Under the pieces are notes generated by a model. The model was not told the origin of the DNA, ran no database searches, and was given only the letters and a program-made list of their open reading frames with translations. Shown here piece after piece: positions 1-64,000 of a stretch of DNA of 64,000 nucleotides. Made by a program: the position numbers and the translations under genes. Every line of letters starts with the position of its first letter. Position 1 is the first letter of the stretch. Location: the NCBI GenBank assembly GCA_038199875.1, contig JBBPYN010000076.1:7036-71035 (forward strand), given 5' to 3'. This DNA comes from Rubrobacterales bacterium. GTDB lineage: Bacteria; Actinomycetota; Rubrobacteria; Rubrobacterales; Rubrobacteraceae.

Positions 1-752
1 GCGGCGAACTCTTCCGGGTCGGCGCTGCACACGAAGGTGGCAGCGCCCTCGTCATCGACGTGCCGAGGGCGGCGAAGGCGATCCCGCCTGGACAGGACGC
101 GGCCCACTTCGAGGGCGGTCTGGCCTGCTGAGGAGATCAGGCGCACCTCCGGACCGAGGATACGGTTGATGGGTGCCGAGATGAGCGGGTAGTGGGTACA
201 CCCGAGCACGACTGCGTCGACCATGCGCTCCATGAGCGGCTCAAGGTAGCCCCGCGCGACCGTTTCCAGCTCGGGCCCGTCCACCATGCCGCGTTCGATC
301 ATCGGCACGAACTCGGGGCATGCCTGCTCGTGGACCTCGATCCCCGCATCCAGAGAGTGAACGGCCCGCCTGTAGGCACCACTGGATGCGGTCAGCGGCG
401 TCGCCAGCACGCCGACGCGCCTGTTGCGCGTCTCCTCCACCGCGGCCCGCGCACCAGGCTCTATGACACCGATGATCGGGACCTCGAAAGAACGCTGGGT
501 CGCTCTGAGGGCGGCCGCCGTCGCCGTGTTGCACGCGATCACGACCAGCTTCACGTCCATCCCGATGAGGTAGTTGATGATCTCGAAGGTAAACCACCGC
601 ACCTCGGCGAGGTCCCTGACCCCGTAAGGCACCCTGGCAGTGTCCCCGAAATATACGGTGTGCTCGTAGGGCAGACGGTCCCTGATCTCCGCCAGCACCG
701 TCAGCCCGCCGACACCAGAATCGAAAACCCCAATTGGCCGCGGATCACTCAC
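1..752 (-). CDS. murI: Glutamate racemase (3' part runs off the window)
   Basis: Manual translation from GTG at 752 gives MSDPRPIGVFDSGVGGLTV...YFGDTARVPYG...LVVIACNTATAA, the typical MurI motifs. TATAAT lies 8 nt upstream. Confidence 0.93.
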   Translation of the reverse strand, partial: MSDPRPIGVFDSGVGGLTVLAEIRDRLPYEHTVYFGDTARVPYGVRDLAEVRWFTFEIINYLIGMDVKLVVIACNTATAAALRATQRSFEVPIIGVIEPGARAAVEETRNRRVGVLATPLTASSGAYRRAVHSLDAGIEVHEQACPEFVPMIERGMVDGPELETVARGYLEPLMERMVDAVVLGCTHYPLISAPINRILGPEVRLISSAGQTALEVGRVLSRRDRLRRPRHVDDEGAATFVCSADPEEFA

Positions 753-771
753 GGAACCGGATTATATCCTT

Positions 772-1015
772 TCAGCACGCTCCCTACGGTCGCTTGTCAG
801 CACGCTGCGCCCTTCGGGCTCCGCTCGTCCGCACGCTACGGGCCTTCGACCCTCACTCGTCAGCACGCTCAGGCTTTAAGCCTTCGCTTGTCAGCAAGTG
901 CGATCGTGTAGTGACCGCCGTTCGCAAGCAAAAGCTCACAGGCATGGCTTCGCTTTGCGAGCCTGGGAGACGCCATTCGAGATAAAGCTGAAAGCGACCG
1001 TAGGGAGCGTGCTGA
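772..1015. repeat. Composite REP-like element: 24-bp inverted repeats enclosing tandem ~31-bp hairpin units
   Basis: TCAGCACGCTCCCTACGGTCGCTT (772-795) is the exact reverse complement of 992-1015. TCAGCACGCT-like units start at 772, 797, 828, 860 and 891. Confidence 0.75.
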
Positions 1016-1043
1016 CAAGTGAAAGCCGAAGGCTGGAACGTGC

Positions 1044-1063
1044 GGGCCGGGGAACCCCGGCCC
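1044..1063. terminator. GC hairpin just downstream of ssrA
   Basis: GGGCCGGGG-AA-CCCCGGCCC is a perfect inverted repeat. There is no U-tract on the ssrA strand. Confidence 0.55.
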
Positions 1064-1070
1064 ATTTCAG

Positions 1071-1421
1071 TGGAGGCGGCGGGAATCGAACCCGCGTCCG
1101 CGAGCGCGCCGTCCGTGAGATTCTACGAGCATAGCTCCCGGTTTAGCTTCGCCTTCCGCAACGGACCGGGGCGCCGCCGCGAGGCTAGCCCGTTGAGTGT
1201 CCCCCCCGTGCACCGGGCCAGAACCCGGAGGGTGAGCCCACTAAATGACACCGGGAACCGGGCCGTGGGCCGCCCGGACCGATGGACTACTTGTTAATCA
1301 AGCAGCCAGAGCCATATCGTTATCGGCGTGTATCTTGTGTTGCCGGCGTTTTACGAGTCTCCAGCAAACTCGGCTCGTCTCACAGGACGCTGACCACTCC
1401 CGTCGAAGCCTATGCGCCCCC
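1071..1421 (-). ncRNA. ssrA: tmRNA
   Basis: 5' GGGGGCGCAUAGGCUUCGACGG and 3' GGUUCGAUUCCCGCCGCCUCCA form the tRNA-like domain. Tag ORF (A)ADNDMALAA* at 1327-1298. Directly downstream of smpB. Confidence 0.96.
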
Positions 1422-1472
1422 TTGTAAGACAAATATTCTACCATTTTGGAGGGATTCTGCAAACAAAACACG

Positions 1473-1925
1473 CTAGCGTCTCAGGCGTTCTTTCATGGCA
1501 CGTTCGATCTCGCGGTTCGCCGTCTTCTTGGCTATCTCGCGTCGTTTGTCGTACTGCTTCTTGCGGCCGGCCACGGCGATCTGCAGTTTGACGATGCCGT
1601 TTTTCGAGTAGAGCTTGAGGGGGATCAGGGTCTTACCGTCTTCCTGGCTCTTGCCTATGAGGCGGTCGATCTCTTTTCTGTGCAGGAGCAGCTTGCGGTC
1701 TCGGGTGGGGAGTTGCCTTTCCTGCCTGGCGTTCGCGTATGGCGAGATGTGCGCCCCGATCAGGAACACTTCCCCGTCCCTTACCCGCGCGTAGCTCTCC
1801 TTGAGGTTCGCCCTGCCTTCCCTGACGGACTTTACCTCGGGGCCCGTTAATTGTATGCCGGCTTCGTACGACTCTTCGATGTCGAAGTCGTGCAACGCCT
1901 TCTTGTTGCGCGCGAAGTCTGTCAT
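1473..1925 (-). CDS. smpB: SsrA-binding protein
   Basis: MTDFARNKKALHDFDIEESYEAGIQLTGPEVKSVRE...RKLLLHRKEI. ATG at 1925 overlaps the rnr stop (ATGA). Confidence 0.97.
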   Translation of the reverse strand: MTDFARNKKALHDFDIEESYEAGIQLTGPEVKSVREGRANLKESYARVRDGEVFLIGAHISPYANARQERQLPTRDRKLLLHRKEIDRLIGKSQEDGKTLIPLKLYSKNGIVKLQIAVAGRKKQYDKRREIAKKTANREIERAMKERLRR

Positions 1926-3535
1926 AAGTGTTTCACCACCCTCAGCTCGGCCCGCTGCATCAGCGGGAGAACATCGAGCAATTCTACCAGTACCCTGTCC
2001 CCCACCCTGTAGGAAGCCCCTATTGCGTCGTTGGAGAGGACGACGCCGTTCGCCTCCAGCTCCCACCAACCGGGGAGCTTGCTCACGTGGACGAGGCCAG
2101 TCGCGCCCGTCTCGAGCTCCACGAAGAGCCCGAAGGAGGCCGTGCTCACAACAGTTCCTTCTAGCACATCCCCCACCCTGTCACGCATCAGCCACATCAG
2201 CGTGTACTCATCCGAGGTACGCTCGCAGATCATGGACCGGTACTCCCTCTCGGAGATGGATTCCGCGACCGCAGGGAGGTCCTCGGGCGGGTCTTCGTCG
2301 AGCAGGGCGCGGTGGACGAGGACGTCAGCGTAGCGACGGATCGGGGAGGTGAAGTGGGTGTAGTGCTCGAGGGCAAGGCCGTAGTGGCCCAGGTCATCGG
2401 GCGAGTAGAGGGCGCGCGGGATGGAACGTAGGATCAGGTAGTTCACCGCGTCGGACTTGGCCATCTGGGAGATGGTCCCCAGGTTCTCGGGCGTTGGCTC
2501 CGCCTGCATCCCGACGGCGGCGAGCCGCTCGGCCAGTGTCTCCAGCGACTCAGCATCCGGCCTCTCGTGTACCCTGAAGACGCCGCTCTTCTTGTGCTGC
2601 AGCATCTTCGCGACCGATTCGTTGGCGAGGACCATGAGCTCTTCGATCAACTCCCTCGCCGGCGTCGAACGGCGGACTCCGGCGCCAAAGGGAACCCCAT
2701 CTTCATCGATCTCGTATTCGGGCTCGCGCCCGCCGAGCTCCAACTTGCCCCGTCTCGCAGCCCGCATCTTGAGCTTGCGCGAGAGCTCGTAAGCGGTCCT
2801 GATCAGCTCCGACCTCTCCACCTCTCCCTCACCGAGCAAGAACGCGTCGACGGCCTCGTAGGTCAGCCTGGCATCGCTGACGATCACGCTCCGGTAAGCC
2901 CTGAAGCCCCTGGCTACGCCTTCTGCGTCGACCTCCATCTCGACCGAAACGGCTGCCCGATCAGCGTGCGGCCTCAAGGAGCAGACGTCGTCCGAGAGAC
3001 GCCGGGGGAGCATCGGTGCAACCGTCCCTGGAAGATAGACCGAGTTGGCCCTGTAGGCCGCCTGCTTGTCTAGCGCGGAGCCGGGATCTACGTATTGCGT
3101 CACGTCGGCTATATGGACCCAGACCCTGTACCCACCGTCGGCGCGCTCGACCGAGATCGCATCGTCGAAGTCTTTGGCGTCAGCGCCGTCGATGGTGACG
3201 GTAGGCAGGTGACGCAGGTCCTGGCGCTCACCTTTCTCTCTGTGTGCAACAGCTTCGGCCTCCTCCTCGACCTTCCGCGGAAACCCTCGGGAGGTCCCGA
3301 TGGAGGCGAAGAGGGCCTCGTAGACGTTTCGCGGGTCCTCGGAGGTCCCGATCACACGCGTCACCTCGCCCCGCAGCGAGCGGTTCTTCTCGCGGGCGTT
3401 CACGAGGACGATATCTCCAGCTTCGGCACCCCTGCGAAGCTTGCGTGCGACCAGCACGGGACGCCGCTCCTCGACGAAGAGCGGGTCTGCTACCGAGTAC
3501 TTCCCCCGACGGACCAGCATGGCCGGAAGTATCAA
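1922..3535 (-). CDS. rnr: Ribonuclease R (RNB + S1), short form; start uncertain (3520/3535/3583)
   Basis: Catalytic TIDGADAKDFDDAIS and HFTSPIRRYAD motifs, C-terminal S1 domain, coupled to smpB. Confidence 0.88.
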   Translation of the reverse strand: MILPAMLVRRGKYSVADPLFVEERRPVLVARKLRRGAEAGDIVLVNAREKNRSLRGEVTRVIGTSEDPRNVYEALFASIGTSRGFPRKVEEEAEAVAHREKGERQDLRHLPTVTIDGADAKDFDDAISVERADGGYRVWVHIADVTQYVDPGSALDKQAAYRANSVYLPGTVAPMLPRRLSDDVCSLRPHADRAAVSVEMEVDAEGVARGFRAYRSVIVSDARLTYEAVDAFLLGEGEVERSELIRTAYELSRKLKMRAARRGKLELGGREPEYEIDEDGVPFGAGVRRSTPARELIEELMVLANESVAKMLQHKKSGVFRVHERPDAESLETLAERLAAVGMQAEPTPENLGTISQMAKSDAVNYLILRSIPRALYSPDDLGHYGLALEHYTHFTSPIRRYADVLVHRALLDEDPPEDLPAVAESISEREYRSMICERTSDEYTLMWLMRDRVGDVLEGTVVSTASFGLFVELETGATGLVHVSKLPGWWELEANGVVLSNDAIGASYRVGDRVLVELLDVLPLMQRAELRVVKHL

Positions 3536-3654
3536 GAGAGCGCTCCCAAAAGTATCTCGTAGGGCACGCTCAGAGTCTACCACGCAGCAGGTTTTCTTTA
3601 GTCTTTGGGCATCAGGCCAAAGGCTTCAGGTTCTGTAACCTGAGGCCTGAAACG

Positions 3655-4539
3655 CTATATCTTCCTGAGGAACCTCGTTACGGAGAGGAAGCTACCGATT
3701 ACGCCTATGCCCACCCCTGCGACTACCAGCGTCAGGAGCATGAGGGGGGCGTTTACGGCGGCGTCCGAGACCGGGACGAAGGGAAGGGCGTCGTGCGCCC
3801 AGTCGATGAAGAGGTAGTTGATCCAGATGACGGCGAGCGCGGCGAGTAGTGAGCCGACGAGGCCCTGGAGGAGGCCTTCGAAGACGAAGGGGGTACGCAC
3901 GAAGCCGTCTGAGGCGCCGACCAGCTTCATCACTTCGATCTCCTGGCGTCTGGCGAAGATGGAGAGCCTTATGGCGTTGGAGATAAGGAGCACGCTCGCG
4001 ATCAGGAACAACAGCGTGGCCCCGTAGAGGCCCCAGATCACGACCGAGGTCACCGAGTTGAGGCGGTCGATGGTCTGCTGCGGATAGCTGAGGTCGTCTT
4101 CGGTGAACCCCTCTTGCTTCAGTTTTTCAGCCACCTGGTTGGCGGTGCCAGGGTCTTCGAGTTGGATCTGGACCGACGCCGGTAGGACGCCCTGGTCGAG
4201 GTCCTTGTACAAATCCGGCTGGTCTTTGAACTGATCTTTGAACTCGGCGAAGGCCTCCCCTTCTGAGACCTCGGTTACCCTGGAGACCTCGGGCCAGCCT
4301 TCAACCTTGTTCGCGAGGGCGTCTAGCTCCTGGCTGGTGGCGTCGGGCGGGAACACCTCGACGCTCACGTCTTCGCGCACCGAGCCTATTATCCCCTGGA
4401 TATGGTCGCTGACGAGAAGACCAAGCCCGAGGACCAGGATACAGATGAACGTGGTCGTGACGGCGGTGAGGCTCATGAGCAGGTTGAGCCTGATGTTCTT
4501 GAACGCCTCGGTCAGGAAGAAACCCAGGTTAAACCTCAT
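3655..4539 (-). CDS. ftsX: Cell division permease FtsX
   Basis: TM topology and AIRLSIFARRQEIEVMKLVGASDGFVRTPF motif; follows ftsE. Confidence 0.95.
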   Translation of the reverse strand: MRFNLGFFLTEAFKNIRLNLLMSLTAVTTTFICILVLGLGLLVSDHIQGIIGSVREDVSVEVFPPDATSQELDALANKVEGWPEVSRVTEVSEGEAFAEFKDQFKDQPDLYKDLDQGVLPASVQIQLEDPGTANQVAEKLKQEGFTEDDLSYPQQTIDRLNSVTSVVIWGLYGATLLFLIASVLLISNAIRLSIFARRQEIEVMKLVGASDGFVRTPFVFEGLLQGLVGSLLAALAVIWINYLFIDWAHDALPFVPVSDAAVNAPLMLLTLVVAGVGIGVIGSFLSVTRFLRKI

Positions 4540-5215
4540 CTGCGTAAGCCCCCTTCACCTTATCGCGTACGATACGCCCCTCATCGAGGGCGACCACCCG
4601 CTTGCGCATCACATCGACCATCTCCCTGTCGTGGGTCGCGACCACGACGGTTGTGCCTATGCGGTTGATCCTGTGCAGAAGCTGCATGATGCCGACGCTG
4701 GTGTTCGGGTCGAGGTTGCCCGTTGGCTCGTCGGCGACGAGTATGGGCGGCTGCGAGACGAAGGCCCTTGCTATGGAGACGCGCTGCTGCTCGCCGCCGG
4801 AGAGCTGGCCCGGGTACTTGTCCATCTTCACCGAGAGGCCGACGAGGTCGAGTATCTGGGGTACCTTCGTGCGGATAGTACGCCGCTTCTGGCCCGTGAC
4901 CTCCATCGCGTAGGCTACGTTCTCTGATGCCGTCTTGTTGGGTAGAAGCTTGAAGTCCTGGAAGACGCACCCGATCTCGCGCCGAAGCCGCGGAACCCTG
5001 CGCCGCGGCACGGAGGAGAGCCTGGAATCGTTGACGAAGATGGACCCGGCGGAGGGCTCCATCTCCTTCAAGATGAGGCGCACTATCGTGGACTTACCCG
5101 AGCCGCTGGCCCCAACCAGGAACACGAACTCACCCGGGTCTATCTCGAGGTTTATCCGCTCGAGGGCGACCGTGTCGTTACCGTAAACCTTGGTTACGTT
5201 GTTGAATCGGATCAT
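4529..5215 (-). CDS. ftsE: Cell division ATP-binding protein FtsE
   Basis: GASGSGKS Walker [23 protein letters not shown]. Confidence 0.95.
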
Positions 5216-5328
5216 GATCTCTCCAAGTGTGTTTTGCCGGCCGTCACTAATCCCGATGCTTTATTCGAGATCCCCCCTCCAGGGACCCGGCCGGCCATCG
5301 GGGACGATAGCAACAACCGCGGGCTTTA

Positions 5329-6051
5329 TCAACCGCCGGGGTAGGCCCCGAGCAGTATGCTTGGCACCCTCCCGTTTAGCACTAGCCGTCCCTCCCCGGT
5401 CTCGACCCCGGTGATCCTGGTCTGGTATGGCAGACGGTCGAGGGGGTACTCGAACTCAGCCCCTGCGAGCAACTCGTCGGCGAGCTCCTCAGGCACGGGT
5501 ACACCTGCGGCCTCGAGGCCCTGCGGCTCGAAGACGAGGTCGCCGTCGCGCACGCTCAGGTCCCCTTCCACATCGACGGGGAGCTGCGTGCCAAGCGCCG
5601 AGGCCTCAGACCCGATGACCACCCCGCCATCCTTCAAGTCGACGCCGGTAACGGGCATCTCGGATCTCGCCTCGGCCAGGCGTAAGATCTCGTCTTCGGA
5701 GACCTCGACCCGCAGGTCTCCCGAGAGTGGCTCCCTGTCGACCACGCGACCGTTCTTCATGGTGGCCCACACGTTGATATCGAAGGGGTCCAACTCGATA
5801 CTCGCCCTCTCCGCCCGCACGCCGCCAAGATCGGCGTTCCTCATGACGACACGGCCACCCGCGAACTCTCCCCGCAGCATCGACAGTGGGGGGTCGCTCC
5901 TCAGCTTTACCTCAGGCTGCTTTTCGACCCCGAGGCGGGTCTTAACGTCGCGCGCGACCCCGTACTCGAGCAACGACGGCAAGAAAGTGTATGGCCCGAT
6001 CAGGAATACGACGACCACGGGCACGAGTACGGCGGCGAAGACGCTCCGCAC
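5329..6051 (-). CDS. DUF2993 / LmeA-like phospholipid-binding protein
   Basis: N-terminal TM anchor followed by beta-rich domain (P.L.MLRGEF.GG.V); family recognised by eye. Confidence 0.65.
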   Translation of the reverse strand: MRSVFAAVLVPVVVVFLIGPYTFLPSLLEYGVARDVKTRLGVEKQPEVKLRSDPPLSMLRGEFAGGRVVMRNADLGGVRAERASIELDPFDINVWATMKNGRVVDREPLSGDLRVEVSEDEILRLAEARSEMPVTGVDLKDGGVVIGSEASALGTQLPVDVEGDLSVRDGDLVFEPQGLEAAGVPVPEELADELLAGAEFEYPLDRLPYQTRITGVETGEGRLVLNGRVPSILLGAYPGG

Positions 6052-6055
6052 GGCG

Positions 6056-7147
6056 CTAGGCTGCGGTCCGGTTTTTCAGATAAGCGTAGATAAACGCATC
6101 GAGGTCGCCGTCCAGCACCCTATCGACGTTCGCCGTCTCCTCGGCGGTACGGTGGTCCTTGACGAGCTTGTAAGGGTGGAGCACGTAGGACCGGATCTGG
6201 GACCCCCATTCGATCTCGGCCTTCTCCCCGCTCTGGGCGGCGATCTCCTGCTCACGTTTCTCACGCTCGAGCTCGAAGAGGCGCGCCCTGAGGACCCGCA
6301 TCGCCACCTCGCGGTTCTGGTGTTGGCTCCGCTCGTTCTGGCACTGCGCCACTATGCCCGTGGGGAGATGTGTGATTCTGACCGCGGAGTCGGTCTTGTT
6401 GACGTGTTGGCCGCCAGCCCCCGAAGCCCTGTAGGTGTCCACCTTGAGGTCTTTCTCATCTATCTCTACCTCGACGGCCTCGCCCACCACGGGAGCGACG
6501 GCGACGGAGGCGAAGCTCGTGTGCCTCCTCGCGCCGGCGTCGAAGGGGCTGATCCTGACGAGGCGATGCACCCCGCGCTCGGCAGACAACAGCCCGAAGG
6601 CGTACTCCCCAGAGACGGTGAAGGTGGCGCTCTTTATGCCAGCCTCCTCACCCTCGGTGTACTCAATGACCTCGAGCCCGAAACCACGCCGCTCGGCCCA
6701 GCGCCTGTACATCCTGGCCAGCATCTCGGCCCAGTCCTGCGAGTCGACCCCGCCCGCGCCTGAGTTGATGGTCAATATGGCGTCGCCGTCGTCGTACTCG
6801 CCGGAGAAGAGCCTTGCCACCTCCTGCTCCTCGAGTACCCGCTCGACCCGCCGCAACTCCTCCTGGACTTCGGAGAGTAGTTTCCTGTCCTCCTCGGCCA
6901 GCTCTAGTAGCTCCTCGGAATCCGTGAGGCTTCCCCTTAGCCCGGCGAGGAGTTCGATCCTACCCTGCACGCGCGAGAAGCGGGCGGATACAGCCTTGGC
7001 CTCCTCGGGGTCGTCCCAGAAACCGGGCCGACTCATCTCGTCGCCCAGCTCCCCCGCCTCGCCCCGCAGCCCCTCCACGTCGAAGAACGCCTCGAGCTCG
7101 GCGAGGCGTTCTTCCAACTTGGAGGTCTTGTCATTTGACTCTGTCAC
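6056..7147 (-). CDS. prfB: Peptide chain release factor 2 (no programmed frameshift)
   Basis: SPF tripeptide (RISPFD) and GGQ motif. GTG at 7147 overlaps the secA TAG (TAGTG). Confidence 0.96.
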   Translation of the reverse strand: MTESNDKTSKLEERLAELEAFFDVEGLRGEAGELGDEMSRPGFWDDPEEAKAVSARFSRVQGRIELLAGLRGSLTDSEELLELAEEDRKLLSEVQEELRRVERVLEEQEVARLFSGEYDDGDAILTINSGAGGVDSQDWAEMLARMYRRWAERRGFGLEVIEYTEGEEAGIKSATFTVSGEYAFGLLSAERGVHRLVRISPFDAGARRHTSFASVAVAPVVGEAVEVEIDEKDLKVDTYRASGAGGQHVNKTDSAVRITHLPTGIVAQCQNERSQHQNREVAMRVLRARLFELEREKREQEIAAQSGEKAEIEWGSQIRSYVLHPYKLVKDHRTAEETANVDRVLDGDLDAFIYAYLKNRTAA

Positions 7148-9735
7148 TAGGCACCCTTGGCCTCGGACCCGAGCGGCGTCGCGCCTGGCATCCCGTGGCA
7201 CTTCTTGTATTTCTTGCCGCTCCCGCACGGGCAGGGGTCGTTGCGGCCGATCTTACCCTCTGTCCTGCGCGGGCTCGTCGGACGCTGGTTCGGCTCCTCG
7301 CTGCCGCCGCTGTAGGAGAGCTGCTGCATCTCCTCCTCGCGCAGCTTGATGTTCTCGACGCGGTAGATGTAGGTGACGTAGTCTTCCTTGAGGCCCTGCT
7401 CCATCTCCTGGAAGATGTCGTAGCCTTCGCGCTTGTACTCGACCAGCGGGTCGCGCTGGGAGAGACCGCGCCAGCCGATCCCTTCGCGCAGGTAGTCCAT
7501 CTCGTAGAGATGCTCCCGCCAGCGGGAGTCGACCACCGAAAGCAGCGTCCGGCGCTCGGCCTCCTCGAAAGTACCAACCCCGTCGCCGCGCGCGAGCCCG
7601 ATGCTCTCGAGCTCGACGGTCCGCTCGTCCCATTCGGCCTTTCGCTCCTCCAGACGCTCGCGGGCATCTTCGAGGACCATCGCCAGGACCTCCGCGGCCG
7701 TCAGCGTCTCCACGTCGATGGCCTTGAAATCTACCCTGCTCGGGTAGAAGCGGTTTACCTCGGTAGTGAGGGCGCTCAGGTCCCAGTCTTCCGGGTAGAC
7801 GTCCTCCGAGACGTACTCGGAGACGACACCTGTGAGAACGTCATCCACGTAAGACGCTGTGTCTACGTCCTCGCCCATCAGGATGTCGCGTCTTATCGTG
7901 TAGATCACCTCTCGCTGCTTGTTGAGCACGTCATCGTACTCCAGGATGCGTTTCCTGATCTGGAAGTTGCGGCTCTCGACCTGCTCCTGGGCGCGCCTGA
8001 CGGAGTTGGAGATCATACCCGCTTCGATCGGCACGTCCTCCTCGAGCCCTATGCGCTCGATGACGCCCTGCATCCTCTGGCCACCGAAGAGCCTCAAGAG
8101 CTCGTCCTCGAATGAGAGGTAGAACCTCGACTCGCCGTGGTCTCCCTGCCTCCCCGACCGGCCCCTGAGCTGGTTGTCTATGCGGCGCGCCTCGTGACGC
8201 TCGGTGCCGAGGACGTAGAGCCCCCCGACATCGGGGACGCCCTCGCCGAGCTTGATGTCTGTCCCACGGCCTGCCATGTTGGTCGCGATGGTCACCGCGC
8301 CCCTCTCGCCGGCCTCGGCGATGATCTCCGCCTCCCGCTCGTGCTGCTTGGCGTTGAGGATATTGTGCGCTATCCCCCGCCGCTTGAGAAGCTCCGAGAG
8401 CCGCTCCGAGACGTCGACAGAGACAGTACCGACCAGGATGGGTTGGCCCAGCTTGTTCCGCTCGGCAATGTCATCGACGACGGCCCTGTGCTTGGCCTTC
8501 TCGGTCTTGTAGACGAGGTCGTCTTTGTCGTCTCGGATCATCTCCTTGTGCGTGGGGATGGAGACGACCTCCATCTTGTACGTGTGCATGAACTCGTCGG
8601 CCTCGGTCGCCGCTGTGCCCGTCATGCCTGAGAGCTTGTCGTACATCCTGAAGAAGTTCTGGATGGTGATGGTGGCTACGGTCTGGTTCTCCTCCCGGAT
8701 CTCGACGCCCTCTTTGGCCTCTATGGCCTGATGGAGCCCCTCTGAATAGCGCCTGCCCTCGAGCACACGCCCCGTGAACTCGTCCACGATGTAGACCTGC
8801 CCGTCGGTGACGATGTACTCGTCGTCCTTGTGGAAAAGCGTCTGGGCTCTTAAAGCCTGGTTGAGGTGGTTGACGAGGTTGGTGTTGACGTCGTCGTAGA
8901 GGTTCTCTATGCCAAGCGCGTTCTCGACCTTCTCAACGCCGCCCTCGGTCGGGGCCACCTGCTGCTTTTTCTCGTCGACTTCGTAGTCCTCGCCATCCTT
9001 CAGGCGCGGGATTATGGCTGCGAAACGGTAGTAGACGTCGGCTGCGCTCTCGGGCATACCTGAGATAATGAGCGGGGTGCGGGCCTCGTCGACCAGGATC
9101 GAGTCGACCTCGTCCACTATTGCGAAGTTGAGGTCGCGCTGCACGAGCTGCTCGGTCGAGGTCGCTATGTTGTCGCGGAGGTAGTCGAAGCCGAACTGGG
9201 CGTTGGTGCCGTAGGTGATATCCGAGTGGTAGGCGACCTTGCGCTCATCGAAGTCCATGCTCTCCTGGACAAGCCCGACCTCGAGCCCGAGGAAGGTGTA
9301 GATCTCACCCATCCAACCGGCGTCGCGCCTCGCCAGGTAATCGTTGACGGTTACGACGTGTACACCCTTGCCTTCGAGGGCATTGAGATAAACAGGCATT
9401 GTGGCGGCGAGCGTCTTGCCCTCACCTGTCTTCATCTCCGCGATCTTACCCTCATGCAAGACTATGCCGCCCATGATCTGGACGTCGAAGGGACGCATCC
9501 CGAGCGTACGCCTGGAGACCTCCCGCACGACGGCGAAAGCCTCGGGCAGCAGCCCGTCGACGGTCTCCCCACCCTCGAGCCTCTCCCTGAACTCGTCGGT
9601 CTTGGCCCGCAGCTCCGAGTCGCTAAGCTTCTCCATCTCGGGCTCGAGCGCCGAGACCGCCTCCACGCGCTGCTGCAGGACCTTGACCTTGCGGCCCTCG
9701 CCCAACCTCAATATCTTCGTCAACAAGTTCGCCAA
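7147..9735 (-). CDS. secA: Preprotein translocase ATPase SecA
   Basis: [39 protein letters not shown]-terminal [17 protein letters not shown]. Confidence 0.98.
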
Positions 9736-9768
9736 AACAAGCTACCTCATATTAGTGGTCGCACCGGA

Positions 9769-10320
9769 CTACCGGGCAGGCTCTATGAGCCCGTAGTTTC
9801 CGTCACGACGCCGGTATACCACATTTATGTCGCCGGTATCGGCGCTGGTGAACACGTAGAAGTCGTGGCCGAGGAGCTCGAGCTGGAGTACCGCCTCCTC
9901 CTCGCTCATCGGCTTCATCTGGAACTGCTTGGTCCTCACGATGCGGGCCCCGAACTCCTCCTCATCCTCGACGACGAAGGGTTGCGCCGTGTTCTTCAGC
10001 TGGCCCTGCCAGCGGTCGATCTGACGCCCCCTCAAACGCTTGACCTGCCGCTCCAACTTGTCCGCCATTTTGTCGATGGAGGCGTACATGTCCTCGGAGG
10101 CGTCGCTTGCCTTGAGCACCGACCCGTTGATGAACAACGTGGCCTCGGCCACCTCAGGCTCGGAGACGGCGCGGTTGCGCTCGTGCATGAGCTCGACCTC
10201 GGCCCGCGAGACGCTCCGCTCCTCGTCAAAGAACCGGGCGACACGCTCCACCTTCTCCCTCGCGTACCGCTCCAGCGCCTCCGTCACAGGGATGTTGCGC
10301 CCTTTGACCAGTATGTTCAT
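9769..10320 (-). CDS. hpf: Ribosome hibernation promoting factor (long HPF)
   Basis: DMYASIDKMADKLERQVKR plus C-terminal KPMSEEEAVLQLELLGHDFYVF domain. Confidence 0.93.
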   Translation of the reverse strand: MNILVKGRNIPVTEALERYAREKVERVARFFDEERSVSRAEVELMHERNRAVSEPEVAEATLFINGSVLKASDASEDMYASIDKMADKLERQVKRLRGRQIDRWQGQLKNTAQPFVVEDEEEFGARIVRTKQFQMKPMSEEEAVLQLELLGHDFYVFTSADTGDINVVYRRRDGNYGLIEPAR

Positions 10321-10372
10321 TTGCCTCCCTTCGGTCGGCTTTGGCTTCTAGCCCTTGGCTTCTAACTAACAG

Positions 10373-11065
10373 CTAACATGTCCTACACAGGCTCAGGGCG
10401 TGGACTTCTTTCGCGCCGGCGCTTACGAGGGTTAGTGCGCATGCGTTCATGGTCGCGCCTGTGGTGAAGACGTCGTCGACGAGCAGGAGCCTGCCATGGA
10501 GAGAGTTCTTGGCCTTGTAGGCGCCCGCGACGTTGGCCCGCCTCTGGGCCGCCGAGAGCTCGACCTGATCCCTTGTGCCGCGCACGACTTCCAGTGTATC
10601 CGATACGCTTGCGTTTAGCTTCTGCGCGACGCCCCTTGCCAGGAGCTCGGCCTGGTTGAAGCCCCGCTTTCTGCGGCGCGCGCGGTGCAGGGGTACGGGA
10701 ACGACGGCGTCGAAGCGGCCGTCGCCGAGGGCCTGGAGCATGAGTGGCGTTGCCAGCCTGTCGACTACCTGTTTGTAGCCGCGGTACTTGAGGGCGTGAA
10801 CGATCTTCTTCCCCACGCCTTCGTATTTCAGGGCAGCTTTCGCGCTCTCGAAACCGAAGTCTACACTCTTGCATTCTTCGCACACGAAGGTCGCGAAGGC
10901 GGTGGGCAGCCCGCACCGCCCACAGACGGGGTGGCCCACCCGGGGCAGGGCTTCGAAGCAGGCGCGGCAGAGCACGTCGCTGGAGCGCCGCTCGCAGCCG
11001 ACGCAGCGCTGGGGGTAGAACATGTCGGCGAGCGCGGCGAGGTAGGGTTGTAAGGCATCAGGCAT
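10373..11065 (-). CDS. comF: ComF family protein (double zinc ribbon + PRTase)
   Basis: CxxC...CxxC...CxxC...CxxC, RGFNQAELLA, LLLVDDVFTTGAT. Confidence 0.9.
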   Translation of the reverse strand: MPDALQPYLAALADMFYPQRCVGCERRSSDVLCRACFEALPRVGHPVCGRCGLPTAFATFVCEECKSVDFGFESAKAALKYEGVGKKIVHALKYRGYKQVVDRLATPLMLQALGDGRFDAVVPVPLHRARRRKRGFNQAELLARGVAQKLNASVSDTLEVVRGTRDQVELSAAQRRANVAGAYKAKNSLHGRLLLVDDVFTTGATMNACALTLVSAGAKEVHALSLCRTC

Positions 11066-11204
11066 CAGCAGTGGCACCAGGGTTCGCAACCGACGCAGCG
11101 AGTTCGAAACCCTGGGCCGGTCGCGCCGAACGCTTTCTACTAAGAGTCGGACGGATCGGGCGTCAGCTTTAATCTGAACCTGATGCCTGCGGAGCGAAGC
11201 GAAG

Positions 11205-12308
11205 CTAGAAGTTCAAGCTACGGGGCGAGACGACGACCCCTGGGTTCACGCGGATGCCCTGATCCAGGACGTTCCCCTCGCCGACCACGCAGCGGGCGCC
11301 CAGCACCGAGAGGCCACGTAAGATGGAGTTGGTGCCGACCCTGGCGTACGGCCCGACGATCGAACCCCTTACCACGGCGCCAGCCTCCACCTCGGCGCCT
11401 TCGAGGAGGATGCTCCCCTCGACCACGGCCCCCTCCCCCACGATGCAGCCCTTCCCGAGCGAGGAGCGCCCGCCGATCGTGGCGAGGTGTGAGATCCTGC
11501 AGCCCTCGTCGATCGAGACAGGTGGCAGGAGCCTGACGTTCTTTCCACGTTCGACCGAGGGGTGTACGTCCATGTACTCGAAGGCCTCGTGGGACCCGAC
11601 GGCACCTGAGAGTACGTCGTGGGACGCGGCCAGGTAGCTGCGCGGCGTCCCTATGTCGCGCCAGTAAGAGCTGGAGATGTGGGCCCTTAGCCTGCCGCTA
11701 TCCTGGAGCTCGGGGAAGATCTCGCGCTCGATAGAGACCTCGCGGCCGGCCGGGATCATCTCCAGAACTTCAGGCTCCAACACGTAGACGCCGGCGTTGA
11801 CCAGGTTGGTCGTCACCTCGTCAGCGGCCGGCTTCTCGATGAAGCGGTGGACTAGCATCTCGTGGTCGACCTCGACGAGGCCGTAGGCTGTCGGGTCCTC
11901 CACGCTCGTCAGGGTGATGGTGGCAAGGGCGTCGGATGCCTTGTGCACCAGTATCGCCATGGCGAGGTCCATCCCCGATAGCACGTCGCCGTTGACCACG
12001 ACCAGTGTCTCGCCGTCGAGGTATTCCTCGGCGTTCTTGATGCCGCCCGCGGTCCCAAGGGCGTGGTCCTCGACCGCGTAGTCCACGGTGAAGTCTGCGA
12101 AGTCCTGCTTGCCGCAGAGGTAGGCCTGTATCGGATCTGGCAGGTACCCAAGTGAGAGGACCGCGCCAGAGAGCCCGCCGCGGCGCAGGAAGTCGAGCAT
12201 GTATCCCATAAAGGGACGGTTGCGGAGCGGTACCAGTGCCTTTGGTATGTCGTAGGTGACGGGCCGCAGCCTGCTGCCCTGTCCACCGACCAGTACGACT
12301 GCCTTCAT
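11205..12308 (-). CDS. NDP-sugar pyrophosphorylase (mannose-1-phosphate guanylyltransferase-like) with left-handed beta-helix C-terminus
   Basis: LVGGQGSRLRP...PKAL, FIEKP, YWRDIGTP, hexapeptide repeats. Confidence 0.88.
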   Translation of the reverse strand: MKAVVLVGGQGSRLRPVTYDIPKALVPLRNRPFMGYMLDFLRRGGLSGAVLSLGYLPDPIQAYLCGKQDFADFTVDYAVEDHALGTAGGIKNAEEYLDGETLVVVNGDVLSGMDLAMAILVHKASDALATITLTSVEDPTAYGLVEVDHEMLVHRFIEKPAADEVTTNLVNAGVYVLEPEVLEMIPAGREVSIEREIFPELQDSGRLRAHISSSYWRDIGTPRSYLAASHDVLSGAVGSHEAFEYMDVHPSVERGKNVRLLPPVSIDEGCRISHLATIGGRSSLGKGCIVGEGAVVEGSILLEGAEVEAGAVVRGSIVGPYARVGTNSILRGLSVLGARCVVGEGNVLDQGIRVNPGVVVSPRSLNF

Positions 12309-12386
12309 GGGCCTAGCTTACACCAGGCATGCATCGCGAACCAATACGAAGCGGGCGATCTTTGATTCCCTGCGGCCGGAGGGCCC

Positions 12387-13820
12387 TCACGCCAGCCCTG
12401 ACGCACCGACCAGCGCGGAGAGGGGGATGATGAGCAGGCCGAACAGCGTGGCGAGAACGGCCAGGATGTAGACGGAGAACCTGACGGCGCCACTCCCTTT
12501 CGACCTCACCGTCTCGGTCGTCGGCTCCTCGAGGACCATGTTGCGGATGATGCCGAAGTAGTAGGGGACGGAGAGGACCGTGTTGACGACGAGCGCCCCG
12601 ACGACGACGTAGACCAGGACAGAACCCGACTGGGCGCCCGCGATGATGATCCAGAGCTTCCCGAAGAACCCAGAGAGCGGGGGTATGCCGACTAGCGCGG
12701 CCATGAACAGGGCCATGCTAGCCGCCACGCCCGGGTTGGTCCTGACGAGCCCGTTATAGTTCTTGGCGTCCTCGCCGACGAGGTCTATGACGAGGAAGGC
12801 GCCCATGTTCATAACGGCGTAGGCCGCTGTGTAGATCAGGACCGCCTGCACGGCGAAAGCGACCCCTGCCCCCTGGAGCGCGGCGAATGCGGCCAGTATG
12901 TATCCCGAGTGGGCCACGGAGCTGTAGGCGAGCATCCGCCTGACGTTGCGCTGCCTGAGGGCGAAGAGGTTACCGACGAACATCGTGAGGATCGCGAGGA
13001 AGGCCATCACGGCGGTCCAGGTCGACGCCGCCTCAGGCATGCCTTCGAGGAGTATCCGAAGGAGTACCGCGAAGGTCGCGGCCTTCGGGCCGACCGACAG
13101 GAAGGCAGCCGCGCTCGTCGGGGCGCCCTGGTAGGCGTCGGGGGTCCAGAAGTGGAAGGGCGCGGCAGAGAGCTTGAAGGCGAAACCCGAGATCATCAAC
13201 ACGAGCCCGAGGACGGCGACCGGGGTGAGGTTGCCCGTGAACGTCTCGGCCACGTCAGAGAGCATCGCCGAGCCGGAGACGCCGTAGATCAGGACAAGCC
13301 CGTACAGGAGCACGGAGGAGGCGATGACGCCCGTGATCAGGTACTTCATCCCGCCCTCGGCGCTCTCGCGGCGGCTCCTGTCGAAGGCGACCATAGCGTA
13401 TGAAGGTATGGTCGCGAGCTCGATGGAGAGGAAGATGCCGAAGAGGTCACGCATGGAGACGAGCAGCGTCGCACCGAGCACGACGGAGAGGATGAGCGTC
13501 AGGTACTCAGGGCCGTCGCCAGTCTCGCCCGACCAGCGGGCAGCAGCCAGCACGGCGAAGAAGGCCGAGCCTGCGACTATCAGCTTGAAGTAAAGCGCGA
13601 AGCCGTCGACCACATAACCGCCGCCGAAGAAGCTGCCTGAGAAGCCCGTCGCGAGCAGGACGGCCGCGCTGGAGAAAACAGCCAGCGTCCCGAGGGCGGC
13701 AAGGCCTGCCGAGATACCGACGTTGCTCTCGCTAAAGGCTCCGACCATGAGGACCAGGATCACGAACCCCGTCGAGATCAGCTCGGGGAGAAGCGCGACG
13801 ATCGTTTGTCCCGTGACCAC
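12387..13820 (-). CDS. nuoN: Complex I subunit N
   Basis: SIELATIPSY, EGGMKYL, FKLSAAPFHFWTPDAYQGAPT, RMLAYSSVAHSGY. Confidence 0.95.
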   Translation of the reverse strand: MVTGQTIVALLPELISTGFVILVLMVGAFSESNVGISAGLAALGTLAVFSSAAVLLATGFSGSFFGGGYVVDGFALYFKLIVAGSAFFAVLAAARWSGETGDGPEYLTLILSVVLGATLLVSMRDLFGIFLSIELATIPSYAMVAFDRSRRESAEGGMKYLITGVIASSVLLYGLVLIYGVSGSAMLSDVAETFTGNLTPVAVLGLVLMISGFAFKLSAAPFHFWTPDAYQGAPTSAAAFLSVGPKAATFAVLLRILLEGMPEAASTWTAVMAFLAILTMFVGNLFALRQRNVRRMLAYSSVAHSGYILAAFAALQGAGVAFAVQAVLIYTAAYAVMNMGAFLVIDLVGEDAKNYNGLVRTNPGVAASMALFMAALVGIPPLSGFFGKLWIIIAGAQSGSVLVYVVVGALVVNTVLSVPYYFGIIRNMVLEEPTTETVRSKGSGAVRFSVYILAVLATLFGLLIIPLSALVGASGLA

Positions 13821-15274
13821 TAGCTACCCCCTATCACGGCCAGGATGGCGTCGACGGCCGGGCGTTGGATGCTTATGAGCAAGGCTGGGAAGACGCCGAG
13901 CACGACGAGCAGCAAGGCGAGCGGCACCAGGGAGGCCATCTCGGCCGGCCCCGCGTCGTCTATCTGCTCGTAGGCAGGGCTTTCGATGGGACCGAAGATC
14001 ACACGCGCCAGCATGTAAAGCAGGTACATGGCTGAGAGTATGATCCCGAACGACGCGAGCACCCCTTGAACCGGGAAAGTCGCGTACCCGCCCATGATGC
14101 TCATGAATTCGGAGACGAAGACGGCGAGCCCCGGAAGCCCCATCGCGGCGAGCGCGCCGAGGGCGAGGAGCCCACCGGCCCACGGCATCCTGGCAGCGAG
14201 CCCCCCGAGCTCGCTGATGCGGCGCGTCCCAGTCCTTGCCGCTATCACGCCGACAAGGATAAAGAGCAGCGCAGAGTAGAGACCGTGCGAGACCTGCTGG
14301 AAGACAGCACCGTTCAGGCCAACGGCGTTACTCGAGGCGGCCCCGAGCAGGATGAAGCCAAGGGTTCCAATTGATGAGTAGGCGACGAGCGCCTTCAGGT
14401 CTGGTTGAAGGAACGCGACGAACGACCCGTAGATAATGTTGATAACCCCGAAAGCGGCGAGGTAAGGGAGAAAAGGCTCGACGCCCTGCGGCAGAAGCGG
14501 GATCGCCACCTTGATAAGGCCGTACGTACCCAGCTTCGGCAGGACCCCCGAGAGAAGCACGTTGGTCGAGGTCGGGCTCGAGACGTACACGTCCAGAAGC
14601 CAACTGTGCAGCGGCACCGCGGGAACCTTGATCAGCAGCCCGAACAGTATCGGGGCCGCAACCGCGACCTGCGCCGCCCGAGAGAGGCCGCCCCCGCCCC
14701 CGAGTGAACTTATGGAGTAGGTGTCGGCGAGGATGCCGAAGGCAAGGAAGCCTGCCAGCATCACCGTCGAGCCGAGGAACGTGTAGATGAAGAACTTGAT
14801 CGCGGCAGGACGACGGTTCTCATCGCCCCAGACGCCGACGAGCAGATACATCGGGATCAGCGTGATCTCGAAGAACACGTAGAACAGGATCAGGTCCTGC
14901 GCAGCGAAGACGCCGAGCATCCCAACCTCGGCGACGAAGAGCGCGGCGAAGTACTGCCTGAGGTTACGGTTCACGTCCCCCGAAGCCACGATCGCTATGA
15001 CGGTGAGGAAGGTGGAGAGGAAGAACATCCCGAACCCGAGCCCGTCGAGCCCGACCCTGTAGCCTATGTTGAGCGACCGTATCCAGGTCAGGTCCTGAGT
15101 GAGGGCCGCGACGCCCAGATCATCGCCGAAGGCGAAGTAGATGTAGATCGCGAGGATCAGGGGCACGGCAGCCACCCCGAGGGCGGCGTAGCGCACGAGG
15201 CGCTCATCGTCGGGCAGGAGAAGCATGAGTACAGCGCCGAGAAGCGGGATCAGGATGGTCACCGTCGTTATCAC
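13820..15274 (-). CDS. nuoM: Complex I subunit M
   Basis: LFYVFFEITLIPMY, IKVPAVPLHSWL, KLGTYG, LPGLAVFVSEF. GTG at 15274 overlaps the nuoL TGA. Confidence 0.95.
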   Translation of the reverse strand: MITTVTILIPLLGAVLMLLLPDDERLVRYAALGVAAVPLILAIYIYFAFGDDLGVAALTQDLTWIRSLNIGYRVGLDGLGFGMFFLSTFLTVIAIVASGDVNRNLRQYFAALFVAEVGMLGVFAAQDLILFYVFFEITLIPMYLLVGVWGDENRRPAAIKFFIYTFLGSTVMLAGFLAFGILADTYSISSLGGGGGLSRAAQVAVAAPILFGLLIKVPAVPLHSWLLDVYVSSPTSTNVLLSGVLPKLGTYGLIKVAIPLLPQGVEPFLPYLAAFGVINIIYGSFVAFLQPDLKALVAYSSIGTLGFILLGAASSNAVGLNGAVFQQVSHGLYSALLFILVGVIAARTGTRRISELGGLAARMPWAGGLLALGALAAMGLPGLAVFVSEFMSIMGGYATFPVQGVLASFGIILSAMYLLYMLARVIFGPIESPAYEQIDDAGPAEMASLVPLALLLVVLGVFPALLISIQRPAVDAILAVIGGS

Positions 15275-17253
15275 AGGCGGGCCCCCACGGCGAAGGCGGC
15301 GATGGTTATCAGGGCTATGAGCCCGACGACGATCACCGCGTACTGCGCCCCTACGATTACCGCGATGATCAAGACGCTCAGCAGGATGAACAGGGCGTAG
15401 TTCTGGACCCCGCCGCTCTGCAGCCGCTGAAGAAGTCCCCCCGTCCCGAGCGTCCCGCGTCCGACCTCGCCGACCAGACCGCCGATGACGTTCCGGTCGA
15501 AGCCACGGGTAGCTCGTCCGAGCCACATCGCGAACCGCACGAACGTCGCGCCGTAGAGATCGTCGAAGTACCAGCCCTTGTCCAGGAACTTGTGAAGCCA
15601 CGAGAACCGTCTGGCGAGCGCCCCTGCCTGCTCCGGCCTCGCGACGTAGAGCGCGTAGGCCAGGCCAATCCCAAGGACCGCGACGAGGACCGAGACCCCG
15701 CCTAGCGCGTAGCTAAAGCCGTGCTCTTCGACGTTGAGCGTCGAGACGGCGAACTCGCTGGGATGCACGAACTCGGCGAAGTAATCAGGGATCGGGAGCC
15801 CGAACCCCTCTGGTATGCCCACCCACCCGCTCACGATAGATAGGAAGGCAAGGAGCATCATCGGGCCCGTCATTATCCCTGGCGACTCCGCCGCCTCCCT
15901 CGCCCCATCGGTACGAGGTTCGCCGGTAAAGGCGAGGAAGATAGCGCGGAAGATGTAGAAAGCCGTGAGGAACACCGTCAAGAGCGCCATGCCGAACAAG
16001 ACGTAGTAGTGCTCCTCGTAGGCCGAGGCGACGATGGCGTCCTTGGACCAGAACCCGGAGAAGGGGATGATCCCGGAGAGCGAGAGTCCCGCTATGACCA
16101 CCGCCACGAAGGTAAGAGGCATCTTCCGCCTGAGCCCCCCCATCTCGAAGAGGTTGTAGGAGTCCATCGCGTAGATGATGCTGCCGGCGCACAGGAAGAG
16201 GAGCGCCTTGAAGAAGGCGTGGTTGTAGAGGTGGAAGATGCCTGCTGAGTAAGAACCGATCCCGAGGCCTAGCATCATGTACCCGAGCTGGGAGACGGTG
16301 GAGTAGGCGATCACACGTTTGATGTCCTTCTTGACCAGCGCCATGGTCGCCGCCATCAGCGCGGTAAAGCCGCCGATGTAGGCGACGACGAGCATGGCCG
16401 TTGGGCTCTGCACGAAGATGTCGTAAGTGCGAGCAACGAGGTAGACACCAGCTGCGACCATGGTCGCCGCGTGGATCAGGGCGCTAACCGGCGTCGGGCC
16501 CTCCATCGCGTCGGGGAGCCATACGTGCAAGGGGAACTGCGCGCTCTTGCCTACGGCGCCGATGAAGACGAGGATCACGGCCGCCGTGAACAGGGAGCCG
16601 CCGATAAACCCGGCCTGGGCCGCCTCAGAGATGTCCGAGAAGGCTGTCGAGCCCGTCGTCGCCCAGAAGATGATGATCCCGACGAACAGCGCGGCATCCC
16701 CGACCCTGGTAACAACAAAGGCCTTGAGCGCGGCGTCGCGGGCAGAGGGCTTCTCGAACCAGTGCCCGACAAGCAGGTACGAGCACAGGCCGACGAGCTC
16801 CCAGAAGATGTAGAGTTGGATGAAGTTCGGGGCAAGCACGAGCCCGAGCATCGAGGCCGTAAACAGGTTGAGCACCGCGTAGAACCAGGCGAAGCGTTTG
16901 TCGCCCTCCATGAAAGCCCCTGAGTAGAGCTGGATCATGAGGCTCACGAAGCTCACCACCACGAGCATCACCGCGGCGAGCCCGTCGATAAGAACGCCCA
17001 TCGAGAACGAACCGCCCGCGCCGAGGTCTATCCAGTTCACGGAGAACTCTATTGGCGCCCCGCCGCCTGGGACTATCCCGGCCACGAACAGAAGGGCGAA
17101 GACGGAGAAGACGAGGGAGATAGTTACCCCGAGGATGGCCACGTACTGGGCGTTCTCCTTCAGGAGGCGTCCGAAGAAGACCAGCACGAGGAATACCAGC
17201 GCGGGGAGCGCCGGAATCGCCGTTATGATCAGCTGTTGGCCTACTGTCTGCAC
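15271..17253 (-). CDS. nuoL: Complex I subunit L
   Basis: WELVGLCSYLLVGHW, GKSAQFPLHVWLPDAMEGPTPVSALIHAATMVAAG, HAFFKALLFL. Confidence 0.96.
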   Translation of the reverse strand: MQTVGQQLIITAIPALPALVFLVLVFFGRLLKENAQYVAILGVTISLVFSVFALLFVAGIVPGGGAPIEFSVNWIDLGAGGSFSMGVLIDGLAAVMLVVVSFVSLMIQLYSGAFMEGDKRFAWFYAVLNLFTASMLGLVLAPNFIQLYIFWELVGLCSYLLVGHWFEKPSARDAALKAFVVTRVGDAALFVGIIIFWATTGSTAFSDISEAAQAGFIGGSLFTAAVILVFIGAVGKSAQFPLHVWLPDAMEGPTPVSALIHAATMVAAGVYLVARTYDIFVQSPTAMLVVAYIGGFTALMAATMALVKKDIKRVIAYSTVSQLGYMMLGLGIGSYSAGIFHLYNHAFFKALLFLCAGSIIYAMDSYNLFEMGGLRRKMPLTFVAVVIAGLSLSGIIPFSGFWSKDAIVASAYEEHYYVLFGMALLTVFLTAFYIFRAIFLAFTGEPRTDGAREAAESPGIMTGPMMLLAFLSIVSGWVGIPEGFGLPIPDYFAEFVHPSEFAVSTLNVEEHGFSYALGGVSVLVAVLGIGLAYALYVARPEQAGALARRFSWLHKFLDKGWYFDDLYGATFVRFAMWLGRATRGFDRNVIGGLVGEVGRGTLGTGGLLQRLQSGGVQNYALFILLSVLIIAVIVGAQYAVIVVGLIALITIAAFAVGARL

Positions 17254-17263
17254 GGGTTCCCCT

Positions 17264-17623
17264 CTAGCCTCTCATCGAGGTTACTTCGTCGACGTTCACG
17301 GTGCGCCGCGAGCGGAACACGGCGAGCACTATAGCAAGTCCAACGGCGATCTCAGCCGCCGCTATGGCGATCACAAGCACCGCGTAGCTGACCCCGAGGC
17401 CACCGGCACCCGGAAGATAGTCGGCGAAGGCGACCAGCGTCAGGTTGACGCCGTTTATCATAAGCTCCACACACATGAAGATGACGACGGCGTTGCGCCG
17501 GATCAGAGCCCCCCACGCCCCGATGGCGAACAGGATCGCCCCGACGACGAGGTAACCCTCAAGCGGCGGCGCGGAGACGAGAGCGTCGAGAAACTGCTGC
17601 ACCTGGCTAGGCATCTGGGGCAT
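17264..17623 (-). CDS. nuoK: Complex I subunit K
   Basis: FMCVELMINGVNL, AAAEIAVGLAI. Confidence 0.94.
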   Translation of the reverse strand: MPQMPSQVQQFLDALVSAPPLEGYLVVGAILFAIGAWGALIRRNAVVIFMCVELMINGVNLTLVAFADYLPGAGGLGVSYAVLVIAIAAAEIAVGLAIVLAVFRSRRTVNVDEVTSMRG

Positions 17624-18159
17624 TACTCGCGCACCCCCCGGTCGACGCCCTCCCCCATCTTGCGGCGGCTCACGACGATCGCCGCGACGACGGCCACGAG
17701 GAGCAGCACCGAGGCGACCTCGAAGAGCAGGGTGAAGATCTCAGCCCCCTGGCTCACACCTAGCAGGTCCCGCCCGAAAGCTCCGACCTCGCGCGGCCCG
17801 TTCCCGGCCTTCACTCCAGCCCAGTCTTCGGCGGCGAGCACGTACGCGAGGAAGAGTCCGACGCCTATGGCCACGAGGAAGCCAGGCCAGAACTGGCGGT
17901 TAATGATCGTACGGTATCGCCTGACCTGCGGCTTCTGGGTGAACATGATGCCGAACAGGATCACCACCGTTACGGCGCCGACGTAGATGAGGACCTGGAA
18001 CGCGGCGAACGCAGGGGCGTTCAGCATCACGAAGTACCCGGAGATGCCGAGGAATGACCCTGACATAAACAGCGCCGAATGCACGACGCTGCGGCTCAAA
18101 ACCACCCCGAGCGCCGAGACGAGCGTCATCCCGGCCAGGAAAACGAACGCGGCCGTCAA
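17623..18159 (-). CDS. nuoJ: Complex I subunit J
   Basis: FQVLIYVGAVTVVILFGIM, FEVASVLLL. Confidence 0.93.
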   Translation of the reverse strand: MTAAFVFLAGMTLVSALGVVLSRSVVHSALFMSGSFLGISGYFVMLNAPAFAAFQVLIYVGAVTVVILFGIMFTQKPQVRRYRTIINRQFWPGFLVAIGVGLFLAYVLAAEDWAGVKAGNGPREVGAFGRDLLGVSQGAEIFTLLFEVASVLLLVAVVAAIVVSRRKMGEGVDRGVRE

Positions 18160-18665
18160 GCTGCTTCGTCCCCGGTTCTGGGTTGCTCCACGGTCTTGGG
18201 AGCCTTCTTGCCTGTTGGTTTTTTCTTCTTTTTCACGGTTGGCTTGGGGTCAACGGTCGGGTCGACTGGACGCTCGCCGAACTGCCTGGCCAGTTCAAGG
18301 CGGTTGTAGGCCTGCGCCTCGAACTCCTCGGTGTGGTAGATGCAGTTGACCGGGCAGACCTCGACGCAAAGCGAGCAGTACATGCAGCGCGAGTCGTCGA
18401 TCACGAACCCGATAGGATAAGGCTTCGGTTTGCCTGACCCGTCGGCGTCGCGCTTGGTCTGCTCGATCGAGATGCAGTGGTCCGGGCAGATCCTCATGCA
18501 CTGCAAACAAGCGATGCAGCGGTCCATGTCGACCGTAAGCATCCCGCGGCTCCGTTCTGGGAGGTCGCGTTTGTACTCGGGGTACTGGCGTGTGATCTTC
18601 TGCCCGAAGAGGTGCCTCAAGGTCACCCCCATCCCCTTCATAATGCCCTGTCCGACTTGTGGCAT
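18156..18665 (-). CDS. nuoI: Complex I subunit I (2x[4Fe-4S]) with Lys-rich C-terminal tail
   Basis: CIACLQCMRICP and CMYCSLCVEVCP; GGAGG RBS 5 nt before the ATG at 18665. Confidence 0.95.
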   Translation of the reverse strand: MPQVGQGIMKGMGVTLRHLFGQKITRQYPEYKRDLPERSRGMLTVDMDRCIACLQCMRICPDHCISIEQTKRDADGSGKPKPYPIGFVIDDSRCMYCSLCVEVCPVNCIYHTEEFEAQAYNRLELARQFGERPVDPTVDPKPTVKKKKKPTGKKAPKTVEQPRTGDEAA

Positions 18666-18674
18666 CAAAACCTC

Positions 18675-19676
18675 CTAGAAAATCAGTATCGCGCCGGCCG
18701 TGACGAACAGCCAGATCAGGGTTGCGGGGACGAGTATCTTCCAGCCGAGGTCCATGAGCTGGTCCATCCTGAGGCGGGGCACGCTCCACCTTATCCACTG
18801 GAAGGTGAACATGATCAGCGCCGTCTTGATCCCGAACCAGACCCAGTTGAAGTGCCCGAGGTCGAGGAAGGGAAGCGGCGGCTGCCAGCCGCCAATGAAG
18901 AGCGTGACGGTGATCGCCGACATGACGGCCATCGAGGCGAACTCGGCGGCCTGTATGAGGGCCCAGGTCATCCCCGAGTACTCGACCATGAAGCCGCCCA
19001 CGATCTCGCTCTCCCCTTCAGGCAGGTCGAAAGGAACCCGCTTTACCTCGGCGAGCCCCGAGATGTAGAAGGTTATGAACATCGGGAGCTGAGGCAGGAA
19101 GTACCAGGTCCAGATCGTATCCCCCTGCGCCTCGACCACGTCCGCGAGCGAGAGGCTTCCAGTAAGCATAACTACGCCGAGGAGGCTCAGGATCAGGGGC
19201 ACTTCATAAGAGATCATCTGCGCGGCCCCGCGCAGTGCGCCAAGCAGCGAGAACGCGGAGCGGCTCCCGTAGCCGGCCATAACGACGCCGAGAGCTCCTA
19301 TGGAGGTTATCGCGACGAAGAACAGTATCGCGACGTTGAGGTCGGCGACGACCGCGTCTGGGGCGAAAGGTACGACCAGCCACACGAGCGCGGCCGGTAT
19401 GAACATGGCTATCGGCGCCCCGAGGAAGACCCAGAAGTCCGACCTTCCGGGCGCGACGTTCTCTTTGGAGAACAGCTTGAAGACGTCGGCCGCCGGCTGC
19501 AGAAGACCGCGCGGCCCGACCCTGTTCGGGCCGAAGCGGAGGTGGATGTATCCAGAGACCTTCCTCTCGGCCATCGTCAGGACGGCGGCGAGGTTGAGCA
19601 CGAGGAAGAGGACAGCCCCGAAGGAGATGAGCAGCCGTATCGGCTCCATTTCCAGTAGGTTGAGGACAGTCTGCAT
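18675..19676 (-). CDS. nuoH: Complex I subunit H
   Basis: AERKVSG...RFGPNRVGP.GLLQP.AD..K, RGAAQMISYE, PFDLPEGESE, PRLRMDQLM. Confidence 0.96.
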   Translation of the reverse strand: MQTVLNLLEMEPIRLLISFGAVLFLVLNLAAVLTMAERKVSGYIHLRFGPNRVGPRGLLQPAADVFKLFSKENVAPGRSDFWVFLGAPIAMFIPAALVWLVVPFAPDAVVADLNVAILFFVAITSIGALGVVMAGYGSRSAFSLLGALRGAAQMISYEVPLILSLLGVVMLTGSLSLADVVEAQGDTIWTWYFLPQLPMFITFYISGLAEVKRVPFDLPEGESEIVGGFMVEYSGMTWALIQAAEFASMAVMSAITVTLFIGGWQPPLPFLDLGHFNWVWFGIKTALIMFTFQWIRWSVPRLRMDQLMDLGWKILVPATLIWLFVTAGAILIF

Positions 19677-20864
19677 CTACTTGTCCCACCCGCCGGAGAC
19701 GGGGTCCACGAGGCCCATGATCGGCATGATGTCAGGCAGGTAATGTCCAGGCACTATCTCCTGCAAGAGCTGCATGTTGCAGAAGCTCGGGTCGCGGTAA
19801 TGGACCCTGTAAGGGGTGTCCGAGCCGTCAGAGACGACGTGGACGGCGTACTCGCCGCGCGGGCTCTCCACCCTGCCGAAGCCCTCGCCCTCGGCTGGCC
19901 TTATGCGGCGGCCCGTGTCCCCCATGACCTCGCCCTCGGGCATCTGCTCGAGGCACTGTTTGATCAGGCGTATGCTCTGCAGACACTCCGCTATGCGCAC
20001 CCTGTAAGAAGCCTCGACGTCGCCAGCCGTGTCCGTGATGACCTCGAACTCCAGCTCGGGATACACGCTGTAGGGATAGTCGAGCCTGATGTCGAAGTCC
20101 ACGCCCGTGCAGCGCAGGGCTGGGCCGGTCACACCCATCTCGACGGCCTGCTCCTGGGTCATATTCCCAACGTTTCGGGTGCGTGAGATAAAGATCTCAT
20201 TCCCCGCAATAAGGTCAACGAAGTCCCTCTGGAAGTGGTCCTCGAGGCTCTCGATGTAGTCCCAGATCTTCTGGGGTATATCGGGCGGCAAATCGGCCTT
20301 GACGCCGCCTATCCTGATGTAGTGATACATCATCCGTGCGCCTGTTACGGCCTCGAAGATGGACTGTATGCGCTCCCTCTCGCGGAAGGCGTAGAGGATC
20401 GGGGTGAAGGCCCCGAGCTCGAGCATGAGGAAACCGATGGAGGGGATGTGGCTCGCGAGCCGCATGAGCTCGCACATGAGCACGCGGATGTACTCGGCCC
20501 TCGGTGGTATCTCGACGTCGAGTAAATCTTCGACCGCTAGCACGTAGCCGTGCTCGTTGTGCATGTTGGCGAAGTAGTCGAGCCTGTCCGTCAGCGGGAT
20601 GACCGCCGGATACATGCGGTTCTCGGCGATCTTCTCCTGACAGCGGTGCAGATATCCCATCACGGGGTCGCACCTCACGACGGTCTCGCCGTCGAGCTCC
20701 AGGATGAGCCTGAGAAGCCCGTGCATCGCGGGGTGCTGGGGCCCCATGTTCATGTCTATGGTCTCTAGCCCGAACTCGTCCCTGATGTCGGGGCTTACCA
20801 GGCGGCTGCTCGCGGGCTCGGTGAGCGCGCCCTCGTGGTGTGCGCGGCGTTCTTCGCTAAGCAT
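19677..20864 (-). CDS. nuoD: Complex I subunit D
   Basis: [31 protein letters not shown]. No NiFe-binding CxxC pairs. Confidence 0.95.
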
Positions 20865-20868
20865 AACC

Positions 20869-21360
20869 CTACCTCAGTCCCTCGAAGGTGCGCTTGGTGC
20901 TGATCTCGAAGCTCTTGAGCAGCGGGTGGTGGTCGAAGTGGTCCTGCCACATGTACGTCCTGCGCAGGTCGGGATGACCCGCGAAGGCCACACCGAACAT
21001 GTCGTAGGCCTCCCTCTCGTGCCAGTTCGCCGTGGGGTAACTCTTGGTTGCGGTCCCGATCACAGGCTCATCACCCTTGATGGTAGTCTTGACCCTGACG
21101 CTGGCTCCCCTGAAATCCATGAGCTCATAAGTCAGCTCGAAAGACCCCTGTCTGTCCACGACCGTGATAAACGAGAGGTGCGGGATGCCTAAAGCCTCGC
21201 GCGCGGTCGCGAGCACGGCAGGCACGTCGCCTGGAAGGGCGACGACCAGCACCACGTTATCCATGATCTCCGACTCTTCCAGGCCGTGCCTGTTGTTGAA
21301 GCCATCCAGGTAGCGTTGAAGCCGGGTCTGGAGATCCCCCTCCGGCAACGAGAGGGCCAC
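20869..21360 (-). CDS. nuoC: Complex I subunit C (short)
   Basis: [24 protein letters not shown]...HPLLK. Confidence 0.93.
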
Positions 21361-22134
21361 CTAGGCGTTCTCCTTGTTCTCTTTGCCGTTGGCCGAACCG
21401 TTCTCGGCGGCCTCGGCTTCAGCGGCCTTCTTCGCCCTCGCCTCTTCCTTGAGCCTCTTCTTCACTTCTGGCGGGACCCAGCCGACGTCGGTCTGGGAGG
21501 CCGGCGGCATGCCAGCGCGCTCGAAGACGTAGGTCCGCTTTAGCGGACGGATGCCTTCGAGCCTGGGGGCCTTGCCCTCGCTGATCTCGGTGTACTCCCG
21601 CTCGGGCAGGTACTCGTTGATGGTGCCGTCCTCGTCGACGAGCGCGGGACGCGGCCTCTCATAGCCGACCTGCTGGTCGCGTTCTATCTTCTTCTGGAGC
21701 GTCATGATCCCGAAGATGAGCGCCTCGGGACGCGGTGGGCATCCGGGCACGTACACGTCTACGGGTATAACCCTGTCGGCCCCCATAAGCACCGAGTACC
21801 CGTCAAGGAAGGGGCCGCCCGAGATCGCACACGCACCCATCGCTATGACCCATTTGGGCTCAGGCATCTGCTCGTAGAGGCGGGTCATCCGCTCTGCCAT
21901 CTTGGTAGAGACGGTGCCCGAGACGATCATGACATCAGCCTGCCTGGGCGAGGCCGCGAAGAAGCCGGCGCCGAAGCGGTCGAGGTCGTTGTGGGCCATG
22001 CCTGTGGACATCATCTCTATCGCGCAACAGGCAAGGCCGAACTGGAGCGGCCACAGCGAGTTCTTGCGGGCCCAGTTGAAGAGCTTGTCCGTGCTCGTTG
22101 TGATGATGTTAGGCTCGTTGAACTGCTGCATCAC
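21361..22134 (-). CDS. nuoB: Complex I subunit B with ~100-aa C-terminal extension
   Basis: [35 protein letters not shown]. Confidence 0.95.
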
Positions 22135-22481
22135 ACCCATTTAAGGGCCCCCTTCTTCCAGGCGTAGATCAAACCGACGGCCAGGATCGAGACGAAAATG
22201 ACCATCTCGACGAAACCGTAGACACCGAGGCTCTTGTAGATGACGGCCCAGGGATAGAGGAAGGCCGCCTCCACGTCGAAGACGAGGAAGAGCAGCGCGA
22301 AGACGTAATAGCGGACGGGGAAGGGACGCCAAGGGTCCGTGACCGTCATCTCGCCCGTCTCGTAGTTCTGCGCCTTGGTGCTCGACCTCCGACTGGGTGA
22401 GATAAGCCGCGCCAGAACCAGCGTGGTCGCCACGAAACCCGTGATCAGCAACATGAAGATCCCCACGTAGAGGTACACCAT
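22131..22481 (-). CDS. nuoA: Complex I subunit A
   Basis: [37 protein letters not shown]. Confidence 0.95.
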
Positions 22482-22717
22482 CCCGTAAGATGCTTCCTGT
22501 TGCAATAGACCTAGCGCCAAAACCAGCCTTTCTACCCAATAACCAACCGAAATATACCCTCGCAAGCAGCAACTTTCAAGAAGCTACTAGCAGTAGCAAG
22601 CTACTAACAACAGCACGCTCTGGCCTACGACGCCGTGCTGACAAGCCGTCCGCAGGGCGGTGTGCTTACATGTTAGACTGCTTTTCGGGTTCTACGGCAT
22701 TGACAAAGGGAGAGCGT

Positions 22718-22981
22718 GTGGCTTACGTGATAACGGAAGCTTGTATCGGGACGAAGAACACGGCCTGTGTCGGGGCCTGTCCTGTTGACTGCATCTACGA
22801 CGCCGGCGACCACTTCATAATCAACCCCGCGGAGTGCATCGACTGCTCCATGTGCATGCCGGAGTGTCCGGTTGAGGCCATCTACCCCGGTGACGAGGTC
22901 CCTGAGGACATGCAGTACTACGTGAGCCGGGCCGCCGAGTTCGACTACTCGAACACCGCGCCTGGCGTCGAAGTCAATTAG
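22718..22981 (+). CDS. 7Fe-type dicluster ferredoxin ([3Fe-4S]+[4Fe-4S], FdxA-like)
   Basis: C-x7-C-x3-CP (CIGTKNTACVGACP) and CIDCSMCMPECP; GGGAG RBS before the GTG at 22718. Confidence 0.9.
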   Translation: MAYVITEACIGTKNTACVGACPVDCIYDAGDHFIINPAECIDCSMCMPECPVEAIYPGDEVPEDMQYYVSRAAEFDYSNTAPGVEVN

Positions 22982-23008
22982 CCGGACGACTCTTTAGGGC
23001 GGGGGATC

Positions 23009-24169
23009 ATGGCCGATTTAAAGCAACGCAGCCTCGAAGAAGTCAAGGCCTTGAGCGTCGATGAGGCCGTGGAGATCATACGCCAGGCTGGTATCGTCGG
23101 CGCTGGGGGCGGTGGTTTCCCGACTTACTTCAAATACAAGTCCCCCCTGCCGCACCTGCTCGTGAACGCAACCGAAAGCGAACCAGGTTACTGGGGAGAC
23201 AAGCTCGTACACAAGGAGAACCTCGAGGAGTTCCTCCAGGTCTTCGATGCCCTGAAGGCGATCTTCGGCTTCGAGCAGATCTCCTTCTGCGTCCACGAGA
23301 AGGACAGGGAGTGGTTCGCCGGGTACGCCGAGCACTCGGGCGAGGGCGTCTTCGACGTTCGCTACGTGCCAAACACGTACGCCCTTGGCGAGGAGAAGAC
23401 CCTGGTCAAGCACGCGACCGAGACCAGGGTGCCCAGGTTCGTGGACAACCCGGACGGGAGTAGGCGCCCCGGGATGCCGCCTGACGTCGGCAAGGTCGTC
23501 AACAATACGGAGTCTCTGCTCAACGTCTACAACGCGCTCTTCCTCGGCAAGCCCCTCACCACCAAGTTCTTCACCGTGTACGGCGAGGAGGTTGACACGA
23601 AGGTCTTCGAAGTGCCGATCGGCGCCTCGGTGAGCGAGGTACTGGGGATCGCGGGCCTAAACGTGGAGAACTCAGGTCACCTCACGGTCCTTGACGGCGG
23701 GCCATACCTGCACGATGTGAGCATCGCGGAGCTTGGTACTGGAGACGCCTACGTGAGGCGGATGACCAACTCCTTGTTCGTGATCCCACATGGCAGGCAG
23801 GGTAAGGAGTACGCCGAGATCGAGACAGAGTGCCCGGAGGAAGGCATCGTCTCCCTGGTCGGCAAGATCTCGGGCGTAAATCTGCCCCTCGGCGGCGGTC
23901 TGCTGAAACCGGCCACGCCGCTCATCTCCGGGGGCGACGAGGTTGAGTACGAACAGAAGATAGGAGAGCCCGTCGACGATGGCTTCTCCGTCGGGGTCTG
24001 GGCGAGTATTGGGGGTGAGATCTCCTCCATGGAGAACGGCATCGTCGCCATCTCCGGTGGCGCGATAGCCAAGGAAGAGGCCGAGGCAGAAGCCGAGCCG
24101 TCCATGGCCGGCGGCTCGCAACCGCGGGGAGAGGCTGAGCCATTCAGCGAGGCCGGATCGAGTAAGTGA
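23009..24169 (+). CDS. RnfC/PduS/NuoF-like flavoprotein (FMN/NADH domain + SLBB + C-terminal barrel-sandwich) without Fe-S motif
   Basis: AGIVGAGGGGFPT, NATESEP, YALGEE, VNNTESL, VPIG (SLBB), GGP, C-terminal VGVWASIGGEI. Only two Cys. Confidence 0.75.
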   Translation: MADLKQRSLEEVKALSVDEAVEIIRQAGIVGAGGGGFPTYFKYKSPLPHLLVNATESEPGYWGDKLVHKENLEEFLQVFDALKAIFGFEQISFCVHEKDREWFAGYAEHSGEGVFDVRYVPNTYALGEEKTLVKHATETRVPRFVDNPDGSRRPGMPPDVGKVVNNTESLLNVYNALFLGKPLTTKFFTVYGEEVDTKVFEVPIGASVSEVLGIAGLNVENSGHLTVLDGGPYLHDVSIAELGTGDAYVRRMTNSLFVIPHGRQGKEYAEIETECPEEGIVSLVGKISGVNLPLGGGLLKPATPLISGGDEVEYEQKIGEPVDDGFSVGVWASIGGEISSMENGIVAISGGAIAKEEAEAEAEPSMAGGSQPRGEAEPFSEAGSSK

Positions 24170-24190
24170 GGCACTGAGGCCATCTTCTTC

Positions 24191-24216
24191 GTCATTCCCG
24201 CGAAAGCGGGAATCCA
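24191..24216. repeat. dRS3-like palindrome ATTCCC-N8-GGGAAT
   Basis: GTCATTCCCGCGAAAGCGGGAATCCA between convergent genes. Confidence 0.7.
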
Positions 24217-24268
24217 CGGGGAGGAGAAGGTGCATGGCAGGTAACGGGGTCCGTCTTGCTGCCAGCGT

Positions 24269-25114
24269 TTATCCCTGGCTGGTATCAGTACACTTGCTGA
24301 AGAACTCGAAGAGGATTCTGGCGACTTCGTTTGGGTTGTCTTCCATGGCGAAGTGGCCTGTCTCGGGGAGCAGGACGAGATCGGAGCCGGGGATGAGTTC
24401 GCGCAGGCGTTCGGCGATGGTTGGCGAGAGCCAGGCGTCTTGCTCGCCCCAGAGGATGCGTACGGGGATGGCGATCGAAGGTAGCAGGGGCTCGAGCTCG
24501 GCGGTGTCGCCTTCGTCGAGCTGGGCGTCTTTCTGGAGGTAGAGTCTCTGGCCGAGCTCCCCCTTCCACTGATCATGGTAGGCCGCGAATGTAGCGTCGT
24601 CGACTGGGTGGTACGTCGCCGTGCGCAGGTGCGCGGCTATGATGGCCTCGAAGATTTCGGTTGGCATGGTTTCGTAGGTATTGAGGTGCGCTTTGACGTG
24701 GTTGGTGGGGGGAGTAATCCAGGGCCGTAGGGTGACGCTGTCTATCAGGGCGATGCATCCGAAAGGGACGCCTTCGAGCAGGTGGGCGCGTAGCGTTATG
24801 GCGCCCCCGATATCGTGGCCGGCTACCGAGGGCGCTTCGAGACCGAGGGTCTCTACGAGTTCGGCTAGCAGTCGCGCCTGCGCCGGGATGGAGACGTCCT
24901 GGCCGTCCATCCGACTGGACTGGCCGAAGCCGAGCAGGTCGAAGGTGTAGACGCTGAACCTGTCGGCGAGTCGTATGGCGATGTTGCGCCAGAGGTACGA
25001 GCTGGTCGGGGTGCCGTGTACGAGGATCAGCGGTGGTCCGAAGCCGAGCACGTCATAGGCGACCTGGCCTGCCGAGAGGGTGACGCGCCTCCTCAGGTTC
25101 CATTCTTGCGACAT
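24269..25114 (-). CDS. Alpha/beta hydrolase, Asp-nucleophile (epoxide hydrolase/dehalogenase-like) type
   Basis: LVHGTPTSSYLW, FDLLGFGQS, AGHDIGG, WGEQDAWL, GHFAMED. Confidence 0.85.
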   Translation of the reverse strand: MSQEWNLRRRVTLSAGQVAYDVLGFGPPLILVHGTPTSSYLWRNIAIRLADRFSVYTFDLLGFGQSSRMDGQDVSIPAQARLLAELVETLGLEAPSVAGHDIGGAITLRAHLLEGVPFGCIALIDSVTLRPWITPPTNHVKAHLNTYETMPTEIFEAIIAAHLRTATYHPVDDATFAAYHDQWKGELGQRLYLQKDAQLDEGDTAELEPLLPSIAIPVRILWGEQDAWLSPTIAERLRELIPGSDLVLLPETGHFAMEDNPNEVARILFEFFSKCTDTSQG

Positions 25115-26229
25115 CAGAGTATCTTACCGTTACGGCCGACAATCTGGACGAACTGTACGATCATCTGCCTGTAGGTTTCGAGGGATGACGACACGAGGTA
25201 CTCGTTTGGTCCGTGATGTCCCCCGCCGACCGGACCGAACTCGACGCCTGGTACTCCCGCGCGCTGGAAGTAGACGACGTCGCTGGCGCCATGGCGGCCC
25301 ACGCCCACGGGGTTACCGCGGAAGTGGCGCGCCGAGACCTCGCGGAGGGCTTTCACGTAAGGGTTGCGTCGTGAGACGTAGGTCGGTTCGCGGTAGAAGA
25401 TGACATCGACGTCGGCCGGCAGGTCTACGGACCGGATCTGGCGTACGATCTCCTCGGGCTCCTGGTTCGGAAGGTAGCGGATGTCGAGGTCGTAGGTGCA
25501 GCGGTCGGGAACGCGGTTAAGGACGTCACCCCCGATGATGCGGGCGAGGTTGACGCTCGGGTAAGGGAACAGCTCGCTACGCTGTTTGGCGAAAGGCAGG
25601 TCGGCGACCCTACGGTAGTGCTCGTACGCCAGGAGCGCGGCGTTCTTGCCGAGCCAGGGCTGGGCGCCGTGGGCGCTCTTACCGTGCATCGTCACGCGGA
25701 CGTCGAGCACACCCTTAGCCTGCGTACCGATATGGAAGTCGGTCGGCTCGCCCGTGATCAAGAAGTCCCCCACGTGGCCGTTGCCGATCAAGACCTCGGC
25801 GCCCGTCTTTGCGCCGTGATCGCCTTCTTCGTCGGGGACGACGAGGAGCTCGACCGTGGCATCACACCCCATGTCCTGCAGGTCTTCGACGGCGTACATC
25901 ATCGCGGCGAGGGCGCCCTTCATGTCGTAGACGCCGCGGCCGTAGAGCTCCTCCTCCTCCTCACGCGGCTCGAACTGCGACTCCTCGCCTGGCACCACAT
26001 CGACGTGGCCGTGCAGGAGTATTCTAGGGTCACCCTCCCCCACCCGCACCACGAGCGAGATGAGGTCAGCGCGGGGTCCCGCGCCCGAATAGCGCGCCGT
26101 CTGGAGCCCGCGCGCCCCGAACCAGCCGTTGATAAAGTCGATCGCTGACTGGGCCGCGCCTGGCGTATAAGACCTGTAGCGCACGAGCTGCTGCGTGAGC
26201 GCGAAGACCTCGGTATTCTCAGCTATCAC
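25114..26229 (-). CDS. M20 family metallopeptidase (ArgE/DapE-like)
   Basis: LHGHVD, GRGVYDMKG, PDEE, TGEP, HGPNE. Confidence 0.88.
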   Translation of the reverse strand: MIAENTEVFALTQQLVRYRSYTPGAAQSAIDFINGWFGARGLQTARYSGAGPRADLISLVVRVGEGDPRILLHGHVDVVPGEESQFEPREEEEELYGRGVYDMKGALAAMMYAVEDLQDMGCDATVELLVVPDEEGDHGAKTGAEVLIGNGHVGDFLITGEPTDFHIGTQAKGVLDVRVTMHGKSAHGAQPWLGKNAALLAYEHYRRVADLPFAKQRSELFPYPSVNLARIIGGDVLNRVPDRCTYDLDIRYLPNQEPEEIVRQIRSVDLPADVDVIFYREPTYVSRRNPYVKALREVSARHFRGNPVGVGRHGASDVVYFQRAGVPGVEFGPVGGGHHGPNEYLVSSSLETYRQMIVQFVQIVGRNGKIL

Positions 26230-26333
26230 CGCCAGAAGATTCTCCGCTTGTCGGACGCCAACCAGGGCAGTCTATATTTCAGCGCGCCGCCCTGCAGGCG
26301 GTGTGCTAGAAAGCTGAGGCTGCAAGGCCGATT

Positions 26334-27623
26334 CTAGTGGCGAACCGGGGCCTCTGCTTCGAAGGCGACTGTCGCGCCGAGGGCGGTGAGCTTCTCCTCG
26401 AAGTCCTCGTAACCGCGCAGGATGTGCTGCGCGCCGTCCACAACGGTCGTGCCCTCGGAGACGAGGCCGGCCATGACGAGGGCTGCGCCCCCGCGAAGGT
26501 CGGGGGATTGGACGATGGAGCTGGAGAGGCGGCGCGGGCCGCGGACGAGCGCCCTGTGGCCGCCGAAGAGGTCTATTGCGGCATCGAGGCGGTTCAACTC
26601 CTCGGCTACCTGGAGCCTGTTCTCGTAGACGTTCTCCGTAATGATGCCTGCACCGGAGGCCTGGGTGAGCAAGACCATCATCTGGGCCTGCAGATCGGTC
26701 GCGAAGCCGGGGAAAGGCAGGGTCGCGACGTCTACCCCTGAGAGTGAGGCCGGGTCATCGACCCGTACCCTGATGCCAGGGGAGCCTGGGGCGACGCTCA
26801 CGTCCACACCCATCTCCCTTAGCTTGTCTAGCTCCATCTTCAGGTGCTCGGGGAGGGCGTTGGTGACCGTCACGTCCCCGCCGGCCGCCGCCGTTGCCAT
26901 CAGGAAGGTACCGGCTTCGATGCGGTCGGGCATCACCGTCCACTCCGTGGGGTGAAGTACCTTGACGCCTTCGATCACTATTCGGCCAGTGCCAGCTCCC
27001 ATGACCTGCGCGCCCATCGAATTCAGGAAGCCGGCGAGGGCGGAGATCTCCGGTTCGCGGGCGCCGTTCTCGATGATGGTGACCCCATCAGCGAGCACGG
27101 CCGCCATCATGACGTTCTCGGTCGCGCCGACGCTGGGATACTCGAAGTTGACCTCGGCGGAGCGCAACCCGCCTGGCGCGCTCGCCTTTATGAAGCCGTG
27201 GTCGAGCTCGACGTCGGCTCCCAGAGCCCGCAGGCCGTCGACGTGGAAGTTGAACTTCCTCAAGCCAAGGTTGCACCCGCCCGGCGCCGAGACCTCGGCC
27301 TCGCCGAAGCGCGCCACGAGCGGGCCGAGGACGACGAGGCTGGCCCGCATCTGGCGCACCAACTCGTAGGGGGCCGTGTAAGAGTCGACGGTGGAGGCAT
27401 CAATCTCGAGCGTGCTACCCGAGAAGCTCGTCCCGACCCCGAGCTCGTCGAGGAGGGCTAGCATCGTGTGGATGTCTTTGATGCGGGGGACGTGGTGGAG
27501 TACGGTCTTCCCGGGCGCGAGTAGCGCGGCTGCGACGAACTTCAGGGCGGCGTTCTTCGCCCCCGAGACCTCGACCTCACCTTGAAGACGTTTACCACCC
27601 TCGACGTAGAATCTCTCAGACAC
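26334..27623 (-). CDS. murA: UDP-N-acetylglucosamine 1-carboxyvinyltransferase
   Basis: GAKNAAL, MRAS...GP, PGGCNLG (catalytic Cys), PSVGATEN, DLRGGAALV. Confidence 0.96.
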   Translation of the reverse strand: MSERFYVEGGKRLQGEVEVSGAKNAALKFVAAALLAPGKTVLHHVPRIKDIHTMLALLDELGVGTSFSGSTLEIDASTVDSYTAPYELVRQMRASLVVLGPLVARFGEAEVSAPGGCNLGLRKFNFHVDGLRALGADVELDHGFIKASAPGGLRSAEVNFEYPSVGATENVMMAAVLADGVTIIENGAREPEISALAGFLNSMGAQVMGAGTGRIVIEGVKVLHPTEWTVMPDRIEAGTFLMATAAAGGDVTVTNALPEHLKMELDKLREMGVDVSVAPGSPGIRVRVDDPASLSGVDVATLPFPGFATDLQAQMMVLLTQASGAGIITENVYENRLQVAEELNRLDAAIDLFGGHRALVRGPRRLSSSIVQSPDLRGGAALVMAGLVSEGTTVVDGAQHILRGYEDFEEKLTALGATVAFEAEAPVRH

Positions 27624-27780
27624 GGATCCTCCCCGGCATGCCTTTGCTTCCCGGTCCGTTCGTTCGGACTCGTAATACTACTATGCCCACGAAAGGTTAC
27701 GCCACGGCAACAGCAGCATAACGTCTGCGTTACGACCTGCGGTACCGCTCCCCCTGAGTGGGTTGCAGAGCTCTTCGGTG

Positions 27781-28232
27781 CTAGCTCTCGCTGTACTTGC
27801 GCGCCGCACGCACCAGGTTCTCCCCCATACGCTGGCGGCGCTCTATCTCGGCGACCACTCTATCACGATCCTCGGCCTCTTCCGAGACCTCGGAAAGTTC
27901 CCGCTCCGCCTCTTCGACGCGGTTCTCGGCCGCGTCGACGTCGATGTCCTCGACGGAGACGGCCTCCTCCACGAGCACCTGCACCAGGTTCTCTGAGACC
28001 TTGAAGAAGCCGTCTGAGGTCGCGTAGACGAGCTGCTCGTCGCCCTCCCTGATGCGGACCTCCCCGACCTCGACCGTGGAGACCAGCGGAGAGTGGTCCA
28101 CGAGCACCCCGAGGTCCCCGTCAGCGATGCGTGCGACCACCAGGTCAGCCTCGCCGTCGTAGATGACCTCCTCGGGCGTTATGACCCGGCAGAATAGCTG
28201 CCGCCCTTCCCGCTGGTCACGCTCTTCAGCCA

Positions 28233-28233
<1 letters not shown>
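27781..28233 (-). CDS. atpC: ATP synthase epsilon subunit
   Basis: VITPE...GDLGVLVDHSPLVS...GFFKV; last gene of the atp operon. Confidence 0.92.
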
Positions 28234-29966
<1,733 letters not shown>

Positions 29967-30830
29967 CTAGCCTGCGGAGAGGGCCTCCGCGCCGCTGACG
30001 ATCTCGAGTATCTCCTGTGTGATCTGGGCCTGCCGCGCCTTGTTCATCTGCAGGGTAAGGTCGCTCACCAGATCGTTCGCGTTGTCCGTTGCGTTCTTCA
30101 TAGCCGTCATGCGGGCGCCGTGCTCGCCCGCAGCGCCTTCGAGAAGGGCCTGCCACACCATCGTCTCAACGTAGCGGGGTACCAGCCTCTTGAGTACCGT
30201 CTCGGCGTCGGGGACGTACTCCATGTACGAGGCGCCGCCGTCCTCGTCTTCCTCGTCCCCCTCCTCGGCCACGGGCAGGAGGCGCTTGACGACAGGCCTC
30301 TGGTTCAGGGCGCTCTCGAAGCGATTGTAGACCAGGTAGACCTCGTCGGCCTCCTCGTCCTCGAACAGATTGGTGAGGGTGCGTCCGATCTCGCGCGCCT
30401 TATCGTAGGTCGGGTTGTCCGTGAAACCCGTAAAGACCTCAGCGAGCTCCACCCGCCTGAACCGGAAGAAGGCGACGGCCTTGCGCCCGCTCGCGACCTG
30501 CAACGCGTCCTGGTCCTTCTCGTTCCTGAGACGGACGGTCCGCCGGAGCACCTGCGCGTTGAACCCGCCGGCGAGGCCGCGGTCCGCCGTAAGGGTGCAG
30601 ACCGCGACGCGCTGAACCTCGCGGCCGGTAAGAAGCGGAAGGTCCCCCCAGGCGCTTGCCGCCACGTCGCGCATCATCTGCTCGACGTTTTCGGCGTAGG
30701 GCCGCGCCTTTTTGACCCTGGCCTCCGCCTTGCGAAACTTCACCGAGGAGACCGTCTGCAGGGCCGAGAACACCCTTGCCTGGTTCTTTACGGTATTTAT
30801 TTGGCGCTGAAGGTCCCTGGCGGTGGCCAA
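29967..30830 (-). CDS. atpG: ATP synthase gamma subunit
   Basis: DRGLAGGFN, ARMTAMKNATDNA, NKARQAQITQEILEIVSGAEAL. Confidence 0.96.
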   Translation of the reverse strand: MATARDLQRQINTVKNQARVFSALQTVSSVKFRKAEARVKKARPYAENVEQMMRDVAASAWGDLPLLTGREVQRVAVCTLTADRGLAGGFNAQVLRRTVRLRNEKDQDALQVASGRKAVAFFRFRRVELAEVFTGFTDNPTYDKAREIGRTLTNLFEDEEADEVYLVYNRFESALNQRPVVKRLLPVAEEGDEEDEDGGASYMEYVPDAETVLKRLVPRYVETMVWQALLEGAAGEHGARMTAMKNATDNANDLVSDLTLQMNKARQAQITQEILEIVSGAEALSAG

Positions 30831-30833
30831 GCC

Positions 30834-32435
30834 CTAGCTCCCCTCTTCCTCGCCGTTTTCTTGCTCGGAGCCGTCCTCTTCCTCCGGGGATACGCCTGCG
30901 AGGCTCGTCTGCTCGGGCTCGAAGTTGGAGTTGAAGTTCTCCGCGGCCTCCTTGAGCTTCTCCTCGTTCTCGTCGGAGAGCTGCTGTTCGGAGCGGATCG
31001 TATCGAGCAGGTCGCCGTGGGTGTCGCGCATAAAGTCGCGGAACTGCCGCTCCCAGTCAGGGACGGCGCCGGTGTCTACGTCGTCCAGGTAGCCGTTAGA
31101 CGCGGCGTAGAGGACCACGACCTGCTCCTCGACCGGCATGGGGTCGCGCTCGTCCTGCTTCAGGATCGCCGTCAGGCGTTCGCCACGGTTCAGCGTCTGC
31201 TGCGTCGCCTTGTCCAGGTCGCTCCCGAACTGGGCGAAGCTCGCGAGCTCGCGGTACTGGTTCAGGTCCAGACGCAAGGTGCCTGCGACATCCTTCATGG
31301 CTTTGATCTGGGCCGAGGAGCCCACGCGGCTCACGGAGTTGCCCGTGTCGATGGCGGGGCGCTGGCCCGAGTTGAAGAGGTCGGAGTCAAGGAAGATCTG
31401 GCCGTCCGTGATGGAGATGACGTTGGTCGGGATGTAAGCCGAGATGTCGCCGGCCTTGGTCTCGATGACAGGCAACGCCGTGAGAGACCCGCCCCCTGCA
31501 TCTTCCGAGAGCTTGGCCGCACGCTCCAGAAGGCGGGAGTGCAAATAGAAGACGTCGCCAGGATACGCCTCGCGGCCCGGCGGGCGCCGGAGTAGAAGCA
31601 TCATCTGACGGTAGGCGACGGCGTGCTTGGAGAGGTCGTCGTAGATCAGGAGCGAGTCCTCGCCACGGTTCATGAAGAACTCGCCGATGGCGCAACCAGC
31701 GTAAGGAGCCAGGTACTGCAGCGTCGCTGACTGGGCCGCAGAGGCGTTCACGACGGTGGTGAACTCCAGGGCGCCGGTCTCCTCGAGGGCGGAGACGACG
31801 CCTGCTACCGTCGAGTCCTTCTGACCGATAGCGACGTAGACGCACTTCACGTCCTGGTCGGCCTGGTTGATGATGGTGTCGAGTAGGATCGAGGTCTTGC
31901 CCGTCTTCCTGTCTCCGATGACCAGTTCTCGCTGTCCGCGTCCGATCGGGATCATGGCGTCTATGGCCTTGATGCCGGTCTGGAGCGGCTGCTTGACCGG
32001 CTGGCGCCTGATGATGCCTGGCGCCACGATCTCTACGGGAAGCGTCTGCTCCGCCTCGATCTCACCCTTACCGTCGATCGGCCGCCCGAGGGCGTCGATG
32101 ACGCGGCCGAGCACCCCCTCGCCGACGGGAACGCTCGCGAGGCGTTCGGTGCGCGTTACCGTGTTTCCTTCCTGGATGTGGGTATCGTCGCCGGCGACGA
32201 TGACGCCGACGTTGTCCTCCTCCAGGTTCAGCGCGAGCCCCGTGATCTTCTCTCCCCTGGAGTCCTCGAACTCAAGCATCTCCTGGTACATCGCGTTGGT
32301 AAGGCCGTGGACGCGCGCGATGCCGTCCCCGACCTCGAGTACCTGCCCGACCTCCTCGGTCCTGACGCGGTTCTCGTAATCCGTAATAGCGCCTTTTAGA
32401 ATGGAGGAGATCTCCTCCGGCCTGAGCCTGCCCAC
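30834..32435 (-). CDS. atpA: ATP synthase alpha subunit
   Basis: [46 protein letters not shown]. Confidence 0.97.
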
Positions 32436-32974
32436 TAAACAACACTCCTCTCGAGCATTCCCTCCCGGAGGCTCTCGAGCCGCCCCCGGATACTGCCGTC
32501 CATCAACCGTCCTCCGAACCGGAAGACTGCGCCCCCGACGAGGTCAGGGGCCACGTTCGCCTCCAAAATAATCTCCCGGCCTTCGAGCACGCTTCCGAGC
32601 CGATCCTTGAGCCTGTCGAGTTGTTCGTCCGAAAGCTCGACGGCGGTCGTGACCTCGACCTCAATCCTGCCGAGATGCTCCTTGACGAGCTCCTCGTAGC
32701 GGGCGAGCACCTCTTCCAGGATCTCCTCGCGCCCGTTGTCCACGAGCACCTTGAGGAAGTTGGTCGTAGAGGTCTTCATGCCTTCCGTCAGGCCGTCCAG
32801 GGCCCTGCGCTTCTGGCGTTCGGGGACCTGGCCACCGTAGAAGAAGAGCCTCAGCTCCTCGCTCTCGTGCAGGGCAGAGGCGAACCCCCCGAGGTCGGAG
32901 AGGACCTCCTCGAGCTCGTCCCGCTCGCGGGCCGCCTCGAAGAGAGCTTCTGCGTACGTAGAGACCGCGCTCAA
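32435..32974 (-). CDS. atpH: ATP synthase delta subunit
   Basis: [22 protein letters not shown]...MDGS motifs; operon position. Confidence 0.93.
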
Positions 32975-33522
32975 GCGGTCCTGCTCCCTGCTACCTCGGC
33001 TTCGAGGTCGTCGAGGGCCTGGGAGATCAGACGCTCGTGCTCGTCGCGATCGATGGAGCGTCCGATGACCTGCTCCGAGGCCTGGACGACCATGTCAGCG
33101 ACCTCGCTCCTGACCTCGCGCACCGCCGACTCCCGCTCGCGGTCTATCTCCTCGCGGGCGCGTTGGATCATGCGGTCGCCCTCCTCGCGGGCCTCCTTCT
33201 TCGTACGTTCGCGCTGGGCTTCGGCCTGCCTGCGGGCTTCCTCGAGGATGCGGCGCCCTTCGCCGCGGGCCTCCTCGATCTGACGCCTGTACTCGGCCAG
33301 GAGCTCACGCGCTTCGGCCCGTGTTTTCTCAGCCTCGTCGATAGAGCGTTCGATCTGGGCCTGGCGGTCCTGGATCTGCTTGCGGATCGGCGGAAAGACG
33401 AACCACACGAGCAGGAACAGCAAGATGAAGAAGGTTATGACCTCCCAGAAGATCAGGCTGGTGTTGCCCAGGTCGAAGATGCCCGTCGGGTCTAATTGTG
33501 CCAAAATCACTGCTATAAGCAC
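32971..33522 (-). CDS. atpF: ATP synthase b subunit
   Basis: Single TM (WEVITFFILLFLLVWFVFPPI) followed by a long coiled coil. Confidence 0.93.
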   Translation of the reverse strand: MLIAVILAQLDPTGIFDLGNTSLIFWEVITFFILLFLLVWFVFPPIRKQIQDRQAQIERSIDEAEKTRAEARELLAEYRRQIEEARGEGRRILEEARRQAEAQRERTKKEAREEGDRMIQRAREEIDRERESAVREVRSEVADMVVQASEQVIGRSIDRDEHERLISQALDDLEAEVAGSRTA

Positions 33523-33543
33523 CTTTCCTGTCCCCCTAACTGC

Positions 33544-33816
33544 TTAGAGCACGAACGCTATAAGGAGGGCGAACACGATGCCGTAGAGGGCGAACGCCTC
33601 CACAAGCCCGATGCCGAGGAACATCAGGGTCCTGGTCTGGTCGAATGCCTCGGGCTGGCGGTGTATGGAAGCTATGGTCTGTCCTATGAGGTAACCCATC
33701 CCGGCTCCCGGTCCGATGACAGCCGTGCCAGCCGCGATGCCGACCCCGATCATGGATACGTCCCCTGTGGCCTGCAGCAACGCCAGCGCGGGCATTATCA
33801 GCGCCAATACGTCCAT
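33544..33816 (-). CDS. atpE: ATP synthase c subunit
   Basis: GxGxGxG helix, RQPE loop, conserved Glu in LVEAFALY. ATG at 33816 with GGAG RBS. Confidence 0.94.
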   Translation of the reverse strand: MDVLALIMPALALLQATGDVSMIGVGIAAGTAVIGPGAGMGYLIGQTIASIHRQPEAFDQTRTLMFLGIGLVEAFALYGIVFALLIAFVL

Positions 33817-33865
33817 TCTTACTCCTTTCGCCTCTCGGCTTGCTCTCTCGCCTTGCTTGTAACTC

Positions 33866-34648
33866 TTAGTGGTCGCGGAACATTGCCAACTCGATATAGA
33901 CCTGCGTGAGTATAGCGAATATATAAGCCTGCAATATGGCCACAAAGATCTCGAACCCGTAGAACACCACGGACAGTGGCACGGAGATTATCGCGACGAG
34001 CGTACCGAAGTAGAGGATCAGGCCGAGGAATACGTAGATGATCAGGTGCCCCGCCAGGATGTTGGCGTAGAGCCGCATCCCTAGCGTAAGCGGCTTGGTG
34101 AACTCGCCAAGCACCTCGATGCCCCACATAAAAGGGACCATCACTATCTTGAGCGGCAGTCCGGGTGGGGCGAAGCTCTTGAGATAACTCCCCGCGCCGT
34201 TGCGCCTGAAGCCTTCGTACTGGGTGAGGATGAACGTGAGCAGCGCCAGGACCAGCGTAAACGAGATGTTGGCGGTAACGGGGTAGGTGTTGGGTATCAG
34301 CCCGATCAGGTTCAGCGTAAGAATGAAGACGAAGAGGGAGAGCGTGTAAGGGAACCACTTCTTCCCATCCTCCCCGACCTGCCCGCCGAGGTTGCGCCCG
34401 AAACCGTAGACCTCCTCGACGATGACCTGGTAAGCGCCTGGCCTGTCCTTGAGCAGGCGGCTGCCGATGAACAGCGTCAAGAACGTCACGGCGGCCCCGA
34501 TCCACAAAAACCAGATGGTCTTGTTGATAGAGATGTCTACGGGCCCTATGTGCAGCGGTATGTGCCAGGCGTGCTGCGCGGCCTCGAAGGTGTGCAGGAT
34601 CTTCGTTCGTAGCGCCTCCTGGCTGATCTGAGCCAGAGTAACCGTCAA
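33866..34648 (-). CDS. atpB: ATP synthase a subunit
   Basis: NLIGLIP, KPLTLGMRLYANILAGH (essential Arg), EIFVAILQAYIF. Confidence 0.95.
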   Translation of the reverse strand: MTVTLAQISQEALRTKILHTFEAAQHAWHIPLHIGPVDISINKTIWFLWIGAAVTFLTLFIGSRLLKDRPGAYQVIVEEVYGFGRNLGGQVGEDGKKWFPYTLSLFVFILTLNLIGLIPNTYPVTANISFTLVLALLTFILTQYEGFRRNGAGSYLKSFAPPGLPLKIVMVPFMWGIEVLGEFTKPLTLGMRLYANILAGHLIIYVFLGLILYFGTLVAIISVPLSVVFYGFEIFVAILQAYIFAILTQVYIELAMFRDH

Positions 34649-35085
34649 ACTTCCGCCCTCCCATCTACTGTTGCCTCACGCCTCGCGCGTTCGGCCTCAC
34701 GCTTTATACTCGCGTGGCTGATCTCTATCGCCCCCGGCATAAGCACGATGTTCTCCGCCAGGTAGACCCCAGCGAATCCCCCAAGCATCGGCAGCACGGG
34801 CCATAGCCCGAGGTACGCTGGAACACCAAGCGCCCCCGCCGCGAGCCCGCACCGTGCCACGAACGAGAAGGCTCCTACCATCATACCAATGGTCATGCTC
34901 GGCCCCCAAAGCAGAGAGACCGTGAGCGCCGTCGAGAGCAGACTGATAAGTCCTATCCCGACCCCGTAAGCGAAAGCCTCAGCGTGCGCAAGATCGTACA
35001 GGAAAAGTAGCAATGCGGCGACTGGGGTCATCAAGGCGACGATCAAACCGGCGCACCGGAAAGCGAGACGCCAGTGGTCTCCCAT
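34645..35085 (-). CDS. atpI: ATP synthase protein I-like membrane protein
   Basis: Four hydrophobic segments, directly upstream of atpB; ATG overlaps the upstream TGA. Confidence 0.7.
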   Translation of the reverse strand: MGDHWRLAFRCAGLIVALMTPVAALLLFLYDLAHAEAFAYGVGIGLISLLSTALTVSLLWGPSMTIGMMVGAFSFVARCGLAAGALGVPAYLGLWPVLPMLGGFAGVYLAENIVLMPGAIEISHASIKREAERARREATVDGRAEV

Positions 35086-35309
35086 CAGCCACCCAGCTTC
35101 TGCAGCGCCCGGTACACGTAGTACATCCCCCCGACGAACCCCGCAGCCAACCCGACCAGAAGAAACAACGGAAGGGTCCCAACAAGCCTGTCCAGCACGA
35201 GACCTACCACCGTGGGGAGGCCGAAGATCAACATGAGGGTGATTCCAAGACCTACGAAACGCGCATAGTTGCCGCTCGTGTCGTTCCGTTGAGATCTGGT
35301 GTCGGGCAT
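35085..35309 (-). CDS. AtpZ/AtpI family small membrane protein
   Basis: GLVLDRLVGTLPLFLLVGLAAGFVGG motif; first gene of the atp operon. Confidence 0.8.
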   Translation of the reverse strand: MPDTRSQRNDTSGNYARFVGLGITLMLIFGLPTVVGLVLDRLVGTLPLFLLVGLAAGFVGGMYYVYRALQKLGG

Positions 35310-35316
35310 CACACGC

Positions 35317-35345
35317 ATCATACCCTACGGGCCAATTTGTTGCAA
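35317..35345 (-). promoter_or_regulatory. Sigma-A-type promoter of the atp operon
   Basis: TTGCAA-N17-TATGAT, with the ATG 7 nt downstream (probably leaderless). Confidence 0.65.
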
Positions 35346-35351
35346 TCAGTG

Positions 35352-35549
35352 TCAATCTCCGGAAAACCGCCCCTCCCGATGGCCGCTGTGGCCCCACGGA
35401 CGCGCCGGCACGTCCCGCCAGAGGGTGCCGTTAACCAGGATACCGTGCACGAAGAAGAGCACGGGTCCCGTCCCGACGTCGCGGTAGCGGATCACACCCC
35501 CACCTGCCCGTGCCTCCCGTACTTCTCGCTCTACGCTACTGCCTTCCAC
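35352..35549 (-). pseudogene. Truncated alpha/beta hydrolase (N-terminal 65 aa only)
   Basis: IRYRDVGTGPVLFFVHGILVNGTLWRDV is a hydrolase N-terminus, but the ORF ends before the nucleophile elbow; divergent from a TetR gene. Confidence 0.7.
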
Positions 35550-35590
35550 GAGTCTCTCCTCTCATGGCCCGTAGTCCGATGATATCTTGT

Positions 35591-35624
35591 TATTGACACT
35601 GCGTCAATAGACACGGTGTCAATA
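35591..35624. promoter_or_regulatory. Tandem palindromic operator, probably for the adjacent TetR
   Basis: TATTGACACTGCGTCAATA followed by (AA)TAGACACGGTGTCAATA: two imperfect TGACAC-N-GTGTCA palindromes in the divergent intergenic region. Confidence 0.65.
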
Positions 35625-35661
35625 ACGCGGTACATTGTCTGTCATCTTAGGAGAGAGTCGG

Positions 35662-36321
35662 GTGAAAGATGGCGACGAGTTGAGCGAGGATCGGGGGCCG
35701 CGCAGGCGGCGCAGGCCGGAGGAGGCGGAGCGGACGATACTGGCTGCGGGGCGTGCGTTTTTGGAGGAGCATCCGTTCAGGGAGATGACCGTGGAGGGAG
35801 TTATGGTGCGCACCGGGTTATCGCGGCCTGCCTTCTACGCGTACTTCAAGGACCGATACGACCTGGTTACGCGTTTGATCGAGGGCGTCGGCGGCCTGCT
35901 CTTCGCGCTGGACTGGCGTTGGTTATCCGGTACGGCTGAAGGTGACGGGGACCGGGCCAGGACCGTTCTCGTCGAGGCGTTGCGCGCGGGTTCTCAGACC
36001 TTTGTCGAGTACGGGCCCGTGTTGCGCGCGATCTCCGACGCTGCCGGTTACGACGCCAGGGTCGAAGAGGTCTACAGGGGCGGCCTGATCGAACGCCTTA
36101 TCGCGGCGGTGGCGGAGCGTATCGCACGTGACGTAGATGCCGGCGTCACGCCAGGCGACACTGACCCAGGACAGACGGCGCGGGCGTTGGTGCTGATGAC
36201 GGAGCGGTACCTGCTAGACGCCTTCGGGCGCACCGGGAGCCATCCATCGCGCGCGGAGCAGGCGGCGATTTTCGACACGCTGGAGGGGATCTGGGTCAGA
36301 ACGTTGTACGGTCCAGAGTAA
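35662..36321 (+). CDS. TetR/AcrR family transcriptional regulator
   Basis: HTH MTVEGVMVRTGLSRPAFYAYFKDRYDL; AGGAG RBS before the GTG at 35662. Confidence 0.92.
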   Translation: MKDGDELSEDRGPRRRRRPEEAERTILAAGRAFLEEHPFREMTVEGVMVRTGLSRPAFYAYFKDRYDLVTRLIEGVGGLLFALDWRWLSGTAEGDGDRARTVLVEALRAGSQTFVEYGPVLRAISDAAGYDARVEEVYRGGLIERLIAAVAERIARDVDAGVTPGDTDPGQTARALVLMTERYLLDAFGRTGSHPSRAEQAAIFDTLEGIWVRTLYGPE

Positions 36322-36337
36322 AGGCGATACGTGGTTT

Positions 36338-36360
36338 GGGCGGTTCGCGAACCACCCTTA
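36338..36360. repeat. REP-like palindrome (GGCGGTTCGCGAACC family)
   Basis: GGGCGGTTCGCGAACCACCC; similar copies at 54162, 55815, 60228 and 63685. Confidence 0.65.
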
Positions 36361-36855
36361 TGGGTCGGGGGTGAACCGGACCATCGCGAGGCCGCCTTCG
36401 GTGGCGAGTTCCATCGCGAGGGGGTCTGGGTATCCGCCCGAGTAGTGGACCTCTTCGATGCCTGAGTTCATGATCATCTTCACGCACATCAGGCACGGCT
36501 GGTGTGTGCAGTAGATGGATGCGCCCGTAATTGGAACGCCGTGGTAGGCGGCCTGGATGATCGCGTTCTGTTCCGCGTGCAGCGTGCGTTGGCAGCTCTC
36601 GCGGCCGTCCACTATCCGGATCAGACACCCCACCTCGTCGCAATGGGGCATCCCCGACGGGCTACCGTTGTAGCCTGTAGTCAGTATGCGTTTGTCGCGT
36701 ACGATCACGGCTCCGACGGCGAGCCGCGGGCAGGTCGAGCGCGTCGCGACCTCGTGCGATATGCGCATGAAGTACTCGTCCCACGAAGGACGGATTCTCT
36801 TCAGGGTCTCGTGCGAGTTCGAGGTATCTACAGCGGGGTCCTCAAAGGGTTCCAT
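36358..36855 (-). CDS. dCMP deaminase / ComEB family cytidine deaminase
   Basis: RSTCPRLAVGAVIV, TGYNG, HAEQNA, PCLMC. Confidence 0.9.
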   Translation of the reverse strand: MEPFEDPAVDTSNSHETLKRIRPSWDEYFMRISHEVATRSTCPRLAVGAVIVRDKRILTTGYNGSPSGMPHCDEVGCLIRIVDGRESCQRTLHAEQNAIIQAAYHGVPITGASIYCTHQPCLMCVKMIMNSGIEEVHYSGGYPDPLAMELATEGGLAMVRFTPDP

Positions 36856-37489
36856 AGAGCCTGTCTCCCGCGTCGCCGAGGCCGGGGACGATAAAGGCGC
36901 GGTCGTCCAGTTCGGGGTCGACGGCTGCGGCGTAGAACGTCACGTCGGGGTGCTCTGTGGTGAGGCGTTCCACGCCTGGCACGGCGGCGACGGCGTGGAG
37001 GCAGGAGATCCAGGTCGCGCCCTCCTCCTTGAGCTTGTCTATGGTGGCGGAGAGGCTCCCCCCCGTCGCGAGCATCGGGTCGAGGACGAGGACGAGGTAC
37101 TCGTCGAGGTTACGCGGGAGGTTGACGTAATACTCGACCGGTTGGGCCGTCTCCTCATCGCGCTGCAGGCCCATAAAGCCCACCGTCGCCGTCGGCAGCA
37201 GGGCGAGCGCCCCGTCGAGCATCCCCAGTCCGGCGCGCAGCACGGGGACCAGGCAGACGGGATAGGAGATCTCCTCCACCTCAGTCTCGGTAAGGGGGGT
37301 CCTGATGCGGGCCTGGCTCGTCGGCATGTTCCTCGTGGCTTCGGCGACCATGATCAGGGCGAGTTCCTTCATGGCCTGCCTGAAATCTGCGGTTCTGGTG
37401 CGCTCGTCGCGCAAGACGGCGAGCTTGTGGCGGCTCAGGGGCCCGTCTACGACGTGAAGGTTATTCACGTCGGGGATGGTCTCACTCAT
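36842..37489 (-). CDS. upp: Uracil phosphoribosyltransferase
   Basis: [36 protein letters not shown]. Confidence 0.96.
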
Positions 37490-38705
37490 AGAGCGGGTAT
37501 GCTTCCGTCAGGGCGGCGACCCTGTCCTGCAGGCCGTCCGTCTCGCCACGCGTGGTCGCGACGATGATGTCGGAGATCTCACGCATCTCGTCCTCGCCCA
37601 TGCCGCGGGTCGTCATAGCGGCGGTGCCGAGCCTGACGCCGCTCGTCACCGTCGGCGGCTCGGGGTCGTTCGGAACCATGTTCTTGTTGCAGGTGACGCC
37701 TACGGCCTCGAGGGAATCTTCCAGCTGCTTGCCCGTGACATCAGAACCTTTCAGGTCGACCAGGATCAGGTGGTTGTCCGTCCCGCCTGAGACGAGCTCG
37801 AGGCCCCCTTCCAAGAGTCCTTCGGCCAGTGCTCTGCAGTTCTCGACGATCTTGCGGGCGTAGTCCTTGAACTCGGGCTGCAGCGCCTCGCCGAAGGCGA
37901 CGGCCTTGCCTGCTATGGCGTGCATCAGCGGGCCGCCCTGCATACCAGGGAAGACGCGGCTGTTGACCTTCTTGGCGAACTCGTCGCGGCAGAGGATCAT
38001 ACCTCCACGGGCGCCGCGCAGCGTCTTGTGGGTCGTCGTGGTAACGATCTCACAGTAAGGGATCGGCGAGGGGTGGACGTCTGCGGCGACGAGGCCGGCG
38101 ATGTGGGCCATGTCCGTCAGGAAGAACGCCCCGACCTCGTCGGAGATCTCACGGAACCTCTCGAAGTCGATGATGCGCGGGTAGGCGCTCGCACCGGCCA
38201 GGATCATACGCGGCCTCTCGCGTAGCGCGGTGTCGCGGACCTCATCGTAGTCGATGTAGCCGTCCCCGCCGACGCCGTAGTGGACGAAGTCATAGGTACG
38301 GCCCGAGAAGTTGAGCTTCATCCCGTGCGTGAGGTGGCCACCGTGGGCGAGGTCCATGGAAAGGACCTTCTCGCCCGGGTCGATGAGCGCCGCGTAGGCA
38401 GCCTCATTAGCCTGGCTCCCCGAGTGGGGCTGCACGTTCACGTGCTCGGCCCCGAAGAGTTGTTTCGCCCGGTCGATGGCGATGTTCTCGGCCTTGTCTA
38501 CCTGCTCGCACCCGCCATAGTAGCGCTTGCCGGGATAGCCCTCCGCGTACTTGTTGGTGAGGACCGATCCCTGCGCGGCGAGCACCGCAGGCGAAGTGAA
38601 GTTCTCGCTCGCGATGAGTTCTATGGTCGCGCGCTGACGTTCCAGTTCGCCGTCGAGCGCATCCTGGACCTCGGCATCCACGACCTCGGTGTACGGTCCG
38701 ATCAC
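37482..38705 (-). CDS. glyA: Serine hydroxymethyltransferase
   Basis: [32 protein letters not shown] (PLP Lys), GGTDNHL. Confidence 0.97.
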
Positions 38706-38826
38706 GTTCTACCTCCGCTCCGGGTTAGAGAAGTGTCCGGCGTCGCGCCGGGAAATGTGGTGGTTGAGCGATCCTGTGGGGCTTCGATCTCCCCGCGTCC
38801 TCCCTACCAGCCTTGCAACTGCACGG

Positions 38827-38855
38827 AGTATAGACCTTCTGTCTGAAGCCCTCAA
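38827..38855 (-). promoter_or_regulatory. Sigma-A-type promoter upstream of glyA
   Basis: TTGAGG-N17-TATACT, about 115 nt before the glyA start. Confidence 0.55.
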
Positions 38856-38968
38856 ATTTACGTGACGGGTTTCGGGTGATCGGCGAGGGCGTGCAATTGA
38901 AGTGTTGGGAGAGTTTGCCTGGTGGTAAGGTCCCGCATCGCGTTTCCACGGAGGCTGGGCTGCCAACC

Positions 38969-39535
38969 TCATCCGGGGGTGAGATTCGCCAGCTTCTGTG
39001 TGGATAGTTCACCATCGGCGCGCAAGAGCCGCACGTTGCCCTTCGAAAGATCGACCACCGCAGAGGCTTCGCCGCTACCTGGCTCTCCTTCGACGACGAG
39101 GTCTACGGCTTCGAGCACCCGTGGGTCCACATCGTCGGGCGCAGCTCTAGCGGGCTCTCCGGAGAGGTTCGCGCTCGTGGCGTAGAGTGGACCACCGTAC
39201 GCCGCGAGCAACTCCCGCACAGCGTTGCCTGCCGGCACCCTCACCCCAATCGTTTCCCCGTCTGGGAGATCCAGGACCAGCGTGAGCGGTCCTGGCCAGT
39301 AAAGATCGGCGAGTTTCATTGCCAGAGGGGGAACGTTCTCCGTCAATCCGAAGGCCTCTTCCGCCGAGCTACAGAGCAGAGCTATGGGTTTATCCCCGTC
39401 CCTGTCCTTGATCTCACGTATCCGAGCCAGGCCGGACTCCGCGGCGACAAGCCCGACGACGGTCTCTGTGGGAACTATGGCGACCTCGCCGGCTCTGAGA
39501 GACGAGGCGGCTTCGTGGGCAGAGACGGTCCTCAT
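38969..39535 (-). CDS. tsaC: L-threonylcarbamoyladenylate synthase (YrdC/TsaC single-domain)
   Basis: PTETVVGL, K-x-R, YWPGPLTLVL, GVRVP, ATSANLSG. Confidence 0.88.
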   Translation of the reverse strand: MRTVSAHEAASSLRAGEVAIVPTETVVGLVAAESGLARIREIKDRDGDKPIALLCSSAEEAFGLTENVPPLAMKLADLYWPGPLTLVLDLPDGETIGVRVPAGNAVRELLAAYGGPLYATSANLSGEPARAAPDDVDPRVLEAVDLVVEGEPGSGEASAVVDLSKGNVRLLRADGELSTQKLANLTPG

Positions 39536-40401
39536 CCCCACCTCAACAGGACGGCCCGTGTCGTTCGAGCCAGGTCGTCGCGCACTCCGAGCGGTAAGAA
39601 GCCAGATCTCTCGCCGAGGCTCAGCACCTTCTCGGCCTGGCCGTCGCCGATCTCGAGTACGACGTCGGCGCCGTCCTTTAGCAGTGGCGGCGTCTCAGCG
39701 AAGAGGCGTTTGAAGAACCCTAGCTCGTCCGAACCGCTGTAGAGGGCGACCGGCGGGTCCCAGGCCCTCACCTCGGGAGCGAGCCTGCTGGCAGCGCTGA
39801 TCTCATCCACATAAGGCGGGTTCGAGACGAGTAGGTCGACCTTCTTCTCCAGAAAATCCAGACCCGAGGCCACGTCAGCGACATGGAAGTCCACGTTAGT
39901 CTTGTTACGACCGGCGTTGCTCCTTGCCGCTTCGATAGCGGTCTCCGAGACGTCAGTAGCGTGGACCTCGCAGCGCGGGCGTTCCTGGGCTACGGAGACC
40001 GCGATGGCCCCCGAGCCCGTTCCGACGTCGAGCACCACGCAAGGGTAGCCACGTAGATCTATTTGCTCAAGTGCCAGATCCACGACGCTCTCGGTGTCGG
40101 GGCGCGGGATGAGGGTGTCTTCGTTGAGGTCGAGGACGAGGTTCCTGAAGTACGCGTAGCCGAGGATGCGCTGCACGGGCTCGCGTTTTGTGCGGCGGGA
40201 GATCCAGGCCTCGAATAGCTCCGCCTGCTCGTCCGTCAGGGGCTTGTCGTAAATTGCGAGCTCGGCACGTCCTATGCCGAGTAGCTCTGAGAGAAGGGTC
40301 TCGGCGGAGGCGGCGGACTCGGGGACGCCTGCGCTCTCCAGTTTCGCGGCGGCGTGACGCGCAGCTTCTCGGGCGCTGGCTTCGCCTGCGCCTGAGGCCA
40401 C
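39532..40401 (-). CDS. prmC: Release factor glutamine methyltransferase
   Basis: REPVQRILG, LIPRPDTE, DVGTGSGAIA, SNPPY. Confidence 0.94.
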   Translation of the reverse strand: MASGAGEASAREAARHAAAKLESAGVPESAASAETLLSELLGIGRAELAIYDKPLTDEQAELFEAWISRRTKREPVQRILGYAYFRNLVLDLNEDTLIPRPDTESVVDLALEQIDLRGYPCVVLDVGTGSGAIAVSVAQERPRCEVHATDVSETAIEAARSNAGRNKTNVDFHVADVASGLDFLEKKVDLLVSNPPYVDEISAASRLAPEVRAWDPPVALYSGSDELGFFKRLFAETPPLLKDGADVVLEIGDGQAEKVLSLGERSGFLPLGVRDDLARTTRAVLLRWG

Positions 40402-40405
40402 CGTT

Positions 40406-41500
40406 CTAGCCCTGGGTTCCTGCCGCTTCGGCGGCGAGCTTGTCCGCCCTCTCCTTGGCGGCGAGTGCCTGCGTGAACTCCTCCAGGTCGCCTCCGAGGG
40501 TGGCCTCCAGGTTGTGGGAGGTGACGCCGACGCGGTGGTCGGTAATGCGGCCTTGCGGGAAGTTGTAGGTACGGACCTTCGCGGAGCGGTCGCCCGTGCC
40601 GACCTGGGCCTGACGGAGGGCACCCTCTTGCTCGGCCCGCTCGCGCATCTCGCGTTCGAGGAGCCTTGACTTCAGGATCCTCATGGCCTGCTCTTTGTTC
40701 TGGAGCTGGCTCTTCTCGTTCTGGCAGGTCACGACGAGGCCGGTCGGCTTGTGCGTGATCCTGACCGCTGAGTCCGTGGTGTTCACGCTCTGTCCACCGG
40801 GACCGCTGGAACGGTACACGTCGACCTCGAGGTCTCCGGTGTTGATCTGGACCTCAACGTCCTCGGCCTCGGGAAGGACGGCCACCGTCGCAGTCGACGT
40901 GTGTATGCGGCCCTGGCTCTCTGTCTTCGGCACCCGCTGGACTCTATGCGTCCCGCCCTCGTGCTTGAAGACCGAGTAGGCCCTATCGCCGCTGATCTCT
41001 ACCGCGACCTCCTTGTACCCGCCGACCTCGGCCGGGCTCGACGAGAGGGTGCGGTGCTTGAAGCCGAGGCGGTCCGCGTAGCGCGTGTACATGTCGTGCA
41101 ACTCGCCGGCGAAGAGCGCCGCCTCGTCGCCGCCTGCGCCGCCACGGATCTCGATTATGACGTCCTTATCGTCGTTCGGGTCACGGTCGATGAGCTCGGT
41201 CCTTATGGTCTCCGATAGCTCTTCGATCCGCTCTTCCGCTTCCCTCGCCTCCGCCTGGAAGAACTCGCGCTCCTCGGCGTTCTCGGCCTGGGGGATGAGC
41301 TCCCGCGCGTCCCGCTCTGCCCCGACCACATCGAGCAGCTCACGGGACATCTCGGCCCCGCGCCGCATGCGTGCGTGCTCCCTGGCGACCTCGGCATAGT
41401 GCCGCTGGTCGCTGTAGATGTTGGGGTCCGAGAGTACTTTTGTCAACGTGTCGTAGCGGCCGAGCGTCTCCTCGGCCAGCTTCACTACCTGACTATCCAA
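40406..41500 (-). CDS. prfA: Peptide chain release factor 1
   Basis: HRVQRVPKTESQGRIHTS (PxT), GPGGQSVN. Confidence 0.97.
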   Translation of the reverse strand: MDSQVVKLAEETLGRYDTLTKVLSDPNIYSDQRHYAEVAREHARMRRGAEMSRELLDVVGAERDARELIPQAENAEEREFFQAEAREAEERIEELSETIRTELIDRDPNDDKDVIIEIRGGAGGDEAALFAGELHDMYTRYADRLGFKHRTLSSSPAEVGGYKEVAVEISGDRAYSVFKHEGGTHRVQRVPKTESQGRIHTSTATVAVLPEAEDVEVQINTGDLEVDVYRSSGPGGQSVNTTDSAVRITHKPTGLVVTCQNEKSQLQNKEQAMRILKSRLLEREMRERAEQEGALRQAQVGTGDRSAKVRTYNFPQGRITDHRVGVTSHNLEATLGGDLEEFTQALAAKERADKLAAEAAGTQG

Positions 41501-41501
41501 T

Positions 41502-42416
41502 TCAAATCACCAGTTTGTTCGTAGCCTCGTTCGGCTCGATCTCCGATTCCTTCTCCATAGAGAGGACCTTCTTCAGGGAGGCCATCGCGACCTCGACCAT
41601 GTCGTCGGAGGGCTCGCGCGTGGTCAACTTCTGCATCTGCAGTCCTGGCCACACGAGCGCCCGCACCAGCGCGCTGTCCTGGTGCCGCGCGCTCCACATG
41701 ATGAACTCGAACGCGAGACCTGCCACGACGGGGATGACGATCACCCGGCTTGCCAGCATGTAGAGCCACCCCTGGACCCCAAGCAGCGAGAACACCAGGA
41801 TAGAGAGGACGAGCACGTAAAGTACGAAGCTCGTCCCGCAGCGGACGTGGCTCGTGTCAAGCTTGCGCGCGTTCTCGGGAACCAACTCCTCGCCCCGCTC
41901 GTAGACCTTTATCGCCTTGTGTTCGGCGCCGTGGTAGCCGAAGAAGCGTTTGATGTCCTTGCTGAGGAGGGTGATGCCGACCAGGTAGGCAACGAAGATC
42001 GCGATCCTTATCACACCCTCGACGAGGTTGAAGAGAACAGGGTTCTCGATGCTGCCGCCGATCAGAGACCCGAGCCCCTTGGTCCCTAGGACGGGAGCGA
42101 CGAGGAAGAGCCCGAAACCGAGCACCAGCGCGAAGACGAGGGTGCCCGCGATCTCCTTCTTGGAAAGCTCCTGCTCCTCGCCGAGCGCAATGTTCGTCGA
42201 GAGCGTCAGCGCCTTCATGCCGAGCCACAGCGTCTCTCCCAGAGAAAGGGCGCCACGGATAATGGGTAGGCGGAACAGCTTGCTGCGGCGGGTGACCGAA
42301 CGGAACCGCTCAGCCCGCAAATCCATGTCTCCTGAGGGCGTGCGGACGGCCATCCCCCAGAAGTTGGGGGAGCGCATCAAGACGCCCTCCATTATGGCCT
42401 GTCCGCCGACCCTCAT
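41502..42416 (-). CDS. DUF1385 family membrane protein
   Basis: VGGQAIMEGV, YHGAEHKAI, RCGTSF, LTTREP. Confidence 0.9.
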   Translation of the reverse strand: MRVGGQAIMEGVLMRSPNFWGMAVRTPSGDMDLRAERFRSVTRRSKLFRLPIIRGALSLGETLWLGMKALTLSTNIALGEEQELSKKEIAGTLVFALVLGFGLFLVAPVLGTKGLGSLIGGSIENPVLFNLVEGVIRIAIFVAYLVGITLLSKDIKRFFGYHGAEHKAIKVYERGEELVPENARKLDTSHVRCGTSFVLYVLVLSILVFSLLGVQGWLYMLASRVIVIPVVAGLAFEFIMWSARHQDSALVRALVWPGLQMQKLTTREPSDDMVEVAMASLKKVLSMEKESEIEPNEATNKLVI

Positions 42417-42429
42417 AGTTTTTTAGGCC

Positions 42430-42648
42430 TTACTGCCTGTTCTCGCGGGCCTGCTGGCGGCGGTTCTGGAACCGCTGTACCCTGCCGCCGGTGTCGACTA
42501 TGCGTTGCTTGCCCGTGTAGAACGGGTGGCACTCGGAGCAGAGGTCGACCGTGATAGTGTCCCCCGCAGTAGAGCGCGTCTCGAACTCATTGCCGCACAT
42601 GCAGCGCACCAGCGTCGTCGTGTACTCTGGATGTATACCAGTCTTCAT
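42430..42648 (-). CDS. rpmE: 50S ribosomal protein L31 (Zn-binding type)
   Basis: [12 protein letters not shown]...[17 protein letters not shown]. Confidence 0.96.
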
Positions 42649-42722
42649 TCTTTACCTCCGTCTGCTTTCTGTCTGCTATTTACGATACTCCATTATTGTA
42701 TCGCAGCTACCCCAGAGAACGG

Positions 42723-42752
42723 GGGAGTAGGGTTTACTTTCTACCTACTCCC
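42723..42752. terminator. Hairpin between rho and rpmE
   Basis: GGGAGTAGG ... CCTACTCCC 9-bp perfect stem just after the rho stop. Confidence 0.4.
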
Positions 42753-42769
42753 TGGGCCGCGAAGCGGCC

Positions 42770-44281
42770 TTAGCCGCGGACGCGCTGGAGCTCGCGCAGG
42801 AACTCGGGGTTCGTGCGGGTCTCCTTGAGCTTCTGGATCAGGAGCTCTATCTTCTGCGCGCTGTCAAGGGCGTTGAGGATGCTGCGGACCTGCCAGACCC
42901 GCTGGGCCTCGGAAGGCTCCATGAGCAGCTCCTCCTTGCGTGTGGAGGAGTCCTCGATGTTGATGGCCGGGTAGATCCTGCGGTTCGCCAGCTTCCGGTC
43001 GAGCCTGAGCTCCATGTTGCCCGTGCCCTTGAACTCCTCGAAGATGACCTCGTCCATCCTGCTACCGGTCTCGACGAGCGCGGTCGCGAGTATGGTCAGG
43101 GACCCACCGTTCTCGATATTGCGCGCGGCCCCGAAGAACTTCTTCGGCGGGTAGAGCGCCGCCGAATCGACGCCACCGGAGAGGATCCTTCCTGAGGCCG
43201 GGGCTGCGAGGTTGTACGCCCGCGAGAGCCTGGTTATACCGTCGAGCAGCACGACCACGTCCTCGCCTTCCTCGACCAGGCGCTTGACGCGCTCCAGGAC
43301 GAGCTCGGCTACGGCGATGTGGTTGTCCGCGGGCTGGTCGAAGGTCGAGGCGACTACCTCGGCCTCCTCCACGCTGCGCTCCCAGTCCGTGACCTCCTCA
43401 GGGCGCTCGTCTGCGAGCACCACGAACAGCTTGGTCTCCGGATAGTTGGCCGCGATGGACTGGGCTATTTGCTTGAGAATCGTCGTCTTACCGGCCTTGG
43501 GAGGCGAGACGACCATCCCGCGCTGGCCCTTGCCTATCGGGGCGACGAGGTCGATGACGCGAGGGGCGATATCGTTCGGCTTCCACTCCAGGCGCAGCCG
43601 CTCCATCGGGTAAAGCGGCGTCAGGTCATCGAAGTTCGGGCGCCAGCGGCCCTTCTGGGGCTCCTGGCCGTTCACCGTCTCGATGCGGACCATCGCCGGA
43701 TACTTCTCACCCTCGCGGGCTGGGCGGATCTGGCCCGTGATCTCATCTCCCCTGCGCAGGTTGAAGCGCTTGATCTGGCTGGTCGAGACGTAGACGTCGC
43801 CCTTGCTCTGGCTGTAGCCTCCGGTCCTGAGGAACCCGAAACCGTCGGGCAACACGTCGAGGATGCCGGTCTGCACCTGCTCGTCGCCGCCGCGATTCCC
43901 GCGGTCCTGCCTGCGGTCCGGGCGCCTGCGCTCATCCTGTCTCTGCTGCTGCCTGCGGTGCTCGGGGGCTGGCGCCTCTGGCGGCGCCTCGACCGCGCCA
44001 TCCGCCGTGGCTGTCGTTTCGTTCGTCTCGGGCGCCGCAGCTGCGGAGGCCGCACCGTTAGCCGGTTGCGCTTCGGCCGTCGCCGCGCCGTTGGCTCCGC
44101 CGTCGGCCTCGCCGTTCGTCGTGTTCTCCTGCTGGGTCGCTGCCTGCTCGGTGGCGACCTTGTAGATCATCTCAGCGAGCTCGGGCTTGCGGTACTTGCG
44201 GTACTGCTTTATTCCTAGCTGCGAGGCGATCTGGTGCAGGTCGCTGAGCCGCTTGCGCTCCAGGGTCGAGAGTTCGGTCAT
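42770..44281 (-). CDS. rho: Transcription termination factor Rho with low-complexity N-terminal insertion
   Basis: [40 protein letters not shown]. Confidence 0.97.
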
Positions 44282-44499
44282 GTTTGTACTCCACCTTTCC
44301 CGTTTACGATGCGTAAAACGTCTTTCATCTGATTTCCTTGCAGGTCTGTCAAAGCTGGAAACCCCGCCGCCCGGCTTCGGGCTCTAGGGCGTGGATGGTG
44401 TCCACGAATCTTACCACACGGGGCTCGGTCGACATAACGACGGTGTGCGTCCGCGCGCCGCCCCCGGAGTACTTCACCCCTTCGAGGTGCGCAACCTTT

Positions 44500-44688
44500 G
44501 GCGCGACGCGCTCGGTCACAGCGGCGGCCGAGGCTATGGACCCCAAGCGGGAATCGGTAGCGTTAATGGGTTCTCACCGAACCTCCATACCCACCAAGAT
44601 GGACCGCATGCCACGGAACGCTCTCGTGGCCGGGTCTGTGTCGAATCGGTGCGGAATGGTCTCCTGGTTGAGACCAGCGTATCTTGCC
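44500..44688 (-). ncRNA. Candidate ~190-nt structured RNA (6S-like or long rho leader)
   Basis: TATACT at 44699-44694; predicted 5' end pairs with the segment ending at 44500; a second extended -10 (TGgTAAGAT, 44408-44416) lies closer to rho. Manual folding only. Confidence 0.35.
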
Positions 44689-44727
44689 CGCTAAGTATAC
44701 ACTAGCTACGGGGCGCCGACCACCGGC

Positions 44728-46044
44728 TCACGGCCCTTTCTGCGCCACCGCCTCCCGCGCGAGACCCAGAAGCTCCGTGTCGAGGCCATCTCCAACGGGG
44801 TCGTTGTCACAGTACAGTACGGGCTTCCCTTCCTCTGAGCCCCGGCGCGTAACGACGTCAACCGCGGCGGCTTTTATCTCCGTGAGGTAGGCCTCGACCC
44901 CTGACATCGCGTCGAGGTCATCGGCCAGGCGCCGCCTGTCGGACAGGTTCCCAGAGGAGGCGACTACCTCGCAGCCGTACTGCTCCTCCAGATGCCTGGC
45001 GAGCGTGTCTAGAACGGCTGGCGGCGCGGTCGAGACGTATCCGACCCGCATCCCCTCGATGTTTCCGACCGGCCGCGGCCTGAAGACCGTTGGGATCACG
45101 GTCAGGTCAGGCCGTACGTGGCCGATAGCCTTCACGAGGCCATCTACCTTCTCGGGTGCTGCCATGGGCTCCTCGCTCATGGTGAGGAGGACGAGGTCCG
45201 AGAGGAGCAGCCGGTAGGTACCGAGGAAACCAACGATGTACTCGGGGTCCTGATGGGCGCCCGCGACGAGCACCCGCCCCTCGACGCGGACGGGAGGCAT
45301 CGCCGCTCCGGACCCGTCGAAGACCGTGACCAGCGTGTCGAGGCGGTTGGCGATCTCCGCTCCCTCCACCACGTTGGAGACGAAGGGCTGCCCGGCGAGG
45401 CCGCCGCCGCACCTGCGGCATCCGACGGTGGTGACCCTGCTCAGGGCCGCCGTCTCATAGTAGTCGCTCGCCGCATGCGCCCCGCGGCCGAGGGCCTCGA
45501 GAAGGTACTCGCTCCCGACCTCCAGTTTGTGGCCCTCGATGATCTCGGGGTGGGGTGGCCCACCGCGGCCCATCGAGACCACGCCCGGATCGAAGCCCTC
45601 GCTGGCGAGAAGGCGCGCCAGGTAGCCAGAGACAGCCGTCTTTCCTACCCGCTTGCCGGTCCCGATCACGGCCAGGGATGGCTTGGTCGAGGCAGGCCGA
45701 AGGTCAGGGGGCTTGAGCTCGAAGTCGCTGCCGAGGTAGCGCGCCCCGGCGTAAAGGGCGAGCGAAGCGATCCTCATCCGCTCCCTGTAGCCGACCACGG
45801 GCTCATCGGAGAGGTCGACGACGACGTCCACCTCGTACTGGGATAACGCCCGCTCTACCGCGGAGACGGGGTCAGAGCCTTTGACCAGCGGAACGCCGTA
45901 ATCCGTGCCCGCCTTGAGCTTCTCGGTCCCCCCGAGGAAGGCCGCGGCCACCGCATTGGCCCCTAGCGACTTTTGCACGCTTTGCATGGCATCGAGGACG
46001 ACCGGAGGGTAGTGCTCGCCGTCGATCAGGAACAGGGCCAGCAC
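44728..46044 (-). CDS. cpgS: Cyclic 2,3-diphosphoglycerate synthetase-like protein
   Basis: N-terminal LIDGEHYPPVV, GTGKRVGKT P-loop, RRCGGGLAG, TEIKAAAVDVV, motifs I recognise from archaeal cDPGS. Confidence 0.85.
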   Translation of the reverse strand: MLALFLIDGEHYPPVVLDAMQSVQKSLGANAVAAAFLGGTEKLKAGTDYGVPLVKGSDPVSAVERALSQYEVDVVVDLSDEPVVGYRERMRIASLALYAGARYLGSDFELKPPDLRPASTKPSLAVIGTGKRVGKTAVSGYLARLLASEGFDPGVVSMGRGGPPHPEIIEGHKLEVGSEYLLEALGRGAHAASDYYETAALSRVTTVGCRRCGGGLAGQPFVSNVVEGAEIANRLDTLVTVFDGSGAAMPPVRVEGRVLVAGAHQDPEYIVGFLGTYRLLLSDLVLLTMSEEPMAAPEKVDGLVKAIGHVRPDLTVIPTVFRPRPVGNIEGMRVGYVSTAPPAVLDTLARHLEEQYGCEVVASSGNLSDRRRLADDLDAMSGVEAYLTEIKAAAVDVVTRRGSEEGKPVLYCDNDPVGDGLDTELLGLAREAVAQKGP

Positions 46045-46049
46045 CTGTG

Positions 46050-46868
46050 CTAGCTCATCGTCGAATGCTCGCTGCTGTCCCCCGGTCGCCCGTCGCCCTC
46101 CTCATAGTGCTTGTACCGGTGGGTCGCCGCGTCGAAGTCCACGATCAACTCCCTGTCCTTGAACGGGTACTTGCGGAAGACCATCACCCTGCCGTCTTCG
46201 ATCTCTATGATGTTGTAGCAAGGGCGCGTGTTTCCCCTGAGGCGCGTGGTCGAGGCGGTCCCTGCGTTGACGATGAACATGTCTTCGAGCCTCCACGAGT
46301 AAGGCACGTGCTTGTGGCCGGAGAGGACCAGGTCGACCTCTGTGTCGGCGAGCAGTTCCAGCACATCCCCGGCATCGTAGATGATGTTCCGCTCACGCCC
46401 CGTGCCTGGAATGGGGATCAGGTGGTGGTGGATAACGAAGATCTTGAGCCTGTCTCCGGCGCCTGCGAAGGTCTCGTGGATGAACTCGTAATGCTCGCGC
46501 CCCACCCGCCCGTCGTCGAGGTCTGGCTCCGAGGAGTCGACGGCGACCATGACGGCGTCTTCGAAGTCGAGGGTCGAGTACCGTTCACCGAAGAGCCGCT
46601 CGAAGTGGATGTAACCGACGTTGCGCGAATCGTGGTTGCCCGGGATCACCACGATGCGCTCGCACCTTATGCGGCGGATATACTCGGCCGCCATCTCGAA
46701 CTCCTGGCGGTAACCGGCATCCGTCAGGTCGCCAGAGACCACGACGGCGTTGGGATCCAGTTCGTTTATCTCGAGGATCGAACGCTCCAGCAGGTCCGGG
46801 ATGAAGTAAGGACTGCCGCAGTGGATATCGCTGATCTGACAAATAACCATCTGGCCCCGCGCGCTCAT
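46050..46868 (-). CDS. Calcineurin-like metallophosphoesterase
   Basis: SDIH, GDLTD, GNHD, HHH, GHKH complete metal-binding set; 5 nt from the cpgS start; extended -10 TGtTATACT upstream. Confidence 0.92.
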   Translation of the reverse strand: MSARGQMVICQISDIHCGSPYFIPDLLERSILEINELDPNAVVVSGDLTDAGYRQEFEMAAEYIRRIRCERIVVIPGNHDSRNVGYIHFERLFGERYSTLDFEDAVMVAVDSSEPDLDDGRVGREHYEFIHETFAGAGDRLKIFVIHHHLIPIPGTGRERNIIYDAGDVLELLADTEVDLVLSGHKHVPYSWRLEDMFIVNAGTASTTRLRGNTRPCYNIIEIEDGRVMVFRKYPFKDRELIVDFDAATHRYKHYEEGDGRPGDSSEHSTMS

Positions 46869-46998
46869 TCGCTCCCCGATTCCATGGACTGGAAATGCCC
46901 GCAAAAGTATAACAGAGCGCCCTTCCGGGGCTTCAGGTTACAGGATTGTCCTGGGGACGGTACCTGGGGTAACTAGCGGTACCGAGCAATTCGGGGGC

Positions 46999-48636
46999 TT
47001 ACATCTTCTCTGGCGCGTTCACCCCGAGAAGGGCGAGGCCATTGCGCAGCACGGTCTTCGTGGCGGCGCACAGGGCGAGACGGCGTTGCCTCGTCTCCTC
47101 GTCGTCAACGAGCACACGGTGCAACGTGTAGAACTGGTGGAAGCGGGTGGCTAGGGTTTCGAGGTACGTTGGCAGGGGATGTACCTCGCGCCTGGAGGCG
47201 GAGTTTTCGATTACGCGGGGGAAATCCAGTAGCTCGAGCACGAGCAGACGCTCTTCTGGCGCGAGATCCCCGGCAGGAATCTCGCCCAGGTTCTCTGGGC
47301 TAGTTTCGGCCCGCTCGAAGATGCTCGATATGCGGGCGTGGGCGTACTGGACGTAGAAGACGGGGTTCTCTTCGGACTGGCTGATCGCGAGGTCAAGGTC
47401 GAAGTTCATCTCGGTGTTGTGGGAGGAGCGCACGTAGAAGTAACGGGCTACGTCCTCCCCCACCTCATCGAGCAACTCGTCGAGATCCACGCTATTGCCT
47501 GCCCGCTTGCTGAACTTGACCCGTTCGCCCTCACGCACGAGCTTCACGAGCCTGACCAGTTCGACGTCGAGGAACTCGCGGGGCAACCCGAGCGCGACGA
47601 GGCCTGCCCTTATGCGGGGCGGGTAGCCGGCGTGATCCGCGCCGAGCACGTCGACGGCAGTCCGGAAACCGCGCTCCCACTTGCCGCGGTGGTAGGCGAG
47701 GTCGGGGGCCATGTACGTAAACGACTCGTCGCTCTTGACAAGTACCCTGTCCTTGTCGTCCCCGAACTTCGAGGTCGCGAGCCACATGGCGCCCTCGCCC
47801 TCGTACACGTTGTCGCCCTCCGCGAGCTCCTGGACGATCTCCTTTACCGCGCCAGACTCGTAGAGGTCCTTCTCGTTGAAGAAGGTGTCGAAGCGGACCC
47901 GTACACGGGCCAGGGTGCGCTTGATCTCGTCCATACACCAGCGGGTCGCGAAGGCGGTTATCTCGCGCAGAGCCTTTTCACGGTCCATCTCCAGAAGGTC
48001 GCGGCCGTGCTCTCTTACGACATCCTCCGCTATCTCCTTTGTGTAATCTCCCTGGTATGCCGGTTCCGAGTTGGAGAGGGGCCACGTCTCCCCGTAGAGT
48101 ACGGCGTATCGGGCGGCGACCGACTCGCCGAAGAGGCGGATCTGGTTCCCCCCGTCGTTGAAGTAGTACTCGCGTGAGACGTTCCTGCCCGCGGTCTCCA
48201 TGATCCTGGCCAGCGAGTCCCCGTAGGCAGCCTGGCGCCCATGCCCGACATGCATGGGGCCCGTCGGGTTGACGCTGACGAACTCGAGCAGGACAGGATC
48301 CCCAGAAGGCTCCCGCCAACCGTAGAGATCACCCTGTTCCAGCAGAGAATTGACCTCATCCCACAACGCTTGCGTGGAGAGCCTGAAGTTGACGAACCCA
48401 GGTCCAGCAACCCCAGCCTCACACACGTAAGGCGCGTCGAGCGCCCCGACGAGGTTCTCGGCGACCTCCCTTGGGTTCCTCCGCAGCACCCTGGCATTGG
48501 CGAGGGCGACGTTCGTGGCAAAATCTCCGTGGCTCGGGTCGTTCGGCCGCTCGACGTGGATACCGTCGAGCTCGACCCCATAGGTCCTCTCTACAGCCTC
48601 CCGCACGGCGTCAGCCAGACGCTCCTCGAAGCTCAT
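46999..48636 (-). CDS. argS: Arginine--tRNA ligase
   Basis: GDFATN, GPGFVNF, SVNPTGPMHVGHGR, FSKRAG, YVQYAHARI. Confidence 0.96.
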   Translation of the reverse strand: MSFEERLADAVREAVERTYGVELDGIHVERPNDPSHGDFATNVALANARVLRRNPREVAENLVGALDAPYVCEAGVAGPGFVNFRLSTQALWDEVNSLLEQGDLYGWREPSGDPVLLEFVSVNPTGPMHVGHGRQAAYGDSLARIMETAGRNVSREYYFNDGGNQIRLFGESVAARYAVLYGETWPLSNSEPAYQGDYTKEIAEDVVREHGRDLLEMDREKALREITAFATRWCMDEIKRTLARVRVRFDTFFNEKDLYESGAVKEIVQELAEGDNVYEGEGAMWLATSKFGDDKDRVLVKSDESFTYMAPDLAYHRGKWERGFRTAVDVLGADHAGYPPRIRAGLVALGLPREFLDVELVRLVKLVREGERVKFSKRAGNSVDLDELLDEVGEDVARYFYVRSSHNTEMNFDLDLAISQSEENPVFYVQYAHARISSIFERAETSPENLGEIPAGDLAPEERLLVLELLDFPRVIENSASRREVHPLPTYLETLATRFHQFYTLHRVLVDDEETRQRRLALCAATKTVLRNGLALLGVNAPEKM

Positions 48637-48854
48637 CCCTCACCCCCGAGAAGATCGTCCAAAAGCCGCTTGTTCTCCTCGGCTACGCGCAGGGTCTCAT
48701 CCCTGTCGTACTCGAAGCGAACCTCGAAGACGTCCCCCGCCGAGACCTCCTCTGGCAACAACTCACGCGGCACGTCGAAGCCGCGGCGCCCGTCAGGGTA
48801 GGGCAAGAGTACGGCCCAACCGTTGTCCTCAAACCTGTCTATCTGCAGACGCAT
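48633..48854 (-). CDS. DUF3006 family protein
   Basis: IDRFEDNGWAVL...PRELLPEEVSAGDVF; ATGA-coupled to argS. Confidence 0.8.
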   Translation of the reverse strand: MRLQIDRFEDNGWAVLLPYPDGRRGFDVPRELLPEEVSAGDVFEVRFEYDRDETLRVAEENKRLLDDLLGGEG

Positions 48855-48867
48855 ATATGTGTATGGT

Positions 48868-48920
48868 AGCACGCTCCCTTTGGTCGCTTGGCCGAAGCGT
48901 GCAGCGGAGCGAAGCGGAGC
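48868..48920. repeat. Copy of the CAGCACGCTCC..GTCGCTT repeat family plus GCGGAGCGAAGC motif
   Basis: AGCACGCTCCCTTTGGTCGCTTG differs from 774-796 by only 2 nt. Confidence 0.65.
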
Positions 48921-49393
48921 TACCAGTGGTATTTCTCGTTGCGGTGTATTTTTGCTGCGCGGTAGAGTTGTTCGAGGAGGACAACCCTGGCGAGGGCGTG
49001 TGGGAGGGTGATCTCCCCGAGGGACCAGAGTTCCTGGGATCTTTGCAATACGTCGGGGGAGAGGCCAAGGGGGCCACCGATTATGAAGGCCACGTGGCTG
49101 CGGCCAGAGACGCCCAGGTCTTCGAGCTTGCGGGCGATTCTTTCTGATGGGTATTGCTTGCCTCGCTCCCTTTCCAGGGAGACGACGTACGCTTGTGTGG
49201 GGAGGCACTTCAGGATGCGTTTGCCTTCCTTGGAGAGCACTTCCTGGCGGGGGCGGCAGTTTATGTCTTCTTCGGGGACTTCGATCACGTCGATGTGGAA
49301 ATAGCGGCGAAGTCGGTTTGTGTAGTCTTCGGAGCCCTTGGCGGTCCAACCCTTCGGCTTTCCGACGCAGACCAGGGTGCAGCGGCTTATCAC
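48920..49393 (-). CDS. rlmH: 23S rRNA pseudouridine-1915 N3-methyltransferase
   Basis: VCVGKPK, FIIGGPLGL, SLGEITLPHALARVVLLEQLYRA...YHW; GTGA overlap with the upstream gene. Confidence 0.92.
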   Translation of the reverse strand: MISRCTLVCVGKPKGWTAKGSEDYTNRLRRYFHIDVIEVPEEDINCRPRQEVLSKEGKRILKCLPTQAYVVSLERERGKQYPSERIARKLEDLGVSGRSHVAFIIGGPLGLSPDVLQRSQELWSLGEITLPHALARVVLLEQLYRAAKIHRNEKYHW

Positions 49394-50214
49394 TCGATGC
49401 CGAAGAGTTGTCCTGCGGGGTCCTTCTCGTCGTAGTGGTAGACGTGTTCGGTGGCTTGAAGCGGAGATCCTACTTCGATCCAGGGCGTGGGATGGCCGGC
49501 GATCGCAGCCCTTACCCTGACGCCGCCGTGACCGGCCTCCCTGAGCGCCCCGTGAACGGTTCCGCAGGCGCGGGTCGGGGAGTTGTTGGTCTTCGAAAGA
49601 TGGGCGAGGACGAGGTCTTTGAGCCCATGAGGGGCGAGCGCGACGGCCGCATCGGCCGCCTGCCGGTTGGAGAGGTGGCCGTACCGGGAGGAGATCCGAC
49701 GTTTCAAGTTCGCCGAGTAAGGGCCCCGCCTCAGCCAGTCCCCTTCGTGGTTCGCTTCGAGGACCACCGCCTCGGCCCCGCGCATGCACCTCAGAACCTC
49801 GATACCGGCCTCACCCAGGTCCGTCGCCATCGCCACCGCGTTCTCCGCGTCGGCGACACGTACGCCGTAGGTCGAGGAGTCGTGCGGGACCTCGAAGAAG
49901 GTCGCCGTAAGGCCGCCGACCGTGCACACCTCTTCAGTGGCCACCGTGTTCGCGCCGAGGGACTCACCGACGCCTGGCGCGGCGTAGACGGCTATGCCGT
50001 GGTCGCGGACCAGGGAGCGTACGCCGCACGTGTGGTCGGCGTGTCCGTGGGTCAGGATGATGGCTCCCACATCGTCGATGTCTCTGCCGATACGGTCGAG
50101 GAGTACCTCTATGCGCCGTCGCGAGAGGCCGGCGTCGACCAGAAGGCCGCCCGAGCCCGACTCCATGTAGGTCGCATTGCCCGAGCTTCCGCTCGAGAGA
50201 ACACTCAGCCGCAA
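49390..50214 (-). CDS. MBL-fold metallohydrolase (YycJ/WalJ-like)
   Basis: SGSSGNATY, LVDAG, THGHADH, EANHE, AHLSKTNN. Confidence 0.88.
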   Translation of the reverse strand: MRLSVLSSGSSGNATYMESGSGGLLVDAGLSRRRIEVLLDRIGRDIDDVGAIILTHGHADHTCGVRSLVRDHGIAVYAAPGVGESLGANTVATEEVCTVGGLTATFFEVPHDSSTYGVRVADAENAVAMATDLGEAGIEVLRCMRGAEAVVLEANHEGDWLRRGPYSANLKRRISSRYGHLSNRQAADAAVALAPHGLKDLVLAHLSKTNNSPTRACGTVHGALREAGHGGVRVRAAIAGHPTPWIEVGSPLQATEHVYHYDEKDPAGQLFGIE

Positions 50215-50289
50215 ATCCGTCCTCTATTGGGTCGAACGGTTGATCACCGGGTACACAATTCGTCCCGGGGAGATCTTAGCACGGTGGGG

Positions 50290-51111
50290 TCATGATCTCG
50301 TTCCGACCAGCTCTCCCTGGACTATGATGCGTTGCTTGTAGTCGGGCAGGGTGCAGGTCTGCAGCGAGACGAGCGATTTGCCTTCTGTAGGTTCCATAAC
50401 CCCGACGTTGTCCGGGTCGACGAGCATCTGGTCGGTCACCCGGTACTCGTACTTCGTCCCCTCCGTGTCCTCCAGCAGGATCTCATCGCCCTCGCCCAAC
50501 TGGTCCAGATAGTAGAAAACGAGGTAAGAGTTCGTTCCTTCGTACCCCAGTCGATGACCGGCGATGTAGGTGTTCGCGCCCTTCTGCCAGGGGAAGCCCG
50601 TGGCCGGGATGTGGACGGTGGATTTCTTGAGCTTCTCGTCCTTGACCGAGTTGTAGACGGCCACGTCAGCGAGGCCCAGGTTCGGGACGGTCAGGTAGAG
50701 GGTCTTGTCGTCAGGTCCCCCAGGGTCCCTTCCGAAGTTGAAGGGCCTGACGGCCGGTATCGCTCCCGCCGAAGACCCTGAGGCCTCGGACCCATAATCG
50801 TCCGAACCCTCCTTGTGCCAGTCCTCGTACTTCGGTGGATCCTTCTTGAGGTCTTTCTTCGAGAGGATGTCTTTGGGGAGAACGGCATCTACGGTCTTCC
50901 CCTGGTCGGCCTTCTCCCTGGCCGCCTGGTTCTCTTTATGAACCATGTCTTCACGCACGGTCGATGCCCCGCCGCCGTCATCCGGCCCTTTGCCATTCGC
51001 TCCGGCGGACTGTGGCTGGCCTGCGCAGGCCGTCAGCAGGACAAACAAGAGCGGGGCGAGTACCGCCCCGCTCAACGAGAAGAGACGCAGGTTCAAGCCT
51101 TGTCTCTCCAT
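50290..51111 (-). CDS. Sortase (class D/E-like) with lipoprotein signal
   Basis: Lipobox LLTAC; catalytic triad IAGHR, LQTCT, QRIIV. Confidence 0.85.
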   Translation of the reverse strand: MERQGLNLRLFSLSGAVLAPLLFVLLTACAGQPQSAGANGKGPDDGGGASTVREDMVHKENQAAREKADQGKTVDAVLPKDILSKKDLKKDPPKYEDWHKEGSDDYGSEASGSSAGAIPAVRPFNFGRDPGGPDDKTLYLTVPNLGLADVAVYNSVKDEKLKKSTVHIPATGFPWQKGANTYIAGHRLGYEGTNSYLVFYYLDQLGEGDEILLEDTEGTKYEYRVTDQMLVDPDNVGVMEPTEGKSLVSLQTCTLPDYKQRIIVQGELVGTRS

Positions 51112-51125
51112 GCCTCGCTCAAGCT

Positions 51126-51815
51126 CTAGACGTGTCCCAGACGGTACATTTCCGCCGGGGAGAGTTTCGGGCCACCGGTGCTCAGCATCTCTCCGCCCAG
51201 GAACGGTGCGACCGCCGCCGAGACCTCGTCCAGGGTCAGAGCCTCGGGGAAGGCCTCGTTGGCGTAAGGAACGACGCCGAGCAACATGTTGATCGCCACC
51301 ACGTGCTCGCCCTCGACGCCCTCGATGCTCCCAGCCGCCGCCAGGATGTCGGGGCTTGAGATCAGGGGCGCGGCGCCAAGGTAGGCGCCCACGCCGACGG
51401 GCTCGAAGGTGGCTGCCAGGTCCAGTACGGAGGCCTGGCTCGAGAACGCGTCTGCAGGGAAGGTCAAGGTCGGTTTCGACACCGGGGTCGCGCCCACGCT
51501 CTCAATCAAGCCTACGAGGGCGTCAACGTGCTGCGACTCGTGGCTCGCGAGGTTCTCGACGACGCCGAGGGCGTCGCCGGAGAGAACGCCGGCGTCAAGC
51601 GCCCTGGCGTAGAAGTCTGCCTCCAGATACTCCAGCGAGAGGGCGAAGTTCGCGATGTCCACGTCGTCGGTCTTCGCCGATGCCTTGCCCGCGACGAGCA
51701 TCGAGGCCGCGGTCGCGCCTGCGCCCGCTACAGCGAGAGACTTGAAGAAGTCCCTCCTGGTCCTTGGCCGGGCGAACTCGTGCGCGCCGGGAACGTTGAT
51801 CGTGTGCTTCTCCAT
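51126..51815 (-). CDS. Tat-exported ferritin-like domain protein (Ferritin_2 / PCC13-62-like) #2
   Basis: TRRDFFK signal; DIANFALSLEYLEADFY, HESQH, FEPVGVGAY, EGEH. Confidence 0.85.
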   Translation of the reverse strand: MEKHTINVPGAHEFARPRTRRDFFKSLAVAGAGATAASMLVAGKASAKTDDVDIANFALSLEYLEADFYARALDAGVLSGDALGVVENLASHESQHVDALVGLIESVGATPVSKPTLTFPADAFSSQASVLDLAATFEPVGVGAYLGAAPLISSPDILAAAGSIEGVEGEHVVAINMLLGVVPYANEAFPEALTLDEVSAAVAPFLGGEMLSTGGPKLSPAEMYRLGHV

Positions 51816-51830
51816 GTTTTTGTCTCCTCC

Positions 51831-52490
51831 CTAACCGGTGATGCCGAACGGTTTCACGGCCGCCTGCACCTTCGGCAGCGGCAGGGCTACCTCGAAGGCG
51901 AGGTCGTTCGGCGGGTTGATGAGGTTGAGTATGTTGATCGCGCAGCGGTGCTGGCACTCGGCGTTGTGGATCGAAATAGCCGCCGCAAGTATGTCCTTGC
52001 TCTCGAGCGCCGGTGCCGCGCCCTGATACGCGCCGATACCGACGGGCTCGAAAGTGGCCGCCAGCTCGAGGAAGGTCTTCGCATCCCCGAAAGTACCGCT
52101 GGGGAAGGTGAACTCAGGCGTCGCAGGCACCTCGGCCCCTAGCTCGCCAAGGGTCGACGCGATGGCATCAGCATGTGCCATCTCGTGGTCGCGAATAGCC
52201 ACTATCTGCTCGAGGAACGCGTCTGCGAAGAGGCCGGCGTTGACGCCCTCCGCGTAGAACGTGCCTTCCAACAGTTCGAGCTGGTACGCGAACTGTAGTA
52301 TCGCCGCGTCACCCAGCCCCTCGTAGGTCTTGTACTCTCCCTCCGCCTCGGCGCGGCGGACGGCTACGCCGAAGCCACCGATACCCATCGCGGAGAGCGC
52401 GGCACCTGTCCACGCTGCCGTCTTCAGGAAGTTTCGCCGCGAGGTCTCCCGATCCAGACCGATCAGGACGCGGCTCTCTACTCCACTCAT
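51831..52490 (-). CDS. Tat-exported ferritin-like domain protein (Ferritin_2 / PCC13-62-like) #1
   Basis: SRRNFLK signal ending AEA; LELLEGTFY, HEMAH, FEPVGIGAY, ECQH. Confidence 0.85.
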   Translation of the reverse strand: MSGVESRVLIGLDRETSRRNFLKTAAWTGAALSAMGIGGFGVAVRRAEAEGEYKTYEGLGDAAILQFAYQLELLEGTFYAEGVNAGLFADAFLEQIVAIRDHEMAHADAIASTLGELGAEVPATPEFTFPSGTFGDAKTFLELAATFEPVGIGAYQGAAPALESKDILAAAISIHNAECQHRCAINILNLINPPNDLAFEVALPLPKVQAAVKPFGITG

Positions 52491-52555
52491 CTACACTTGC
52501 CTCCCTTGTTCTCAGCCTGAACTCAGGCCGTTTGCCGGTACCTTCTCTCCAGCAT

Positions 52556-52581
52556 TACGGACATCGGTGGACCCTGGATCA
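52556..52581 (-). promoter_or_regulatory. Putative ECF promoter for the ferritin-ferritin-sortase operon
   Basis: Minus strand reads TGATCC-N16-CGTA, the same as the motif upstream of the sigma gene. Confidence 0.7.
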
Positions 52582-52761
52582 CCCCCATTGCCGCATGTCT
52601 CGACCTCGAACACGCATGTTTCATTCCAACGACCGAGCGTTTCTCCCGGAAACATGACGCAATCAACATTAACAGTCTTAAGCAAAACTCGCAACATGTG
52701 TGTTAGATCTTACACTGCCGCCTACTTCTTTCGACCCTTCTGCTCGGTAGCTCCGCGGAGG

Positions 52762-52787
52762 TGATCCGTCTGGGCAACATTACCGTA
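52762..52787 (+). promoter_or_regulatory. Putative autoregulatory ECF promoter of the sigma gene
   Basis: TGATCC-gtctgggcaacattac-CGTA; an overlapping TAGAAT (52786-91) sits 6 nt before the ATG. Confidence 0.7.
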
Positions 52788-52797
52788 GAATGAGGGT

Positions 52798-53385
52798 ATG
52801 GCGGATCGGGGACGACAGTATCTTATTCTTGCGGACGAGGATTTAATCTCCCTCGTGGAGACTGGCGACGCCGACGCGTTCGCGACACTCTACGACCGTC
52901 ACAGTCGTGCGGCCTTCTCTCTGGCTTACAGAATGATGGGGGAGCGCCAGGCGTCCGAAGACCTGGCCCAGGACGCGTTTCTGAAGGTCTGGCGGGGCGC
53001 GGGTAGCTATCGCGCTGAGCGTGGCAGCGTACGGCCCTGGATCCTCTCTATCGTCCACAACCGCGGCATAGATCAGCTCCGCTCCCACGCGAGCCGGCGC
53101 AGGACGCAGGATAAGATCGAGGCAACAGCCCCGCGCTCCCAACCGAGCGAAGCCTTCGCGGAGACCTGGCGCAACTCGCAGCGCGACCAGGTCAGGGAGG
53201 CGATGGGCACCCTCCCGTCCGAGCAGCTTAAGATACTGGAGCTTGCGTACTTCTCGGGGTATACACACGTCGAGATATCCGAGCTACTAAGCCTGCCCCT
53301 CGGGACGGTAAAGGGCCGGATGCGATTGGGGTTGAAGAAGATCAGGGACTACTTCGAATCGAGAGGCGCGGCGGTGCCGAGATGA
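52798..53385 (+). CDS. ECF RNA polymerase sigma factor (SigK-like)
   Basis: DAFATLYDRH, AEDLAQD-like region 2, WILSIVHNRGID, LPLGTVKGRMRLGL. Confidence 0.92.
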   Translation: MADRGRQYLILADEDLISLVETGDADAFATLYDRHSRAAFSLAYRMMGERQASEDLAQDAFLKVWRGAGSYRAERGSVRPWILSIVHNRGIDQLRSHASRRRTQDKIEATAPRSQPSEAFAETWRNSQRDQVREAMGTLPSEQLKILELAYFSGYTHVEISELLSLPLGTVKGRMRLGLKKIRDYFESRGAAVPR

Positions 53386-54164
53386 GCGAGATGAACAACG
53401 AGATCTTCGAAGACCTCAAAGACGCCTACGTCCTCGACGCCCTGCCAGAGGAGGAGAGGCGCACCTTCGAGGATTATCTCGCGGCCCACCCGGAGCGTCA
53501 GGCCGAGGTAGACGAGTTCGGCGCGGTCGCCGGCCTGCTCGCCTTCGCCCCGCACGAACAGGAACCTTCGCCGCAGCTCCGCAGCAGGGTCATGGAGATC
53601 GTGGAGTCCGAGGCGACGCCGAGGCGCGCCGGGCGAGAGTCCGTGTTCGCGAGGTTCTGGGAGAATCTCGGCGCAAGAGGTCTCGCCCTCGGTGCGGCGG
53701 CCCTGCTCGTGGTCGGCCTGCTTTCGTGGAACTTGCTGTTGCAGGACCAGGTAGGCGAACTGCAAGGCGAGGTTCAGAACGCCCAGGGCCAGGTGGATGA
53801 CCTGCAGGGCCAGGTTCAGGATGCGCAGGCCCAACGCCAGGTCAAGCAAAGCCCGACGATCGAACTCGAAGGGGCGTGGGCTGACCAGGGCGCAGACGCC
53901 GAAGTAGCCTCCATAAACGAGGACAGGACCATCCTGGTGGCCGACGACCTGCCTTCGGTGCCAGACGACCGGACATGCCAGATCTGGGTCATAAGGGGCG
54001 ACTCGCCGCCCTCCCCCAGCGGCCTCTTCCAACCCAACGGGAACATGACGGCGACACCCATTACGAACCCCATAAAGAAGGCCGACACCATAGCGGTGAC
54101 CGTCGAGCCGGCAGGAGGTTCTGACCAGCCGACGACCGAACCCGTGCTCCAGGCCAAACTATAG
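53382..54164 (+). CDS. Anti-sigma factor, RskA-like (ASD + TM + coiled coil + RskA C-terminal domain)
   Basis: AYVLDAL..EE..FE, TM segment, CQIW.I, IAVTVEPAGGSDQPT; ATGA-coupled to the sigma gene. Confidence 0.88.
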   Translation: MSEMNNEIFEDLKDAYVLDALPEEERRTFEDYLAAHPERQAEVDEFGAVAGLLAFAPHEQEPSPQLRSRVMEIVESEATPRRAGRESVFARFWENLGARGLALGAAALLVVGLLSWNLLLQDQVGELQGEVQNAQGQVDDLQGQVQDAQAQRQVKQSPTIELEGAWADQGADAEVASINEDRTILVADDLPSVPDDRTCQIWVIRGDSPPSPSGLFQPNGNMTATPITNPIKKADTIAVTVEPAGGSDQPTTEPVLQAKL

Positions 54165-54188
54165 GACGGGTTTGAAACCCGCCCCTAC
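54162..54188. repeat. GTAG-type REP palindrome
   Basis: TAGGACGGGTTTGAAACCCGCCCCTAC. Confidence 0.7.
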
Positions 54189-54400
54189 GCGGTAAACGGC
54201 GGTTCCGGGCATTGATTTTCAGGCTACGGGATCAGGACGTGCGGGTGCAGTCCCGCCTCGATGGTGCGTAGGTCCTCAAAGACTCTAGACGAACCTTCGA
54301 ACGGCCCTGACCTTCGTACTTGCGAGGCGTTTATTTTCCGCGGGCGCGGGTAGTAGTAATTCAAAGGTAAGTGCGAAAGGGCAAAGATAAAGGAGGGTAT

Positions 54401-54610
54401 ATGTCTGTAGCACGGATAACCGAACTGAGCGCGACCTCGGATACTAGCTTCGAGGACGCCATCCAGCAGGCCGTAACCCGTGCCACGTCGACGTTGCGCG
54501 GCGTCGAAGGGGCCTGGATCAAGGACCAGAACGTGCTGATCGAGAACGGTAGCATCACAGGCTATAAGGTGAACGTAGAGGTCACCTTCGTTCTGGAAAA
54601 AGGCCAGTAG
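54401..54610 (+). CDS. Dodecin (flavin-binding)
   Basis: SFEDAIQQAVTRATSTLRGVEGAWIKDQ...YKVNVEVTFVL; AGGAGG RBS. Confidence 0.92.
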   Translation: MSVARITELSATSDTSFEDAIQQAVTRATSTLRGVEGAWIKDQNVLIENGSITGYKVNVEVTFVLEKGQ

Positions 54611-54632
54611 CCCAACTCACGCGCAGAGTGTT

Positions 54633-54666
54633 GCCCCGGCCTTCGGGCCGGGGCTTCGTTCGTTTT
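54633..54666 (+). terminator. Rho-independent terminator after dodecin
   Basis: GCCCCGGCC-TTCG-GGCCGGGGC followed by TTCGTTCGTTTT. Confidence 0.8.
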
Positions 54667-54811
54667 AGAGCAATTTGCTCCGCAGACCGTGGTCTCAGGA
54701 TTTCTCTGGGCCAGGCGTTGATCGAAGCCAAGGGCAAAGAGTACGCACTCGCGCCGCTGGGCGTGGAGATCGGGTAACATCACGGCCCGACGTCTGCGAG
54801 GAAAGGGCGGA

Positions 54812-55234
54812 ATGCACGCAAACCCCGACACGCGAGAGATACAGGACCTTCTGCGTCGCGCGCAAACCGTGGCCGTCGTTGGGATGTCCGACAGGCCGTA
54901 CCGCACGAGCCACGCGATCGCGGGCGCGTTGCAGGGCTTCGGCTATAGGATTTTTCCCGTCAACCCCAACCTGGGGGGTCAGGTCCTCGGCGAAGAGCCT
55001 TACGCGTCTGTGGAAGACGTCCCCGAGCAGGTGGACATAGTGGACGTTTTCAGGCGCAGCGAGAAGCTCATGCCCGTGGCAGAGGACGCCGTCGCCTCCG
55101 GCGCGAAGGTGCTGTGGATGCAGTCCGGTGTCGTCAACGAAAAGGCGGCGGACTACGCCAGAGAGCACGGCCTTACCGTCGTCATGGACCGTTGCATCAA
55201 AGTCGATTACGCGAGCCTGGTTGGTTTCCGTTGA
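54812..55234 (+). CDS. CoA-binding protein (YccU-like)
   Basis: VAVVGMSDRPYRTS, FPVNP, VDIVDVFRR, LWMQSGV, MDRCIKV. Confidence 0.92.
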   Translation: MHANPDTREIQDLLRRAQTVAVVGMSDRPYRTSHAIAGALQGFGYRIFPVNPNLGGQVLGEEPYASVEDVPEQVDIVDVFRRSEKLMPVAEDAVASGAKVLWMQSGVVNEKAADYAREHGLTVVMDRCIKVDYASLVGFR

Positions 55235-55280
55235 TCCGCACGTCGCGTAAGAGCCTCGGCTGACAAGCGAAGGCTGTAGC

Positions 55281-55769
55281 GTGCTTGATCCAGGTGATGT
55301 CGCGCCGCTACTCATGTTCTTCTACGGTACGCTCAAGCGTGGCGAGCGCAACCACGAGCGTTTTTGCGATGGCACGCTACGTGTCGAAGGAGCGTCGGTG
55401 CGTGGTGATCTGTACGACCTTCCTTTTTTCGGATATCCCGCGCTGGTCGTACCGGAGGAATCCATCTATGCGTTCGGGACCGTTGGTTATGCCAGGGACG
55501 TAGAGGAGCAGCGGCGGCTTGGCCGTGAGCCTGTACAGCCGCCGGAGGGTGCTCGGGCCTTCGGAGAGGTCTTCGCTTTCGACGACCCTGCATCGCGCCT
55601 GCCGGCCATCGACCGCCTGGAAGGCTTTGATCCCGCCGACACCTCGAGCCACTACAGGCGCGCGCTGCTCCCGGTAGAGACGAGCGAGGGTTTTGTAACC
55701 CTGGCGTGGGCCTACGTGGTCAAGGAATCCTCAGGCGTCTACGTGCCTGAAGGCATCTGGCCACCCTAG
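55281..55769 (+). CDS. Gamma-glutamylcyclotransferase family protein
   Basis: FFYGTLKRGERNH, GDLY...GYPAL, GEV, IDRLEG. Confidence 0.85.
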   Translation: MLDPGDVAPLLMFFYGTLKRGERNHERFCDGTLRVEGASVRGDLYDLPFFGYPALVVPEESIYAFGTVGYARDVEEQRRLGREPVQPPEGARAFGEVFAFDDPASRLPAIDRLEGFDPADTSSHYRRALLPVETSEGFVTLAWAYVVKESSGVYVPEGIWPP

Positions 55770-55814
55770 ATGATGCCTGTTGCCCTACGTCGCGGTTCGC
55801 TCGATGGACGCAGC

Positions 55815-55838
55815 GAGGGCGGTTCGCGAACCGCTCTA
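55815..55838. repeat. REP-like palindrome between convergent genes
   Basis: GAGGGCGGTTCGCGAACCGCTCTA. Confidence 0.65.
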
Positions 55839-56585
55839 GTTGCTGACGTTCGGATCGTCTTCTTCGTAGATTTCCTCGCGTATCACGCGGCGACGGATCT
55901 TGGTGCGCCCGCCCTCCTGGAAGGTTTCGGTCTCCTCGGTATGGCGCGTAGTCGGCGCCTCACCAGCTGCCTCTTCAGCGGGGGAGCCGGTGCCTGCGAT
56001 GGAAGATTCGCGTTCGGAAGACTCCCCGGTATCCATGCGATCATCTCTGCCCGTGGGCTCACCCGAGCCCCCGTACTCGGGTACGTTCCAGGAGGGCTCG
56101 CCTTCGGTAGCCGACTCCCCGCGTTCCCTGGAATCCACAGTGGAACGATCCTCGTACTCCTTCGTGTCATCCCCGTCATCGTAGTCGAGCGACTCCTGGT
56201 CTACGTCGCTGGATCTCGTCTCTGAGTACGCGCCGTAGCCGGCCCCTGAGGCATCGAGTGATTCGAGGCCGAAGTAGCTGCGGATGCGGTCCTCGTAGTC
56301 GCGGGTGATGTCTTCGTCGTCGTCGAAGCTCGGCGCACTCTTCACACGATCTTTGGACTCGGAGACCTCTATGCTCCTTTCGCCCCCGTTCACGCGTACT
56401 ATGTCCATGGGGATCAGGGTTGACTTCATGCCCAAAAACCCCATCTTGACGCCGATGTATTCTTCCCTGTCCGTCTCGTCGACGAAGAGGTCGTCGACCT
56501 TCCCGATCTTCTCACCCTGGTTGTCGTAGACCTTGTAGTCCTCGTACTTCTCTTCTAGCTCTCTCAGCCTATCTTCGCTCGCCAC
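55836..56585 (-). CDS. PRC-barrel domain protein with acidic low-complexity C-terminus
   Basis: YKVYDNQGEKIGKVDDLFVDE...YIGVKMGFLG...IPMD...KDRVKSAP. Confidence 0.85.
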   Translation of the reverse strand: MASEDRLRELEEKYEDYKVYDNQGEKIGKVDDLFVDETDREEYIGVKMGFLGMKSTLIPMDIVRVNGGERSIEVSESKDRVKSAPSFDDDEDITRDYEDRIRSYFGLESLDASGAGYGAYSETRSSDVDQESLDYDDGDDTKEYEDRSTVDSRERGESATEGEPSWNVPEYGGSGEPTGRDDRMDTGESSERESSIAGTGSPAEEAAGEAPTTRHTEETETFQEGGRTKIRRRVIREEIYEEDDPNVSN

Positions 56586-56728
56586 GTTCTCCTCCTCGGT
56601 AAGACTGCGGCCCTTAAGTCCTCGGTACCCTCGCCGGTGCCGCCGGTAAACATGGGACGCCCACGAACGGGCAGGGAATGCGGCTTGCTAAACTACCAGG
56701 AAGGCTGACTCATTGGGAAGGTGGGAGC

Positions 56729-58207
56729 ATGGCATCAGGGGGATCACAAGACGCGAGGGTTCTCTCTGTAGACGTGGGCTCCTCATCGGTGAGGGCCGGG
56801 CTGTACGATAGGTCGGGCGACGACATAGAGGGCACCGGGGTCAAGCTCGACTACGAATTCGACTACACCCCCGACGGCGGCGCGTCCAGGGACGCCGACG
56901 AGCTTCTCGACCTCGTCGCCAGCGCGGTTGACGGCGCTCTCTCCAAGACCGGAGACGCTGCCATCTCCGGCGTCGCCATGAGCACCTTCTGGCACTCTGT
57001 CCTCGGCGTGGACCGTGACGGCCGTCCGACGACCCCCATTCTGACCTGGGCAGACCGCCGCGCGGCCGCCGTCGCCCCAGACCTGCGCGAACGCATGGAC
57101 GAGGACGCCGTACACCGCCGCACGGGCTGCGTGCTCCACTCCAGCTACTGGCCGGCCAAACTCCTGTGGTTGAGCCGGACGATGCCAGACGCTTTCGAGA
57201 AGGCCGAGCGCTTCGTCTCCCCGGCCGACTACTTCTACGCCCGCTTCTTCGGGGAACCCTACCAGGTGGGTACGTCCATGGCCTCTGCCACCGGCCTCTT
57301 CGACCAGAACGGGCTGCGCTGGGACCGCCAGACCATGGACGCTCTGCCCGTAGAAGAGGCACAGCTCTCCTCCATTTCGGATGAGCCGCGGAGGGGTCTG
57401 GCTGGCGAGTGGGCAGAGCGGTGGCCGATCTTGCGTGACGTACCCTGGTTTCCCGCGGTTGGCGACGGCGCCTGCTCCAACGTCGGGAGCGGATGCACGG
57501 GGAGTGACCGGCTGGCGCTCATGGTCGGGACGAGCGGCGCGATGCGGGTGCTTTGGAAGGCCGAGTCGGTCGAGATACCGGGCGGACCATGGTGCTACAG
57601 GGCAGACGCCGAACGCTACGTCATGGGCGGCGCGCTCTCCGACGGTGGGAACCTGATCGAATGGCTGCGCAACACCCTGCGCCTCCCCAACCCCGAAGAG
57701 ACGGAGATACTCCTATCCAGCATTGAGCCGGACTCGCACGGTCTTACGTTCCTGCCGCTGTTTGCCGGGGAGCGGGGACCCGGATGGGCCGACCTGGCCA
57801 ACGGGACCATCGCCGGGCTCTCGATGAGCAGCAAGCCCATCGAGATCCTGCGCGCAGCGATGGAGGCCGTGGCCTTCAGGTTCGCAATGATCGCGGAGAT
57901 GCTCGAGACCGCCTCACCCGGCGAAAAGGAGGTCATCGCCAGCGGCGGCGGCCTCCTCCACTCGCCGACGTGGACCAGAATAATGGCCGACACGTTAGGC
58001 AAACCCGTCACGGTCTCGGGCGTCAATGAAGCTTCAAGTCGAGGCGCGGCCTTGATCTCACTCGAAGCGCTGGGAGGACCGGAGATTGAAGCCGCGGAAG
58101 TGCCGCTCGGCGAGACCTACGAGCCCGACCCAGACAGCCATGAGCTCTACCGCAAAGCCCTGGAACGCCAACGCCGACTATACGAAGCCGTGCTCGGCGG
58201 CCCGTAG
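56729..58207 (+). CDS. gntK: Gluconokinase (FGGY family)
   Basis: DVGSSSVRA, STFWHS, TWADRR, GDGACSNVGSG, GTSGAMR, FAGERGPGW. Confidence 0.85.
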   Translation: MASGGSQDARVLSVDVGSSSVRAGLYDRSGDDIEGTGVKLDYEFDYTPDGGASRDADELLDLVASAVDGALSKTGDAAISGVAMSTFWHSVLGVDRDGRPTTPILTWADRRAAAVAPDLRERMDEDAVHRRTGCVLHSSYWPAKLLWLSRTMPDAFEKAERFVSPADYFYARFFGEPYQVGTSMASATGLFDQNGLRWDRQTMDALPVEEAQLSSISDEPRRGLAGEWAERWPILRDVPWFPAVGDGACSNVGSGCTGSDRLALMVGTSGAMRVLWKAESVEIPGGPWCYRADAERYVMGGALSDGGNLIEWLRNTLRLPNPEETEILLSSIEPDSHGLTFLPLFAGERGPGWADLANGTIAGLSMSSKPIEILRAAMEAVAFRFAMIAEMLETASPGEKEVIASGGGLLHSPTWTRIMADTLGKPVTVSGVNEASSRGAALISLEALGGPEIEAAEVPLGETYEPDPDSHELYRKALERQRRLYEAVLGGP

Positions 58208-58239
58208 GAGGCTCTACCGTCTCCGGCGGCAGTCAAACA

Positions 58240-59577
58240 CTAGCGCTGGTCCATGGGCACATAATCTACGTCGCGGGGACCTGTGTAGATCTGGCGCGGA
58301 CGGGCGATCTTGAGCTCGGGGTCGTCCATCATCTCCATCCACTGGGCCATCCAACCCGAGGTGCGGGGTATGGCGAACATGACGGTGAAGGCGTCGGTGG
58401 GAATACCTAAGGCTTCGTAGATGAGGCCTGAGTAGAAGTCGACGTTGGGATAGAGCTTGCGGCTGGTGAAGTAGTCGTCGTCGAGGGCCCTCTTCTCTAG
58501 CTCGATGGCAATGTCGAGCAACGGGCTCTCCTTGTTCGTAGCCTCGAGCACCTCGTCGACGTGGCCGCGGATGATCCTGGCTCGCGGATCGTAGTTCTTG
58601 TAGACCCTGTGGCCGAAGCCCATCAGACGCTCATCACCCTCCTTGACTTCCTGCAAGAAGTCGAGGATGTTGTCGGTGCTCCCTATCCGCTCTAACATCC
58701 TCAAAACGGCGACGTTGGCACCGCCGTGCAGGGGACCGTAGAGGCCTGCACAGCCGGCGGCTATGGCAGAGAACGGGTCGACCCTGGAAGACCCGACGAC
58801 CCTGACGGCCGCGGCTGAACAGTTCTGCTCGTGGTCGGCGTGCAGTATGAAGAGCACGTCGAGCGCCTTCTCCAGGCGCGGATCAGGCTCGTACTTGGGC
58901 TCGGCCATCTTGAAGAGCATGGACAGGAAGTTGCCTGCGTATGAGAGGTCGTTGTCCGGGTAGACGTAGGGCAACCCCAGGCTGTGGCGGTAGGAGAAGG
59001 CGGCGAGGGTGGGCATCTTGGCGATAAGGCGTACCGCAGCCACGTGGCGCTGGTACTCGTCGTCTATGTCCTGCGCCTCGGGGTAGAAGGTGGAGAGCGC
59101 GCCGACCGAGGCCTGAAGCATCCCCATGGGGTTCGCGTCGTGCCTGAAGCCGTTCATGAAGTTCTTGATGTTCTCGTGCACGTAGGTGTGATGGGTTATC
59201 TCGTAGGTCCAGCGGTTCAGCTCGTCTTCGGTGGGGAGCTTGCCGTAGTTCAGAAGGTAGGCTACCTCCAGGTAGGAGGATTGCTCGCACAGCTGCTCGA
59301 TGGGGATTCCCCTGTGCTCCAGGATGCCTTTCTCCCCGTCTATGTAGGTTATGGCGCTCCTGCAACTCGCCGTGTTGGAGTAACCGGGGTCGTAGGTCAT
59401 GAGGCCGAAGTCTTCTTCGTCTGTTTTGATCTGCCTGAAGTCCATCGCACGCACGGTGCCATCACTTATCTCGACTTCGTAGCTCTTGCCCGTCCGGTTG
59501 TCCTTGACCGATAGGCTCTCCGCCCCCGTGGCAGTCGTACCCTGGCCGTTGCCCGCGCTCTGCGACTCCTCAGTCAT
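58240..59577 (-). CDS. gltA: Citrate synthase (type II)
   Basis: YDPGYSNTASC, ILHADHEQNCS, GPLHGGAN, LMGFGHRVYKNYDPRA, YPNVDFYSG. Confidence 0.97.
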   Translation of the reverse strand: MTEESQSAGNGQGTTATGAESLSVKDNRTGKSYEVEISDGTVRAMDFRQIKTDEEDFGLMTYDPGYSNTASCRSAITYIDGEKGILEHRGIPIEQLCEQSSYLEVAYLLNYGKLPTEDELNRWTYEITHHTYVHENIKNFMNGFRHDANPMGMLQASVGALSTFYPEAQDIDDEYQRHVAAVRLIAKMPTLAAFSYRHSLGLPYVYPDNDLSYAGNFLSMLFKMAEPKYEPDPRLEKALDVLFILHADHEQNCSAAAVRVVGSSRVDPFSAIAAGCAGLYGPLHGGANVAVLRMLERIGSTDNILDFLQEVKEGDERLMGFGHRVYKNYDPRARIIRGHVDEVLEATNKESPLLDIAIELEKRALDDDYFTSRKLYPNVDFYSGLIYEALGIPTDAFTVMFAIPRTSGWMAQWMEMMDDPELKIARPRQIYTGPRDVDYVPMDQR

Positions 59578-59780
59578 CCTATGCCCCTTTCTATTGCACG
59601 TGTGCGGATTATATATGCTCGTGCCACATATGTGTCTGATCCAAGACACTCTGTGAGGTGCGAGCATTATCGCCCAACGGAGTGTAAACGGAAAGTAACG
59701 TGCCTGATGGTGCGCACTGGGGCTGAAACCTTCGTGCTGTGGCGGCGTATACGCGGTTAGCCACGAGAGGAGTAGTGTGT

Positions 59781-60197
59781 ATGAAGGTTGAGGCGACGAA
59801 CTACGGCATCCAACGCGAGTACGACCCGCGCATTGCGCCTCCGGCCCCTGGCGTGATGAGCGTCGAGGGTGAGCGTGTCTGGTCGGCGGTGGCCCACTTG
59901 AGCACCTTCTTGAACATCTTCACGGGATTTCTCGGGCCCGTGGCGGCGTTTGTGATCTGGCTGGTATACAGGAACGACTCGCCGACGGTGGCGGCCCACG
60001 CGATGAGGTCGGTCTTCTACCAGATAGTGTGGCTGAGCGCCATCTTTATCGGGTGGTCTATCACCTTCGCTCTCATGGCCGTCCTTGTCGGGTTCCTGCT
60101 CGTGCCCGTCATGGCCGTCGTGACGATCGGACCCTTCGTCCAGGCTTCCTACGAGGCGTACATGGCTTACAGGGGCGGCCGCCGTCGGTATTTGTAG
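59781..60197 (+). CDS. DUF4870 family membrane protein
   Basis: ERVWSAVAHLS...GPVAAFVIWLVYR..SP.V..HA motif. Confidence 0.82.
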   Translation: MKVEATNYGIQREYDPRIAPPAPGVMSVEGERVWSAVAHLSTFLNIFTGFLGPVAAFVIWLVYRNDSPTVAAHAMRSVFYQIVWLSAIFIGWSITFALMAVLVGFLLVPVMAVVTIGPFVQASYEAYMAYRGGRRRYL

Positions 60198-60210
60198 ACA
60201 TCCGGGTACG

Positions 60211-60253
60211 GTAGGGACCGTTCGCCCAGGGGCCGTTCGCGAACCGCCCCTAC
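60211..60253. repeat. GTAG-type REP doublet between convergent genes
   Basis: GTAGGGACCGTTCGCCC-AGGGGCCGTTCGCGAACCGCCCCTAC. Confidence 0.7.
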
Positions 60254-60263
60254 ATGGGTGGCT

Positions 60264-61538
60264 CTAGCGGAGCCTCTCTGCTAGCGTATCAAGGTCGAGG
60301 TCGTCGGGGTCAACGACAGGCGGCTCCGTGAGATCTCGTGGTGGCGGGTACTTCTGTCCTATGCCGCAATCGAAGACTACTACTTCTTCGTGGCGTTCGA
60401 CCTCTCCTCTCTCGCGCAGTACGGGGACGGCGGCGAGTGCCGCGGCGGACTCGGGGCTGACGTAGCCTGCTCCCAGGCGTCCTGCGAACGTCTGCATCTC
60501 CGAGATTGAGTCTTCGGATACCGCTACGGCGGTGCCTTTCGATTCTCTCAAGGAGTCCAGGATCAGGAAGTCTCCAACGGCGGAGGGGACCCTGATGCCT
60601 GAGGCTCGAGTGTCCGCATTTTGCCAGGGTTCGGCGAAACGGTCTCCCCTCTCGAATGCTCTTACGATCGGTGCGCAGCCTTCGGATTGCACGCTTACCA
60701 TGCGTGGCCTTTGGGGTCCGATCAAGCCTAGCGCTTCCAGTTCGTCGAAGGCTTTCCACATGCCTACGAGGCCTGTGCCCCCGCCGGTCGGGTAGACGAT
60801 AACGTCAGGGAGGCGCCAGCCGAGTTGTTCGGCGAGCTCGAAGCCCATCGTCTTCTTGCCTTCGACGCGGTAGGGCTCCTTGAGCGTGCTCACGTCGAAG
60901 GCGCCGATCCGATCTGCGAGGGCGGTCGAGATCTTGCCGCAGTCCGAGATCAAACCCCGCACCAGGATGAGACGCGCACCCATAGCGAGCACTTCCTGTC
61001 TGTTGACGGGCGTCGCGTCAACGGGCGTTAGCACCGTGACCCGTGCGCCGGCGGCCGCCCCGTAGGCCGCCAGGGCGCCGGCGGCGTTTCCGGCGGAAGG
61101 CGCTATAAACGAGGTGACGCCGAGCTCCGCAGCCCGCGAGACGGCGACGGCCATCCCCCGCGCCTTGAAAGAGCCCGTGGGGTTCAGGCCCTCCGCTTTG
61201 GTGACCAGCCGCGGGAGGCCGAGCGCCTCTCCGAGGCGGGGTTGCGCCAGGAGAGGCGTATCGCCCTCACCCAGGTAGACTACATGGTTAGGGTCCCTCA
61301 CCGGTAGCAGTTCCGCCCAGCGCCACAGGCCGCCGGTGCGACGCTCCGCCAGCGAAGAGGCTGTAAGCGTTCGGGCCGCCTTCTCGAGGTCGTAGCGGGC
61401 GAGCAGAGGACGATCGTCCGCAGGATCGAGCCCCATCAAGGCGTCCGCCTGGTACCTTTCCCCCGACAGTGCTCCCTCAAGATGTGTCAGGGTAGACTTC
61501 GCACCCTCGCCCGCCGTTGTCATCTCGCTTCTCTCCAT
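60264..61538 (-). CDS. Threonine synthase-like PLP enzyme
   Basis: YLGEGDTPL, KAEGLNPTGSFKARG, SAGNAAGALA, YRVEGKKTMG, PTGGGTG. Confidence 0.85.
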   Translation of the reverse strand: MERSEMTTAGEGAKSTLTHLEGALSGERYQADALMGLDPADDRPLLARYDLEKAARTLTASSLAERRTGGLWRWAELLPVRDPNHVVYLGEGDTPLLAQPRLGEALGLPRLVTKAEGLNPTGSFKARGMAVAVSRAAELGVTSFIAPSAGNAAGALAAYGAAAGARVTVLTPVDATPVNRQEVLAMGARLILVRGLISDCGKISTALADRIGAFDVSTLKEPYRVEGKKTMGFELAEQLGWRLPDVIVYPTGGGTGLVGMWKAFDELEALGLIGPQRPRMVSVQSEGCAPIVRAFERGDRFAEPWQNADTRASGIRVPSAVGDFLILDSLRESKGTAVAVSEDSISEMQTFAGRLGAGYVSPESAAALAAVPVLRERGEVERHEEVVVFDCGIGQKYPPPRDLTEPPVVDPDDLDLDTLAERLR

Positions 61539-61568
61539 GGTGCCGAAATCCGCTCTGCTGGGGCGATC

Positions 61569-62423
61569 CTAGGCCGATCCGGTGAGGGTCTTCGCGTGGT
61601 GCAGCACGTGATCCTCCATGAAGGTGGAGATGAAGTAGTAGCCGTGGTCGTAGCCCTCTTGCCACCGCAGGGTCAGCGGCTGTCCCGCCTCGCGGCACGC
61701 TTCCTCGAAGACCTCGGGGTAGAGTTGCTCTTCGAGGAACTCGTCCGCAGTCCCCTGGTCTACTAGTATGGTCCGCCCATCGGTGAAGGGTGACCGGCGC
61801 ACCAGCTCGCTCGCGTCATGCTCGCGCCACGTCCCTTCGTCTGGCCCGAGGTATCCCGAGAACGCCTTGTGGCCCCAGGGGGCGCGGGTCGGGGCTGCGG
61901 CCGGGGCGAAGGCCGATACCGAAGCGTAGAGGTCGGGGTTCTTGAGGGCCAGGGTAAGGGCCCCGTGCCCGCCCATGGAGTGTCCGAAGATGCCCCTGGC
62001 GCCGGAAGCTGGAAAATGCTCTGCCACGATCGCAGGCAACTCGCTGGTTACGTAGGTGCCCATGTTGTAGTGGCGCGAGAAGGGCTCGACCGTGGCGTCG
62101 AGGTAGAAGCTGGCGCCGGAGCCGAAGTCATAGTCATCGTCCTCGCCGGGCAACCCAAGGCCACGCGGGCTGGTGTCTGGAGCCACGAGCATCAGGCCAT
62201 GCTCTGAGGCGAGGCGCTGGGCGCCTCCCTTGGTCATAAACGTCTCCTCCGTCGAGGTGAGGCCAGCGAGGTAGTAGAGGACGGGGACCGGCTGCTCCGC
62301 GGCCTGCGGTGGGACGTAGGCGGCGAAGCGCATCTCCGTATCGCAGGCGGAGGAGTGGTGCTCGTGGAACGAGACCGTCCCACCGAAACAGGAGTGCTCG
62401 CCAAGGGTGTTCAAGTTAGTCAT
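61569..62423 (-). CDS. fghA: S-formylglutathione hydrolase
   Basis: GHSMGGHGAL, VSAFAP, DQGTADEFL, GYDHGYYFISTF. Confidence 0.93.
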   Translation of the reverse strand: MTNLNTLGEHSCFGGTVSFHEHHSSACDTEMRFAAYVPPQAAEQPVPVLYYLAGLTSTEETFMTKGGAQRLASEHGLMLVAPDTSPRGLGLPGEDDDYDFGSGASFYLDATVEPFSRHYNMGTYVTSELPAIVAEHFPASGARGIFGHSMGGHGALTLALKNPDLYASVSAFAPAAAPTRAPWGHKAFSGYLGPDEGTWREHDASELVRRSPFTDGRTILVDQGTADEFLEEQLYPEVFEEACREAGQPLTLRWQEGYDHGYYFISTFMEDHVLHHAKTLTGSA

Positions 62424-62472
62424 AGACCCTTTCTCAAACGTCTCGCGGCCAGACCCGATGCCTGAAACCGCT

Positions 62473-63582
<1,110 letters not shown>

Positions 63583-63723
63583 CCTACCGCCCACCCTTCT
63601 AGCTCGCCCGTCTCCGGGCTCGTATATTCGGGCCAAAGCCAACCAGCGTCAAGACGGAAGACGAGAGCCAGAATGGTTGGCGCCGCACGGTTCTCGAACC
63701 GCACCCCCGATAAAGAGACGGCT

Positions 63724-63798
63724 CTCAACCTTTCCCCGTGAGGCCTCCCTGATCCTCTCGGCCTGCCCATCGCCGTAGGTGACGGGGGTCACGCCGTG
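63724..63798 (-). pseudogene. Short remnant resembling an NADP-dependent (zinc-type) oxidoreductase
   Basis: HGVTPVTYGDGQAERIREASRGKVE resembles the G..PV.YGDG.A.RIR motif of actinobacterial quinone oxidoreductases; preceded by an in-frame stop. Confidence 0.4.
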
Positions 63799-63833
63799 CT
63801 AAGAACATCTCACGCGGCGACGCTGCCTGAAGC

Positions 63834-64000
63834 TCAGCGGGTGTTCGCCGCGCCGAGCTCCTCCAGGTGATCCAGCGCCTCGCGAACAGACACCACATCG
63901 CCATACTTGGCATCGACGTCGTAGAGGTTCGCCTCGTGGGCCTGTTCGTTGCGGTCGCCCACTGCCTCCCGGGGGATTACGGGCCGAAATCCATACTGCA
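63834..64000 (-). CDS. Isochorismatase-family hydrolase, C-terminal part (5' part outside the window)
   Basis: QYGFRPVIPREAVGDRNEQAHEANLYDVDAKYGDVVS matches N-carbamoylsarcosine/maleamate amidohydrolase-like proteins. Confidence 0.82.
   Translation of the reverse strand, partial: QYGFRPVIPREAVGDRNEQAHEANLYDVDAKYGDVVSVREALDHLEELGAANTR

Follow-up and report, generated by a model that had tools for sequence, protein, structure and literature searches.

Can a sortase act on a protein that carries a sorting motif near its C terminus without a membrane helix behind it? The accepted sorting signal comprises a motif, a membrane helix and a charged tail, and the role of the helix is to retain the protein at the membrane before sortase action. 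The question is raised by a three-gene operon of a Rubrobacter-type soil bacterium (Rubrobacterales), located in the window (the whole stretch of DNA analyzed, 64,000 nucleotides), which encodes two ferritin-like proteins, Fer1 and Fer2, and a sortase (Table 1). Comparison of the locus with its relatives indicates that Fer2 is very probably a dedicated substrate of the neighboring sortase.

Table 1. Features of the fer1-fer2-sortase locus, with coordinates in the window
Feature	Coordinates	Strand	Basis or remark
Operon fer1-fer2-sortase	52490 to 50290	(-)	divergent to SigK/RskA pair
fer1, Tat-signal Ferritin_2 paralogue without tail	51831..52490	(-)	PF13668 120.9 bits; TIGR01409 20.2
fer2, Tat-signal Ferritin_2 protein, 229 aa, candidate sortase substrate	51126..51815	(-)	PF13668 137.5 bits
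Sortase gene, 273 aa	50290..51111	(-)	PF04203 98.8 bits
ECF sigma factor, SigK-like	52798-53385	(+)	divergent from operon, conserved neighbor
RskA-type anti-sigma factor	53382-54164	(+)	divergent from operon, conserved neighbor
Metallo-beta-lactamase-fold gene	49390..50214	(-)	downstream of sortase, conserved neighbor
Sortase lipobox L26-T27-A28-C29	51025..51036	(-)	direct reading of sequence
Sortase catalytic residues His186 (50554-50556), Cys253 in LQTCT (50353-50355), Arg261 (50329-50331)	50329..50556	(-)	alignment
Fer2 twin-arginine motif T19-R-R-D-F-F-K25	51741..51761	(-)	direct reading of sequence
Fer2 sorting motif M210-L-S-T213-G214-G215	51171..51188	(-)	conserved in orthologous tails
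14 hydrophilic residues after TGG (PKLSPAEMYRLGHV)	51129..51170	(-)	no membrane helix
Candidate Fer2 motif peptides			GGEMLSTGGPKL, GGEMLSTGGPKLSPAE

The sortase gene product exceeds the cutoffs of both the sortase domain family PF04203 (cutoff 26.6 bits) and TIGR01076 (51.8 bits; cutoff 39.35). Its N terminus, MERQGLNLRLFSLSGAVLAPLLFVLLTAC, contains a lipobox that follows a signal peptide and fits the pattern [LVI][ASTVI][GAS]C, suggesting that the enzyme is a lipoprotein with a predicted lipid anchor instead of an N-terminal membrane helix. A cysteine in a lipobox-like context is found in 24 of 26 sortase orthologues (it is absent from L020 and L023), although the L-P-A-C present in many of them is a looser fit. 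The lipobox and the intact His-Cys-Arg triad had both been pointed out in the initial annotation of the window. Indeed, His186, Cys253 and Arg261 are invariant in an alignment of 59 sortase sequences, which supports an active enzyme. The protein is built from a lipoprotein signal, a disordered linker of about 100 amino acids and a beta-barrel at residues ~125-273. In the AlphaFold2 model, pLDDT is below 50 at residues 1-116 and the barrel (125-273) is confident; the model, together with a Foldseek search, revealed the eight-stranded sortase barrel.

Assignment of the enzyme to a class by structure failed, with solved structures of class C, A and E sortases matching the model about equally (Foldseek, near 1e-10). 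None of the NCBIfam class models passed its cutoff either: class C (NF033745) scored 60.8 and class E 52.7 bits (cutoffs 160), class D 43.9 bits (165) and class GN (TIGR03784) 28.3 bits (158), and the class F model gave no match in the window sortase. One source gives the name "class E sortase" to a 72%-identical homologue (P0008); for the window sortase the class E model lends this name no support. In a quick tree, the sortases linked to fer genes form one clade (SH-aLRT 96), whose sister clade is found among canonical substrates.

Fer1 and Fer2 both pass the 24.7-bit cutoff of the Ferritin_2 family (PF13668). Fer2 is modeled by AlphaFold2 as a four-helix bundle (residues 51-178) with an additional helix (195-205), and the nearest solved structure is RvY_06210, a ferritin-like metabolite phosphatase of a tardigrade (Foldseek E = 3e-7, 25% identity). 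The di-metal ligands E62, E65, E93, H96, E138 and E168 do not vary in the alignments, and H171 varies little or not at all. Among Ferritin_2 relatives, phosphatase activity is known only for the tardigrade protein RvFeMP-1 and for DRB0118 of Deinococcus radiodurans (PMC11616004). These two belong to the same family as Fer2 and have the same conserved di-metal Glu/His ligands; in contrast to them, the proteins described here are encoded in tandem under an ECF sigma factor, with Tat signals and a sortase tail.

By their twin-arginine signals, both ferritin-like proteins are predicted Tat substrates. Fer1 passes the Tat signal model TIGR01409 (cutoff 16.7). With Fer2 the HMM search gave no match, and the motif was recognized by eye; it is followed by a hydrophobic stretch and an AxA-type signal-peptidase site (A-S-A, with cleavage before K), and alignments show almost no variation at its R20 and F23. 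Fer1 ends in PFGITG at the stop codon, and the tail described below is absent from every Fer1 orthologue; Fer1 is probably a partner subunit of Fer2. Orthologues of Fer1 terminate in PFGLG, PFGVG, PFGVTPG or PFGITA, so the ending represents the usual terminus of the family, and its reading as a PxFTG-stop tag was rejected.

The C terminus of Fer2 reads exactly GGEMLSTGGPKLSPAEMYRLGHV up to the stop codon. The initial annotation had described an LPxTG-like motif followed by about 14 non-hydrophobic residues, and this is what the gene encodes; the other elements that it described are likewise found at the positions it gave. Because only 14 residues remain after TGG and the fer2 stop lies just 14 nt from the sortase ATG, no membrane helix can be encoded behind the motif, and the membrane-spanning segment of a canonical sorting signal is thus lacking. 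The possibility that translation runs on past the fer2 stop and appends the hydrophobic sortase signal peptide was considered and rejected: the frames differ, 17 nt separating the last sense codon of fer2 from the ATG. The T-G of the motif agrees with canonical LPXTG, whereas positions 1 and 2 deviate; position 2 is M, L or P in Fer2 proteins, while characterized sortases prefer Pro or Ala, which counts against Fer2 as a substrate.

Conservation of the motif, on which the proposal of the initial annotation depended, was observed across orthologues. The consensus is M-[M/L/P]-x-T-G-G: TGG is present in 114 of 115 distinct orthologous Fer2 tails, 109 of these 114 having Met at -3, and T213 and G214, like the metal ligands, are invariant also in homologues of 33-65% identity. 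The residues that follow TGG vary in sequence and in length (3-25 amino acids) and are hydrophilic (mean Kyte-Doolittle hydropathy -0.81, maximum 0.51). A conserved motif followed by a segment of variable length and sequence is as expected of a leaving peptide. A single Arg close to the C terminus is common (YRLGHV, FGRV, HRAV), while other tails end in PGA or PGE and have no charge. With a pLDDT of about 51 in the AlphaFold2 model, the tail of Fer2 is probably disordered and hence accessible.

We compared the gene neighborhood among Rubrobacterales. The layout of the window recurred in 24 of 24 loci with an intact orthologous sortase, tailed fer2 being directly upstream of the sortase each time; among the loci compared there was no intact orthologous sortase without fer2. 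Rubrobacter taiwanensis (L012) is another carrier of the operon. Upstream of fer2, fer1 was found at every operon compared, and synteny with the SigK/RskA pair was present wherever the contig reaches that far. Three further loci (L021, L028 and L078) have lost both ferritin genes and have a 5'-truncated or decayed sortase, with sigK, rskA and the metallo-beta-lactamase-fold gene intact. This co-loss could reflect a single deletion of adjoining genes in each case rather than functional evidence. One locus (L083) counts against strict pairing, having a Rubrobacter-like tailed fer2 with no sortase immediately downstream.

The wider Ferritin_2 family terminates at about residue 206-208, and most of its members are untailed, which makes the sorting tail look like an add-on to the Ferritin_2 core. 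The tail nevertheless recurs outside the Rubrobacterales. Among distant Fer2 homologues, P0310, P0366 and P0343 have a helix-less tail, and P0306 (LPRTGG + helix + RR), P0344 and P0335 have a full canonical signal. P0310, P0306 and P0343 adjoin class F-like sortases, and class E-like sortases, too, adjoin fer pairs. In metagenome loci seeded with a 10-sequence ferritin alignment, with the presence of a tail classified by core-only queries, a sortase was adjacent at 11 of 12 assessable tailed ferritin loci versus none of 22 tail-less pairs (Fisher p = 4e-8). The comparison suggested in the initial annotation, that of xxTGG tails in ferritins beside sortases with those elsewhere, thus gave a strongly positive outcome. 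By sequence, one cargo family thus appears to be paired with three unrelated sortase lineages: the Rubrobacterales lipoprotein clade, class F-like and class E-like enzymes.

These distributions bear on the idea that the neighborhood is regulatory or coincidental, with canonical LPxTGG proteins encoded elsewhere as the true sortase substrates and with another role for the Fer2 tail (e.g., Met-rich metal binding), unless it is a decaying sorting relic. Some tails are indeed rich in Met (GMGSMPATGG, MMMPGMPATG) and could conceivably have another role, and the sortase-less L083 locus is compatible with this idea. However, it is T-G-G that is invariant and not the Met residues, of which the window tail has a single one before TGG; near-universal retention of TGG is unlike a relic. 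Every intact orthologous sortase is accompanied by fer2, the tail-sortase association in metagenomes is strong, and three sortase lineages unrelated to one another show this pairing. We therefore regard coincidence as very improbable. The suggestion of the initial annotation that the neighboring ferritin-like protein is a substrate with a helix-less signal is supported by these comparisons.

A further indication comes from paralogous Rubrobacterales sortases, which adjoin canonical substrates with LPxTGG (once MPNTGG), a helix (Kyte-Doolittle 2.1-2.9) and Arg-Arg. [L/M]PxTGG is thus the usual motif of the lineage, and the Fer2 motif appears to correspond to it minus its anchor. Compared with canonical LPXTG sorting (classes A-F; peptidase family C60), the system shares the sortase fold, the catalytic triad and a TLxTC-like LQTCT, the Fer2 pentapeptide ends in T-G on a flexible C-terminal tail, and LPxTGG + helix + RR is the signal used with the sister paralogues from this order. 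It differs in that Fer2 lacks the hydrophobic helix and apparently also the charged tail of the tripartite signal and has M and M/L/P at motif positions 1 and 2. The enzyme differs as well, with a lipobox in place of an N-terminal membrane helix and with scores below every NCBIfam class cutoff.

Taken as a whole, the reading we favor, and consider somewhat probable on the strength of these sequence comparisons, is that the lipoprotein sortase has the neighboring Fer2 as its dedicated substrate and most likely attaches it to the cell wall. Fer1 and Fer2, as ferritin-like di-metal proteins, would complete their folding in the cytoplasm, where they probably form a heterodimer, and then be exported by Tat. 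The sortase would reside on the external side of the membrane, held by its lipid anchor and extended by its ~100-residue disordered linker, and would recognize the M-L-S-T-G-G site on the flexible Fer2 tail. Cleavage between Thr213 and Gly214 would free a 16-residue tail (Gly214-Val229), and the Thr carboxyl would be transferred to an amine, the peptidoglycan cross-bridge being the likeliest acceptor, which would fix the enzyme complex to the cell wall.

Such a mechanism calls for some means of keeping Fer2 near the sortase. A point against it is that S. aureus protein A lacking its hydrophobic domain and charged tail is reportedly secreted and not anchored. A Tat signal peptide that is still attached to Fer2 or to Fer1 could act as the tether. 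With the tether on Fer2 itself, every helix-less Fer2 would be expected to have its own Tat signal; this was looked for, and no clean correlation was seen, both signal and helix being absent from one homologue (L081). More broadly, sortase action independent of a helix may be a separate mode that evolved repeatedly for soluble, folded, Tat-exported complexes, either with an uncleaved Tat signal peptide as the tether or with a long linker that lets the enzyme reach into the wall zone, where mature peptidoglycan or a protein would replace lipid II as acceptor. We put this generalization forward tentatively and judge it rather doubtful.

The nature of the acceptor separates wall attachment from two other outcomes of cleavage. 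If the sortase were a protein ligase, Thr213 of Fer2 would be joined to a Lys or the N-terminal amine of Fer1 or Fer2, giving covalent heterodimers or polymers as with pilin-polymerizing class C enzymes, or Fer2 would be cyclized. The best class matches of the window sortase, although below threshold, are to class C (NF033745, PDB 8t28 and the top Foldseek matches), a helix-less substrate would be soluble, as a protein acceptor is, and fer1 is co-encoded at every operon. On the other hand, class A and E matches are as good as those to class C, a pilin-like conserved Lys motif was not found, and the Lys near the mature Fer1 N terminus (EYKTY) is missing in the L083 homologue. Mature Fer2 proteins frequently begin with Gln, and an N-terminal Gln is prone to cyclize, making it a poor nucleophile. 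We consider ligation unlikely.

In the second outcome water would be the acceptor: the sortase would merely hydrolyze the T-G bond of Fer2, removing a short propeptide and so maturing or releasing the enzyme. Sortases deprived of a nucleophile do hydrolyze their substrates slowly, Fer2 has no helix to keep it near lipid II, and the pairing evidence is compatible with any outcome of cleavage. However, in some orthologues just 3-4 residues follow TGG (MPATGGPGA before the stop), too few for an inhibitory propeptide, and the canonical anchoring signals of P0306, P0344 and P0335 suggest that attachment to the wall was the original function. Trimming alone thus seems highly unlikely, and wall attachment of Fer2 remains the outcome that we favor.

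Sortase substrates of Actinobacteria that depend on Tat and are tail-anchored have already been described (Palmer laboratory, Microbiology 2024, PMC10924467). Like Fer2, they combine an N-terminal twin-arginine signal with a C-terminal sortase motif in one protein. The distant homologues P0306, P0344 and P0335 fit this class exactly; Fer2 differs from it in having no membrane helix, and ferritin-like proteins occur 0 times in that paper. The initial annotation had seen an unusual sortase logic here: the missing membrane helix is still unusual, whereas Tat export of the substrate no longer is. A literature search for helix-less sorting signals, ferritin-like or class F substrates, and lipoprotein or Rubrobacter sortases found no prior description. 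Fer2 is a natural candidate substrate family, conserved across wide evolutionary distances, in which apparently the motif alone has been retained. If cleavage takes place, the definition of a sorting signal would become broader, and substrates of this kind would escape genome-wide prediction wherever a helix is demanded. Cleavage would also make the coupling between Tat export and sortase action a concrete question, and would provide a sortase and tag that evolved as a pair for folded soluble proteins, which is what protein engineering uses sortases for. Finally, it would place a member of a desiccation-linked ferritin-like phosphatase family on the surface of extremely stress-tolerant bacteria.

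Dedication of a sortase to one partner has a parallel in the class GN "marine" sortase (TIGR03784), which we take to be paired with a single target protein. There, as here, the sortase gene is conserved beside one particular substrate gene. The class GN target protein retains the full tripartite signal. The two systems differ also in their enzymes, which belong to different families (the TIGR03784 score of the window sortase is far below the cutoff, as given above), and in that here sortases of three different lineages have been recruited to one family of cargo.

The minus strand of the window carries four closely spaced genes encoding two tandem ferritin-like proteins (Fer1 and Fer2), a sortase, and a metallo-beta-lactamase (MBL)-fold protein. 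Gaps of 15 and 14 nt separate fer1 from fer2 and fer2 from the sortase gene, and GAGG lies five bases 5' of the sortase ATG. The N terminus of Fer2 contains, in this order, T-R-R-D-F-F-K, a hydrophobic segment, and A-S-A; its C terminus, GGEMLSTGGPKLSPAEMYRLGHV, matches exactly the ending given in the initial annotation. The lipobox (L-T-A-C, residues 26-29) and intact His-Cys-Arg triad (His186, Cys253, and Arg261) ascribed there to the sortase were also found. Orthologues of Fer1 end in PFGLG, PFGVG, PFGVTPG, or PFGITA; hence its own ending is probably the normal terminus of its family.

Features of the window and of comparison loci (L)
Feature	Position	Strand	Remarks
fer1	window 51831-52490	-	Ferritin_2 PF13668, 120.9 bits; passes Tat signal model TIGR01409
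Fer1 C terminus	window 51831-51851	-	...KPFGITG
fer2	window 51126-51815	-	Ferritin_2 PF13668, 137.5 bits
sortase gene	window 50290-51111	-	Sortase domain, 98.8 bits
hairpin	window 51049-51073	-	11 pairs, 9 G-C, then TTGTTTGT
MBL-fold gene	window 49390-50214	-	
SigK-type ECF sigma factor and RskA-type anti-sigma factor	window 52798-54164	+	divergent from the four-gene group
sortase remnants	L021:4300-4931, L028:6011-6394, L078:6061-6246		between sigK and MBL-fold gene
sortases with DUF7452	L002:3377-4819, L015:4903-6654, L090:4635-6098		
lipobox-type sortase paralogues	L046:82-786, L070:736-1740, L038:7506-8162		Rubrobacterales
surface-protein-like ORF	L038:7008-8162		ends ALPGTGGLLLPVAGLAGHCS
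third arrangement	L109:733-2883, L114:2392-4624, L119:875-3088, L157:1509-3756		also L104, L127, L099, L153
tatA/E gene	L085:1655-1831, L086:1517-1693		directly 3' of fer pair
Fer2 homologues without own signal peptide	L080:5001-5675, L081:278-865, L097:2083-2937		with sorting motif

A sortase-seeded scan of one genome per species returned 78 loci, all from Rubrobacterales. Of these, 24 have fer2 directly upstream of a sortase orthologue that is intact or nearly so, and wherever the contig is long enough the order is rskA-sigK followed by fer1-fer2-sortase-MBL. Every Fer2 at these loci ends in APF[LM]G..M[P/M/L]xTGG plus a short variable stretch (e.g., MPATGGPGA, MMDTGGPVAGGTHRPV, and MPDTGGSSAAGHFGRV), and every Fer1 ends at PFG(ITG), without a tail. 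The loci and 120 close database homologues together gave 115 distinct Fer2 tails, 114 of which contain TGG. Met occupies position -3 in 109 of these 114; at position -2, M (52) is commonest, ahead of L (37) and P (25), and position -1 is unconstrained. The stretch past TGG spans 3-25 residues, with a mean Kyte-Doolittle value of -0.81 (maximum 0.51). Such a strict motif ahead of a free, dispensable stretch is the pattern expected of a sortase cleavage site with its leaving peptide, and not of a folded or metal-binding element. One metagenomic variant (among homologues P0121-P0240) ends in ...AAAGSIAGVEGELVDTRS, and looks like the outcome of a deletion that joined the fer2 core to the C-terminal residues of the sortase (GELV..TRS).

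In the predicted structure of Fer2, a four-helix bundle (51-178) and a short helix (195-205) are followed by a low-confidence tail from residue 206, so the sorting motif should be accessible. Among solved structures, Fer2 is matched best by tardigrade RvY_06210, a ferritin-like protein that, like Deinococcus DRB0118, is induced by desiccation and UV and acts as a di-metal metabolite phosphatase (PMC11616004). The sortase model combines a disordered region (residues 1-116, pLDDT <50) with a confident barrel (125-273); it is about equally similar to solved sortases of classes C, A, and E, and the sequence scores below every class cutoff. Some orthologues (P0050, P0044, and those at L002, L015, and L090) carry two copies of DUF7452 (PF24249, 183 bits) between lipobox and catalytic domain, giving a linker of roughly 290 residues or longer.

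The other loci of the sortase-seeded scan contain paralogous sortases, several of which adjoin proteins with a full canonical signal. The motifs there are LPRTGG, LPGTGG, LPATGG, LPKTGG, LPSTGG and, in one case, MPNTGG; after each come a ~20-residue hydrophobic segment (Kyte-Doolittle 2.1-2.9) and Arg-Arg. Because these canonical substrates bear [L/M]PxTGG, the motif, including its second Gly, appears to be the normal Rubrobacterales sorting signal, present in Fer2 without its anchor. A quick maximum-likelihood tree of catalytic domains places the fer-linked sortases, together with the decayed L021 copy, in a single clade (SH-aLRT 96), whose sister (L022/L024/L025/L067) lies amid four canonical substrates. 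This placement suggests that the fer-linked sortase is a specialised paralogue, not a general sortase. Lipobox-type N termini also occur in other paralogues, and predicted lipid anchoring is therefore not confined to the fer-linked clade. At L038, a surface-protein-like ORF directly upstream of one such paralogue ends 13 residues past TGG, too short for a helix; the two could represent another short-tail pair, or the short ending could be an assembly error.

Three Rubrobacter genomes (L021, L028, and L078) lack both fer1 and fer2 and retain intact sigK, rskA, and MBL-fold genes (65-92% identity); their sortase survives only as a remnant, truncated at the 5' end, frameshifted, or fragmentary, that spans residues 72-269, 143-269, or 144-196. 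No intact orthologous sortase without fer2 was found among the loci. Each co-loss could be one single deletion, but the deletion endpoints differ among the three genomes.

The initial annotation had suggested comparing the tails of ferritin genes beside and away from sortases. A ferritin-seeded metagenome scan, which by its seed is unbiased as to sortases, gave 80 loci; tails were classed with core-only queries, and any sortase within 1.6 kb was counted. A sortase adjoins 8 of 10 loci with a helix-less motif tail (the other two have <300 nt of downstream sequence), 3 of 4 with a motif and/or helix (the fourth is assessable and has none), and 2 of 57 with tail-less ferritins only (22 assessable without; 33 with flanks too short). 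At both of the sortase-adjacent tail-less loci the contig stops within the second ferritin gene. Tail and sortase are associated across assessable loci (Fisher's exact test, p = 4e-8; 1.4e-6 with the two doubtful loci counted against), the sortase-adjacent tailed loci representing some three to five independent lineages, not eleven, because many positives are Rubrobacterales. Loci of a third arrangement have a helix-anchored, class E-like sortase (GPGHWPGTP...SGHR...FAC) upstream of the fer pair, and the second ferritin ends in a conserved 13-residue tail, PFL[T/A]GAAGMGDGAAVT[R/L/Y], that has neither a helix nor an obvious LPXTG.

An exhaustive HMMER search of 1.84 billion cluster representatives with Fer2 showed that most relatives stop at about query residue 206-208 (...KPFIxx). 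The extended minority falls into two groups, one with helix-less tails (P0310, QMPSTGGGGLRQPRGYVEAV; P0366; P0343, GMPATGHGGG...; P0260, LPATGGIAY) and the other with full canonical signals (P0306, LPRTGG, helix, and RR; P0344, MPRTG and helix; P0335, MPSTG and helix; also P0305 and P0331). Cluster names place P0335 in Chloroflexota and P0305 in Mycobacteriales. Contig orders are fer-fer(P0310)-sortase, fer-fer(P0306)-sortase, and fer(P0343)-sortase; the sortases there resemble class F (NF033748 gives scores of 129 and 128 bits, short of its 166-bit cutoff, and one partial match) and are not orthologues of the window's sortase. The Fer2 tail thus reads as an addition that goes with sortases across phyla. 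At two Chloroflexota-type loci (L085 and L086) with a tatA/E gene, the second ferritin has a canonical MPSTG and helix signal, and no sortase is adjacent.

Fer2 is very probably the dedicated substrate of the adjacent sortase. It would be loaded with cofactor and folded in the cytoplasm and exported by Tat; the sortase would then recognise M-L-S-T-G-G, cut after Thr213, and transfer Fer2 to an amine. Peptidoglycan is the most likely acceptor, since homologues carry complete wall-anchoring signals; ligation to a protein is improbable, and plain trimming of Fer2 by the sortase somewhat more so. Tat-dependent sortase substrates have been described, but all have a C-terminal helix, said to be required (PMC10924467), which Fer2 lacks. 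Our literature searches yielded no publication about natural helix-less substrates, Rubrobacter sortases, or ferritin-sortase pairs; as judged by comparative genomics, the pair appears to extend the known sortase system in a new form.

A transient tether keeping the helix-less Fer2 within reach of the sortase could possibly be provided by an uncleaved Tat signal peptide of Fer1 or Fer2, for which no clean supporting correlation was found. The Fer2 homologues of L080, L081, and L097 lack their own signal peptide, which suggests export as a Fer1-Fer2 heterodimer by "hitch-hiking"; the upstream Fer1 of L080 and L097 has a Tat signal. The hairpin in the window lies 38-62 nt into the sortase coding region, inside the signal-peptide part. 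It could keep sortase expression below that of the ferritins, or could be due to chance, three terminator-like sites having been found against 2.4 expected.
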